Source: Diadema antillarum (lineage: Eukaryota). Taken from it: a stretch of DNA of 64,000 nt. The stretch is taken from the NCBI RefSeq assembly GCF_040938485.1, contig NW_027271426.1, positions 1,674,001 to 1,738,000 of the forward strand. The letters run 5' to 3'. Position numbers and translations under genes: made by a program. This document shows positions 1 through 64,000 of this stretch, piece by piece; the stretch's first letter is position 1, and every line of letters starts with the position of its first letter. The notes under the pieces were generated by a model. The model ran no database searches. It saw only the letters and a program-made list of their open reading frames with translations, and was not told the origin of the DNA.

Positions 1-14090: not shown

Positions 14091-15538
14091 AATTTTACCC
14101 CCTCCTGATGAGACATGTAAATCCCTATCCTATATGCTGGAACTCTCGTCTCCTTGGAGATGTTTCAGATTTTTTTTTCTCAATCTCAACACTAGCTGTT
14201 TACTATGAAATTCATTTTTCATATCAACGCAGAAATATGTTTGCAGCTGATTATTTTTGTTATAGCAGTCGGAATAGCAGTACGTTCCTCCCCCCTCCAC
14301 GTCAAGCCGAAACCCCACATTCGATTCGAAAAACATTTCGCGGCCCAAGAGCAATTCTAATTTTCATGTCTATTCTTTTCGAATAAGTTTCTGTAGAAAC
14401 ATTTATCAAGTGCTTTATAAATAAAGATGTAATCATATCATCATTATCATTGTTATCATTTTCATAGTTGTGTTGATGATAATGGTAATCGGTGTTTTTT
14501 AACTGTATGTTTGAAAATGTTGAAAACAAGGTCATTTTCTTAACACATAATTCTTTTTTTGTTTACGCTGATAACACCACGCCTAATTCAATACCCTAAA
14601 TTTCTTGGTTTAAGCAAGTCAGAATAATTGTGGTTAGTTGCTCCTTTGAAGGAAGTTTTGTGCCTAAAANNNNNNNNNNNNNNNNNNNNNNNNNNNNNNN
14701 NNNNNNNNNNNNNNNNNNNNNNNNNNNNNNNNNNNNNNNNNNNNNNNNNNNNNNNNNNNNNNNNNNNNNNNNNNNNNNNNNNNNNNNNNNNNNNNNNNNN
14801 NNNNNNNNNNNNNNNNNTATACATAATAGTGCTCTCTATGTTTATATATAGGTCTACACATAAAAAGAAGTTCGGCGTGATGACCGATGCAGAATTCCTA
14901 GTTCCCCGCCTCGGGGGCAGATTCACGCTCAAGTTGCATCGCGCTACACACAAAAATGCAGGACATAAACCGCTGCAATTGTTTTTATCAAATTAGCCAT
15001 GAAAATAGGATAACAAGAGCTTAAGCGAAGAATAGGATTTCTCCAACCGAGGAAAAAAGAGCTCAACGGCCGATATACGAAACCTATTTAACCCTTTGTG
15101 TGCTACGTTTATTTCCTGTTCAAAGGTATATGAGTGTGAAATACGTGCACATTTAACTACTTGACGCCGAAATAGTTAAGTGCGTTTATAGATCACTCGC
15201 ATGTCTTTCGTTTTTTTTTTTGTTCTTTTTTTATAGGCAAGAGGTAACTGAACTAGAACAGTGTTTTCTCAATTATATTTTTGGGATTTCCATTTCAATC
15301 ATTCAATACTTGATTTCTAAGATTCGCATTTCTTCAAGTCGTATGTAAAAGCACCATAATAGCTAAAAATCCTGATTTCTACCTGATTCTTGCGATCAAA
15401 AAACGTTAAGAATAAGAGTGCCTTATCTACGGCCTCGGCCTTTAGATGTCAGAATTGTTCCAGAAATGTTTTGTGTTTGAAAAAAAAAAAAACCAAAAAC
15501 CTCTCAGGCGCATGCCTGTAAATACCAAGGTTTAAGAG

Positions 15539-15926
15539 TTAAAGGGATGGTATAGTTTTGGTTGAGATGGGATTCAGGTTGTTAACTTATTGCAAGATAA
15601 TAAGAAACAACCTAGATGAAATATTAAAGAGCATGTAATTCTAAGACTAATTTGAAGTTTATTTGATGAAAATCGGGTTTAAAATGGCTGAGACATCCAA
15701 AAACAAAGAGATTCCAATAAAAGGTGTTACCCACCTTTTATTAGGACGACTTTGTTTCTCTTTGTTTTTGAATATCTAAGCCATATCAAAACCGATTTTC
15801 ATCAGATAAACTTTTAAATCCTCTTTGAATTGTATGCTCTTTGATGTTTCTTTTTAGTGATTTCTTAATTATTTTACGAGTTAAAACCTGCATCCCCATC
15901 TCAACCAAACTATACCATCCCTTTAA
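15539..15926. mobile_element. Kolobok-like MITE family A, copy 2 (best preserved)
   Basis: TTAA-AGGGATGGTATAGTTTTGGTTGAGATGGG ... CCCCATCTCAACCAAACTATACCATCCCT-TTAA. Confidence 0.9.
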
Positions 15927-16307
15927 AATCGTAACAAGTAAGTAGAAAACAACTGTGATTCAACGCATGGACGTAAATGACAACTCCATTTTCTTGCTTT
16001 GCATTTGCATTTAGATAAACTCGTCGTTGACACGTTTAATAGTCATTGAGTCTTAAGAAAAACCTCCTCTGAAGGGGGAAAAAAGAAGGAAAGATGCATG
16101 AAACCAGATATGATGGGGATTACTATGTTTGATGTCGCTATGGCAACATAACGTCTAGCACAAACGTTAAAATGAGCCAGTGTATAGGCTCAATGCATAT
16201 CTTACGATTTATGCAGAACTTTACCTATTCCCCAATCTTATTTAATAGTCGATCCATAATATGTGACAGCAAAAGACTCAACATCTTAAATTTCCGAAAT
16301 ATGTATA

Positions 16308-16382
16308 CAGGGGCCGCGGAACGTTTTTCATGGTCAAGGTCAATGGTACCCCCCCCCCCCCCCCCACTTCCCCTGGCCCGTG
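16308..16382. mobile_element. Very short TIR element with a poly-C tract
   Basis: CAGGGGCCGCGGAA ... TTCCCCTGGCCCGTG imperfect inverted ends. Confidence 0.5.
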
Positions 16383-19360
16383 GTATATAATGTTATGTTA
16401 ATGAAAACCCATGAGATATATTGCTGATTTTAAGAAGGAAGCAAAACTGTACGTGATAGTAATTTGTTTTCGAGTAAAATTTTCCGTTGAAATTGGGCAT
16501 CGATAAGGAAGGAAACTGCAAACAGCTGTCGTATTGAGATAAAAATAAACCAAACGCGGTCATCATTTTTGTTTTTATAGATTATAACATCAAGTTAAAT
16601 CCCCTCCTTCCCTTCTCAACTCTGTAGTAAGTTGATTAGCATAGCTAGGAGCATCCTTGTAGCGAGACATAGAAAGCAGGAAAGATCGAACGCCGATGTG
16701 TGTCACGGTGGTGTATTCGCTTATACATGTCTTGTGGTGTTCTTACGTGCTCGTGCGCGTACGTAGAATGGCGGGCATGTGTGCGCTAATCTTTCACGAA
16801 CACGCGTCTCGCTGAAACGTGGCAATGGCTGGTCGGAAGTCTTTCCTTTCCTATGCGGATATGACGCAAGAAATGAAAGAAACGCGCCGAGTTCGTAGTA
16901 TTTATTCACACCGTTAGGGCGAGAAGATCTCGTGAGCTCTTGCACAAATCCTATCGGTTCACCAGCATAGATGTCACAAAGGATTTCAAGAATGCTGTCA
17001 ATATTCTTTAATTTTCTAATTTTTATGTTTGTGTCCAAGCAGTTCAGTTATTTTTCTTTTCAATTTATATGTAATGCCTTGAAATCCGTACAAGATACTA
17101 TCCTTCCTTTCCGACGGACGTGAAGAATCTAAATAACTGGACTGGTCGATCATTGATGCAATCAAGGTTATTTTCCTTGCCTACAATGTTCATATCTTCT
17201 TTAGATCGCTAGATTGCCACATGATTAGAAGGAAGATGCTGACATAATTTCGATGAGACACTAACCTCAACCCATCGCTCGCGGTGCCCCGAAATCCCAG
17301 GCTGCCAGATCGAGTTTGTGGACAAGAAATGTGGGTGGGTGGCGCGTATAGCGGAGCACAATTAAAATTTACAGTCGGTATGACTCGTTTGCTTGTGTTC
17401 AGATCAGTTTCAGTTCAGTTCAGTTTTTATTTCTGCATTTCAAAATCAATACAAATCAACAAATCAACAAAATACTTACATAGTCATTTACAGAGCTAAT
17501 ATTCGTAACGTTTGGATCATACATACATTTTCTTTTTTCAAGAACGAATATCATATATAAAAGGTTCTACGTGAATCGTCATTCTAAGCCCTGCTATAGA
17601 GTATACACTGCCTGATGCGCTCTTAAATGATATGAATTTTATGCGTATTAATCTTTGTAATTTTCATATTGTTATCAATGTGAATGAAAGCAATATATTA
17701 ACAGGATTTGATGTAAGAGATAAATATTTGATGTTGTGGAATTTAATGTTAATTTTTGCCAAATACATGCATGATTTATAGTTTATACTTAACAAATACA
17801 ACAAAAGCAACAAAATATATAAGCATTATTGACAGATTTTAAAAATGAGGTCATTATAAATTTGATTTTTTTTTTGTTTAAAAAGTTATTTGATTTCACT
17901 GAAAGTCAACTTTATGAATTAGAGTAAAAGCTGAATCATAAGAATGATGTTTTATTAACTGTGGAAGCAGAGATTGACATGTTGAGGTGATATAAAGAGG
18001 TAATATCACACTCATGAACGTTTTTTAAGGTATCTAGAAAATATTTGAAGTATATACTTTCATTCAAGATAGGAGTCGAAATTCATGTCATGATATTATT
18101 TTGAAAAATAATTCTTTATACCCCTATTTTTTATGTTCCTACATATTTCTCTCTGTATGTTTTTATCTCTATCAAGTATTTTTCTTTCTCTGATCCTCAA
18201 TCTCATATATTTGAATGTGCAATTCTGAAAGATTCAGGATCCGCGTTTGTGTGTGTGTGTTTGTGTGTGTTGTTCCTTGCTTTCGTTTTTATGATTTTAG
18301 TTACAACTGACTGCCAAATTGCCCTTCATCGACGTATTTGAATAAACACCAATTATACAATGTCGGAGTAATAACCATGATGAAAATCATGGGCGCACAA
18401 ACTCAGATGGGATTCGAACCCACGATCGACCTTACTCATTGCACAATAGCCAGTGACGGTTCTGATTCCGTTTAGCAGCGAGTTACCGCATATCTATTTG
18501 GATTAACCCTTTGTAAGTCACGTTTATTTTCTGTCATAAGTTTGTATGCAAAATTTGTGCACATTTGACTTACTGGCACAGAGAGGGGTAATGATTGATT
18601 AGAAATTGTCCTGCATTGATTGACTTGAAAGACGTGGACAGGCCAACTGGTTCCTAAAATCCCAGAAACCACTTTTCTCTGATTCGGTGCCTGCCTTTTC
18701 TTTTTTTCTTCATAACATTCATTGCACAAGTTATACTATTCATTGCTATTTGTTCTAGAACAACAGAAGAACTTTTATATACACGAATTTTGAAACTTTT
18801 TCTGCTTATAATGTATGCTTTCTCATTCTCAATTTAGCACCACATTTTAGATTTTATTTCTTGTTCTCTCAAAGTTAAATATCCGTTTATGTTTGCGCAG
18901 AGATAGCACTTCCATGTTATCTTTTTCAATTAATGTAAGACATGAAGTGGAATCTAGAAGTGACAATTTTAATAACAACTACAAGACAATTTATGCAGCA
19001 CAATTGCCGTCAAACTTGAGGCTTTAATTCTGCCGAATCAACTAATTTGCTATTTTTTGCTTCGTAGTTATCAAAGAGTTGATATTATGCAAAATGAATG
19101 ATAGCTTCACCACATAATTTTACATAGATTGCACACAAACAGTCAAAAAGTGACAAAAATTCAATATTCTGCCATACAAATGTTAAACGCAAGTATTAAA
19201 CGTAACGTTATTCCCAGCAAAATAAGATCAGAATAATGATCTGTCAGATGTACTGTCATGATTTGACACTGAGGCATAATTTCGTTGAAACACCCACTCC
19301 CCGAAATCTTAAGTTATAATGTGCAAACTGCCGTATATGGCAAATGTGATGCTTTAACAT

Positions 19361-19559
19361 CATCAACTTACTCACATATGCATATACTTTGTACTTATTG
19401 ACTGTTCAAGAAGTGTTTTGTGAAAATTAGCGAATATTCACGATTCATAATTTCCTTAACTTTTATTATATTTTGATCAAAATGTAAAATGTTGTGCTTA
19501 TCAAACTTCAATTTTCAGTAACAAACAAACTTTAAACTGCTCTGGAATTCCCCTTTAAA
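19361..19559. mobile_element. Partial right end of a family-B-related element
   Basis: Shares TATTGACxGTTCAAGAAxTGTTT...GAAAATTAGCGAA with 10500-10545 and ends in TTCCCCT-TTAA. Confidence 0.55.
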
Positions 19560-19594
19560 CCCGTTCAAGGTGAGAAAGTGAATAGCGAATATAC

Positions 19595-19636
<42 letters not shown>

Positions 19637-20152
19637 GTTGTTTGCCACTTTGGCATGTCAATGACCTATTACATGTACACATTTTCATTGCCGTCATTGA
19701 AAGGAAAATCTATAAACCAGCATTTTGACAAATGTCTTATGGGATTGAATCACTATACTTCCCCTATATACGTGAAATATTGAAAAGATTTAACAGACTG
19801 AAAGATGTTGAAAAGAAGTAAATCGAGAAAAGATTGGAACCTACTTAAAAGGATTTCAATTTCAGTCCACCATCAATCATTCAGGAAAAAGAGTTTATCT
19901 CAAAATTCATTTTAGAAACTAAATCAACAAAGGATCATCAATAATGATTATAAAGCACGCTGACTGCACTTGGATTTGTCATCCAGTGCTATCAAAGCTA
20001 TGTAGACACGCTTCAGATTTCGCAGTAGATCTAGTGATAATTAGCTTGCAAGCATTTGTCATGTTCAGATATCATATCATACGTGGGTATGTGAACTGGA
20101 ACATCATTTAAACCCTCTCAGAACCAACTTTTCATAACTGGCACTGATTTTG

Positions 20153-20199
<47 letters not shown>

Positions 20200-20339
20200 A
20201 CAGATTGACGACAGTCATAAGAGATATCATGTAGAGCATTTTGTGTCCAGGGAAACAATAACTCATGAACCGACACCAATATATGAGAAAATCCCAGCAA
20301 AATAAAACGAGTTTAATAGTAGTGCTTTGGAGGGCTTTT

Positions 20340-22790
20340 TTAGGTATCAATCTTACAAAGCTATATGTCATACGGATGTTTACAGCACCCCTACTATACA
20401 CTGCGGTATACGATGCAAATGATATCGTATATACATATTATGTATATCGTGTATTGAAACAAAGAGAGAAAACTGACCGGAAACAAATAATGAATAGTGA
20501 AAACTTTTGAGCAAAGTAATCCGGAGGTCTCGGGTTCGAATTCCGTTGAAAACCCTTTTTTTCCTGCTCAAAAGTNNNNNNNNNNNNNNNNNNNNNNNNN
20601 NNNNNNNNNNNNNNNNNNNNNNNNNNNNNNNNNNNNNNNNNNNNNNNNNNNNNNNNNNNNNNNNNNNNNNNNNNNNNNNNNNNNNNNNNNNNNNNNNNNN
20701 NNNNNNNNNNATCATCATCATTACTAAGGACACGGGTATGCTGTTGAGCTATATGGATTAGTGCAAGTGCTCAGTTTTCATTGGCTCTCCTGATAATATA
20801 TGAAAAGGTGATGTTTAGGAGAACAAAAGGATGTCATCCTTGAGAGCTATTCTTAAATGTGACCCTGCACCACAAAACCAAAAATTAAAAAAAAAAAGTC
20901 GCCAGACATGGATTTTTAGTTATGGGCAGATTCTGAAATAGCAGACTCTAAGTTTTAAAATGATGTATAACTCAATTCAAATGGATTCTCCTAACCTATA
21001 TTAATGTTGAAAAGAAAGCACACACTCTAGAAAGTGTGAACTGAGAAAAGAGGCTCCAGGGTACAGGGTCTATACAAGTGCTTTATCTATACTAAAACCG
21101 TGCTACCTGTGCAATGAATGGGACAAAAACATGACAGCATGATGTATGCCATTGTAGCAACAACAATACAGGGATTATCACATTAAGCTGAAATTGAGCA
21201 TGCTCTATAACCACATTCTGACCGTGATAAATGTCAACTTTCAAAGCAGTAGCATCATCCTTTCAAAAGTTATCAGAGTTGAAAGTGAAGAGGGTGGAAA
21301 GGATTTTCAAGAAATGAAAGGGGCCTCTAACGCCTAAGAAAAACCTGATCACACTACTCTACCATAAAAGGGGTTGTAGAAAAACTGCTGAAAAAACACA
21401 CTACTCTACCATAAAAGGGGTTGTAGAAAAACTGCTGAAAAATCACTTTCCCGTTCAATTTATGATCCCAAACTCAAGAGTAATGAAGAAAAAGAAAAGA
21501 TCTTTCAGAAAATTTGGAAAACTCAAAATTGACTCGGTTGACCCATTTCACCTTTCTTGAGTTCTCACGTACAATCAAGGGGAGTGACTTTTTGTTTGCT
21601 TTGTGATGTATGGTCACATATAGAAGAAAATAGCAAATGCAGTTACTCCTTTCTTGAGAGTCAGCTTTGGAAATAAGACAGAAATTTGAAAAAAAAAAGT
21701 TTGAATACAAACAGTACCTAGGATACACCTTAAGCATACTTAGTGTTTTCTAACGTTTTTCATCTCACAAGGATACGCCGTATACGGATATTTACGATGA
21801 TGCTTACTATACTGCGCAAAATGCGATGCATATGGTATAAGTATATATTTAAAAACATATTTGCACCATTATTATTGCTATCATCAGTCAGGACTGTTTT
21901 GTAGAACTAGGTTAGTGCAGGTTTTAATTGTTCATTACTCCCCTGATATCAAGAAAAATGTGATGCTTATAGGAAAACAAAAGAATAACGTCCATGGCGT
22001 CTATTTGCAGGAGAAAGTATAGCAAGGGCAGTTCTTCCCTTCTCTGAGGTCAAATGCTATACATCTTTTGAAATGAGATATAAATCTTACAAAAGTTGTC
22101 TCACTTGGTAAAAAAACAACCCACTTTACTTTGAATACAAACGGTGCCTCTCGTACACTGTTAGCATACTTAATGTTTTTTAAACGTATTCAATCTCCCA
22201 AGGTGTTGCCATATACGGATGTTTACGACGCTTACTATACTGCACAAAATGCGATGCATATTATTTACCAACATATTGGTTTTCACTATTATTACCATCG
22301 TCATTATCATGAGCACCATTTTGCTGTATAGCTCGTAGGCTTATATTTCAGGTGCTCTTTGCTCATTGGTTCTCCTGATTTCAACAAAGAAATGATGCTT
22401 AGGAGAACAAACGAATGACGTCCATAAGGGCTTATTCGTAGGAGAAAATAGCAAGGGCAGTTCTTCCGTTCTTGAGGGTCAAATGCTTTACATCTTGGGA
22501 AATGAGATAGAAATCTGAGAAAAGTCGAATCCCTAATTTACTTTGAATAAACGATGTCTCCTATCACATATAACGTGTATGAGCAAACTTACCAAGTGAT
22601 ATTTAGGAGAACAAAAGAAAGGTATCCCTGAGGGTTATTCGTAGAAGAAAATAGCAAGGGCAGTTCTTCCCTTCTTGACGGTCAAACGCTATATATCTTC
22701 GGAAATGAGATAGAAAACTGACAAATGGTTGTCTTACTTGGTCGAAAAACACTTTATTTTAGATAGCAAACAGTGCCTCCTACTGAGAGC
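20340..22790 (+). repeat. Degenerate tandem array of ~390-430-bp units
   Basis: Anchor GGAGAACAAA at about 20818, 21972, 22402 and 22606, with recurring AAATAGCAAGGGCAGTTCTTCC and ATACGGATGTTTAC blocks. Confidence 0.8.
20856..21620. mobile_element. TA-flanked non-autonomous TIR element (765 bp) with an internal 47-bp direct repeat (21350-21442)
   Basis: Ends (A/T)ATGTGACC...GGTCACATA with TA at 20854-20855 and 21621-21622. Neighbouring array units show the empty site. Confidence 0.8.
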
Positions 22791-24399
22791 AACCTTGACA
22801 GCAAGCTTGTGCAATATCTCGCCCTGTCTCGAATAGTATAATGGTGTTTAGCTCACAAATATCGTTGCGCGGTGAACCCCAAAGCCTTTTGGAGAACTTG
22901 AAGATTGTGAACGCGTCTCCATCATTGGACCGCATCGGTATTTTGTTACAGAGGACAATGGAGAGTGAGACGTCGCGGTCAAGCAAGTCACTAACAACCT
23001 TGCTTTCAAGATCGGCAGATAGATAGAGGACATCACCCATGATAGTCTATATCTGCTGTCTCCCCGCTCAGATTTTTCCCTCCGTGCGCTCGAGTATTCC
23101 TCTTTGCTTCTTGGAATATAATTATATCCTGAAAGTGTATAATGATTACGTCATTATTTATGATCATCCTATATCAGCACATTATCACTTTCACATTATC
23201 NNNNNNNNNNNNNNNNNNNNNNNNNNNNNNNNNNNNNNNNNNNNNNNNNNNNNNNNNNNNNNNNNNNNNNNNNNNNNNNNNNNNNNNNNNNNNNNNNNNN
23301 NNNNNNNNNNNNNNNNNNNNNNNNNNNNNNNNNNNNNNNNNNNNNNNNNNNNNNNNNNNNNNNNNNNNNNNNNNNNNNNNNNNNNNNNNNNNNNNNNNNN
23401 NNNNNNNNNNNNNNNNNNNNNNNNNNNNNNNNNNNNNNCTGTAAACACAACTTGGTATTTTGCTGGTATATGCATGCATTACCTTTATTTTGTTACGAAC
23501 ACGCATCATTTATATTTTTTCCACAGTAATTTGATCATTCGTAATTACTTTTTTTTTCTGTTTTGTTGAAAAAAAGAATGGAAATGAAATGAACTAAATT
23601 GAATTCAATATCGAATTTCATTTAGATTGTCATTTTGCAAGAGGCAGTAGCCATGTTTTGCACATCATCTAGGATAATCATGAGAAAGGATGATGTGGTC
23701 AAAATGTAGTTAAACCAAGAGCAACCACTAGACGCATTTTTAACATTTTATTTCTGTTTGAAAAATGATAATAATTCTTGATTTGAATAAAATAATGGGG
23801 AGTATTTTACATAATTATAGATTGTCACGATTTGTAAGATCTTAACTGATCAGCTTCTTGGTTAGAATTATTCTTTTCATGCCCATTTGAAGAAATGCCA
23901 TCACATTAGCAATAAAAGAGAATTAAATTGAACATACATTCATTTCATCTAACATACTCCTCATGTCTGTCTGTCTGTCTGTCTGTCTCTGTATGTATGG
24001 GTTAAAGTTTTCTAAAGTTTGGATAATTTCTTTATCAAAAATATTGTAAAGCATGCAAACATATAAATGATTGCACAAAATTAATACATAAGAGAGAAAA
24101 ATATATCTATACACATACAATTTATACACAATCAACAACTGAAACAATTCACTCCCTCAGTGTGCTCTCAGACATGCCGTACATTATGTATGGATATTTT
24201 TTAAAGGTCTGCGACCTTGTAACCTGTATAGTGAATAGCGACCGCCATCAATACGTGCTCTCTCGCACACCCGACACTCGCGAGCCTTAGATCAGCGATG
24301 CGACCGCTACGACGACGCTAATAGGGCAAAAGATGGTGTTATGCACGTGCGCCAGACAGATGTTTCCATTGTGCAGGGCTGCGTCGCCTGAGCGTTCGC

Positions 24400-24643
24400 G
24401 TCGCAGATCTATAAAAGCTGGCTAATGTTTGGTATCACGCGCGCGCACCTGTCTTCGATCCGACTGCGCTCGAGTGAGGGAATTCCCTCTGTTGATGCCT
24501 GCGGGATCGAGAGCGCCGTGTGGTTGTCTGACCCACGTAAGGTATGACGTCAGGTCATCCGCTGAGTCGCAGTGCGCGGGGGGATCTCTAAGCTGTTTCT
24601 CTGGATTCAAGGACTTACCAAAATGCCTTCTCTTCATGGCGAG
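24400..24643 (+). promoter_or_regulatory. TATA promoter with candidate first exon
   Basis: CpG-rich block from about 24230 to 24600. TATAAAA at 24410-24416, palindrome GAGGGAATTCCCTC at 24476-24489, TGACGTCA at 24545-24552, ATG at 24623, donor GAG|GTAAAG at 24644. Confidence 0.55.
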
Positions 24644-25362
24644 GTAAAGTATATTTCTTTTTGTTTAACAAGCCTCAGTCGATTGTAACCATAATGATAA
24701 GCAATGCATTGGCCCTAATCCTATAAAAAGTAAATGTTTTTGCAATGAGCCATCAATTTCAACTGTAGTACAAGGATGCTACAAAATGTGGAAAAATATG
24801 TTTCCCTTTCATCTGCTCGCTTTGATACAATTTATTCGAAACAATAGTTTTAACCTGAATGCAGGGTTTTGTGACAAAATATAAATTTGTGGTTACGACA
24901 AATCATAAAACCAATGACAATGATAATCAGCAAGGATTCACGTATTTAAATGCTATCTAGTTGTGTCAATGAAATTCTTCGGTATCGATAATTGTAGATT
25001 TTTTTTCCTTCATGTCACACTGTAGGCCTGCATGCTAAATGCTTAGATACACTGTTTTCGGCCTGTTAAGCTGTAGCAACCTTAGTGTGCTGCAACCAAG
25101 GACGCCAAACGAGATATTGATTTCATCTATTAGCACGTTCCATAACAAGAGAACTATTCAGGAATGAATTCAGGAGTGAATCTCACATACTGATGGGGCA
25201 CACATTATTGAAGTATGTGGGACCAACTTCCCACAGGGTACTACGAACACACTTGCCCGCTGTCCGGGGAAAGTAAAATCAATGGCAGCAGTTCGGTCCT
25301 AGGTTTTCCCCAGTGCCAATTAAATGCGGACGACTGGAAAAATTACTGTTTGTAATGGTCTG

Positions 25363-25838
25363 TTAAAGGAGACCTCCGGATGATTTTCACATTTTTTTTT
25401 AAATTTGAAAAAAAAAAGGATAATTACTTACACTGAGTACAGAGTTAAAGAATTCATAGTGATTTGGATGGGGAATAAGAATTTTTTCAAAATTTATAAC
25501 AATTTGCAATGAACGAGGATGATGACATGGCAGCCTCACCATAGGAATGCATGAGTTGGGGCTCAAGGAAACAGAACAAAAGAAGAAGGTACGCATATAT
25601 TCTACAAAGTTGAACCTGTCAATCAAGCGGTGTTGTATATGGAATTACACTGCAGCATTTCTGAAATAGGTGAGGCTCTATGTCATCAACACTGTTCAGT
25701 GTAATTTGTTTAAATCTTTTATAGTATTGGTTTCTTTATTCAAAGACCACAATAAATTCCATAAATCTATACATGGAGCTGTCGATTTATGTACTACATG
25801 ATTTGAAATTATGAAAATCGTCTGGAATGCCCCTTTAA
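25363..25838. mobile_element. TTAA-type MITE (family D)
   Basis: TTAA-AGGAGACCTCCGGATGATTTTCA ... TGAAAATCGTCTGGAATGCCCCT-TTAA. Confidence 0.75.
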
Positions 25839-25955
25839 AGCACTAGTCATCTACACCAGCAGATTTTAATTCAGCGCGATTAAATACACTCATATCGCCC
25901 TTTCTGACAATTTTCACGAACGACTGTCATGTGTACAATGTACCTAGCATAAAGT

Positions 25956-26250
25956 GGGGGCACTGTGGCGTATAGTTTATATGACTCTTGATTATTCAAT
26001 TTGAGATCACGAGTTCAAATCCCGTCAAGTGCCTACATCCATGGACAAAATGATTTTACGTACCGTGACCCTCTCTACCCAGGTGTATAATAATGGTTCC
26101 TGGCAACGCTTGGGTAATGATTGTTTTCGGGCTCATTGGCAGAGCAGTGGCAACACTGAAGAAGCTATACCCTGGAGAAAGATCACAATATTATTCAATA
26201 TGTTATTGTTATTATCATCACTGCTCTTGTCATCGTTACTATAGATGCTA
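25956..26250 (+). mobile_element. tRNA-derived SINE, degenerate
   Basis: GGGGCACTGTGGCG head, B-box-like GAGTTCAAATCCC, core CCCAGGTGTATAATAATGG and a (TTA/TCA)-rich tail; same family as 44979-45201. Confidence 0.75.
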
Positions 26251-29200
26251 TCATCGTTGTGTCGTATAAATAAACAATACAACATAACGTATTTTTTCAC
26301 CATAGAGTAAGGATACTCTTCAGAATCATCGAAGTGCATTTCTGAGAGATTTTTTTGATAATATTAAGTCCACAAACATGCAATGCATCATTTTGGACAA
26401 GCATAAGGGGAAAGTAGTATGTGAATGAATATACACTGTATTATGTTTCGTATAATATGGAGTGCCATCCACCGGTCCACATTAGCATTTTGATTGCCAG
26501 CGGAGCGTATTGCAATATAACAATACAAATTTACGAAATTTACCGGGAAAAAGAAAATGGATTAAAAATGGAGAAATGGAAACAAGTCGTTGTAAGCATA
26601 CTCTGTGAATTTATCATGAATTACGCTATATTTCTACAAGTAGATCCTTGCATTTGTTTTGCCTGTTTGTGCAATGAGTTTCATCAAAATTCGCAATATG
26701 CATTTTTTTTTCTTTATTCGGTAAAAGACTTTTTTTTCTGTTAAGTTCCTCAATGCAGTTGTGAAAAAAAATTATCCTCATCTTCGTCGATTTCGACATA
26801 AAAGAAAATGGAATATTTGTCATTATAATAACAAGTCATTTTGCCCTAAAGCCCTATCATCCACCCATGTTGCGCTTCGCAAAAATAATCACACGCCCAA
26901 TAGAGGAGTTGTCTTTATCCTCCCAAATCGCTTCAAAGTCAGCTTGCGTTACTGGTTGAGCTATAAGTCTTATCTCTCATTAATTTTAACAAGGCCACCC
27001 ACGTCAATAAGAAGCTGTGTTCGGAAAGCTCGCGAAATCAAAACATATTAGGATAACAAGATCCTTTGTAGAATAACGTAAAAGAATATGTAAATGAATT
27101 TACGTAATGATTATAGATTGAAAACACATTCATGGAAAAATAGCAGATCATGCATATAGTATATATGACATATAAATGGCCATAATGAATCAAAATGCAA
27201 ATTACACTTTGATAAGAAATTGAGAGCCGAATGCATCCATATTTGGTGAAAGTAAAAATTATTAGACTAAGAATCGGTATTTACACTAGAAATACAACAC
27301 AAAAAGAGAATATTTAACAAATTGCGAAATGTTAACATTTATTTCTAATAGTATAAGTAATGCTGCTCTTTTCCTGTATCATGAACTATCAATGTACAAT
27401 AAAGTTTAGAACTTTCTAATTCAAACACATTAATTTTCCCAGGTTAATCATCACTATAACTGAATGATTAGAATACGTATGATAATGTCTACTCACGTGT
27501 TGATTACATGGATTCTATTATTTCTAACGCAAACATTATACTTTCCGAATAAATCTAGCAATGGACCCTTTTAATTTCAGGAAAGAAATCTGCAAATTCT
27601 TTAGATTGAGGACAATCATCAGGCTTGACCCTACACGCTGATAAAAACTGCCCTTAGAGCTTCAAATCTATATGGTATATACATTTGACATGACAAGACT
27701 GTTGTCTCGTAGAAAGAGTATACAAAACGTACAGTAAATATTAAGAAATCCTGTATGGTCGCTGCTTTTGAAATATATTGTTATGTAGGGGCCTAACTGT
27801 TGATTTGTGTACATTGTGATATCATTTAATCAGTAAAACAAATTCCAATAACCGACATGAAAGTATAGTCAGCGATGGTATCGACAATAAGTAGTGGATC
27901 CGTGAAATACTGACGTCATCTCTGTTTTTAGGACAGAAGATGTCGACATACAGAGGTTGCCATCTGGACCTCGTTTTCTTCTGTCTTATTTCCTTTTATA
28001 CTCCCTCGCATGTCATCATGGCTATAGATTAGCATTTACAAAGGACTTCAGGCGAGCAATCTGAACCAGACGTTAGTGTTATTTGAATTTTGAACGCAGC
28101 CCCCGCACAGTTTTGAAATCCCTCGCAATTACTTACCGGGGAAAAGTCCCGACAAATACGCTTGTACTAGAGAGTCACAACACAAACGATCTTTTAGCCT
28201 TTAAAGCACACATACGACTGTTATGGTGGCACCGTCGGCATAGGAAATCGAAAAAAGAAATATTCATCATGATTACCCTGTATCTTTCATGCCCTCCCAC
28301 GACTCTCTCGAAGCGGAAATGCACATATAAACATCTATGAAGAGAGAGATAGGACAAGATTGTGATAAGGTATTTACATGAGGAGAAGGTTTAATCCTGA
28401 GAACGCTGAGAAAATGCACATTAACTACACGAAGAAATAAATGCCTTTGCCGATCAGATCGGCCGGGAATACTCAGCAGTGTATACCACAAATGGGTCAA
28501 GTGCTCAAATATGCTGTATCATNNNNNNNNNNNNNNNNNNNNNNNNNNNNNNNNNNNNNNNNNNNNNNNNNNNNNNNNNNNNNNNNNNNNNNNNNNNNNN
28601 NNNNNNNNNNNNNNNNNNNNNNNNNNNNNNNNNNNNNNNNNNNNNNNNNNNNCAACCTTCACCATGAAAGTGTATACTCAGTAGTTAGAAATTGTCCATG
28701 ACATATTGCGTGTTATCATGTTATCCTTCACAAAACAGTGCAAAAGGCGAACCGTCTGTCTGTAATATTTATTAGTTAAAGGACAGTTTGAAAAATGGTC
28801 TGTACGACGCGGGGTGATACATTACATTAAAATTTAATTCATGGCGCTATTGCAAATGATTGGCAGGGTTTCGTTCTTGTTTGGTGTAATTTTAACAACA
28901 ACATCAACCCTTTGCTTGCACAATCTTGTACTTTGGATTCAAAACAATACTTTCAAAGGTGTCAGTGCGTTGTCTATTTATTTATTACTCAAGATAAGAT
29001 CTATTTTACATTGTACATTGTCATACTGAATTTCAACCAAACTGCGTTGATTCCGTTTAACGCTATAAAATCCATATTTTCATTCGTCACCGTTATTGCT
29101 GGTTGCCATGGCAAACGTAAACTGACAACAATTTCAGTGAGATTTTGCGTGTTTTTCTGTTCCAGTTTCAGTTAACAATGTGATAATGGATGAAATGGGG

Positions 29201-29815
29201 TGTTTCTTTGCTGTAATGTGATGAATTAAAAAACAAACAAACATGAAGTGATTATTGTTGTGAATGGCCCTGAAATGTTTTCCTATTGTTTCCTTTATCT
29301 TTTATGTGACATAGGCATCAAATAAAAGACATGATAGACTTAACTTAAAAAAACAGTATTTTTAAAAGATTATCATTTTGTGTCATTTTGAATCTTTCAC
29401 AAAAGTTTTGCCTGTAGTATCATTTATTGAAATCATCTGCAAACTAAAAATTCAAACATTATGGAAAAATAAAATATGATAACGATACACGTACCTATTC
29501 CAAACAATACATCATAGGTCTCATAATATGTGTCATTATGCTCTAATGAATAGCATCCCCATAATGACGAGTGATGACCCTGAGAAATCTTAACCAAGAT
29601 ACACAATGAAGTTTGACTTGATTTTGGTTTGTGGCAAGAAAATTATTGGTCCAACATAAAGACATACACTCTGAATAAGAAAAAAATATATAAAGAAAAA
29701 TCATGTTTTTAGCATATTTCCTATGTATTTCTTTATATTTTGGTAAATACCGCCCTCAATGGATGACCTTAGGAAAGTTCAAGTGTAGGGTCATGGGGCA
29801 GAGTTTGAGTTGCTC

Positions 29816-29961
29816 TACGCATGTGCCAAATATGACCGTGATACATCAAGTAATACAGAAGATATTATGGGTAGGCATAATGTGCCAAATACGCATGTGC
29901 CAAATATGACGGTGATACATCAAATAATACAGAAGTTATATGCGGAGGCATAATGTGCCAA
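29816..29961 (+). repeat. 74-bp direct tandem repeat (2 copies)
   Basis: TACGCATGTGCCAAATATGAC(C/G)GTGATACATCAA...GGCATAATGTGCCAA at 29816 and 29890. Confidence 0.9.
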
Positions 29962-31129
29962 CCCCCCCCCCCCCACCCCTTGGGCCTGGGAAGGGTCAAA
30001 ATAGCTTGGGCTTTATAGGGTTAAGCAATACAAAAATCATTCCTGTATCATTTTGAAAAACAAACAAACAAACAAACAAACAATTGACCATACATTTAGG
30101 CATTATTTGCAGTCACTAACTGCGGTTTCATTTAACCCAATCCTTACAACAATAACAACAACAACAACAATAACAACAACATAAACAACAACAATCTGAA
30201 ATGCCTCAGTGTACACAGGCATCAAAAAGATTCCGTGGGCAATTGCTTAAAGAAATGCATAGAAATTCAAAACAAAAAGATGTATAGGTCTACACGTGCA
30301 AAACCATTGTGGTCCCCTCCTTAAAAGAAAAAAACAAACAAACATAAAATCAAAAAAGAATACACACATAAACGTAACGATACGTTCTTGTCGGGGAAAG
30401 CGTATTGCCAATTCAACAATGTCTCTTAGTAATTTTCAGGAATAAGATTTGAAAAAGATGCACATACACATTCTTTTTTAACAACACATTGACGCTGTGT
30501 GCGTCTTGAAGGTCATTTCTTTCCATTTTTTTTGGAAACATTTTCATTAAGAATTTTTCATTAGAAAGAAATCCCAATGGTACCGGTGACATAAAGCGCG
30601 TGTGCCGTGCACGAAGTCTACAGGAAATGAACTCGGTCTATCGGAGGCACAGCTAGGGTTTAATTGTAAATGCATTATGAAGACGTGCGCAGTCTCCCCG
30701 AAACATTTCAATGAATATAAAGAAACTGTCTTGCTGTTGCTTTCTCTTTTGTGTCCGAGAAAATATTATCGTATAAGTTACTTATCAAAACAGAACGATA
30801 TGAGAAAAAGTCGAGTTTGCCTTGCCACTTTAATCTTGACGAAGTGAAATGTTAACCCATACTCTTTGATCTTTAAATAGGGAAGAAATTTTGTCTAATA
30901 ACTGCACCCATTAATAATTTCTTAACATTCTAGTGCTAACCTCCGGGCTTATTGATCGTCTTCTTTTTTTCCTTTTTACTTTCAGCTTATTCCCGCCATC
31001 CGCTGTCTGTGCCTCCATTAGAGAGTGAAATTGACTCTCAATGCCGAATTCTCGCCGCGTGCACACTGGTGTAGTTGGAGGACGCTCTCTTCATAATATT
31101 TATATATCGATTCGCGGGGCACCTATTGA

Positions 31130-31259
31130 AATCTCCCCATTGTTGGGACGGAATGATAATGCGATTATAGTAATCGCTCTTTTCCTCTTTTCATTCCCCC
31201 CATCTCAAATCCATCGCCATCAAGTGGCAAGTGTGGCAAGATGAGAGCTTAACAACTCA
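31130..31259 (+). other. Candidate 5' non-coding exon of the GPCR transcript (start approximate)
   Basis: TATA-like tatttatata near 31097-31106 and consensus donor TCA|GTAAGT at 31260. Confidence 0.4.
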
Positions 31260-31719
31260 GTAAGTATCACCCTTTCGCTGCTGCCCCCCCCTCCACTTAG
31301 TACATATATCCGGCTCGCCAAGTTTTAATGATTTATCATAAAACTCAGTCGTGCCTATTCGTTGTTGTTTCTTTCAACTCTCTTTTTTTCTCTTCATGGT
31401 GACGATATGAATAAGGACCAATCAAATGGCTCGCTCTTGGCTCATAGTCATTCCAGGTGCCTCTTTACCTCGATGGATGACACTATGATAGTATCATGAT
31501 ATTTTAATGTATAGTTGAGAGGGAAGGAAAAGCCCTGACCTTTGACACATTTGGAAGCACGTACTCGTAATGATGTTGGTCTCAACTTACCTACCTTTCG
31601 TTTCCTAGATCGTATAAAAGGCAATGGAACCCGAGCTATAATGCAATGCTTTTCGGGCTCCGGTTCTCCGTCAAACCTTCAACACTGGTTTTATCTATTT
31701 AATCATTTTTAAATTTCAG

Positions 31720-31771
31720 GAAATTCAACGCTTCTGCGCTGCGTGAATGAAGAGTGCCTTGGAATTAACAG
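31720..31771 (+). other. Candidate internal 5'UTR exon (52 nt) of the GPCR transcript
   Basis: Acceptor ttttaaatttcag ends at 31719 and donor CAG|GTGAGT at 31772. Linkage to the GPCR is inferred from position only. Confidence 0.55.
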
Positions 31772-32371
31772 GTGAGTTCGGTGGGATTTTCCAGCAATTT
31801 CTTTTGCTCTCTGCACAATCCGCCACATTGCATGCAGGTTCCAGTAATGTTCTGGCTAGTACAGTTGAATTATTAAGATTGATAGAAAGATATTCAAGCT
31901 AAAATATTAAAAAAAAAAGAAAAAAGAGATTTGTGTGTGGTAAACTAGCAATCTTTAATTTTCAGATTTTGTTATTATCATCACGTTTTTCCTAAATACT
32001 TTACCTCGGAAATCGCTTCCTGAATATTTTTTTCCTTCGTTTTATACAGTTTAACCACATTTTTGAAAGCAGCACAACGAAATTACGATAACCGCACATC
32101 AGTCATGAATATCATTCAGAATGTAGCGATATTACTTTGCATAAACTCTGTACTGAATCCTGATTTATTCATCATCAAACACTTGTGATATCAAAATATT
32201 ATGCTTACGCGTGGTATTTAGACTTGTCAGATTAATTTGCATGGCTTCCCATAATCTCATTTTTTCTAACATTCTTACATAGCAAAGGGCAAAAAAAGAA
32301 AAAGAAAAAAAAGAGGCAGATTCCACCTTTCGCCGGAAGCTCTAATACGTCACTCTACCAGTGTGACTTTA

Positions 32372-32765
32372 TTAAAGGGATGGTATAGTATTGGTTGAGG
32401 AGAGGATTCAACTTGTTACGTCTTGCGAGATACATACAAACTCCTTTATGAAACCTTTATAAAGAGCGTCCAATTCTTAGAGAAATTCAAATTTCACTTG
32501 ATTGAAATCGAGCAGAGATATCCAAAATCAAAGTAAAAAAAAAAAAAAAAAACCCGATCCTAATAAAAAGTGGGTCCCACCTCTTATTAGGATCGCTTGT
32601 TTTGGATATCTCAGCCACTTAAAAACAAATTTAAGTCAAATAAACTTTGTATTCCTTTTAGAATTATATGCTCTTTCATGTGAGAAGTTTCTCATTTCAT
32701 AAGCCAGAATATCATCAAAAGAAGTCGAAAAAGTGAAACCCCATCTCATCCAAAACTGTACCATA
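32372..32765. mobile_element. Kolobok-like MITE family A, copy 3 (right end eroded)
   Basis: TTAA-AGGGATGGTATAGTATTGGTTGAG left end; right end CCATCTCATCCAAAACTGTACCAT lacks the terminal bases. Confidence 0.8.
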
Positions 32766-33534
32766 CTTGTGATTGTCCTTTACGATGTTTGTATCACTAA
32801 CAGCTGACTTGTCATTGCGTCACTTCTCATTACAACAAGGAAATTAAAGCTGCGCAAAAAAAAAATGAGATCAAATGGCAAGCAATTGTAAAAGCTTATG
32901 AGAAAATGAGTTTCAAGAACGAGAATGAAAATAGGCCACTGTAATGATGACAACTACAATACGTGACGATCGCTCTTTCTCTGTCCTCGGGTACCGAATG
33001 GACTTTTCTTCACCTTCCAAGGAGATTTTCAAATCTCGTCAGGAAACGGTGTAAATAACAGATATCACATCCGGAGTTGTACAACTTCTCACGTTTAAGG
33101 GAGGACAAACTCAACATTTACTGAAATGACTGATGGTTTTGATTACACATCTGTGTTTGAAGCTAGGAACTGAGAAGAATTACGTAGAAACTGTAAACTC
33201 AATCCGCTTTAAAGGGAGGGAAACAAAAAGAAGGAACATTTTGGTTTCTATGAAGGCGAATCTGAAAGGTGTCAATTATCCTTTTACTGATTTCATGGAA
33301 GAAAATAAATAAAAAAGACGAAAGTATAACACACTTTATTCTGTAGCTACTAATAAGTGTATACTAATTGTAAACTATCTCTCCTTGGCTAATTGTAATT
33401 AGTCAATATGTGACTTAATTAGTTTATTAGTCGCTCTTTCATCCCGTGTTTTCTATAAAGGCAAAAAAAAAAAAACACTGGTAAATAAAAAGTATTTAAG
33501 AACAAGACTCCACCATCAAATCGAATAGCAAGCG

Positions 33535-35802
33535 TTCGAAGCCATGTCGTGGGCATGTAATCGCTGTAGTTATTTGTTTATCTATATTTTTTGAGGGGGA
33601 TTCTTAATTTATAGGGCGAAAACTGTAGTATCTGAAATCATCGATATATAATAACTGTTACGTCATCATTTTTTTTTTCTTCTGCGTTGATACGTAGATG
33701 TGGCTGACCTTATGTTGACGTTTTCATTAACTCGAAGATGGCTTCAACTGCTCACTGAATTCGGCACATTTTAAGAGGTGTTTTTGCTGAGTATTATATT
33801 CTATACCTAAGCGCATATTTATCATGCACAAAGTGAATTTCATGTATGGAGAATCATAGCCAATTATCATAGGGCATTAAAGTCCACTAAAATATGTGGA
33901 TAGATTCGGGCAGAAGGCTTGCTAGATTTGATAATATTTTCTGAATCATTTTGTGATGCTGAAGCAAAATCGAATCTGTCAACAAGAACCTGCATTTCCC
34001 CACAGTTTCAGCAATGCTGTACATTTTCCTTAAAAGCAAAGCTTTCTCGAGATTTCTTTTTCCAAGAGTAGTAAATGTTGACCGCACTTTGGATAACACT
34101 CGGTGAGGGAAGTTAATTGGTCCTGACTCAGCCCCTACCCTTTCTTTCGCATACTGCCCTATCTACCAATATTTATGTCTTAGCTGGGTTTTTACGCGGG
34201 TAAAAAATCGTTGGTACATCACTCACACACCTTTTATTAGCATTAGCTCTCCCCCATTTTTTTTTTTGTACGGCTTGAGGCATGTAATGAGCGATAGAAA
34301 TCAATGTTCACACTATAGCCGCGAAGGACGACATGAATAAGTTACAATGTGCATTTGATGTATATAATGTATTATGGAAATATAATATAATTAAGCCATA
34401 TACAGTGGCGCAGCATTGTTATGAGCCCTGCAGATTTTTCCATAATGTCAACGCATTTCATTTCAAATTTCCCTTTATTTTATAGTAACCATAGTGACAT
34501 AGGCTAATCATTGGCTCCAGTCTCGTTTTGAGAAACATCGACCTTGGCTACGAAAAAGGGACTAATGATGTTCACATACTTTCAAAACATATCATATATC
34601 TGGGCCCCGTTTATAATTCATCAAAAGATACAATCGATTATAAATTCCCTTACTACACAGGCTGCCATTCGAAGCCATGTCGTGGGCATGTAATTACGCT
34701 GTAGTTATTTGTTTGTCTATTTATTTTTTTTTTGCGGGGATTCTTAATCTATAGGACGAAAACTGTAGTATCTGAAATCATCGATATATAATAACTGTTA
34801 CGTTCCCATTTTTTTTTTTGCTTCTGCGTTGATACGTAGATGCGGTTGACCTTATGTTGACGTTTTCATTAACTCAAAGATGGCTTTAACTGCTCACTGA
34901 AATTGGCACATTTTAAGAGGTGTTTTTGCTGAGTATTTATTCTATACCTAAGCGCATATTTATCATGCACAAAGTAAATTTCATGTATAGAGAATTACAG
35001 CCAATTATCATAGGGCATTAAAGTCCACTAAAATATGTGGATAAATTTGGGCAGAAGGCTTGCTAGATTTGATATGTTATTTTCTGAATCTTTTTGTGAT
35101 GCTGAAGCAAAATCGAATCTGTCAACAAGAACCTGCATTTCCCCACAGTTTCAGCAATGCTGTAAATTTTCCTTAAAATCAAAGCTTTCTCGAGATTTTT
35201 TTTTTTTCCAAGAGTAGTAAATGTTGACTGCACTTTGGATAACACTCGGTGAGGGAAGTTAATTGGTCCTGACTCAGCCCCTACCCTTTCTTTCGCATAC
35301 TGCCCTATCTGCCAATATTTATGTCTTAGCTGGGTTTTTACGCGGGTAAAAAATCGTTGGTACATCACTCACACACCTTTTATTAGCATTAGCTCCCCCC
35401 ATTTTTTTTTTGTACGGCTTGAGGCATGTAATGAGCGATAGAAATCAGTGTTCACACTATGGCCGCGAAGGACGACATAAATGAGTTACAATGTGCATTT
35501 GATGTATATAATGTATTATGGAGATATGATATAATTAAACCATATACAGTGGCGCAGCGTTGTTATGAGCAATGCAGATTTTTTCATAATGTCAACGCAT
35601 TTCATTTCAAATTTTCCTTTTATTCTATAGTAACCATAGTGACAGAGGCTAGTCATTGGCTCCAGTCGCGTTTTAAGAAATATCGACCTTGGCTACAAGG
35701 GACTAATGATGTTCACATACTTTCAAAACATATCATACATCTGGGCCCCGTTTTATCAAAAGATACAATCGATTATAAACTCCCTTGCTACACAGGGTGC
35801 CA
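33535..35802 (+). repeat. Head-to-tail tandem duplication: 33535-34667 (1133 bp) and 34668-35802 (1135 bp)
   Basis: Both units start TTCGAAGCCATGTCGTGGGCATGTAAT and end CTACACAGG(C/G)TGCCA; colinear with scattered substitutions and small indels. Confidence 0.95.
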
Positions 35803-36543
35803 TAGACTTATGATAGAAATCAACTATATAATCACTTATAACTCTTCATAAAACATGGCCCAGGGAGGACGTGGCTTTCCAGAAAATTGTTTCAGCGTTT
35901 GACTTGCTCGTCAGCTTTAAAATTTCTTTTTTCTTCCTATATTCTTTTCCTGTGAATCTTTCCCTCATTATGGCTGTTCAGCGTGAGTCCAAGTTTATAT
36001 GGGACGTGCATGACTGAGACGAGGCCATTAGAGATTACGTAACGAATGAATAAAAAGAAGAAGAGTATTTTGAATGCAGGCATTAAAACAAAATCTCTAA
36101 TTCTTTTTATTTAAACAAAGTAAGACAGATTATGGTAATAATTTACTAAGATATCAACGCGTCCTTGTTGTCTCATATTGATTATATTGATAAACAAACA
36201 AACAATCAATAAGACAGTCATCACGAGGCTCCGACGTCATCGGTGCATTGTTCATTATTTGTTTTTTAAACCAAAGTTTTCTCATTGATTTCTGTTCAAT
36301 ATCAATATGAAACGTCACACCACTGAAACATCTTGCGTGACAGAAGAAGTCGGGTATTTTAATGGGAAAATCAGGATACATTCATCAAATATAACCGCAA
36401 GAATTCAGAATCACAGGACGAAGACTGCTATCTTGGCAATAATGTTTGGACAAAAATGTGCATGACGCCATGTCAGATGTTTAGTACAGACACTCAACAG
36501 TCACAAGCTTTCTGTACGTTCTTTCCGATTTCTGTCTGAGTTA

Positions 36544-36555
36544 CAGGGGCGGATC

Positions 36556-36587
<32 letters not shown>

Positions 36588-36727
36588 CGCAACCGGCGCA
36601 CGCCCCCCTTATTTTTCGTTAAAAACAAAAGAAATAAAAAGAAAAAAATGAAATGAAATGAAACCCGGAAGTGGCACCAGAAATATTAGTCACGCCCCCA
36701 TTTACAGAATTCCTGGATTCGCCACTG
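36544..36727. mobile_element. Short TIR element with a poly-G tract
   Basis: CAGGGGCGGATCC ... GGATTCGCCACTG ends; target-site duplication ambiguous. Confidence 0.7.
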
Positions 36728-36986
36728 GAGTTTTACTGTAGTGATTGCGTTACTACAGCTCGATCTGAAACTGAAAATGCTGTAAACTGAAGTTGTTCGA
36801 TTTACGTGATCTGGTTTTTATTTTTTTCAAAGAAATACTTGATAGATGTTTCACTTTACAAAAAAAAATCTTTTTAGTAGATTATGAGCGATTAATGATG
36901 ATTTTCATGGAAACTGAATTCTTGACTTGCTTCACCTTATCCCACTGTTTCATCCGTAGGGCAAAAACGAGAAACCTTCACATACC

Positions 36987-38093
36987 ATGGCACAGTACGA
37001 CAATGTACATGTAGATGTTGCAACGGAAGCGCAACTACTCGACTATGAGCTGACAGGCAGTGACAGTAATACCTTGACAGCTATAACCGTGACACGATCT
37101 TTCCCGTGGTCATGGAACGAAATGATGTGGTCCTGGTACGAGATCTGCGAGTTGGTTACCAGCATCCTCGGCATTTCTGGAAACCTCCTCGTGGTCATCG
37201 TCATCTTCTGTCGTCCATCGCGAGGCCGATCAACGGACATCCTTGTGGGAAACCTGGCGATCGCAGACTTTCTGACGTCGTTGTTCCTCCTTCCGTATCC
37301 TACGGTGAGGACCATGCCGATGTCGTTGGCGGGGTCGCTCTTCTGCAAGTTCATGCGCGGCGATTATTTCATGTGGACGTCGGTCACGGCGTCCATTTAC
37401 GGTCTGCTGACCGTATCGTTGGACCGGTTCCTGGCCGTCGTCTACCCGATCCGCTTCAAGAGGCTCGTCACTCGGGGACGGGTCTCCCTGGTCATCATGT
37501 CTGTGTGGATCTGGGCGGCCCTGTCCATGAGTCCGGTCCTCTTTATCAACAAGGTGGACGGCGCCACTGGAGACTGCATCTTTACCATGCCGAATCGAGA
37601 ACTGGACGTCACTTTCGGGCTGTACACCTTCGCCGTCCAGTTCGCCATCCCGACGGTTACCATGCTATGTTCACAGCTCGCCATCGTCCGATCCCTAAAC
37701 CGCGCCGCTACGAGGTTCAAGACCGGCGACGCCCAGAGGTCGACGGCGTCGTTCCACACAGCTGCCCGTGATCGAGTGCTAACTCTCACCTTTACCATCG
37801 TGCTGATCTACGTACTCTGCTGGTCACCTAACCAGATCGCTTTCCTCGCCTACAACCTCCGGATCATCCCGGCCACGTACCTCTACAGTCCTTTCAACCG
37901 AGTCTCGATCGCCATTGCCTTTTGCAATTCCTGCATCAACCCCTTTCTCTACACCCTCCGCCACCCTCGGTTCCGCGATGCGGTGCGATCGTTCTTTGGG
38001 GGAACCAGCACGAGTACCGCGCCCATCTTTGAGGAGCCAATGAGTCAGAAACCTCGTTCCACCCAAGATGTTTTCACCCTGGATGTTAAGTAG
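36987..38093 (+). CDS. Rhodopsin-like (class A) GPCR, 368 aa, single coding exon; galanin/allatostatin-A-receptor-like orphan
   Basis: Seven hydrophobic segments with class A motifs in order: GN (TM1), LAIAD (TM2), C3.25 in FCKF, DRF, W4.50, ECL2 Cys, FAIP (TM5), CWSP (TM6), NSCINPFLY (TM7) and helix 8 FRDAVRSFF. Preceded by a pyrimidine tract and TAG acceptor ending at 36959. Confidence 0.96.
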   Translation: MAQYDNVHVDVATEAQLLDYELTGSDSNTLTAITVTRSFPWSWNEMMWSWYEICELVTSILGISGNLLVVIVIFCRPSRGRSTDILVGNLAIADFLTSLFLLPYPTVRTMPMSLAGSLFCKFMRGDYFMWTSVTASIYGLLTVSLDRFLAVVYPIRFKRLVTRGRVSLVIMSVWIWAALSMSPVLFINKVDGATGDCIFTMPNRELDVTFGLYTFAVQFAIPTVTMLCSQLAIVRSLNRAATRFKTGDAQRSTASFHTAARDRVLTLTFTIVLIYVLCWSPNQIAFLAYNLRIIPATYLYSPFNRVSIAIAFCNSCINPFLYTLRHPRFRDAVRSFFGGTSTSTAPIFEEPMSQKPRSTQDVFTLDVK

Positions 38094-38842
38094 GCCCTTC
38101 TCCTTTCATTAAAAAGAATAGAGAAAGAGATAGCGGGAGGCCATCAGCAGTCTTGTTGAAAAGCGGATTTCTTTCAGGCCTAAATGTATTTCAGAACTCA
38201 CCTAGAAAGAATTGATGATTTTAATGCCCAGATGTTAGATGATAACAAGTATAGGCTAGAAATGTGCGAAGTTTATACTGTCATGCAATCATTTACAATA
38301 CTTGAATATCTTATGAATTGCAAAAACAATAGGAATCATCTCAAAATTGCTGGAAAACAACTGTTAGCCTTTTGCCGTCCATGCTCAATAATAACTAAAC
38401 AAACATTCTTGAACAGATTAGCAAGTTAGAATCGTGAAATGCGTCAAATGCCGTGTTCCTCGTAAAAAGTGTTGATGTTCTATTTAGAATACTAATCCCT
38501 GCACACTAAGGTCAAAATTGTTATTTGAAAACAATTTCCTACATTTGAATCATCCTTTTCACCTCTCCCTCTATGTACTAATTTGAATCACGTTGGAATA
38601 TCTATGTATAAATGGAATATTGGAGAACTGTCTATCATATTTTCCTCAATGTTTGTTAGAAATAAAACACTGATCATTGATGATCATCGGTGATATTCAT
38701 ACTTACCCTAAAAAACAAAGCGGATCCAACCACTTTTCCACGTTCGCACTATTTTTGCTCCTAAGGCATTTCCTGCTATTGGCGCCTCATTTTGGAATAA
38801 TTATATTCTGTTCTGATTCAGCCAATTTCTGTGAGTTCCTTC

Positions 38843-39232
38843 TTAAAGGGACTGTACAGTATTGGTTGAGGTAGGGATTCATGTTTTGAACATTCCTAAG
38901 TAAGATAATGAAAAGCCTCTTGTGAAATATGAAAGAACATGTAATCTTAAGAAGGATTCAACGTTTATTTGATGAAAATTGGTTTTCAAATGGCTGAGAT
39001 ATCCAAAAAAGTGCTAATAATTAAAGGCGACATGCCCCAACTTTATTAGGATCTCTTTGTTTCACATTGTTTTTGGATATCTCAGCCATTTCAAAACCGA
39101 TTTTCATCTAATAAACTTTTGATACCCATTAGAAGTGCATGCTCTTTGACATCTCATAGAGTGGTTTCTGAATATCTCGCAAAACGTTAAAAGCTAAATT
39201 TTCACCTCGACCAGAACTGTACAACCCTTTAA
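38843..39232. mobile_element. Kolobok-like MITE family A, copy 4
   Basis: TTAA-AGGGACTGTACAGTATTGGTTGAGG ... CCAGAACTGTACAACCCT-TTAA; internal sequence shared with the other copies. Confidence 0.85.
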
Positions 39233-39591
39233 TTTCTTCAAGGTAAGTCTCAAAGCCAGTTTCTTAAGAATATAATGTTTAATTGTCCTATAACCTGTTC
39301 ACTGGAATTATCATTGTGTGTTTACAATGAAGTTTCCCGCGGGTGACTCAATTTGTTTGACCAAATTGATTTGACAAGCTTTGTGACCTTACGTTTACGT
39401 TTGTAATCACAAGCACTGTGTCATTTTTCGTGTGTTACGTAAAATACATTATCGACATTTAGTTTCTTGTATGTTTTTTTCTTTTTTTTTCATCAGTACG
39501 TTGTAGCAAACCCTAAAAATCCTAATCTTGGATACCTGCATTCTACAAGCTTCTACTTTTTGTAAAGCTTCCAATATGGTTAAAGTGCATT

Positions 39592-39819
39592 CTTCCGGAG
39601 GTTCGTTATTCCGAAAGTTCGTTTTTCTGAAGGTTCATAATTCCGAAAATGCAATAAGGTTCATTATTTCGAAGGTTCATTAATCCGAAAAGAAGAAAAA
39701 AAAAGAGGGTTTGAATATCGAAGGTTCGTTAGTACTCAATTTTTCACCCTATGGATATAAGAACCTTCAGAATAGCAGACCACTTTCCATCTTCCGATTA
39801 ACGAACCTCCGGAATAATG
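39592..39819. repeat. Foldback-like element built of GGTTCGTTATTCCGAA subrepeats, copy 1
   Basis: Degenerate 16-mers forward on the left and reverse-complemented on the right. Confidence 0.75.
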
Positions 39820-42800
39820 CCACTATGCTTTACGTAACAAGCATCTAAGTATACAGAATTGGTGTGTTTAAGAAAAAACTAACCCTCGAAATAGTTAACA
39901 TTTACCTCCACATATTATTACACGTTATTCATGTTTGTGTACGTATTTGTTTCTTTACATCTGAAATATCATGACTATTTTCTAAGTATTTTGTGTCGGA
40001 TATCTCTCTTGATATCAAATGGAATGTAAATTTGTATCAAATGTGAAATACATGAAATACGGAACAATAAATGCAAACAGTATCTGCCAAATTCTATAGG
40101 GCATTTAGCCTACATGCTTGGTTTATGGAACGAGTTTAGAATGGAAAAGGTTATTCATCTGTCTATATCATTTTTAGATAAGTTCACAATCCTTGTGATA
40201 AATACTTTATATACGCATATAATTTATTTTCATATGAGGCTCATGGAAACATCATACATGTTCGTTGTCATTTTCGTGATACTGTTAGCATGACGAGACT
40301 ACAAAGTGATATCAACATTGTTTGTGATTATACGTAGTTAAGGTATCCTCCTTTTTCGTTGGGCTATGTAGTAACTAATTTGACTGCACATACATGGGTG
40401 TTTTAAAACTTAAACACTATAGTTTCAACAGACCTTAGATGTAATATAGGCGCAGAAGGAGAAAAAGTACATTGAGAGAGCAAGAGAGAGAGAGAGAGAC
40501 TGGGACAGAGATAGGGTCAAAAGAATGCAAAATAAAGAAAAAAAAAAGACAGTCGTGCCGAGACTTCAAATATAAAACTATGAACTTTAGGGGCTAGTTT
40601 TCGGGGTACAGTTACATTTCAAAATGACCTCATCTTTCAAGTGTGGTATAGCATGAATCTTATTCACACATGAACAACTATAAAGGACACAAGTTTGAGC
40701 GTTTTGGAGAGGAATGATACTTACAGAAATGACTTTATATGTCATGTTTGCAAAGAGTTATGATAATATATCACTGAATATGATAGATGACCCAAATGGT
40801 GTTTGTTACAGGTCATGAATACGTCAGTTAAAAGTCATTCCATCTTGAGAATGAGATGAACAAAGAGACACATGGACATTGAGATAGAATGGGAGAGAGG
40901 GACAGTGACAAGTTGAGACATGTTTGCTCCGGATTGAAGCAAATCGGACCGTAAATAGAACAGCAACAAATTAGGGCAAAAAACGCTGTTTTTAGTACTT
41001 CATACATTTTCATCGAGAGAAATTCTGCAATTTGAAGAAATCGAAATTGAGTGGTTTTCACATTACACATTCGCATTCATGATTATGTGACCAAGTGGGA
41101 GAATAAGACAACACATTTGGGAATATTACGATGTTTTCCATTTTCGATCTAAAAAAAATACGCAACTTCTCCCTGTATTCTTAGAAGTCGTAATTGATTG
41201 GCTTGCCATTTGCTTGCGTTTATCGTCATTCTTGTATCTGACATCCACACTTCCGCGCAGTATAAATAGAACGTCATGCCAATTGCATTAAGTGATAAAA
41301 AGTGCACAAAGGGTCGGTGATAGACGCAAGTTGCATGGATGATTAGGATACATCAGCTCAAAGCCAAAAAAATAAAAAAAATAAAAAAGATAAGTTGATG
41401 GCTTGAAAGCAGATCTTAGATATTGTCCCTTGAATCGTGGTTGATGTGGATGTGTCGATCGCAAGGGCAAAGGACCAAATAAACACACACACCACACACA
41501 ACTCACACACACATACACACACACACACGCACGCACACAACCACACACACACACACATACACAAATCGAATAATGGGAATCCTCACCGCATGGCTACTCA
41601 CGAGGGATAAAACGTGTCTTGGTTTCCGGCTTTGAGCACTCACGTGTTCCGAGATATGAATGTTTAAACGCGGAAATTCTGCAAAGACCCAGGCAAAACA
41701 CCATCGTTTATATGGCGCTATAAACAAGACATTGCATGTGATTATCGTATCAATGGCGATAATATTTGAGGAGGGGAGAGGAAACAAACGTAGAAGTACG
41801 TCATGAAAACGTCTCATACCTGAACGCTGTGTTTTCAAAAATACAATGTTTAAAAGCATCATCGAATATCATGACGAAATATAGGTATTTAACGATATAT
41901 AATGTATAAATCATGGTGGTATTTGTACGCGCATGTATCCGTTTATTAATAATCTTACTTACAGTATTCAGTTGCCATGACATTCGACATGTGACATCAT
42001 TAAGGTTTTATTATAGCAAAATATATCTACCACAACATTTTACAGAATTACGATTGCGCTTCTGATGTTCCGTGTCTTACTGTAAGAAAATTGCTATGTA
42101 CATTCAAACTAAAGGATTGAAGAAAAACTTGATCACATTCACTGGCGCATGTCTTGCTTTCTAGGAAATAACAACACCGATTTCAATGAAGGAAACGACG
42201 TGTTACCGCATCAGCGTTTAATAAAGACACAGCTTTGAACGAATATATGCAGATCTGACAGTTAAGATTTCACTTTGAAAGCAAGAGAACTTTGAGTAGA
42301 GAGGTGAAGGGTGAAATGTGAATCTTCTTTGTTTTCTCTCTAACAAATGAAATTTGTAAGATCACAACTGCAGATCTGTAATTTAACAAACGGGTCGGAA
42401 AAAGGAACCACGGAACTCGAACCTGTCATCTGCTGCTTTCCGGGCAGCGACACTATACCACCACCGAAATTCTAGTCCAAGGCGGACAAGGCATTAATGA
42501 AAGCGAATAATGAATTAATGACAGCGAATATTTAAGCAGAGGGGTGAAGGTTAAGGTGTGAATTTTCTTTAATATGTCTCCCTCTACAAATGAAATTTGT
42601 AAAATTGCAAGTGCTGATCTATATCATTTAACAAACATGCCGGAAAAAAAAAGATACAAAAACTGTAATTGTTAAGTCATAGATCATCAGTTGCGATCTC
42701 AGGAGACATATTGAAGAAAATTCACACCTCCAGATTTCACTTTGTTTGCACTTTACAGAGCCAACGTTAAGTTTGGGNNNNNNNNNNNNNNNNNNNNNNN

Positions 42801-43633
42801 NNNNNNNNNNNNNNNNNNNNNNNNNNNNNNNNNNNNNNNNNNNNNNNNNNNNNNNNNNNNNNNNNNNNNNNNNNNNNNNNNNNNNNNNNNNNNNNNNNNN
42901 NNNNNNNNNNNNNNNNNNNNNNNNNNNNNNNNNNNNNNNNNNNNNNNNNNNNNNNNNNNNNNCGTCTTCACGGATGATACACCAGATTAAAGTGACCATA
43001 CATTAACTTCTTGTTTGGAGTTTGCATTTCATTATTTATACTCATTGATAAATTCTCTAATGATTGAAATGCAGGCGTTCCATCAATTTAAAGTGCATTA
43101 ATTTGAAGAGTTTGAATACAAATGAAAAGATAAAAGCCAATTCCTTAAGTTACTTAATATTATTAACTTATCAACTTATTAACTTAATTTTCTTAAGTTA
43201 GGTCATCATCAAATACAGAAAAATTAACTCTTCAATAATACTGCACTGACTACAAAACAAGAATAGCTTTGAAGATGTTATCAAAATTATCACATATATC
43301 TTAATCGTTTTCTTTTTTTAGCAGACTAAATCTCAAATTTCTCAAATTGATAAAAAAACTGGATATCTGGGGTTTGGACATTTAAACTCTTCATATACAC
43401 ACCGTATTCAAAAGAAACCTTTACCAGATTGATTTTTAACGAACTGCAAGACATATAAATACATATAACAAGACATAGAATAAGAAATAATCTTAAGGTG
43501 TCACATTTTCTGTGAATGGTGATATCCATTACAACCACATTCGAATTATCTGAAGCTGCTTAATGTCATCAACTTCCAATTTTCATATATCATAAAAGTT
43601 ATGTTCTGATCGATACTTGAGCAACTACAACCT

Positions 43634-43906
43634 GGTTACAGTTCGTTATTCCGATGGTTCGTTAATCTGGAAATGAAGTAAGCTTCGTTATTCCGAACGT
43701 TCATTTTTCAGAAAATAAAATAAGCTTCGTATTTCGAAAGGTTCGTTGGTACGCACCTTATTTTCGTTTTCGGGTTAAGGAATCTTATTTCATTTTCGGA
43801 AAAACACCTTTTTTTCCCCTAAATTTTCGCATTAATGAACCTTCTGAATAACGACCTTCATTTTATTTTTGGATCAACGAATCTTTGGAATAATGAACGT
43901 GTCACC
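43634..43906. repeat. Foldback-like 16-mer element, copy 2
   Basis: GGTTACAGTTCGTTATTCCGA ... TTGGAATAATGAACGTGTCACC inverted ends. Confidence 0.75.
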
Positions 43907-44630
43907 CATACAAACGTATACCTCTGTAGCATAATGCAACAAATATCTTGATGAAAATGATACAACTCTTTCTTCCGGTTGAGTTCCTGTCGAAAAAAGA
44001 AGGAAATCAGGCGAAACTTCGTGTTTTGGACAGTGGGAGACTTGGAGCATATTACTTAATAATCAGCTCATCTAATTCCAATATGTGAATACTAGTTAAT
44101 TGTTGGTGTATTGGTTTTGAGATGTAAGGAATTACCTATAAAGCCGTAATAATAATAATATGTAAACTGCATGATACTTGTCTTCTGTTCTTCCTTGAAG
44201 TACAAATCAAGCCTTTTTTTTCTCAAGAAAAGGGAAAAACCTGAACGTGTCTTTCAGTCTTTTGGGAAAAAGTAACGATTGCCGTTTCTTAGCAACAATT
44301 ACAATTTGCTCAGGCAATACCCCGCTTTCCTTTGGCACCAGACACATTCATGTTGGGTAGCAAGAGGGTGGGACGCATTAGAATAATTAAGCAAGTTGGG
44401 GTATAGTAATGGTAAAAGACAACTGCATTTATGATTTTTAGGAGGGCAACACATTCTGTTTTCCCTCGAAAATATACTTGCCCACCAAAATTTTGAAGGT
44501 TATACATGTCATGCATGTAGCACAGTCTTATGGAAAGTGATGATTATTTTGTTGTGTTGCAGTAAACATTTCTTGTTAGCCACTCTAAGGGAGAAAGGGT
44601 TGACGTTGTGGGTCATGTTCTTTATTCCAG

Positions 44631-45357
44631 AGGTTCGTTAATCCGAAATCGAGATAAGGTTTGTTATTCTACAGGTTTGTTTTTACTATTAACAGGTTCG
44701 TAATCCGAAAACGAGTCAAAGTTCGTTGTTTTAAAGGTTCGTTATTCCGAAGATTCGTTAATCCTTAAATGGAATAAGGTTCGTTATNNNNNNNNNNNNN
44801 NNNNNNNNNNNNNNNNNNNNNNNNNNNNNNNNNNNNNNNNNNNNNNNNNNNNNNNNNNNNNNNNNNNNNNNNNNNNNNNNNNNNNNNNNNNNNNNNNNNN
44901 NNNNNNNNNNNNNNNNNNNNNNNNNNNNNNNNNNNNNNNNNNNNNNNNNNNNNNNNNNNNNNNNNNNNNNNNNNNNNTCAATAATGATAACAATGATGAT
45001 AACAATAAGGTCATCTTTATCCAGGGTAGCCTCCGAAGTGTTGCACTGCATGCTCTACCAGAAGACCCTGCTTTTATTATTACCCTAGCGTTGCCGGCTA
45101 CCCATTTATACACCTGGGTCGAGAGGGACACTGGGCGGGATTCGAACTCGGGTCCTCCGATCGGGAGTCAGGAGTCTTAGCCACTATTCCACAGTGCCCC
45201 CACACAAGGTTCATTATTCCGAACATTTGCCGAAGGTTCGATCATTCCGGAATCACGAACGATTCTATTTCGGGTTAACAAACCTTCGGAAAAAAAAAAA
45301 CCCCGAACCTTTTTTTCATTTTCGGTTTAACAAACCTTCGGAATAAGGAATCGTAAC
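44631..45357. repeat. Foldback-like 16-mer element, copy 3, interrupted by an N gap and a SINE
   Basis: Forward 16-mers at 44631-44787, then forward and inverted 16-mers at 45207-45357. Confidence 0.7.
44979..45201 (-). mobile_element. tRNA-derived SINE, better preserved
   Basis: Minus strand reads GGGGGCACTGTGGAATAGTGGCTAAG (A box), GAGTTCGAATCCC (B box), GACCCAGGTGTATAAATGGGTAGCCGG core, then a simple-repeat tail. Confidence 0.85.
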
Positions 45358-46920
45358 TGGCGTTGCTTTAATCAACCTTCCAACTAAAAATTAATAATAA
45401 TGACGATTTTGTGCAGAAAGCAGCGGAAGAGATGACGTCATCATTTTAGCAAACTTTGTTGCTGCGATCACTTCAACCCTTCGGTTTAAAGACCTGTGGA
45501 AACTCAGATTTCCTAACTTTCTTTGGTCAAGCCCGAGTTGGACGAAACTTCAATAAGTCTGTCCGTCTTGTTTTGCTCTGTTTATTAAATGAAGTGGATA
45601 AAAATGTGGAGCTGAGCTTTTTCATGAAGATATAACTCTTTGCTGCTAGATCTATTTTTGCTTCTTCTCAAAAAGTTACGATCCCCCTCTCTTTCTCTTT
45701 CTTTTCCTTTTCTTCGAAATGGCTTCTTGATCCAAAACAAGATGCTCCCACAATGCACAATAATGCGCCCACTCATTTCTCACTGCAGTCCAAGTCTGTT
45801 CGGGGTATAACAGCGAAAGCTGATTCGTTTATCTCCTACACAGATATTTTAGTATGCATGGGTGGCATCGTATCGTTGAGGAGAGTGATATGACTCCATG
45901 AGTTGATGATAATAGCGTTGCCCAAGTGAACGGGACCCGGGTCTTTGGCATAAACTTTATTGATGTCATTGTTAAACGCAATCACGCCACCGCAAAATCT
46001 ACGGCTGGAAGATTCCCTTTCCCCCTCTCCCAAATGTCTCAACCCCCCCCCCCCCCTCCGCCATTTTTTTCACATTTTGTGATGTGTTGTTTACAAGATT
46101 TGCCTGTAGCTTGTCTATGATTATTACGTGGAGAACGTGCAGTATGTAGAATTTTAGCTTCCTTCGGACCTATCAGGATTTGTCACATCTTAAACCATCC
46201 ACTCCAAACAGAGATAATCAAGTGTGCCTTCACAATTATCAGTCCTAGATTCTTCTCCCAACAAATGGTAAAAAAAAAAGTATGGGGAGAAAATCACTAG
46301 AGAATGTAGAAACAATCTATTCTTAGACTCGCCCGCCCCTTTTTCATTATTATACCTGTTCACTTGTGGAAGAGAAGTAATTACTGCGTGAAATACACTC
46401 TAATGCACACAATATACAACTGTGCCCAGTCCATCTCACGGGATTTTGAAGAGGACGGGTGTTGTTAAATCGAACGCTGCACCAAACGATAAATCCTGTG
46501 ATAATTTCGTCAGATCAACCAGAGCTGTACAAACATGATAACAAAGCACTTGTTAGCAGGAAGTGGAAGAGAACGCGTTAGAATGATATAGCCACACGGG
46601 ATGTTCAAACCGTGACAGCTGCGTAAAACAAGATCAGATTCGTCAATAATTCAGGAGAGATTTGAGTGACAAACTCTTTTTCGAGCACCCTGCTTTTTCT
46701 TCATTATCAATTTGTATCTTAAGGCGGGGTTGTTGCCACCGGAGCAGCGCGAACGAATTCTAACCCAAAACTATCGAGTGTGTTGGATGAGATATACAAA
46801 CATAATCATATACTCCTAAATCCTCCTATTTCTGTGGATGCAAACAGGTCGACACTTCTCATCGTTGATTGCAATGACTTTCTTCTTTCCTGCTATCTCG
46901 TCATCGTTTTCTTCTTGAAA

Positions 46921-47036
46921 ATGATGATGATGATGACTGACAATGATAATGATGATGATGATGATGATGATGATGATAATATTAATAATGATAATAATAA
47001 TAATAATAATAATAATGATAATAATAGCAAATTTAT
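46921..47036. repeat. (ATG)/(ATA) trinucleotide low-complexity tract
   Basis: Direct reading. Confidence 0.9.
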
Positions 47037-47288
47037 CAAACACCATCATCAGCAGCATCACGATCATGTATCATATTATTCGACATGTGGCCAAATTGAT
47101 ATTTATCTATTTAGTGCCTATACATTATGATATTTTTCTACTATTTCTCTTCAGATAGCTTGGGTACACGCCCACAAAAATAAACCCTTCCAAACCAAGG
47201 TTCTGTAAATAACATTATCATGTTAATCACTGGTAAAGTGCTAACATGATTAACAAGATTATAATTATTACTATGCTCAGTCTATGTG

Positions 47289-47540
47289 CTGTTCGTTATT
47301 CCGAAGGTTCGTTATTTCGAAGGTTCGTTAATCCGAAACACACATATTCCACAGATGTTCGTTAATCCGAAAATGAAAAAGGGTTCTTTAATCCGAACAT
47401 TTGTTGCGTTATTCCGAAGGTTCGTTATTCCGAAGATTTGTTAATCAGAAATAGAATCCTGAATAACGAACCTTCGGAATAACGAATCTTCGGACTGAAG
47501 AGCCTTCGGAATAACGAACCCTTCGGAATAACGAGCTGCA
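47289..47540. repeat. Foldback-like 16-mer element, copy 4 (best preserved)
   Basis: (GGTTCGTTATTCCGAA)n on the left, (TTCGGAATAACGAACC)n on the right. Confidence 0.8.
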
Positions 47541-48285
47541 ACCCTCAGTCTAGGGGAAGACGCTTTCCAGTTTCTTTTGTAAATCATATCAAAGTACCGT
47601 ATGTCCCCCCAAAATTACAATGGGACCCTCCGGAATGATAACTTAAAAAATAGTGAATCAATCCAAATACAACTTCAAAACTACAAAACTATAACTCATT
47701 GCCCACATCTCACAGAAACCACCATTCGATTCGCTTAAGTGGTCAAAGAGAAATGATGAATTTTGTAGAGCATGTCAGGAATCTCTTCTCTCCAAGTTCT
47801 GTCTATTGTGTTCACACACAAGAGCATCCAAGTGCTAAACTTGGAAGGATCAGACTCATATGGCATGCTTTATCACAACAATTCACATTTCTCTGTGACC
47901 AAATTGAATGGGGTTTTCTGCAAAATAGAGCTAAGATGATATATTTAAAGAGCCTGAAGTAGCTTTTAGACAATTTAATCATATTGGGTGTTATCAATGC
48001 GAAAATCTGATTGTATTTTTTTTTTTTTTGGGGGGGGGGGGATAAACTGTACTTTACCAGTCGTCGACAGATGATGTCATCAACAGGTTTGGTTTGGAAA
48101 GGTTTTTTTTTTTTTTTTTTCTTGTGGACTTATCCAAGTATTCTGAGCTGCAGAACAATAGTAGAAAATTAATAGAAATGCATTTAATGGCATATAATAA
48201 TTCAGATATTCTACTGGCCACATAGAGTGATGATCAAGGTATTCTGAATCAACAAGTCAACATGCATTTGCAAAACATTGTTCCT

Positions 48286-48850
48286 TTAGAGGGGAAATCC
48301 AGTCCAAATACATATGTTAGTCTGATAAGAGACAGTAAAATGGTACGAGTTCAACGGTAAAATTTTGATCGAAATCGGGTGAGAAATAAGGAAGTTTCAC
48401 TATTTTTTTCAGGAAACGGTTCCTTATATAGATATGCAAATGTCAAAGTGAGCATGTCATCCCCTCACAACTTGCCATTTAGTTTGCACATAAATTTTGA
48501 AATGTCCATTTTTTCATTCAAACGCAATTATGCCCGAGGCTCAAATCCTGGTATATCTAGCTAGATCACTATTCTGAAGTTATTCAACCAGGATTAACAT
48601 TCAATGACAGAAACATTGAATTTTCGTCTATTTTTTTTTTGCACACCGTCAATGGAAAACTGTGAGGTTGTGACGTGGTTAGTTCACTCATGTGCATATT
48701 CATATCCACTGTACAAGAGCTGTTTTGCAGAAATGCCATCACCTCCTTATCTTTCATCCAATTTCAGTCAAAATTTTACCGTTGAACTCGTAAGATTTCA
48801 CTCCTTTTTATCTGACTATAACTTATAATAGGACTATATTTCCCCTTTAA
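48286..48850. mobile_element. Kolobok-like MITE family B, copy 2
   Basis: TTAG-AGGGGAAATCCAGTCCAAAT ... ATATTTCCCCT-TTAA; inverted relative to the copy at 10073. Confidence 0.85.
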
Positions 48851-48870
48851 GCAGGAATCATTAAATGTGA

Positions 48871-49245
48871 ATCAGGCTAATAACAAGCTCACACTTTACT
48901 AGGCCAAGTGCCCTCCAGTTCTTACAGCTGTGTTGTTTACCTCTAAACGAGTTAGTGTCTTTTAACTCATTGGCATTCATGTACAAGCTTCACATGTCCA
49001 GTTCTCCCTCCTTATTTTTGGATTTGTTTGTCAAAAACTCAGTTGTTCATTCCCATAATACACCTCAGAAAAACCTTCTGCATCTACCTCGTGTAGCTAC
49101 CAGTATTGCCCTAAATTCTTTTTATGTGTCTTGCATAAAAGAATGGAACATGTTACCCTCAGATGTTAAAGATAGTACCACTTTTTCCAGATTTAAAGTG
49201 TTGGCTAGGAAGTATTTGCTTCATCGATATTCTCAGTCTCATTGA
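48871..49245 (+). mobile_element. CR1/L2-group LINE, 5'-truncated ORF2 C-terminus
   Basis: Open frame IRLITSSHFTRPSALQFLQLCCLPLNELVSFNSLAFMYK...HSHNTPQKNLLHLPRV...SFYVSCIKEWNMLPSDVKDSTTFSRFKVLARKYL fits the typical post-RT C-terminal pattern of this clade. Confidence 0.85.
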
Positions 49246-49347
49246 TGCTGCTCCTTTTAAATTCTAGATACATGACTTCATCTCATCACTTTCCATTTGA
49301 GTAACATAGTCTAATGCCAATTATGTTTTGCTTTAAAATCCCATAGG

Positions 49348-49381
<34 letters not shown>

Positions 49382-49689
49382 ACTTAGAATCCATCCATGT
49401 ATAATGTTAAAGCCACTGTGTAAGTCTTGTTTATGGTAAAAATTTGATAGAAACTCTCCTTTTGAAAGGGTCCTTACCTGTGGAGAAGTGAGGGTTCTGA
49501 GACCATACCACAAAGTTGAAAAAAAAAATTGCTGCTCCCTCTTGTGGTCATATCACTAGCCAATAAAATAAATTTTAAATTGACTCGGGGGGGGGGGGGG
49601 GGGCAATAAATTTGGTGTCCATTTCTTTGGTCTCAGGGGTGTTGTTACTGTGCTTCTTGAGGGATTCCACTAGAATTATTCTATGGCTT

Positions 49690-49962
49690 TAATATGTTTG
49701 TATGTAATAGTGAGTTGTTATATTACATGTCTTAACTTGCCTTTTCAGGGGTTCTTATTATACAAGCTTGCTTTTCTAAGACCCCTCCACTTTACATCTA
49801 TATGCATCTACATGCATTGTCAATTTATATTCAGATATTCTGCAAATTGTTTTAATCGCATATATTCAACAATGTATTCCTTGTTACATATTATTGTTCT
49901 TATGTAATTTTTGTATTGTGGAAACTTTGAATAAACTTGAAACTTGAAACTTGAAACTTGAA
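49690..49962 (+). mobile_element. Probable 3'UTR and tail of the same LINE
   Basis: AATAAA at 49930-49935 followed by a tandem (AACTTGA)n tail. Confidence 0.65.
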
Positions 49963-51959
49963 TGTGACTCGAAGCGATTCATGGAATACCATAAACGTTG
50001 CAATTATGTAAATACAGATTGGCTCGTGACGTGTAGTACGGTATGTATAATATATCGTCATTAATGGCGGGTATGATTATCTGGGGATGATCGTCCCGAC
50101 AATTACATTTCTTTCAACTGTCGGCGATTTGAATCAAATTCATCAGCCATTACACCCACTCATCCATCCACCTACTAAGTAAGCCTATACCTGCCATCAC
50201 TGTTTGACCATTAGGAAATCTAGGAGAAAAAGAAGGAGATTTTTTTTTTTTTTTAAAGGAAGAAAAGTAGCTGCTGTAGATTCTTCATTATCATTCTGTG
50301 ATTACGTTCTGCGTGATACCCGTTATCATAAATGTTCTGCCTTTTTACCCATCTTCGATCACCAACAATGACTAAAAGGAGTTTGAGTGTTTCGTTTGTA
50401 TGTTTTTTGTTGTTGTTGTTTGTGTGTTTGAGAGTTTGTTCCTTATATAGATATATTCCATCGATATCATTACGACGAAAACATTGTGGGTGGTATGTAG
50501 GTGTTGCGACTCGGAAACAACTTGAAAACACGCAGAAAATGACAGGTAACTAATTTGGATTGCGCAGGATAGGATTGAAAAATCAGACTGTTTCCTTGAA
50601 CATGGTTTTTACGCAAAATATCGTCATCGCACGGCCACTGGCTATACTAGTGATTCGGGATGTTTTAAATACGTCACTTTATTGAACAATTATTGTACAG
50701 TACCAAAACGCATTCAAACGACGGCACATAGGTCTAATATTTTGCTGGTGGACAAAATAAGAAAAAGGGTGGAAGAGACATATGAAATGTTTACAAGTCG
50801 TATATCATACAATGTGTTTCTGTGAGATCACCAAACAGTGATCACTATCATTTCCTCATTTTTCCGGAGGCAAGCAGATGTATTTGAGTATGTTTAAGAG
50901 TGTGTTTATTTTGTTCTTTTAGTCTTTGATATCACTGTTGTCCTGCGTTCATGTAGGGTTTGTTGGTTTGTTTGTTTGTTTGTTTGTTTGTTTGTTTAAC
51001 CATCTCATTCAAAAAAAAACTGAAAAAGAAAATCAATAATGACAAGGTCACAAAATATATTTGATCATTGTGTTGCAATCATTATCATTATCATTATTAT
51101 GACAATTTTTATCATCATCATTATCATTATCATTACCATAATCAATATCATTACTACTATTGCTACTACTACTATACTGCAATTATCATTTTCAAGACAT
51201 TCACACCCAGCTCATAATCACTATACATGGTAATATGAACAGATGTACGAGGACATATAATTTGCGACCACATACTCATGGGAACACAACACGTTCATGT
51301 ATATGTCTATACTCATTCAAAACATTTTTTGGTGATCTGCAGTAAACGCACAATTGAAATTGCACCCGATTCACTTAATTTACCACTTCGTACACTTATT
51401 AGCCATTTTTTTTTTGCTTCTTTCCTTTCTTACCTATTACTCTTCCTTTGTTGATTCCATTATGTTTGGGCAAAACAAGTTTTAAAGTCAAGTTGCCACT
51501 TCTATGGGTGTTTTCTTTCTTTCTTTCTTTCTTTCTGTCTGTCGGTCTTTCTTTTTTTTAGCTCCCATCAACTATCATGTTATTGCTTTAAAAACTAGCA
51601 TATTTTCTCTCTTAGTCTTTGCAAGAATTATGATTATATCTTAGATCTTTTTTATTTCAATGTATTTGCTCAAATATTCTGAAATTTGATAAATATTACT
51701 GAGCATTCATTTCGTAGATTTTGTTTTGAATATATGCGTTATTTGATGTAAAATTTTCAAGGAAAATGCAGAAATAAAGTCAAACTCAAACTGAAGACTG
51801 CGATCTAGATAAACCCTACTGCTGTAATACCTACATTACTTACTTTAGGATTAATTTCGTCATAATGGTTATGATAAAAAAGAAGAAAAAACATACTGTT
51901 TTTTTTTTATCAATGCCCGTTTTCACTGTTTCAATGAAAGGTGTGATTAATAATGCAAT

Positions 51960-52225
51960 CATTGTCGGTATGATAACAGCAATAATAATAAAGGTAATAG
52001 TAATGATGATGATGATAATAAAAATACTACTAATAATTTTGATAATAATAGTGATAACGATAATGATAGTAATGATGACAATTATGATTATAATTGTACC
52101 ACTACTACTACTGCTACTACTACTACTACTACTAATAATGATAATAATAATAGTAATGATAATAATGATAATAATAACAATGATAATAAAACTAATACTA
52201 ATGATAATGATTGTGATAATAGTGA
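51960..52225. repeat. (TAA/TGA/CTA)n low-complexity tract
   Basis: Direct reading. Confidence 0.9.
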
Positions 52226-52921
52226 TAATAATTGATGAAAAGAAGCGGAAGAATTTCTAGTGTTATCATCACAAAGAGCTTGCCATGAGTAATGAGGAGA
52301 AAAATCTCTTTGTATTATGATCATTAGGCCTATTGTTATTATTGTTGTCAAAACTATTACGGTACCATTATAAGACATCATCATTATGATCGCTTTATTA
52401 TTATTGCTATGATGACGATTATGCTAATGACAAACTGACAATGATTGACAATACTAGGGGTTATCTTGATATGAGCTGACCTCGTATTATTTAGTAATTG
52501 TCAGCTTGGTTCCATTCCATAATGACCTTCGAGCACTTTTTTGCCACCCTAGCCTACATTCCAGTTTTCACACATACAGTTGTACTCGCGCTTACAAAAG
52601 ATTGATGGGAAATGCAACGAATGTAGGCATCAAGGAATAAAGACTGGTTAGTTGTATCTTGGAAGGTAGGTCTCTCTCTATATTAAACTTAGATGTTGCA
52701 GACAAACACAGTATTTGGAAACAAAACAAAACAAAACAAACAAACGCAAAATAGCCCAAAACGGCTGAAACAAGGAAATCATAATGTTTCCATCTGTGTT
52801 GCAATAGTGTCGTGTGTGAATGTTGCAGAGATATGGCCAGATTTTGCATCATGCCCCTCTTCTCGTGTATAACACAGAGAAATTTGTGGACATCCACCAG
52901 TATGTTAACAGTCTAGCTTAC

Positions 52922-53174
52922 CGTGAACAAAGTCACTTGTATGGTAAGTAGCTGGTAAAGTTGATAAGAGCAAATATATAGCTCTGACTACATAGCAGAC
53001 TACTCGTAGTGATGTTCTGCGGTCCCATGTACTGGTAATCGTGTTCGTCGTAGTATGGCGTATACAGCGATGCGTTGACACTGCAATGCATGCTGCACTG
53101 GCTGGGATCGTGATACTGACAGTATTGAAGACACAGCGATAGCGTTGCGTTGCATTGCGTTGGTCTGACTCCAT
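52922..53174 (-). CDS. Candidate first coding exon of a divergent gene with a signal-peptide-like end (MESDQ...RVVCYVVRAIYLLLSTLPATYHTSDFVH)
   Basis: Open frame ending at a consensus phase-1 donor CACG|GTAAGC near 52921, with a hydrophobic stretch before it. Further exons not established. Confidence 0.35.
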
Positions 53175-53412
53175 GTGTTTTATTAAGGACTCTTTTTTCA
53201 TACTGTGGTCAACGGCGACGTCATTTTTGAAAAGAGCCAAGATTGTGTACTTGGCGGCAGTGGAGGATAAAGGTGTAGCGTAAAGGTGGTTCTACTTAAG
53301 TTTATTCAAAATGATTATGGTGCCATAACACAGTTAAAATCAATGCAATGATTGACGCAGACAGTCTGAAAAAAAAAAATGGTTTATTCTTGCAAGTATG
53401 GATACTGGTAAC

Positions 53413-53622
53413 TACTGTAAAAGTGGATATTTTCGCGCGACTAATTTTTCGCGCTCGGCGGGGTAAGAAGAGTTTCGCGTGTTTTTAATTCCGCGGAATC
53501 AAGACATCGACTACTGGAACATATGGCAGCACAAATATTCGCATTCTTTAATTTTCGCGCTAGTTTAGGTTGTGTGAAATGCGCATAAGTTTCAACACCG
53601 CGAAATTTCCACTTTTACAGTA
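53413..53622. mobile_element. TA-ended MITE (Tc1/mariner/pogo-like ends)
   Basis: TACTGTAAAAGTGGATATTTTCGCG ... CGCGAAATTTCCACTTTTACAGTA. Confidence 0.85.
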
Positions 53623-53952
53623 TAGTAGAGAATACCTGCTTGCTTGCTATATGATGTGCAAAATGTCACATTTGGAAGATGACTTTGCTTGAACATACAT
53701 TTCTTGGAACAATAGATTGTTTTGCAGTGTAAAATGTAGCCTAATTCTTCAATTGTCGACTGAGATGAGATTAAAAGATTTTTACATGAAGGAAACTGCA
53801 TTACCGGAGTTCCGTGGGCACTATCCTTTGGTAGGCAGCAATTCCAAGTTGCACAAGTTTTTAGAAGGTGTTGGAGCCTTTTTTATATCAAGCTGGCTGG
53901 CAAGTAGTATCATCCTCTCATCTTTTGTTGTTTTCTGCACAGATTTGAAGTT

Positions 53953-54103
53953 ATGGCGTGTCCATCAAGAGTCACCCCCGATCTCTCCTCGGAGGCAAAA
54001 GATGGGGAGAAGGAATTCAAGGGAGACGAGAAGTTGGGCAAGAAGATGGCTTACCTCCTCAGATATGGAGCCATGAAGGAAGGGCTGTCGGTGAGAGAGG
54101 GAG
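53953..54103 (+). CDS. Tpt1-N/LRR fusion gene, coding exon 1 (MACPSR...DEKLGKKMAYLLRYGAMKEGLSVREG)
   Basis: Acceptor cacag ends at 53942, ATG at 53953, donor GAG|GTGAGT at 54104 (phase 1). The peptide resembles the Tpt1/KptA N-terminal 'LSKxxSxxLRHGAxxxGL' motif. Confidence 0.9.
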
Positions 54104-54988
54104 GTGAGTATTGCAAATATCTGTGGCAGGTACTGATTTAGTTGATCAAGAATTCTTCAAGAAGGCCATTTACCATTGAGATCGTGAAGCAGTTCAACAT
54201 GATTTAGTTTTCAAACAAGCCAACAAAATTTACTACAGTATCCTACAAATGATTTTCTTATCCAGATAAGTTGTTGACATTGAACTAAATTACTTTAACC
54301 AAGATGATAAATGTGTTGACATCAGTTCATAAAACTTTGTTTGCTTGTGTGTTTGTTTGTTTGTTTGTTTGTTTGTTTGTTTGTTTGTTGTAGTTTTTTT
54401 GCTGATATTACATCATAGTGAAATTATATTACACCAGATATAGGCCCATAGCATAAAATCCTTAGTGAAAGAAATCGTGTGTGTGGCTGTCTTCGGCACT
54501 GCTGCTTGACCAAAGTCAGGAAAGAAGGAAGTAGTGTTTTTTTCCTTTCTAATGTGATTATTTATGCGTGTACGAGGGTGAGAGTTCCTTTTGTATCCCC
54601 CCTGCCCAAATCTAAAAGAGAGAGAGAAAAAAAAACTACAACGTATCATACATGGCAGGAAATAATATTTCCAAGTGTGAAGAGTGAGAAAGTTGAAAAA
54701 ATTTGATTGGGTGTTGGATTCTTGGGTCCTAGAATTACAGTAAGGCTTTAAAGGGTCAGGGTCATTTATGGGGGGGGGGGGGGGGGGGAGGTGCTAAAGT
54801 AACTCTTTATATATATACAAGCATACATGCATGTACACATACAGACATATGTGTGTGCTCAGTATGTCTCAGATTACTTTATATACTGCACATTATCAGA
54901 GTGGACGCTAAGATACAACATTGCAATGTGCAGAAGTTGGTTAGACATTGATTACGACTAGCTATAACCATCATCTTCTTGTTCTCAG

Positions 54989-55164
54989 GTTTTGTCAAGC
55001 TGGCGGATTTGATGGAGGTTCCCATGCTGTCACGCTTCTCCGTGGAGGACGTGCTAAAGGAGGTCAAAGGGTCATTGTCCTACCAGGGCAAGAGGCGATT
55101 TGAGTACAAGAGGGAACACAACGAGGTCTTTGTCCGTGCCGCGTACTCCCGGAGACTTGAAAGG
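54989..55164 (+). CDS. Tpt1-N/LRR fusion gene, coding exon 2 (GFVKLADLMEVPML...QGKRRFEY...VFVRAAYSRRLER)
   Basis: Acceptor ttctcag ends at 54988 and the phase-1 join gives GGT (Gly). Donor AGG|GTAAGC at 55165 (phase 0). Matches the Tpt1 'GFV..L', 'KxRF' and 'IRA' motifs. Confidence 0.9.
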
Positions 55165-55193
55165 GTAAGCTTCCCTCACTCAGGGGGAGATGG

Positions 55194-55286
55194 TTAACCC
55201 GTTGAGGATGAGCTGATTTTGCTATAACCCAGGTTTCCCATAGACACCTGCCCGAGTACACTAAGGACTAGTCTTCAACGGGTTAA
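55194..55286. mobile_element. 93-bp piggyBac-like MITE, copy 1 (intron 2)
   Basis: TTAA-CCCGTTGAGGA ... TCTTCAACGGG-TTAA. Confidence 0.85.
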
Positions 55287-56365
55287 GAGATGTGGGATTA
55301 TAATATGCTTCTTTTTCTGTCTGTCTATCTGTCATGGCATACATTCACTTTAGTAGGGACAACCTTTGCCAGGCTTCACTTGGCAGTGCATTGTGGGAAG
55401 GTTCCTTTGTTTTAACATTGTATAAACATTGTCCTGTGACAAATTGTTTTGTGACCCTGTCTTTTGTATAGTGCTTGATCAGAAGGAATACAGTTGAAGT
55501 CTTTGTATTGATTGCTTCTACTTTGCAGAGTCACTCAACAATGCTTAGAATTTTACAAGGAAATTATTTCTCTGATGTAAAAAAAAATGATAATAAAAAT
55601 GATATGTTCACCTGATGAAAGGCAGAGGTGCATCTTCACATCTGTCTCAAAATAAATTTTTGGGACATTGCCTGCTGCAATCACACATTGCTTTGTTCAT
55701 TTTGCATGACAATACACTAACAGACCTTTTTGGGTCACTTAGGATACAATTCACAGATGTCATGTGATGGTAGATTCATTGCCTTCTTTCACCTTAGTGA
55801 TGAAACTAGTGGTGGCGTCTCAAATTTCAGCCAAACGGGATGTGTGATTTCATTGCTTGATTCTGCAATCAAATTTTAGATTCGACGTGGCAAAGATCAG
55901 GATGCAAATGTCACAAAATTTATTTTCTTTAAACATGCACACACACCCCCAACACACACAGAAAAGATATGAAAAGAATTTGTAGATTTCTTACATTCTG
56001 GATATGAGATGAATTTGAAAGTATAAGAGGGCAAGCAAATAAAGATGTAATACAGGTGACTCCCATAATAGCAAGGTCCTCGGGGCGGGATGGTTTATTT
56101 TGTTGTATCAAAACTTTGTTATAGCCAAACATTGAGCTATATAGTTTATAATCATGGTACAACTGTAGATAAATATGGTTGGACCTGAATTTTTGCTTTG
56201 TTGTATTTAAACGAAAGTTTCAGTGTAACTATGTGTTTGTTATAATGAGAGTGAATTGTATGTCGAGTGATTGTCAATTCTGTCCAGCCTGAATCTCTAT
56301 GTAGGAATCTTTCAAGCAGTCTTTAATATCAACCCCCATTTCTGCCCCTATTTATGGTCTTACAG

Positions 56366-56481
56366 AACCCTTACCATGAGGGCACCAGGGTGCCCCGTCT
56401 TCTGGAGCAGTGCCAGGACCAGATTTGCCTGAACATCAAGGACTACTGTCTGGAGGACTGTCCTGATGAATTTCTCATTGG
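56366..56481 (+). CDS. Tpt1-N/LRR fusion gene, coding exon 3 (NPYHEGTRVPRLLEQCQDQICLNIKDYCLEDCPDEFLI)
   Basis: Acceptor tcttacag ends at 56365 (phase 0), donor GG|GTAAAT at 56482 (phase 2). Too short to appear in the ORF track. Resembles the AMN1-like N-terminal 'LLxxC' segment. Confidence 0.85.
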
Positions 56482-56901
56482 GTAAATTTCATTTCATTTT
56501 ATTTTATTTCACATATTTATTTTCATTGTCAATGAAAAAAAATTACAAATCATATCATGCTTATAAAAAATAACAATCAATTTACATATTCTGCATACAT
56601 TTATGCCAAAATATATTACTGCATAATCACAACACAATACAAGTGTTTTGTCAATGATTTTCACTGACAAATGTGCTCGCAGCCAATCAGATGCAAGAAT
56701 TTTAGGAGCTTAAAACAGTTATCAATGACTGACAAGTTTCATGAAATGCTGCCCTTATGCGTACTTTACCATAATTATTGTTTTGGGAGGTTAAAATGGA
56801 GCTGTTTTCATATTCTTTATAACAAAAACCAACTTTGTATGGCAGTGATAATTGAGATGATGGAGTTAAGAGTGGGGTTTTTTTGTGCTTTATGTCCTCA
56901 G

Positions 56902-57118
56902 TGAGCTCCTCCACAGGCTGAAGCGGAAAGGAAAGCTGACGAACAGAGCGCTGGAAAATCTCCTGGGTCCCAACATCCAGACACTCAACCTAGGGGGCGC
57001 CCTTGTCACGCAGAGCGCACCCAAGATAATCGTCCGGCAGTGCCCCAACCTCATGCACCTCAGCCTGAAGGATTGTGGGTATCTTGTCACCGACCATGTC
57101 CTCATCTACCTCATGAAG
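56902..57118 (+). CDS. Tpt1-N/LRR fusion gene, coding exon 4 (ELLHRLKRKGKLTNRALENLLGPNIQTLNL...CPNLMHLSLKDCGYLVTDHVLIYLMK)
   Basis: Acceptor tcctcag ends at 56901 and the phase-2 join gives GGT. Donor AAG|GTTTGT at 57119 (phase 0). Contains two cysteine-containing-type LRRs. Confidence 0.88.
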
Positions 57119-57594
57119 GTTTGTGCCAAAATAGGTTTTTAAGTTTTGGTGGGGCTGGGGGAGGGAGCATTGACCTTTGACCCCACAAACCATGAGCCTC
57201 TTCCCCTGTCCTTGAAAATGACTGCTTTGTTCAGTGAGTAGAGGCTCAAGTGTTGAATATGGAGGACTGACAATATTAGTTACCCCTGCTTGTTCACTTA
57301 ACATGAGAAATATCTACAGTCTGATGCCATATTCTGGTCTGGTGCCAGAGGCCGAATGGAATATGGCACCAAACTGCAGATATGTCCCATATGACATGAG
57401 AACAAGCAGAGCACAATGATTTTATCTTTTATTATAATCTCATCGATAAATTTTTGATGAAAATATGTTAGACCCATAATTCATATTTCAGATATTTTTG
57501 TCTACCTACCACTTGTGCTTTCTTCTCTTTCTTTCCTATAATAAACTAACTACTGCATGCATGTACTGTTAGATAGTACATGTAGTACTAGATT

Positions 57595-57675
57595 TTAACC
57601 CGTTGAGGACAAGTCCCGATCGAGCGTACCCGGGCAAGTGTCTATGGGAAATGCGTGATGTAGCAAAAGCAGCAT
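57595..57675. mobile_element. piggyBac-like MITE, copy 2 (intron 4, truncated, opposite orientation)
   Basis: TTAA-CCCGTTGAGGACAAGTC...GGGCAAGTGTCTATGGGAAA; no right TIR. Confidence 0.7.
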
Positions 57676-58395
57676 GAACAATGCAAAAAATACAATGGGG
57701 ACAATCTGGCCCTCATTCACGTAATATGGGATATATTGCATGGTTGATTGACCACACAGATTACAGAATTCACCATCACTAAAAGATAAACTATCATGTC
57801 TTGGTACGGTTGAAGGCTTGGTGGAAGAACAGCTCAGCCTATTTATGTGTTGATGTTGTCATTGCAGGTGATACAAGTTACGGGGAATGAGAATGCCTCT
57901 ACTGTAGATTTAAACAAAAAAAGGGGGTTGAGATTAACTCATCAAATAACATAATTGCAAGCATATTGTAAACTATATTTTTTTACATCAATATTGATTC
58001 CACAGATATGATTCATTGCTCTTGAGGAAATTTTTTCAAAGATTTGCATGCAAATGAGAGACATGTAAGGCCACGACATCATCGTATCATCCGATTTGCG
58101 TGATTGATCTTGGCCATTTTTAACTAGTGTGGGAAAGCACTAGAACCTTTGTGATTTAAGAATGTTCTTTTTTGTCACTGATGTTTGAGTAACTTTTCCC
58201 ATTCTATTCATTACTTCAAATTCAATCATTAAAGCAATGGAAAATGTGAGTTGACTTTACCTCTTTCTATGCCAAGGATTTTGGACAGTGTGTACAATTC
58301 TGTGTGGGTTTTGTGCCAATTGGCACTGAAAGCTCACTAAGGGTTAATAAACCATCACCAAAACAAAGTTTCTGAAACTTTTATTATCGCCACAG

Positions 58396-58701
58396 AGACT
58401 GCCCCACCTGAAGAGCCTCAACCTGTGCAGCTGCAGCCACCTCACCACCACCTCCCTGCATGTCATTCCCAGGCACCTGCCACACCTGGAGGTCCTGGAC
58501 GTGTCGTGGGTGAGTGGCCTGACCGAGCGGGACATCCTGGCGGTCCTCGAGGGATGCCCCAGCCTCCGGAAGCTGCTCCTCCTGGCGGTCAAGCTCACCT
58601 TGTCCGAGGACACCTGCGTGAAGATGGCGACATTGTGCGCTGAGAGGGGGTTAAAGGTCACCTACTGCAAACAGGATGTGACGATGGTCAACGGCAGTTG
58701 A
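58396..58701 (+). CDS. Tpt1-N/LRR fusion gene, coding exon 5 (RLPHLKSLNLCSCSHLT...PHLEVLDVSW...PSLRKLLL...MVNGS*)
   Basis: Acceptor cacag ends at 58395 (phase 0). Three LRRs, then TGA at 58699-58701. Total CDS 151+176+116+217+306 = 966 nt, giving 321 aa. Confidence 0.9.
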   Translation, partial: RLPHLKSLNLCSCSHLTTTSLHVIPRHLPHLEVLDVSWVSGLTERDILAVLEGCPSLRKLLLLAVKLTLSEDTCVKMATLCAERGLKVTYCKQDVTMVNGS

Positions 58702-59117
58702 TGCGGGGTTGGATTTAAGGAGTGAGGGTAATCCACCCCCCCTCCCCCGCCCCCTCCTGCTTGCTCCTTCACCATAAAGAGGAGGAAGAATACTGCCAAA
58801 CATTGATGACCGTATATGTTGGATCATGATGAGGTGTGACAGTCTGCAATAGAAGTTGAAGCACCGGGTCAATGTGATGTGTTACAACAATATTTTGAAG
58901 CACCATCAGGATTGCCAAAAGGAGGATTTGGATAACTTTTCAAGTCTCTGTTTACCGTAGGTGCACTGTCACACATCCAGTACATGCAAGTCCTGTGGTC
59001 CCACATATTGCTTGGCACTGAAGGTTTTAAAGACATCTTAGACCACTCACAAACTCCTCAGGTAGTGCCCCGCACAGAACTCTGGATGAGTCTGAGATCA
59101 GTCTGGTGACCCAATGA

Positions 59118-59210
59118 TTAACCCATTGAAAACTAGTCTCAGGTATACTTGGGCAGGTGTCTATGGGAAACACATGTTATAGCAATATCAGCCTGTCCTC
59201 AATGGGTTAA
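59118..59210. mobile_element. 93-bp piggyBac-like MITE, copy 3 (downstream of the stop codon)
   Basis: TTAA-CCCATTGAAAACTAGTC ... GTCCTCAATGGG-TTAA. Confidence 0.85.
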
Positions 59211-60098
59211 TGGGGTTCACAGGAAAGGAGCCAATCTGCCACTCATACTCCTGTAGCCCCCCATATCATGGCCATACTAGCTGTCAGCTCACCTGCGGGT
59301 GCAGACTCCAGCGCTTCAATACACTGTACACTCAATTTTGAATAATGGTCTTCTGAGCTATACTTTGCAGTCATGGGCGTTGTCTTTCAATCTTTGTATT
59401 GTTTTATGTGCACACTGTTTTGTGTATGTTTGTGTTTGAAGCCATGTGTGTCATTGCTGAACACTGCTTACACAGCCAAATAAGAAAAAAAAGATAGGGA
59501 TCCTGTACATTTAATAATATGTCAGTTAAATAGAGATATACATAGATACAAGTGTATATTATTTTACCTGATATATTAATTTCAATTTTTTAAACAGTGC
59601 ATTATTATCTTTTAGAGGTATTGAAAGGCTGCTAATGTCTTGTATCAGCTATACCTTGTGACGTGCATAATACATTTATAACTGAAATTGTAAAGTAGAT
59701 GATTAGAGTATATTGTAGTAATTTGTTAGTGGGTGTCAGTGTTTACTGAAAATAGTGACGTTTAAATATGTCACCAAATTTTTGCATCTCCACAAAAAGA
59801 GGGAGGTAGGATTGTTTCTGTACTCTTTTTACAATTCACATTTTTCCTTTTTAATGCATAATGAATCATCAACAACAGTGCATGCAGTCATTATGATATG
59901 ATAAGTTCTCTGCATGAAATCTTGGTGCTGTTAGAGATTTTCTTCCCATTTATATTCTTATGATTCCTTTTAACTTCCACTTTCCTCTGTATGTTCCTGC
60001 TCTTCTCTTATTCTTAATCTATTTGTCTTTCCCTCTATCTCATGTACAAAGTGTCACTCTAATTATTCATCTACCTACTTATCTAGATCTGTCTTTTA

Positions 60099-60168
<70 letters not shown>
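60099..60168. repeat. (ATCT)n microsatellite
   Basis: Direct reading. Confidence 0.95.
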
Positions 60169-61339
60169 ACACATTATCTTTCAATCTATCTATCTGTCTG
60201 TCTGGCTATGTGTATCCCTATCTATCTTACTATCTGTCTATCTCTCTTTCTAATGTATCTAATTAACTATCTGTTTGTATCCAACTATCTCTCTATCTCT
60301 TTCAATCTGTCTGTCTGTCTTTGTATACTTCTATCTATCTATCCATCTATTTTCCTTCTGTCTATATAATTATAAAATTATGCTGTTTTGTTTCCCAGTG
60401 ACAAACCAATAACCGAACCTCTGTTGCAATTGTAGTAAAGACGAGACAGTGCAATATAACTTTGTTTTGCTATCCTGAATTGAAATTATTGTGAAATGTG
60501 TGACATCAGACCTTTGACCTCTTGGTCTTACATAAATGGATATTATTTGGCAGATGCAATGCACAGCTTGCAGCATTTGACTGACGAAAACTTGGTCCAA
60601 GATGAACGAATGTGGTTATAACAAAGTTTCATTACAATTATTTGTGTACTTTTATTTGTTTGGCTATAATGACATTTCGATATGACAAAAGAAAACTGTT
60701 GGTCTGGAGGATTTTGTCATACTGTAGTCGCCTATATGAATCTCTGCAGAAATGAGTGACATGTTACATTTTATATCTCCTACGAGATGAGTTCTAAAGA
60801 AAAGTATATGACATATTACACAGCTCAATTGATAAGATATTTTTGTATATCTTGAATGAAGTTTGGTATGCTTTGTCTGATTTGATCTGGTCACAGTAAT
60901 AAAAGACTGCTTTTGACTACTAATTACAAAAAGGACCAACTTGGATGCTAAAATGTGTGTGATACAATGTACAATGTACTTTACAAAACATGGAATAATC
61001 TCTCAGAACAGCAGTTGAAAAACTGAGCCAAGCAGAAAAGTGTTTGTTTTTTTAACTACTGTTCTGAAAGATTATTCCATGTAAGTGCTGCATGAATGTC
61101 TTTCGTTAATTTGGTTACACATTCACAAGTACATTCAGATAAGCACCTAGTCCATACGTAAATATTTATAACACAATTTTCATGAAGACCTATCCAGTTT
61201 TATACCTCTGTTACAAGTCAATTTCAAAAGAAGATCGGCATGAACAAGTGGCCTTTATCTGCACATGCTCAGATTGTGTAACTGTTCATCCATTCAAATG
61301 TATGGCACGATAGGCTTAGTTGATACCGTTTGCTGACTA

Positions 61340-61700
61340 TTGCTAGTCACCTGGGGCGAAAGACGAGGGGTCGGTATCATTCGCCCGTTTTCTTGTGTAG
61401 TTCGGGAGGGGGACCACGACTGTCCGGTGAACTGGCTTCTTCCTCAAAACCAATTTCAAGTGTTGCAGCGCACAGCCCCATTTAAACTGGAATAGCGCCA
61501 TCTATTGTTCTAAATTGGATCGTAACTTGGCTACCGAATTTTCACAATCAAAATTTCCACTTCCCTGAAAGGAAAAGGCGGCGGAAAAACAGGTGACTGA
61601 TTTCCAGAGACCAGTAAGCGAGGATACATTTTGAGAAGTGAAGCTGGGTGCGTGGCAATAGCAAAGTTTAGCTCTTAAGGCTGGGAGGCGTTTACAAATC
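61340..61700. promoter_or_regulatory. CpG-rich, possibly bidirectional promoter region
   Basis: Locally CpG-rich with GCGCCATCT near 61495. Plus-strand donors at 61593 (CAG|GTGACT) and 61614 (CCA|GTAAGC), and a minus-strand donor CAG|GTGACT near 61350. Confidence 0.4.
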
Positions 61701-63888
61701 ATCGGATACTTTCTGCCTTTATTATGTACAATCCATTGTGAATTTCAATTGGGGAGAGGGTTGATGATAGTTAATGGCGACCTTCATGTTTGTTTTGCTG
61801 TACAGTTTTTTAGATTATCTGCACATATACATGCACGCACGCGTGCGCGCACACACACACACACACAAACAAACACACGCACCCGCACACGAAATACAAA
61901 TACAGTCATAATATCTAGAGATAGATAAATATACAGATAAATAGATTATATAAAATGTGCCTTTCAAAAAAAAAATCAGAAACTACATGTATGCAGATAT
62001 GATTATTTTTAAGTTATTGCAAGAGCTTCTGATGAGCTTGGTTGCCATCACAATATATGTGCGTGTGCGCGTGTGTGTGTCATACCATGGAGCTGCAGTA
62101 GCCCCATGGTCGCACGTCGATAGACCATGTATAGATGAGTTTATCCAAAGCCTGAGTCTACCGCTCTCTGAAAACGAAGAGCTCCATGGTCGTATGTATA
62201 TACTAGTAGTCCCGTCCATGATCCGTGACTACCACTCTCCCAAAACGAAGAGCGCCATCTATAAACCACATTTCTCGGTCCATATGTGGCGTCACTGTAT
62301 TACTTATTTTATTATTGCTTGGCTTCATTGTACATTTACCATTCTCTTCCTTTCACCCTGCTCGCTCTACCCGTGATCACTCCAAACAACGAAAACATAA
62401 AGATAGACAAATGTAAAATATATACATAGAAACAACAACAGAAGGATCAGGTATCAAATGATTAATTGACGAATTGAAAATTTCAGCAAATCAAATGCTC
62501 CAAGACCAGAGTATAACGTACGTTTTAAAGAGGAGCAGGAATATTTTTGAAGGTTCATAAACACAAGTGTGTGTCTGTTTGTGTGTGTGTATGTTTGTGA
62601 ACGTGAATTAGATTTTGGTGACTATGACACGAGATAGAGATGTCTGTCCCAAAACAATCTGTCAAAGGAAGTTGACAGGTCATTGGATTATTGAACGAGT
62701 AATAACTTTGAGTAATTTCACTTAACCAATGGACAGCCATTGTAAGATATAATTATGATAAGGCGCTGGAACACACAAAAACAATTTTTTACGAGTCTTT
62801 GGAACGATGACTCGAATGTTCTTATAATGATCAAATGCATCGGGAATGTTGAGTTTGTGTTATTAATTAGGTTAACCTCNNNNNNNNNNNNNNNNNNNNN
62901 NNNNNNNNNNNNNNNNNNNNNNNNNNNNNNNNNNNNNNNNNNNNNNNNNNNNNNNNNNNNNNNNNNNNNNNNNNNNNNNNNNNNNNNNNNNNNNNNNNNN
63001 NNNNNNNNNGGGCAAGTTACTGCAATTGATAATGATTAATGATGACACCCTTTAAGAATAAAACACAAATCATATTGACGCAGCATTTAGGGAGCATTTA
63101 GAGAGCTTCCATGGTGATGGAACCTCTTTGTTGGTTGGAACGCTCTTTACCTATCACGTTCTAGTAACGCTTTGCGTTCTTGCGGTGTTGGGCTCCTGAT
63201 CGTGTCCCAAGTTGAAATGGAACTCTGTACCACCTTGAGACATGTCGATCACTTCCTCGTCGACCGATGGATTTCGACGAAAATGTGCTGGGTAGATTTT
63301 TCTTCCTCGGAATTGAAAATATATAATGCTATACCACTACTGGAAGAAATTTAGATGAAAAGAGAAGTACGTCCTAAAATAAAGCTAAAAGGCTGCAAAC
63401 TGACGCCTTTATTTGACATAAAACAACAACAAACAAACACACATACACGCACACACACATACGTACACAAACTCTCTCCACGTACACACATATCCGTGGA
63501 TTCACGATCACCCATTCATTATTCTGTTCGATTGCTGGTGTGTATGTATTTATGATGATCGCATATGATATCATAATACATTCTCATTTTATATGTCTAG
63601 GTATTCGCGTATGGTTATTTTATAGCTGTTTATCAAAACTGTCCTGTCTAGAAGTACCGTCATTATGATCGCTTAGTATGATTATCATGATTCGTCTTTC
63701 CATCTCTCCCCCTTTCTTCAAGAGAATCAGAGAGAAAAGCAACAACATACCTCTAGCTTTGCTCATTTGTTTCAAATCTCAGTAAAAGGCTGGACCCACG
63801 TCTACCGGGTCTACTCGTCGACTCGCTTGGGGTTGCCCACCACCGTTGACCGTCTCGTACGGGCACCGAAGACGGAGCGTTTTCGCTG

Positions 63889-64000
63889 ATGACTTCACCA
63901 GCTGTTGTGGTAACGACAGACCGGATTAACACCTTCGGCCCAGCGATCCACACCTTCCCCAGGCCCAGTGCTTTAAGGGGAAGAACGGTATACCTTCTAC
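63889..64000 (+). CDS. Possible start of a gene running off the window end (MTSPAVVVTTDRINTFGPAIHTFPRPSALRGRTVYLL...)
   Basis: Acceptor tttgtttcaaatctcag ends at 63782, followed by a GC-rich exon-like block with an ATG-initiated frame open to the window end. Product not recognised. Confidence 0.25.
   Translation, partial: MTSPAVVVTTDRINTFGPAIHTFPRPSALRGRTVYLL

Follow-up and report, generated by a model that had tools for sequence, protein, structure and literature searches.

What might be the role of a sea urchin protein in which the RNA-binding lobe of Tpt1/KptA, without the catalytic lobe that accompanies it in the enzyme, is followed by leucine-rich repeats (LRRs)? A gene of this design lies in the 64-kb window, the whole stretch of Diadema antillarum DNA that was analysed. 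Our preferred reading, to which we give a probability of about 0.55, is that its product is a non-catalytic adaptor made of a Tpt1 RNA lobe and an AMN1-like LRR module, joined at a phase-0 exon boundary, which would read a nucleic-acid phosphate and recruit proteins.

Splicing of the window sequence joins five GT-AG exons on the forward strand into an ORF of 321 amino acids plus stop (966 nt) spanning 53953-58701, with intron phases of 1, 0, 2 and 0, an AG at each acceptor and a GT at each donor (Table 1). The same model had been proposed in an earlier note made from the sequence alone, and it is confirmed by the splice sites and by orthologous exons; the peptide strings quoted there are found in the translation. 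A TAG lies in frame at 53905, upstream of the ATG, and the start methionine is the same, or at an equivalent position, in all orthologues. The putative acceptor just upstream of the ATG would imply a 5'-UTR intron. No Rfam families or tRNAs were detected in the window.

Table 1. Features of the spliced gene, with positions in the window.
Feature	Position	Strand	Content	Basis
Possible 3' splice acceptor	53933-53942	+	Pyrimidine run then CAG, 10 nt upstream of ATG	Read from sequence
Exon 1	53953-54103	+	aa 1-50 and codon 51 position 1; N-terminal tail (disordered), then helix 1 of the Tpt1-type RNA lobe; Lys30, Arg37, Tyr38 (L-L-R-Y-G-A motif)	Start codon, GT donor; same exon in D. setosum
Exon 2	54989-55164	+	aa 51-109; remaining winged-helix RNA lobe; Lys85, Arg87, Arg100, Tyr103; phase-0 end, coinciding exactly with the domain boundary	
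Exon 3	56366-56481	+	aa 110-148; linker N-P-Y-H-E-G-T (His113 invariant); first cap helix with BC-box-like Leu121-x3-Cys125-x3-Ile129; P-D-E-F segment	Splice sites
Exon 4	56902-57118	+	aa 148-220; cap helices 2-3 and first two LRRs	Splice sites; model strands 174-176, 199-201
Exon 5	58396-58701	+	aa 221-321 and TGA stop; rest of cysteine-containing LRRs, C-terminal cap	Model strands 226-311

The orthologous locus of Diadema setosum (L001) shares all five exons and their splice sites, and when the window exons are projected onto it, the result is identical to the NCBI protein P0038. This orthologue, 95.3% identical in protein sequence, served as a stand-in for the 321-aa protein in Pfam searches, structure prediction and fold searches, and the window's own exons were searched one by one. 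Between the two species the exons are 92-95% identical in DNA and the introns and flanks 80-84%, and dN/dS for the whole gene is 0.10 at a dS of 0.24. The ORF is not due to chance and is under purifying selection. In other urchins, uninterrupted ORFs of 315 and 320 aa that include both halves lie on transcript contigs of 1.2-1.3 kb from four sequencing runs, so that in these relatives exons 1-2 and exons 3-5 are carried on a single mRNA, a point that the earlier note had left to be checked. The linker across the junction has low confidence in the predicted model and is among the most conserved segments of the protein (Glu108 and His113 are invariant in 33 members). That the domain boundary coincides with a 1.2-kb intron might raise the suspicion that a Tpt1 fragment and an adjacent AMN1-like gene have been joined artificially; the conserved linker, the continuous transcript contigs and the recurrence of the same architecture, at 305-340 aa, in six phyla leave this explanation with next to no probability.

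Residues ~25-105 are a genuine Tpt1/KptA winged-helix RNA lobe, as had been claimed earlier, and Pfam, PDB profile searches and Foldseek all bear this out. PF01885 (cut-off 26 bits) matches P0038 at 47 bits, and six members of the family at 29-52 bits, always over profile positions 2-85 of 177 only. Searched alone, exons 1 and 2 give collinear matches to positions 3-27 (E 0.034) and 30-81 (E 0.066) respectively; exon 1 is also matched by seven canonical Tpt1 proteins in tblastn (E 7e-7 to 2e-3), and exon 2 alone returned noise only from PDB sequences. In PDB profile searches the family profile reaches the mouse, yeast and human TRPT1 structures (E 1e-10 to 1e-9), while a profile of the N-terminal lobe retrieves Tpt1/KptA structures only (E 1.1e-10 to 4e-3). 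The AlphaFold model superposes on Tpt1/TRPT1 structures at 1.4-2.0 Å, and ranks 1-15 of a Foldseek search with the N-lobe model are all Tpt1/KptA (human 7yw3, rmsd 2.0 Å and 36% identity; mouse 7yw2, rmsd 1.4 Å), the first La motif appearing at rank 16. A feature search of the Atlas with exon 2 found PF01885 in 100 of the 100 matches listed.

Alignment with Clostridium thermocellum Tpt1 equates Lys30, Arg37, Tyr38, Arg87 and Tyr103 with Lys11, Arg18, His19, Arg68 and Tyr80, residues that in the bacterial enzyme touch the 2'- and 3'-phosphates and the base (PMC6333775). Across 33 members Arg37 is invariant, as is Tyr/Phe at 103 (33/33 each), and Arg87 and Lys30 are kept in 32 and 31 members respectively. 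The histidine of the catalytic Arg-His-Arg-Arg tetrad, which contacts only the 3'-phosphate in C. thermocellum Tpt1 (PMC6333775) and the equivalent of which in TRPT1, His41, is essential to both activities of that enzyme (PMC10415124), is replaced by tyrosine (Tyr38) in 32/33 members. The tetrad is thus incomplete, with Arg37 and Arg87 kept and the fourth arginine belonging to the missing lobe. The loss of the NAD+ lobe, already noticed from the sequence, is upheld by the partial Pfam coverage and by tblastn with the seven canonical Tpt1 proteins, which found no such lobe and no alternative exons for it in the window or in L001. With the whole of this lobe gone, the fourth tetrad arginine included, no phosphate transfer is therefore expected to be possible; judged from its sequence, the urchin protein is incapable of either step of Tpt1 catalysis. 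A PF01885 score above the gathering cut-off and the UniRef name "2'-phosphotransferase" would speak for an active RNA 2'-phosphotransferase, but with only the first 85 profile positions matched, the NAD+ lobe absent from protein and locus and the tetrad broken, such an activity is scarcely conceivable, and the name is wrongly applied to this family. Ligand binding could have been lost as well, given the His-to-Tyr replacement, the change of Ser to Gly at position 29 in ~40% of members and a Lys85 position that is not conserved among the 33.

The C-terminal half is most similar to AMN1, followed by FBXL proteins and Rad7. Exon 5 alone gives LRR matches in Pfam (LRR_At5g56370 at 1.2e-5). AMN1 proteins occupy ranks 1-5 of a search of Swiss-Prot AlphaFold models (E 1.4e-10 to 2.3e-9), in matches that extend over AMN1 residues 5-257, nearly the whole of that protein, with AMN1 residue 5-10 onward aligned to model residue 115-120 onward, and by language-model features AMN1 clusters rank 2-3, directly after the family's own cluster. 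The model of P0038 contains six beta-strand rungs (residues 174-176, 199-201, 226-228, 252-254, 278-284 and 306-311), and therefore about six repeats, the C-terminal cap included. The AMN1/FBXL type of repeat recognized in the earlier note thus agrees with the structure, profile and feature matches, while its count of five has to be raised. The LRR type, with family-profile matches to FBXL2 (E 1e-56) and FBXL17 (E 5e-33), as well as automatic NCBI names such as fbxl-1-like and FBXL13-like, would fit an SCF-type F-box/LRR substrate receptor. However, no F-box match (PF00646/PF12937) at E 0.01 or better was obtained in six members, although true FBXL matches in the same searches carry one, and in structural alignments the cap falls after the F-boxes (model residue 105 corresponds to FBXL2 residue 56, and 109 to SKP2 residue 142), which makes this identity very unlikely.

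Ahead of the repeats, helix 120-130 of the model carries a BC-box-like L-x3-C-x3-V/I pattern. The BC-box motif is [S/T/A/P]-L-x3-[C/S/A]-x3-[V/I/L/A]. Leu121 is found in 32/33 members and Val, Ile or Leu at position 129 in 33/33; position 125 is Cys in 27 and Cys, Ala or Ser in 30, the others having Thr (two) or Gly (one). The residue before Leu121 is the canonical Thr in 13 members, Arg in 18 and Lys in two, and the motif is both short and degenerate. Conservation of the helix may reflect no more than its structural role in capping the solenoid. A Phe/Cys-Pro-Asp-Glu-Phe segment bears only a loose resemblance to a Cul2 box. The top solved structure by VIA-align is Rad7 (5zb2; Z 17.7, rmsd 2.4 Å over 167 residues), in a match that begins at model residue 141 and leaves the BC-box-like helix outside. 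In that crystal Rad7 is bound to Elongin C; in yeast, Rad7/Rhp7 is the LRR subunit with a BC box (SOCS box) in the Elongin C-Cul3 repair ligase. The Leu-x3-Cys of its BC box is Leu168 and Cys172 (PMC4551923). A literature search found no link of AMN1 to Elongin or a cullin.

In the adaptor that we propose, module 1 (aa ~25-105) would bind a phosphate-bearing nucleic-acid feature through Lys30, Arg37, Arg87 and Tyr/Phe103, the residues with which Tpt1 holds the phosphates and the base of its substrate; one candidate ligand is an internal RNA 2'-phosphate together with the 3'-phosphate next to it, another an end that bears a 5'-phosphate. Module 2 (aa ~117-321), predicted to be a three-helix cap that starts with the BC-box-like Leu-x3-Cys-x3-Val/Ile helix and continues into about six cysteine-containing LRRs, would then recruit protein partners through its solenoid, possibly including an Elongin C/cullin ligase through that helix. 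Ligand and partners are inferred, as is any connection to ubiquitin. A less probable alternative, still to be taken seriously, is that the lobe taken from Tpt1 now serves solely as a winged helix for protein binding or structure, in a protein that works like AMN1 and has no nucleic-acid ligand: the catalytic histidine is replaced, winged helices often bind proteins, and the larger half has its nearest named relatives in the AMN1 proteins, where no such lobe exists. Had the class of ligand changed, one would expect the clamp positions to have relaxed; the invariant residues are instead those of the basic Tpt1 clamp, which counts against this alternative, and dN/dS against D. setosum is the lower in the lobe (0.06, against 0.13 in the rest). 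The adaptor reading has a bolder form, in which the protein is specialised for reading RNA 2'-phosphate, or some other nucleic-acid phosphate mark of the Tpt1 type, and is coupled via the BC-box-like helix and the LRRs to an Elongin C/cullin ubiquitin ligase, and this we consider improbable. If true, it would make the protein a substrate receptor steered by RNA modification, and would mean that 2'-phosphorylated RNA serves as a physiological signal in animals whose tRNA splicing relies mainly on RTCB.

Thirty family members were identified among 1.84 billion representatives in a search with exon 2. The family occurs in echinoderms, hemichordates, amphioxus, annelids, molluscs and rotifers, and its descent across these bilaterian phyla is vertical. 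Sequence databases already contain the architecture, which the earlier note had thought might be new, from dozens of invertebrates, with automatic names such as "uncharacterized"; a literature search on Tpt1/KptA with LRRs found no paper on the fused architecture. A 5'-3' RNA ligase of amphioxus is treated in a review (PMC3400036).

One published account (PMC6573784) raises as an open question why Tpt1-type enzymes persist in animals and bacteria, which have no tRNA ligase of the yeast type. The present family is a conserved, selected, non-catalytic copy of the phosphate-recognizing lobe alone, tethered to a presumably protein-recruiting scaffold, which suggests that many invertebrates not only remove the Tpt1 ligand, be it RNA 2'-phosphate or a nucleic-acid end carrying phosphate, but also sense it. 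It provides a handle on the question in the form of a single small domain, two arginines and one candidate ligand class, corrects a mis-annotation propagated in public databases, and may illuminate the poorly understood AMN1 family.

Among known systems, the La motif belongs to the same winged-helix fold class as the Tpt1 RNA lobe (PMC6333775) and supplies the next matches after Tpt1, but with far weaker scores and without the Tpt1 clamp residues. Rad7 also has a Leu-x3-Cys pattern, its BC box, a few dozen residues ahead of its LRRs, but lacks a Tpt1 lobe, and the structural alignment between the two leaves the BC-box helix out. FBXL proteins (FBXL2, FBXL17 and SKP2, of SCF ubiquitin ligases) have LRRs of the same type, preceded by an F-box that is not detectable here. 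AMN1 (human Q8IY45, zebrafish Q0P4D1; the yeast Amn1 family) shares the helical cap, the cysteine-containing LRRs and the lack of an F-box, but is only 21-23% identical, has more repeats and carries no N-terminal Tpt1 lobe. Finally, Tpt1/KptA/TRPT1 (PF01885; 7yw2, 7yw3, 7yw4, 6e3a and 9ld4) differ in possessing the NAD+/ADP-ribosyltransferase lobe and the tetrad histidine, for which the urchin protein has tyrosine, whereas the RNA lobe is common to both (35-36% identity and 1.4-2.0 Å to mammalian TRPT1), and with it the Lys, Arg, Arg phosphate clamp and the equivalent of Tyr80.

The gene at 53953–58701 on the forward strand of the window comprises five exons whose introns all begin with GT and end in a pyrimidine-rich AG acceptor, with phases of 1, 0, 2 and 0, and whose spliced coding sequence of 966 nt gives 321 amino acids and a stop. 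This five-exon model, proposed in an earlier note, is upheld by L001, the Diadema setosum locus carrying the orthologous gene, where the splice sites are identical and the projected window exons reproduce exactly P0038, the NCBI protein of that species recovered by homology search. Window and L001 are collinear for ~13 kb, with exon DNA identity of 92–95% across all five exons against a non-coding identity of 66–85% (~80–84% over the gene, introns included). The window protein and P0038 share 95.3% identity, with a dN/dS of 0.10 at a dS of 0.24 (0.06 for residues 1–109, 0.13 for the remainder). These figures place the window in a diadematid urchin that is near to the D. setosum assembly but distinct from it. 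Contigs of 1.2–1.3 kb hold an uninterrupted ORF of 315 or 320 aa spanning both halves; they come from four sequencing runs, three of which belong to one more distantly related urchin. Since these contigs are transcripts, the RNA lobe and the LRR half share one mRNA in related urchins, which contradicts, for urchin relatives only, the possibility that exons 1–2 and exons 3–5 belong to separate transcripts.

Positions in the window of the exons and neighbouring features
Feature	Position	Strand	Remarks
GPCR ORF	36987-38093	+	intronless, 368 aa
Exon 1	53953-54103	+	GT donor; start of CDS
Exon 2	54989-55164	+	GT-AG boundaries
Exon 3	56366-56481	+	GT-AG boundaries
Exon 4	56902-57118	+	GT-AG boundaries
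Exon 5	58396-58701	+	AG acceptor; ends in stop
Linker, aa 106–116	55156-55164, 56366-56386		spans exon 2/3 junction
Transposon-like element	55194-55288		intron 2
Transposon-like element	57626-57651		intron 4, partial
Transposon-like element	59146-59210		3' of stop codon

The window has a G+C content of 30–47%, with microsatellites and masked runs of N, which marks it as animal DNA. A rhodopsin-type G-protein-coupled receptor ORF (Pfam 7tm_1, E 4e-42) lies ~16 kb upstream of the gene. A miniature transposon-like element of ~95 nt, with TTAA flanks, 11-nt terminal inverted repeats starting CCC and ends that look piggyBac-like, occurs in three copies, that in intron 2 being present at the orthologous D. 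setosum site (L001 11202–11294). Upstream of the orthologue, L001 103–5000 carries tandem repeats with a ~269-bp period, visible as periodic weak tblastn matches; the alignment to the window begins only at L001 5069.

The N-terminal part of the protein is a Tpt1/KptA RNA lobe, as the earlier note had proposed, with the Pfam, PDB profile and Foldseek results all in agreement; Pfam, structure and fold results were computed on P0038, the 95% identical orthologue, as a stand-in for the spliced window protein. Taken singly, exons 1 and 2 give weak but collinear matches to PF01885 (profile 3–27, E 0.034, and 30–81, E 0.066), while full-length members score 29–52 bits (cut-off 26). A profile built from 15 N-terminal regions matches only Tpt1/KptA in the PDB, led by the mouse (7yw2, 1.1e-10), yeast (7yw4, 8e-10) and human (7yw3, 1e-9) structures, with bacterial and archaeal enzymes ranking after these. 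The AlphaFold model of the lobe, with pLDDT of ~90 or above over residues 30–100, shows a helix, a strand, two helices and a hairpin in succession, as in a winged helix, and superposes on human and mouse TRPT1 with rmsd of 2.0 Å and 1.4 Å (36% and 35% identity); all of the top 15 Foldseek matches are Tpt1/KptA, the first La motif appearing at rank 16. That animal TRPT1 is the closest relative of the lobe suggests that it was copied from an animal TRPT1 gene and not taken from a microbe.

The other half of the enzyme is missing, as predicted. Coverage of PF01885 always comprises only positions 2–85 of 177, and tblastn with seven canonical Tpt1 proteins matches exons 1 and 2 only, finding no NAD+ lobe in the 64-kb window or the 25-kb D. 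setosum locus. The NAD+ lobe of Tpt1 houses the fourth Arg of the catalytic Arg-His-Arg-Arg tetrad and the H-G-T region (PMC10415124). With these absent, and the tetrad His replaced by Tyr (32/33 aligned members; His in one), phosphotransferase activity is ruled out.

The residues by which Tpt1 grips its substrate phosphates fare differently. When HMMER aligns the family with Tpt1 of Clostridium thermocellum, Lys30, Arg37, Tyr38, Lys85, Arg87 and Tyr103 fall on Lys11, Arg18, His19, Lys66, Arg68 and Tyr80, respectively. In the crystal structure of that enzyme, Lys11 contacts the base, Arg18 the 2'- and 3'-phosphates and His19 the 3'-phosphate, while Arg68 contacts the 2'-phosphate and stacks on the base (PMC6333775). 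Arg37 is invariant in the family (33/33), Arg87 and Lys30 are nearly so (32/33 and 31/33) and only Tyr or Phe occurs at position 103; Ser (14/33) and Gly (13/33) predominate at position 29, and position 85 is variable. Judged from this alignment, most of the Tpt1 phosphate-recognition site, to which recognition of the target phosphate has been assigned (PMC12678800), is retained. The best-supported reading is of a non-catalytic reader-adaptor, in which the Tpt1-derived lobe would bind a phosphate-bearing feature of a nucleic acid, leaving the AMN1-like solenoid to bring in protein partners. The main rival, that the lobe now binds something entirely different, is weakened by the fact that it is precisely the clamp arginines that stay invariant. 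At least one lineage makes a 2'-phosphate ligand for the reader-adaptor plausible: amphioxus, which carries the gene, has a yeast-type 5'-3' RNA ligase that leaves a 2'-phosphate at the junction (PMC3400036).

Exon 2 by itself, as the query of an exhaustive HMMER search, returned 30 relatives, several of 305–335 aa sharing this layout. Members are found in echinoderms (sea urchins, starfish and one brittle star), hemichordates (three), Branchiostoma (four records, from three species and one hybrid) and in two annelids, bivalves, one chiton, one land snail and bdelloid rotifers; the homology-search results hold no match from vertebrates, arthropods, nematodes or cnidarians, which does not prove absence. 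In a maximum-likelihood tree of 33 members the echinoderms, hemichordates, cephalochordates, molluscs and rotifers each form one group, and the deuterostomes a clade separate from that of the molluscs. The tree is consistent with a gene present in early bilaterians that was inherited vertically and subsequently lost in some lineages. The boundary between the two domains coincides exactly with the phase-0 junction of exons 2 and 3, where a fusion by exon shuffling would be expected to place it. The linker across this junction, R-x-E-R-N-P-Y-H-E-G-T, contains Glu108 and His113, invariant in 33/33 members though modelled with low confidence. In P0018, a 487-aa protein of the hybrid Branchiostoma floridae x B. 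japonicum, the cap/first-LRR segment stands in four tandem copies, reflecting either a hybrid-genome assembly or annotation artefact or tandem exon duplication.

The suggestion that the architecture is uncharacterised holds in that our literature search found no publication on the Tpt1-lobe/LRR family, but the sequences are already in public databases, as "uncharacterized protein", "F-box/LRR-repeat protein fbxl-1-like" or, in UniRef, "2'-phosphotransferase". The last name, carried by members P0015, P0016, P0036, P0039, P0041 and others, is a propagated mis-annotation, because they hold PF01885 only up to position 85 and lack the catalytic lobe. The family is best classed as an uncharacterised combination of two known kinds of module.

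The second module was correctly identified as AMN1/FBXL-type LRRs. The full P0038 model (pLDDT 81.8, six beta rungs) finds its best Swiss-Prot AlphaFold matches in the rat, human, mouse and zebrafish AMN1 homologues, residues 115–311 spanning AMN1 5–257, and language-model features of the C-terminal part place the AMN1 clusters immediately behind the family's own mollusc cluster. The family profile retrieves FBXL2 (1e-56), FBXL17, TIR1, KDM2B, SKP2 and Rad7 from the PDB. FBXL2 and SKP2 share the LRR type, but the family's cap aligns downstream of their F-boxes, and Pfam scans of full-length members found no F-box. The first cap helix carries Leu121-x3-Cys125-x3-Ile129, with Leu at 121 in 32/33 members, Cys, Ala or Ser (30/33), Thr (2/33) or Gly (1/33) at 125, and Val, Ile or Leu at 129 throughout; the 13 mollusc-type sequences have Thr, the canonical BC-box form, at the preceding position. 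This motif is degenerate, the structural alignment to Rad7 stops short of this helix, and our literature search found no paper tying AMN1 to Elongin or cullins; a ubiquitin-ligase link through the BC-box-like helix is suggestive only. Among solved structures VIA-align ranks Rad7 first (Z 17.7, rmsd 2.4 Å), in a crystal where it is bound to Elongin C, and the functional BC box of Rad7 (Leu168, Cys172; PMC4551923) lies at a distance ahead of its repeats similar to that of the family's Leu121 helix.

What the first reader, a model, noticed from the sequence alone, without database searches (positions are those of the whole stretch)
54046..55164. Tpt1-like lobe keeps the phosphate-binding basic residues but loses catalytic features (pseudo-enzyme)
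Seen: LLRY (R37, Y38), GKRRF (K85, R87) and VRAAYSRR (R100). Established: Tpt1 catalysis needs an Arg-His-Arg-Arg tetrad; the first Arg-His lies in LRH, the second Arg in KxRF, and the last Arg in the NAD+ lobe. Inference: both N-lobe arginines and the lysine are kept, His is replaced by Tyr, the QGHS linker is lost and the fourth Arg is missing with the NAD+ lobe. This is the pattern expected of a retained phosphate-binding pocket without transferase activity.
Basis: partly seen in the sequence, partly recalled or inferred. Interest (0 to 1): 0.7.

Follow-up and report, generated by a model that had tools for sequence, protein, structure and literature searches.

The report
Enzyme-less Tpt1 RNA lobe on LRR protein
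A sea-urchin gene keeps only the RNA-gripping half of the RNA 2'-phosphotransferase Tpt1, with its two phosphate-clamping arginines conserved across at least six animal phyla. It has no NAD+ catalytic half and is joined to ubiquitin-ligase-type leucine-rich repeats, so it is probably an RNA-phosphate reader, not an enzyme.

Summary

Homology to the Tpt1/TRPT1 RNA lobe is solid:
- Pfam PF01885, E 3e-12, on the 93-98% identical Diadema setosum protein, covering profile positions 3-83 of 177 only.
- A profile of 21 lobes hits only Tpt1 chains in the PDB.
- The AlphaFold model matches mouse and human TRPT1 (TM 0.73-0.76).

No NAD+ lobe exists in the protein or anywhere in the 64 kb.

The gene belongs to an uncharacterised family found in echinoderms, hemichordates, amphioxus, annelids, molluscs and rotifers. 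Conservation across relatives:
- R37 28/28, R100 48/48, R87 45/50.
- Tyr replaces the tetrad His in 27/28.
- K85 is not conserved (4/50).
- The lobe has dN/dS 0.03 against D. setosum.

A non-catalytic lobe with a conserved phosphate/RNA site is well supported by sequence. Binding itself is untested, and "pseudo-enzyme" is loose because the catalytic domain is absent, not dead. The C-terminal part is an FBXL/Rad7-type LRR.

The scan noted the same gene on this same window (s1-215025), not on other DNA. Novelty: new variant of a known kind. Interest is moderate.

The parts
53953..54103 (+). Coding exon 1 (residues 1-50 plus the first base of G51). It encodes a low-confidence N-terminal tail and helix 1 of the Tpt1-like RNA lobe, with G29, K30, Y34, R37 (54061-54063) and Y38 (54064-54066).
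   Evidence: ATG, open frame and GT donor. PF01885 profile 3-27, E 0.034. tblastn with fungal Tpt1, E 2e-5. Aligns to residues 1-49 of P0045 at 94% identity.
54104..54988 (+). Intron 1 (GT...AG). It contains a (GTTT)n microsatellite and a poly-G run.
   Evidence: Sequence. It is absent from orthologous proteins and from the echinoid cDNA contigs.
54989..55164 (+). Coding exon 2 (residues 51-109), the rest of the RNA lobe. Key codons: K85 55090-55092, R86, R87 55096-55098, R100 55135-55137, Y103 55144-55146, then S104-R105-R106 in place of G-H-S.
   Evidence: AG acceptor, GT donor, phase 0 end. PF01885 profile 30-81, E 0.066. phmmer found 30 relatives at E<=1e-3. 98% identical to P0045 residues 51-108.
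56366..56481 (+). Coding exon 3: linker plus a conserved helix with a BC-box-like pattern, L-x3-C-x3-I.
   Evidence: Splice sites. Tiles onto relatives. The motif is present in 16/21 relatives with Cys, and in 21/21 with a small residue at that position.
56902..57118 (+). Coding exon 4: cap helices and the first leucine-rich repeats.
   Evidence: Splice sites. Alignment. LRR fold in the model of P0045.
58396..58701 (+). Coding exon 5: the remaining leucine-rich repeats and the stop codon (58699-58701).
   Evidence: AG acceptor in phase 0 with exon 4. Alignment. Pfam LRR families on P0045.

Best explanation
The stretch encodes the N-terminal domain of a 321-aa sea-urchin protein. This domain descends from the winged-helix RNA lobe of eukaryotic Tpt1/TRPT1. 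The NAD+-binding ADP-ribosyltransferase lobe is absent, so the protein cannot carry out 2'-phosphate transfer or ADP-ribosylation by itself (shown by sequence).

The lobe keeps most of the side chains that hold the junction nucleotide and its 2'/3' phosphates, or a 5' phosphate, in solved Tpt1 structures. The equivalents are K30, Y34, R37, R87 and Y103, with Tyr in place of the tetrad His.

The most likely function (inferred) is non-catalytic recognition of a phosphorylated nucleotide or RNA feature. This would bring an FBXL/Rad7-type leucine-rich-repeat domain to that RNA or RNP. That domain may work as a cullin-RING substrate adaptor through the BC-box-like helix, which is a weaker inference.
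For: Homology to the Tpt1 RNA lobe:
- PF01885 at E 1e-8 to 1.5e-12 (36-48 bits, cut-off 26) on six full-length relatives, and 3.4e-12 on P0045, always profile positions 2-83 of 177.
- A profile of 21 lobes against the PDB returns 13 hits, all Tpt1/TRPT1/KptA, best 7yw2_A at 2.4e-9.

No NAD+ lobe:
- tblastn with seven true Tpt1s, and an HMM of their C-lobes, find nothing in the 64 kb beyond exon 1.

Residue mapping to C. thermocellum Tpt1:
- K30=K11, Y34=Y15, R37=R18, Y38=H19, K85=K66, R87=R68, Y103=Y80.

Conservation:
- R37 28/28, Y34 27/27, Y38 27/28, K30 25/27, R87 45/50, R100 48/48, aromatic at 103 in 48/48.
- These rank 1, 4, 8, 15, 17 and 6 of 86 columns (aromatic 103 not ranked here).

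Selection:
- 16 synonymous against 2 non-synonymous differences in the lobe versus D. setosum, dN/dS 0.03. The rest of the gene has 0.13.

Published basis:
- The tetrad and the lobe boundary (PMC6333775).
- The 2'-PO4 and the 5'-PO4 are held by the same residues, and nearly all RNA contacts come from the RNA lobe (PMC12170183).
- NADP+, a 2'-PO4 mimic, binds the N-lobe alone and independently of the C-lobe (PMC8464070).

LRR part:
Against: - No binding experiment exists.
- In Tpt1 the phosphate pocket is completed by arginines of the NAD+ lobe, which are missing here. The N-lobe alone bound a mononucleotide mimic only weakly (KD about 1 mM, PMC8464070).
- K85 is not conserved, and Patiria has Gln at R87.
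- Conserved arginines could serve a different ligand.
- No F-box or SOCS-box Pfam match was found, so the ubiquitin-ligase link rests on fold type and a short motif.
- No RNA run was listed for this genome. Expression is shown only for orthologues.
Confidence: 0.6

Rival explanations
1. The lobe is a repurposed winged helix with no phosphate or RNA specificity. It would act as a protein-protein interaction or structural domain, and its conserved arginines would serve folding or another acidic ligand such as a phosphoprotein, inositol phosphate or poly(ADP-ribose).
For: - Winged helices are versatile. After the Tpt1 chains, the next structural matches are La motifs, forkhead domains and bacterial repressors.
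- K85 is not conserved and GHS is replaced.
- The pocket lacks its NAD+-lobe half.
Against: - The conserved residues are specifically those that contact the junction nucleotide and its phosphates in Tpt1 (K30, Y34, R37, R87, aromatic 103). They rank among the most conserved columns.
- Sequence identity to TRPT1 is 34-36% over the lobe, far above that of generic winged helices.
Confidence: 0.22
2. The lobe is half of a split enzyme. It would work in trans with a separately encoded NAD+ lobe or with canonical TRPT1, so the complex would still be catalytic.
For: The two lobes of Tpt1 fold and bind their ligands independently (PMC8464070).
Against: - No NAD+ lobe is encoded in the 64 kb.
- The His of the tetrad is Tyr and the G-H-S hinge is replaced.
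- The lobe is covalently continued by a linker and an LRR domain in all relatives.
- No stand-alone NAD+ lobe is known to me (own knowledge).
Confidence: 0.05
3. The gene model is an artefact or a decaying pseudogene, and the Tpt1-like residues are relics.
For: No RNA run was listed for this genome.
Against: - All five exons have intact frames and canonical splice sites.
- dN/dS is 0.03-0.13 against dS 0.24.
- The same architecture occurs in six phyla.
- An echinoid orthologue is found as spliced mRNA in three runs.
Confidence: 0.02

Closest known systems
Tpt1 / TRPT1 / KptA RNA 2'-phosphotransferase (Pfam PF01885; PDB 7yw2, 7yw3, 6e3a, 8tg5)
   Same: The N-terminal winged-helix RNA lobe is shared, at 34-36% identity to mouse and human TRPT1 and rmsd 1.4-2.0 A. 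The first two tetrad arginines are kept, along with the Lys, Tyr and aromatic residues that contact the junction nucleotide and phosphate.
   Different: - There is no NAD+ lobe and no fourth Arg.
- The tetrad His is Tyr, and G-H-S is replaced by (G/S)-R-R.
- The lobe is followed by a linker and an LRR domain.
- It therefore cannot be a 2'-phosphotransferase, although UniRef auto-names the relatives that way.
FBXL / Rad7 / Skp2-type LRR substrate receptors of cullin-RING ligases, including KDM2A/B and FBXL19, which carry a nucleic-acid-binding domain ahead of the LRR
   Different: No F-box or SOCS-box is detected by Pfam. Only a short BC-box-like pattern is present. No partner is known.
La motif and other RNA-binding winged helices
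   Different: La lacks the Tpt1 phosphate-binding residues (PMC6333775). Identity to the La motif hits listed is only 13-17%.

Membership tests
Tpt1/KptA RNA 2'-phosphotransferase (PF01885) | N-terminal RNA lobe (winged helix, about profile positions 1-85) | tested here: met
   PF01885 at 36-48 bits, above the cut-off of 26, on seven full-length relatives including the 93-98% identical P0045. Only Tpt1 hits in the PDB profile search. TM 0.73-0.76 to TRPT1.
Tpt1/KptA RNA 2'-phosphotransferase (PF01885) | C-terminal NAD+ lobe (ADP-ribosyltransferase fold, about profile positions 86-177) | tested here: not met
   Pfam matches stop at profile position 83. The sequence continues into a linker and LRRs. 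There is no C-lobe signal in the 64 kb.
Tpt1/KptA RNA 2'-phosphotransferase (PF01885) | Arg-His-Arg-Arg catalytic tetrad (PMC6333775, PMC6097658) | tested here: not met
   R37 and R87 are present. His is replaced by Y38 in 27/28 relatives. The fourth Arg is absent along with the NAD+ lobe.
Tpt1/KptA RNA 2'-phosphotransferase (PF01885) | NAD+-dependent removal of RNA 2'-PO4, or complementation of yeast tpt1-delta | not testable with these tools
   This needs a biochemical or genetic assay.
F-box/LRR (FBXL) or BC-box LRR substrate receptors | LRR solenoid of the FBXL/Rad7 type | tested here: met
F-box/LRR (FBXL) or BC-box LRR substrate receptors | F-box or SOCS/BC-box that binds Skp1 or Elongin C | tested here: inconclusive
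   No F-box or SOCS-box Pfam hit at E<=0.1. The pattern L-x3-C-x3-[AILV] is present in the window and in 16/21 relatives. Binding was not tested.
Pseudoenzyme (strict sense: catalytic-domain fold kept, catalytic residues lost) | Retention of the catalytic domain fold | tested here: not met
   The catalytic NAD+ lobe is absent. Only the substrate-binding lobe is retained.

The most novel reading that the evidence does not exclude
The family is a natural, non-catalytic reader of an RNA phosphate mark: an internal 2'-phosphate, a 5'-monophosphate end, or a phospho-ADP-ribosylated end. It would couple that mark to an Elongin-BC/cullin-type ubiquitin ligase through its BC-box-like helix and LRR domain. 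This would be an RNA-mark-directed E3 adaptor conserved in invertebrate bilaterians. No vertebrate or ecdysozoan member was listed in the searches run here.
Probability: 0.15. Interest if true: 0.8.

Novelty: new variant of a known kind. Interest (0 to 1): 0.55.

Why it matters
- **A candidate reader.** Internal RNA 2'-phosphates and phospho-ADP-ribosylated nucleic-acid ends are known mainly through the enzymes that write or erase them. No dedicated reader is known to me. A Tpt1 RNA lobe that has kept its phosphate-clamping residues without any catalytic partner, across at least six phyla, is a plausible reader.
- **A possible tool and pathway.** If it binds such marks, it could serve as an affinity tool. 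It could also point to an RNA-linked protein-turnover pathway in marine invertebrates.
- **An annotation fix.** The relatives are auto-named '2'-phosphotransferase' in UniRef, and they cannot have that activity.

Tried and rejected
- phmmer of exon 2 alone against the PDB gave only chance hits. The family profile was needed.
- The look-up of sequencing runs listed no RNA run for the last exon. Read laying could therefore not be used, and the junctions in this species rest on splice signals and orthologues.
- A search for an NAD+ lobe elsewhere in the window found nothing.
- Literature searches for a Tpt1-lobe plus LRR family, for Tpt1 pseudoenzymes, and for PF01885 / Tpt1-like / TRPT1-like terms found no description of this family.
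- The pseudogene or artefact reading was rejected on dN/dS and cross-phylum conservation.
- A search of the scan's notes for a canonical TRPT1 in this genome found none. Whether a true TRPT1 coexists in this species was not established.

Full report
**What is there.** The window is AT-rich animal DNA. On the + strand a five-exon gene runs from 53953 to 58701:
- exon 1, 53953-54103
- exon 2, 54989-55164
- exon 3, 56366-56481
- exon 4, 56902-57118
- exon 5, 58396-58701, including the stop

All junctions are GT...AG and keep the frame, giving 321 codons. The finding covers exons 1-2.

The five exon translations, kept as separate rows, tile full-length relatives collinearly without gaps. The nearest relative is an annotated 320-aa 'uncharacterized protein' of the sea urchin Diadema setosum (P0045), 93-98% identical per exon. 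Its locus is collinear with the window at 80-84% DNA identity. The window therefore comes from a related diadematoid urchin.

P0045 served as the contiguous stand-in.

**Is it a Tpt1 lobe?** Yes.
- Each exon alone gives a weak but collinear PF01885 match.
- The contiguous orthologues score 36-48 bits against a cut-off of 26, E down to 1.5e-12. The match always covers profile positions 2-83 of 177.
- A profile of 21 lobes searched against all PDB sequences returns 13 hits. Every one is a Tpt1/TRPT1/KptA, the best being mouse TRPT1 at 2.4e-9.
- An AlphaFold model of the lobe (pLDDT 87) has Tpt1 structures as its top 21 Foldseek matches. Human 7yw3 has TMq 0.73. Mouse 7yw2 has TMq 0.76, rmsd 1.4 A and 36% identity. 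La motifs and other winged helices follow only after these.

**What is missing.** Published work places the boundary between the RNA lobe and the NAD+ lobe at residue 85 of C. thermocellum Tpt1. The essential tetrad there is Arg18, His19, Arg68 and Arg121, and the last of these lies in the NAD+ lobe (PMC6333775; PMC6097658). In the window protein the sequence after R109 runs into a linker and leucine-rich repeats. Seven genuine Tpt1 proteins, and an HMM of their NAD+ lobes, find nothing else in the 64 kb. The protein therefore cannot bind NAD+ in the Tpt1 manner and lacks the fourth Arg.

**Residue mapping and conservation.** The HMMER alignment to 6e3a gives these equivalences:

| Window | C. 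thermocellum Tpt1 |
|---|---|
| G29 / K30 | Ser10 / Lys11 |
| Y34 | Tyr15 |
| R37 | Arg18 |
| Y38 | His19 |
| K85 | Lys66 |
| R87 | Arg68 |
| R100 | Arg77 |
| Y103 | Tyr80 |
| S104-R105-R106 | Gly81-His82-Ser83 |

In the P. horikoshii Tpt1 complex with 2'-PO4 RNA, the counterparts of these residues make nearly all RNA contacts. They are Ser6, Lys7, Tyr11, Arg14, His15, Lys60, Arg62 and Tyr74. The same set holds a 5'-PO4 (PMC12170183).

Counts across up to 50 relatives and fragments are below. These count sequences, not independent events.

| Position | Conservation |
|---|---|
| R37 | 28/28 |
| Y34 | 27/27 |
| Y38 | 27/28 (His only in Dimorphilus) |
| K30 | 25/27 |
| R87 | 45/50 (Gln in Patiria) |
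| R100 | 48/48 |
| 103 | Y or F in 48/48 |
| R105 | Arg in 42/48 |
| K85 | Lys in only 4/50 |
| R86 column | K/R in 32/50 |

Two points follow. The two tetrad arginines are among the best-conserved columns, while the lysine is not. Also, Lys66 is reported as non-essential in Tpt1 (PMC6333775).

The QGHS element is remodelled to Y/F-(G/S)-R-R, not deleted. The conserved Arg in place of the His is unexplained. It might substitute for the missing NAD+-lobe arginine, but that is speculation.

**Selection and expression.** Against the D. setosum locus, the lobe exons show 16 synonymous and 2 non-synonymous differences (dS 0.27, dN/dS 0.03). Exons 3-5 give 0.13. No RNA run was listed for this genome. 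An echinoid orthologue (P0044) is one uninterrupted ORF on 1.2-1.3 kb contigs in three separate runs, which means spliced mRNA with the same lobe-plus-LRR architecture.

**Family and context.** Full-length relatives (E below 1e-90) occur in several groups:
- three Branchiostoma species
- echinoderms of four classes (Patiria, Acanthaster, Amphiura, Apostichopus, Diadema)
- Saccoglossus
- the annelids Capitella and Dimorphilus
- the molluscs Lottia and Liolophura
- bdelloid rotifers

No vertebrate, arthropod or nematode member was listed. All members are 'uncharacterized' or auto-named '2'-phosphotransferase'.

**Mechanism.**
- Shown: the homology, the absence of the catalytic lobe, the conservation pattern, and purifying selection.
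- Inferred: the lobe still recognises a phosphorylated nucleotide in RNA. This fits the finding that the Tpt1 N-lobe binds NADP+ on its own, though weakly, at about 1 mM (PMC8464070).
- Weaker inference: the LRR part links this recognition to protein interactions, possibly within a cullin-RING ligase.

**Verdict.** I found no paper describing the family. I rate it a new variant of a known kind, with moderate interest.

Noticed in passing
window 36960-38090 (+): An open stretch of 377 codons without introns encodes a rhodopsin-family GPCR (Pfam 7tm_1, E 4e-42).
   Followed up: partly
window 55193-55288, 57595-57673 (inverted), 59118-59210 (inverted): Three copies of a short interspersed repeat of about 90 bp, 77-82% alike, lie in introns 2 and 4 and the 3' flank. 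The repeat is also present in several places in the D. setosum locus.
   Followed up: partly
window 55147-55152 (R105, R106): In the family, the His and Ser of the Tpt1 G-H-S hinge are replaced by conserved basic residues (Arg in 42/48, Arg or Lys in 37/48). This may compensate for the missing NAD+-lobe arginine. It remains unexplained.
   Followed up: partly
P0014 (Dimorphilus gyrociliatus): This is the only relative that has His at the tetrad position (L-R-H instead of L-R-Y). It is probably a reversion, since the other annelid, Capitella, has Tyr.
   Followed up: no
P0018 (Branchiostoma floridae x B. japonicum, 487 aa): This model carries about four tandem copies of the cap-helix and first-LRR segment, unlike the 315-aa B. 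floridae protein. It could be a real duplication or an assembly or annotation artefact.
   Followed up: no
relatives P0014, P0015, P0016, P0027, P0047, P0049, P0050: UniRef names these proteins '2'-phosphotransferase', although they lack the NAD+ lobe. This is a likely over-annotation propagated from the PF01885 match.
   Followed up: yes
window 56366-56481: A BC-box-like pattern, L-x3-C-x3-I, sits on a conserved helix between the lobe and the LRRs (16/21 relatives with Cys). The best structural neighbour of the LRR part is Rad7 from its complex with Elongin C.
   Followed up: partly
window 54340-54392 and 54773-54793: Intron 1 contains a (GTTT)n microsatellite and a G run of about 20 bases.
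   Followed up: no
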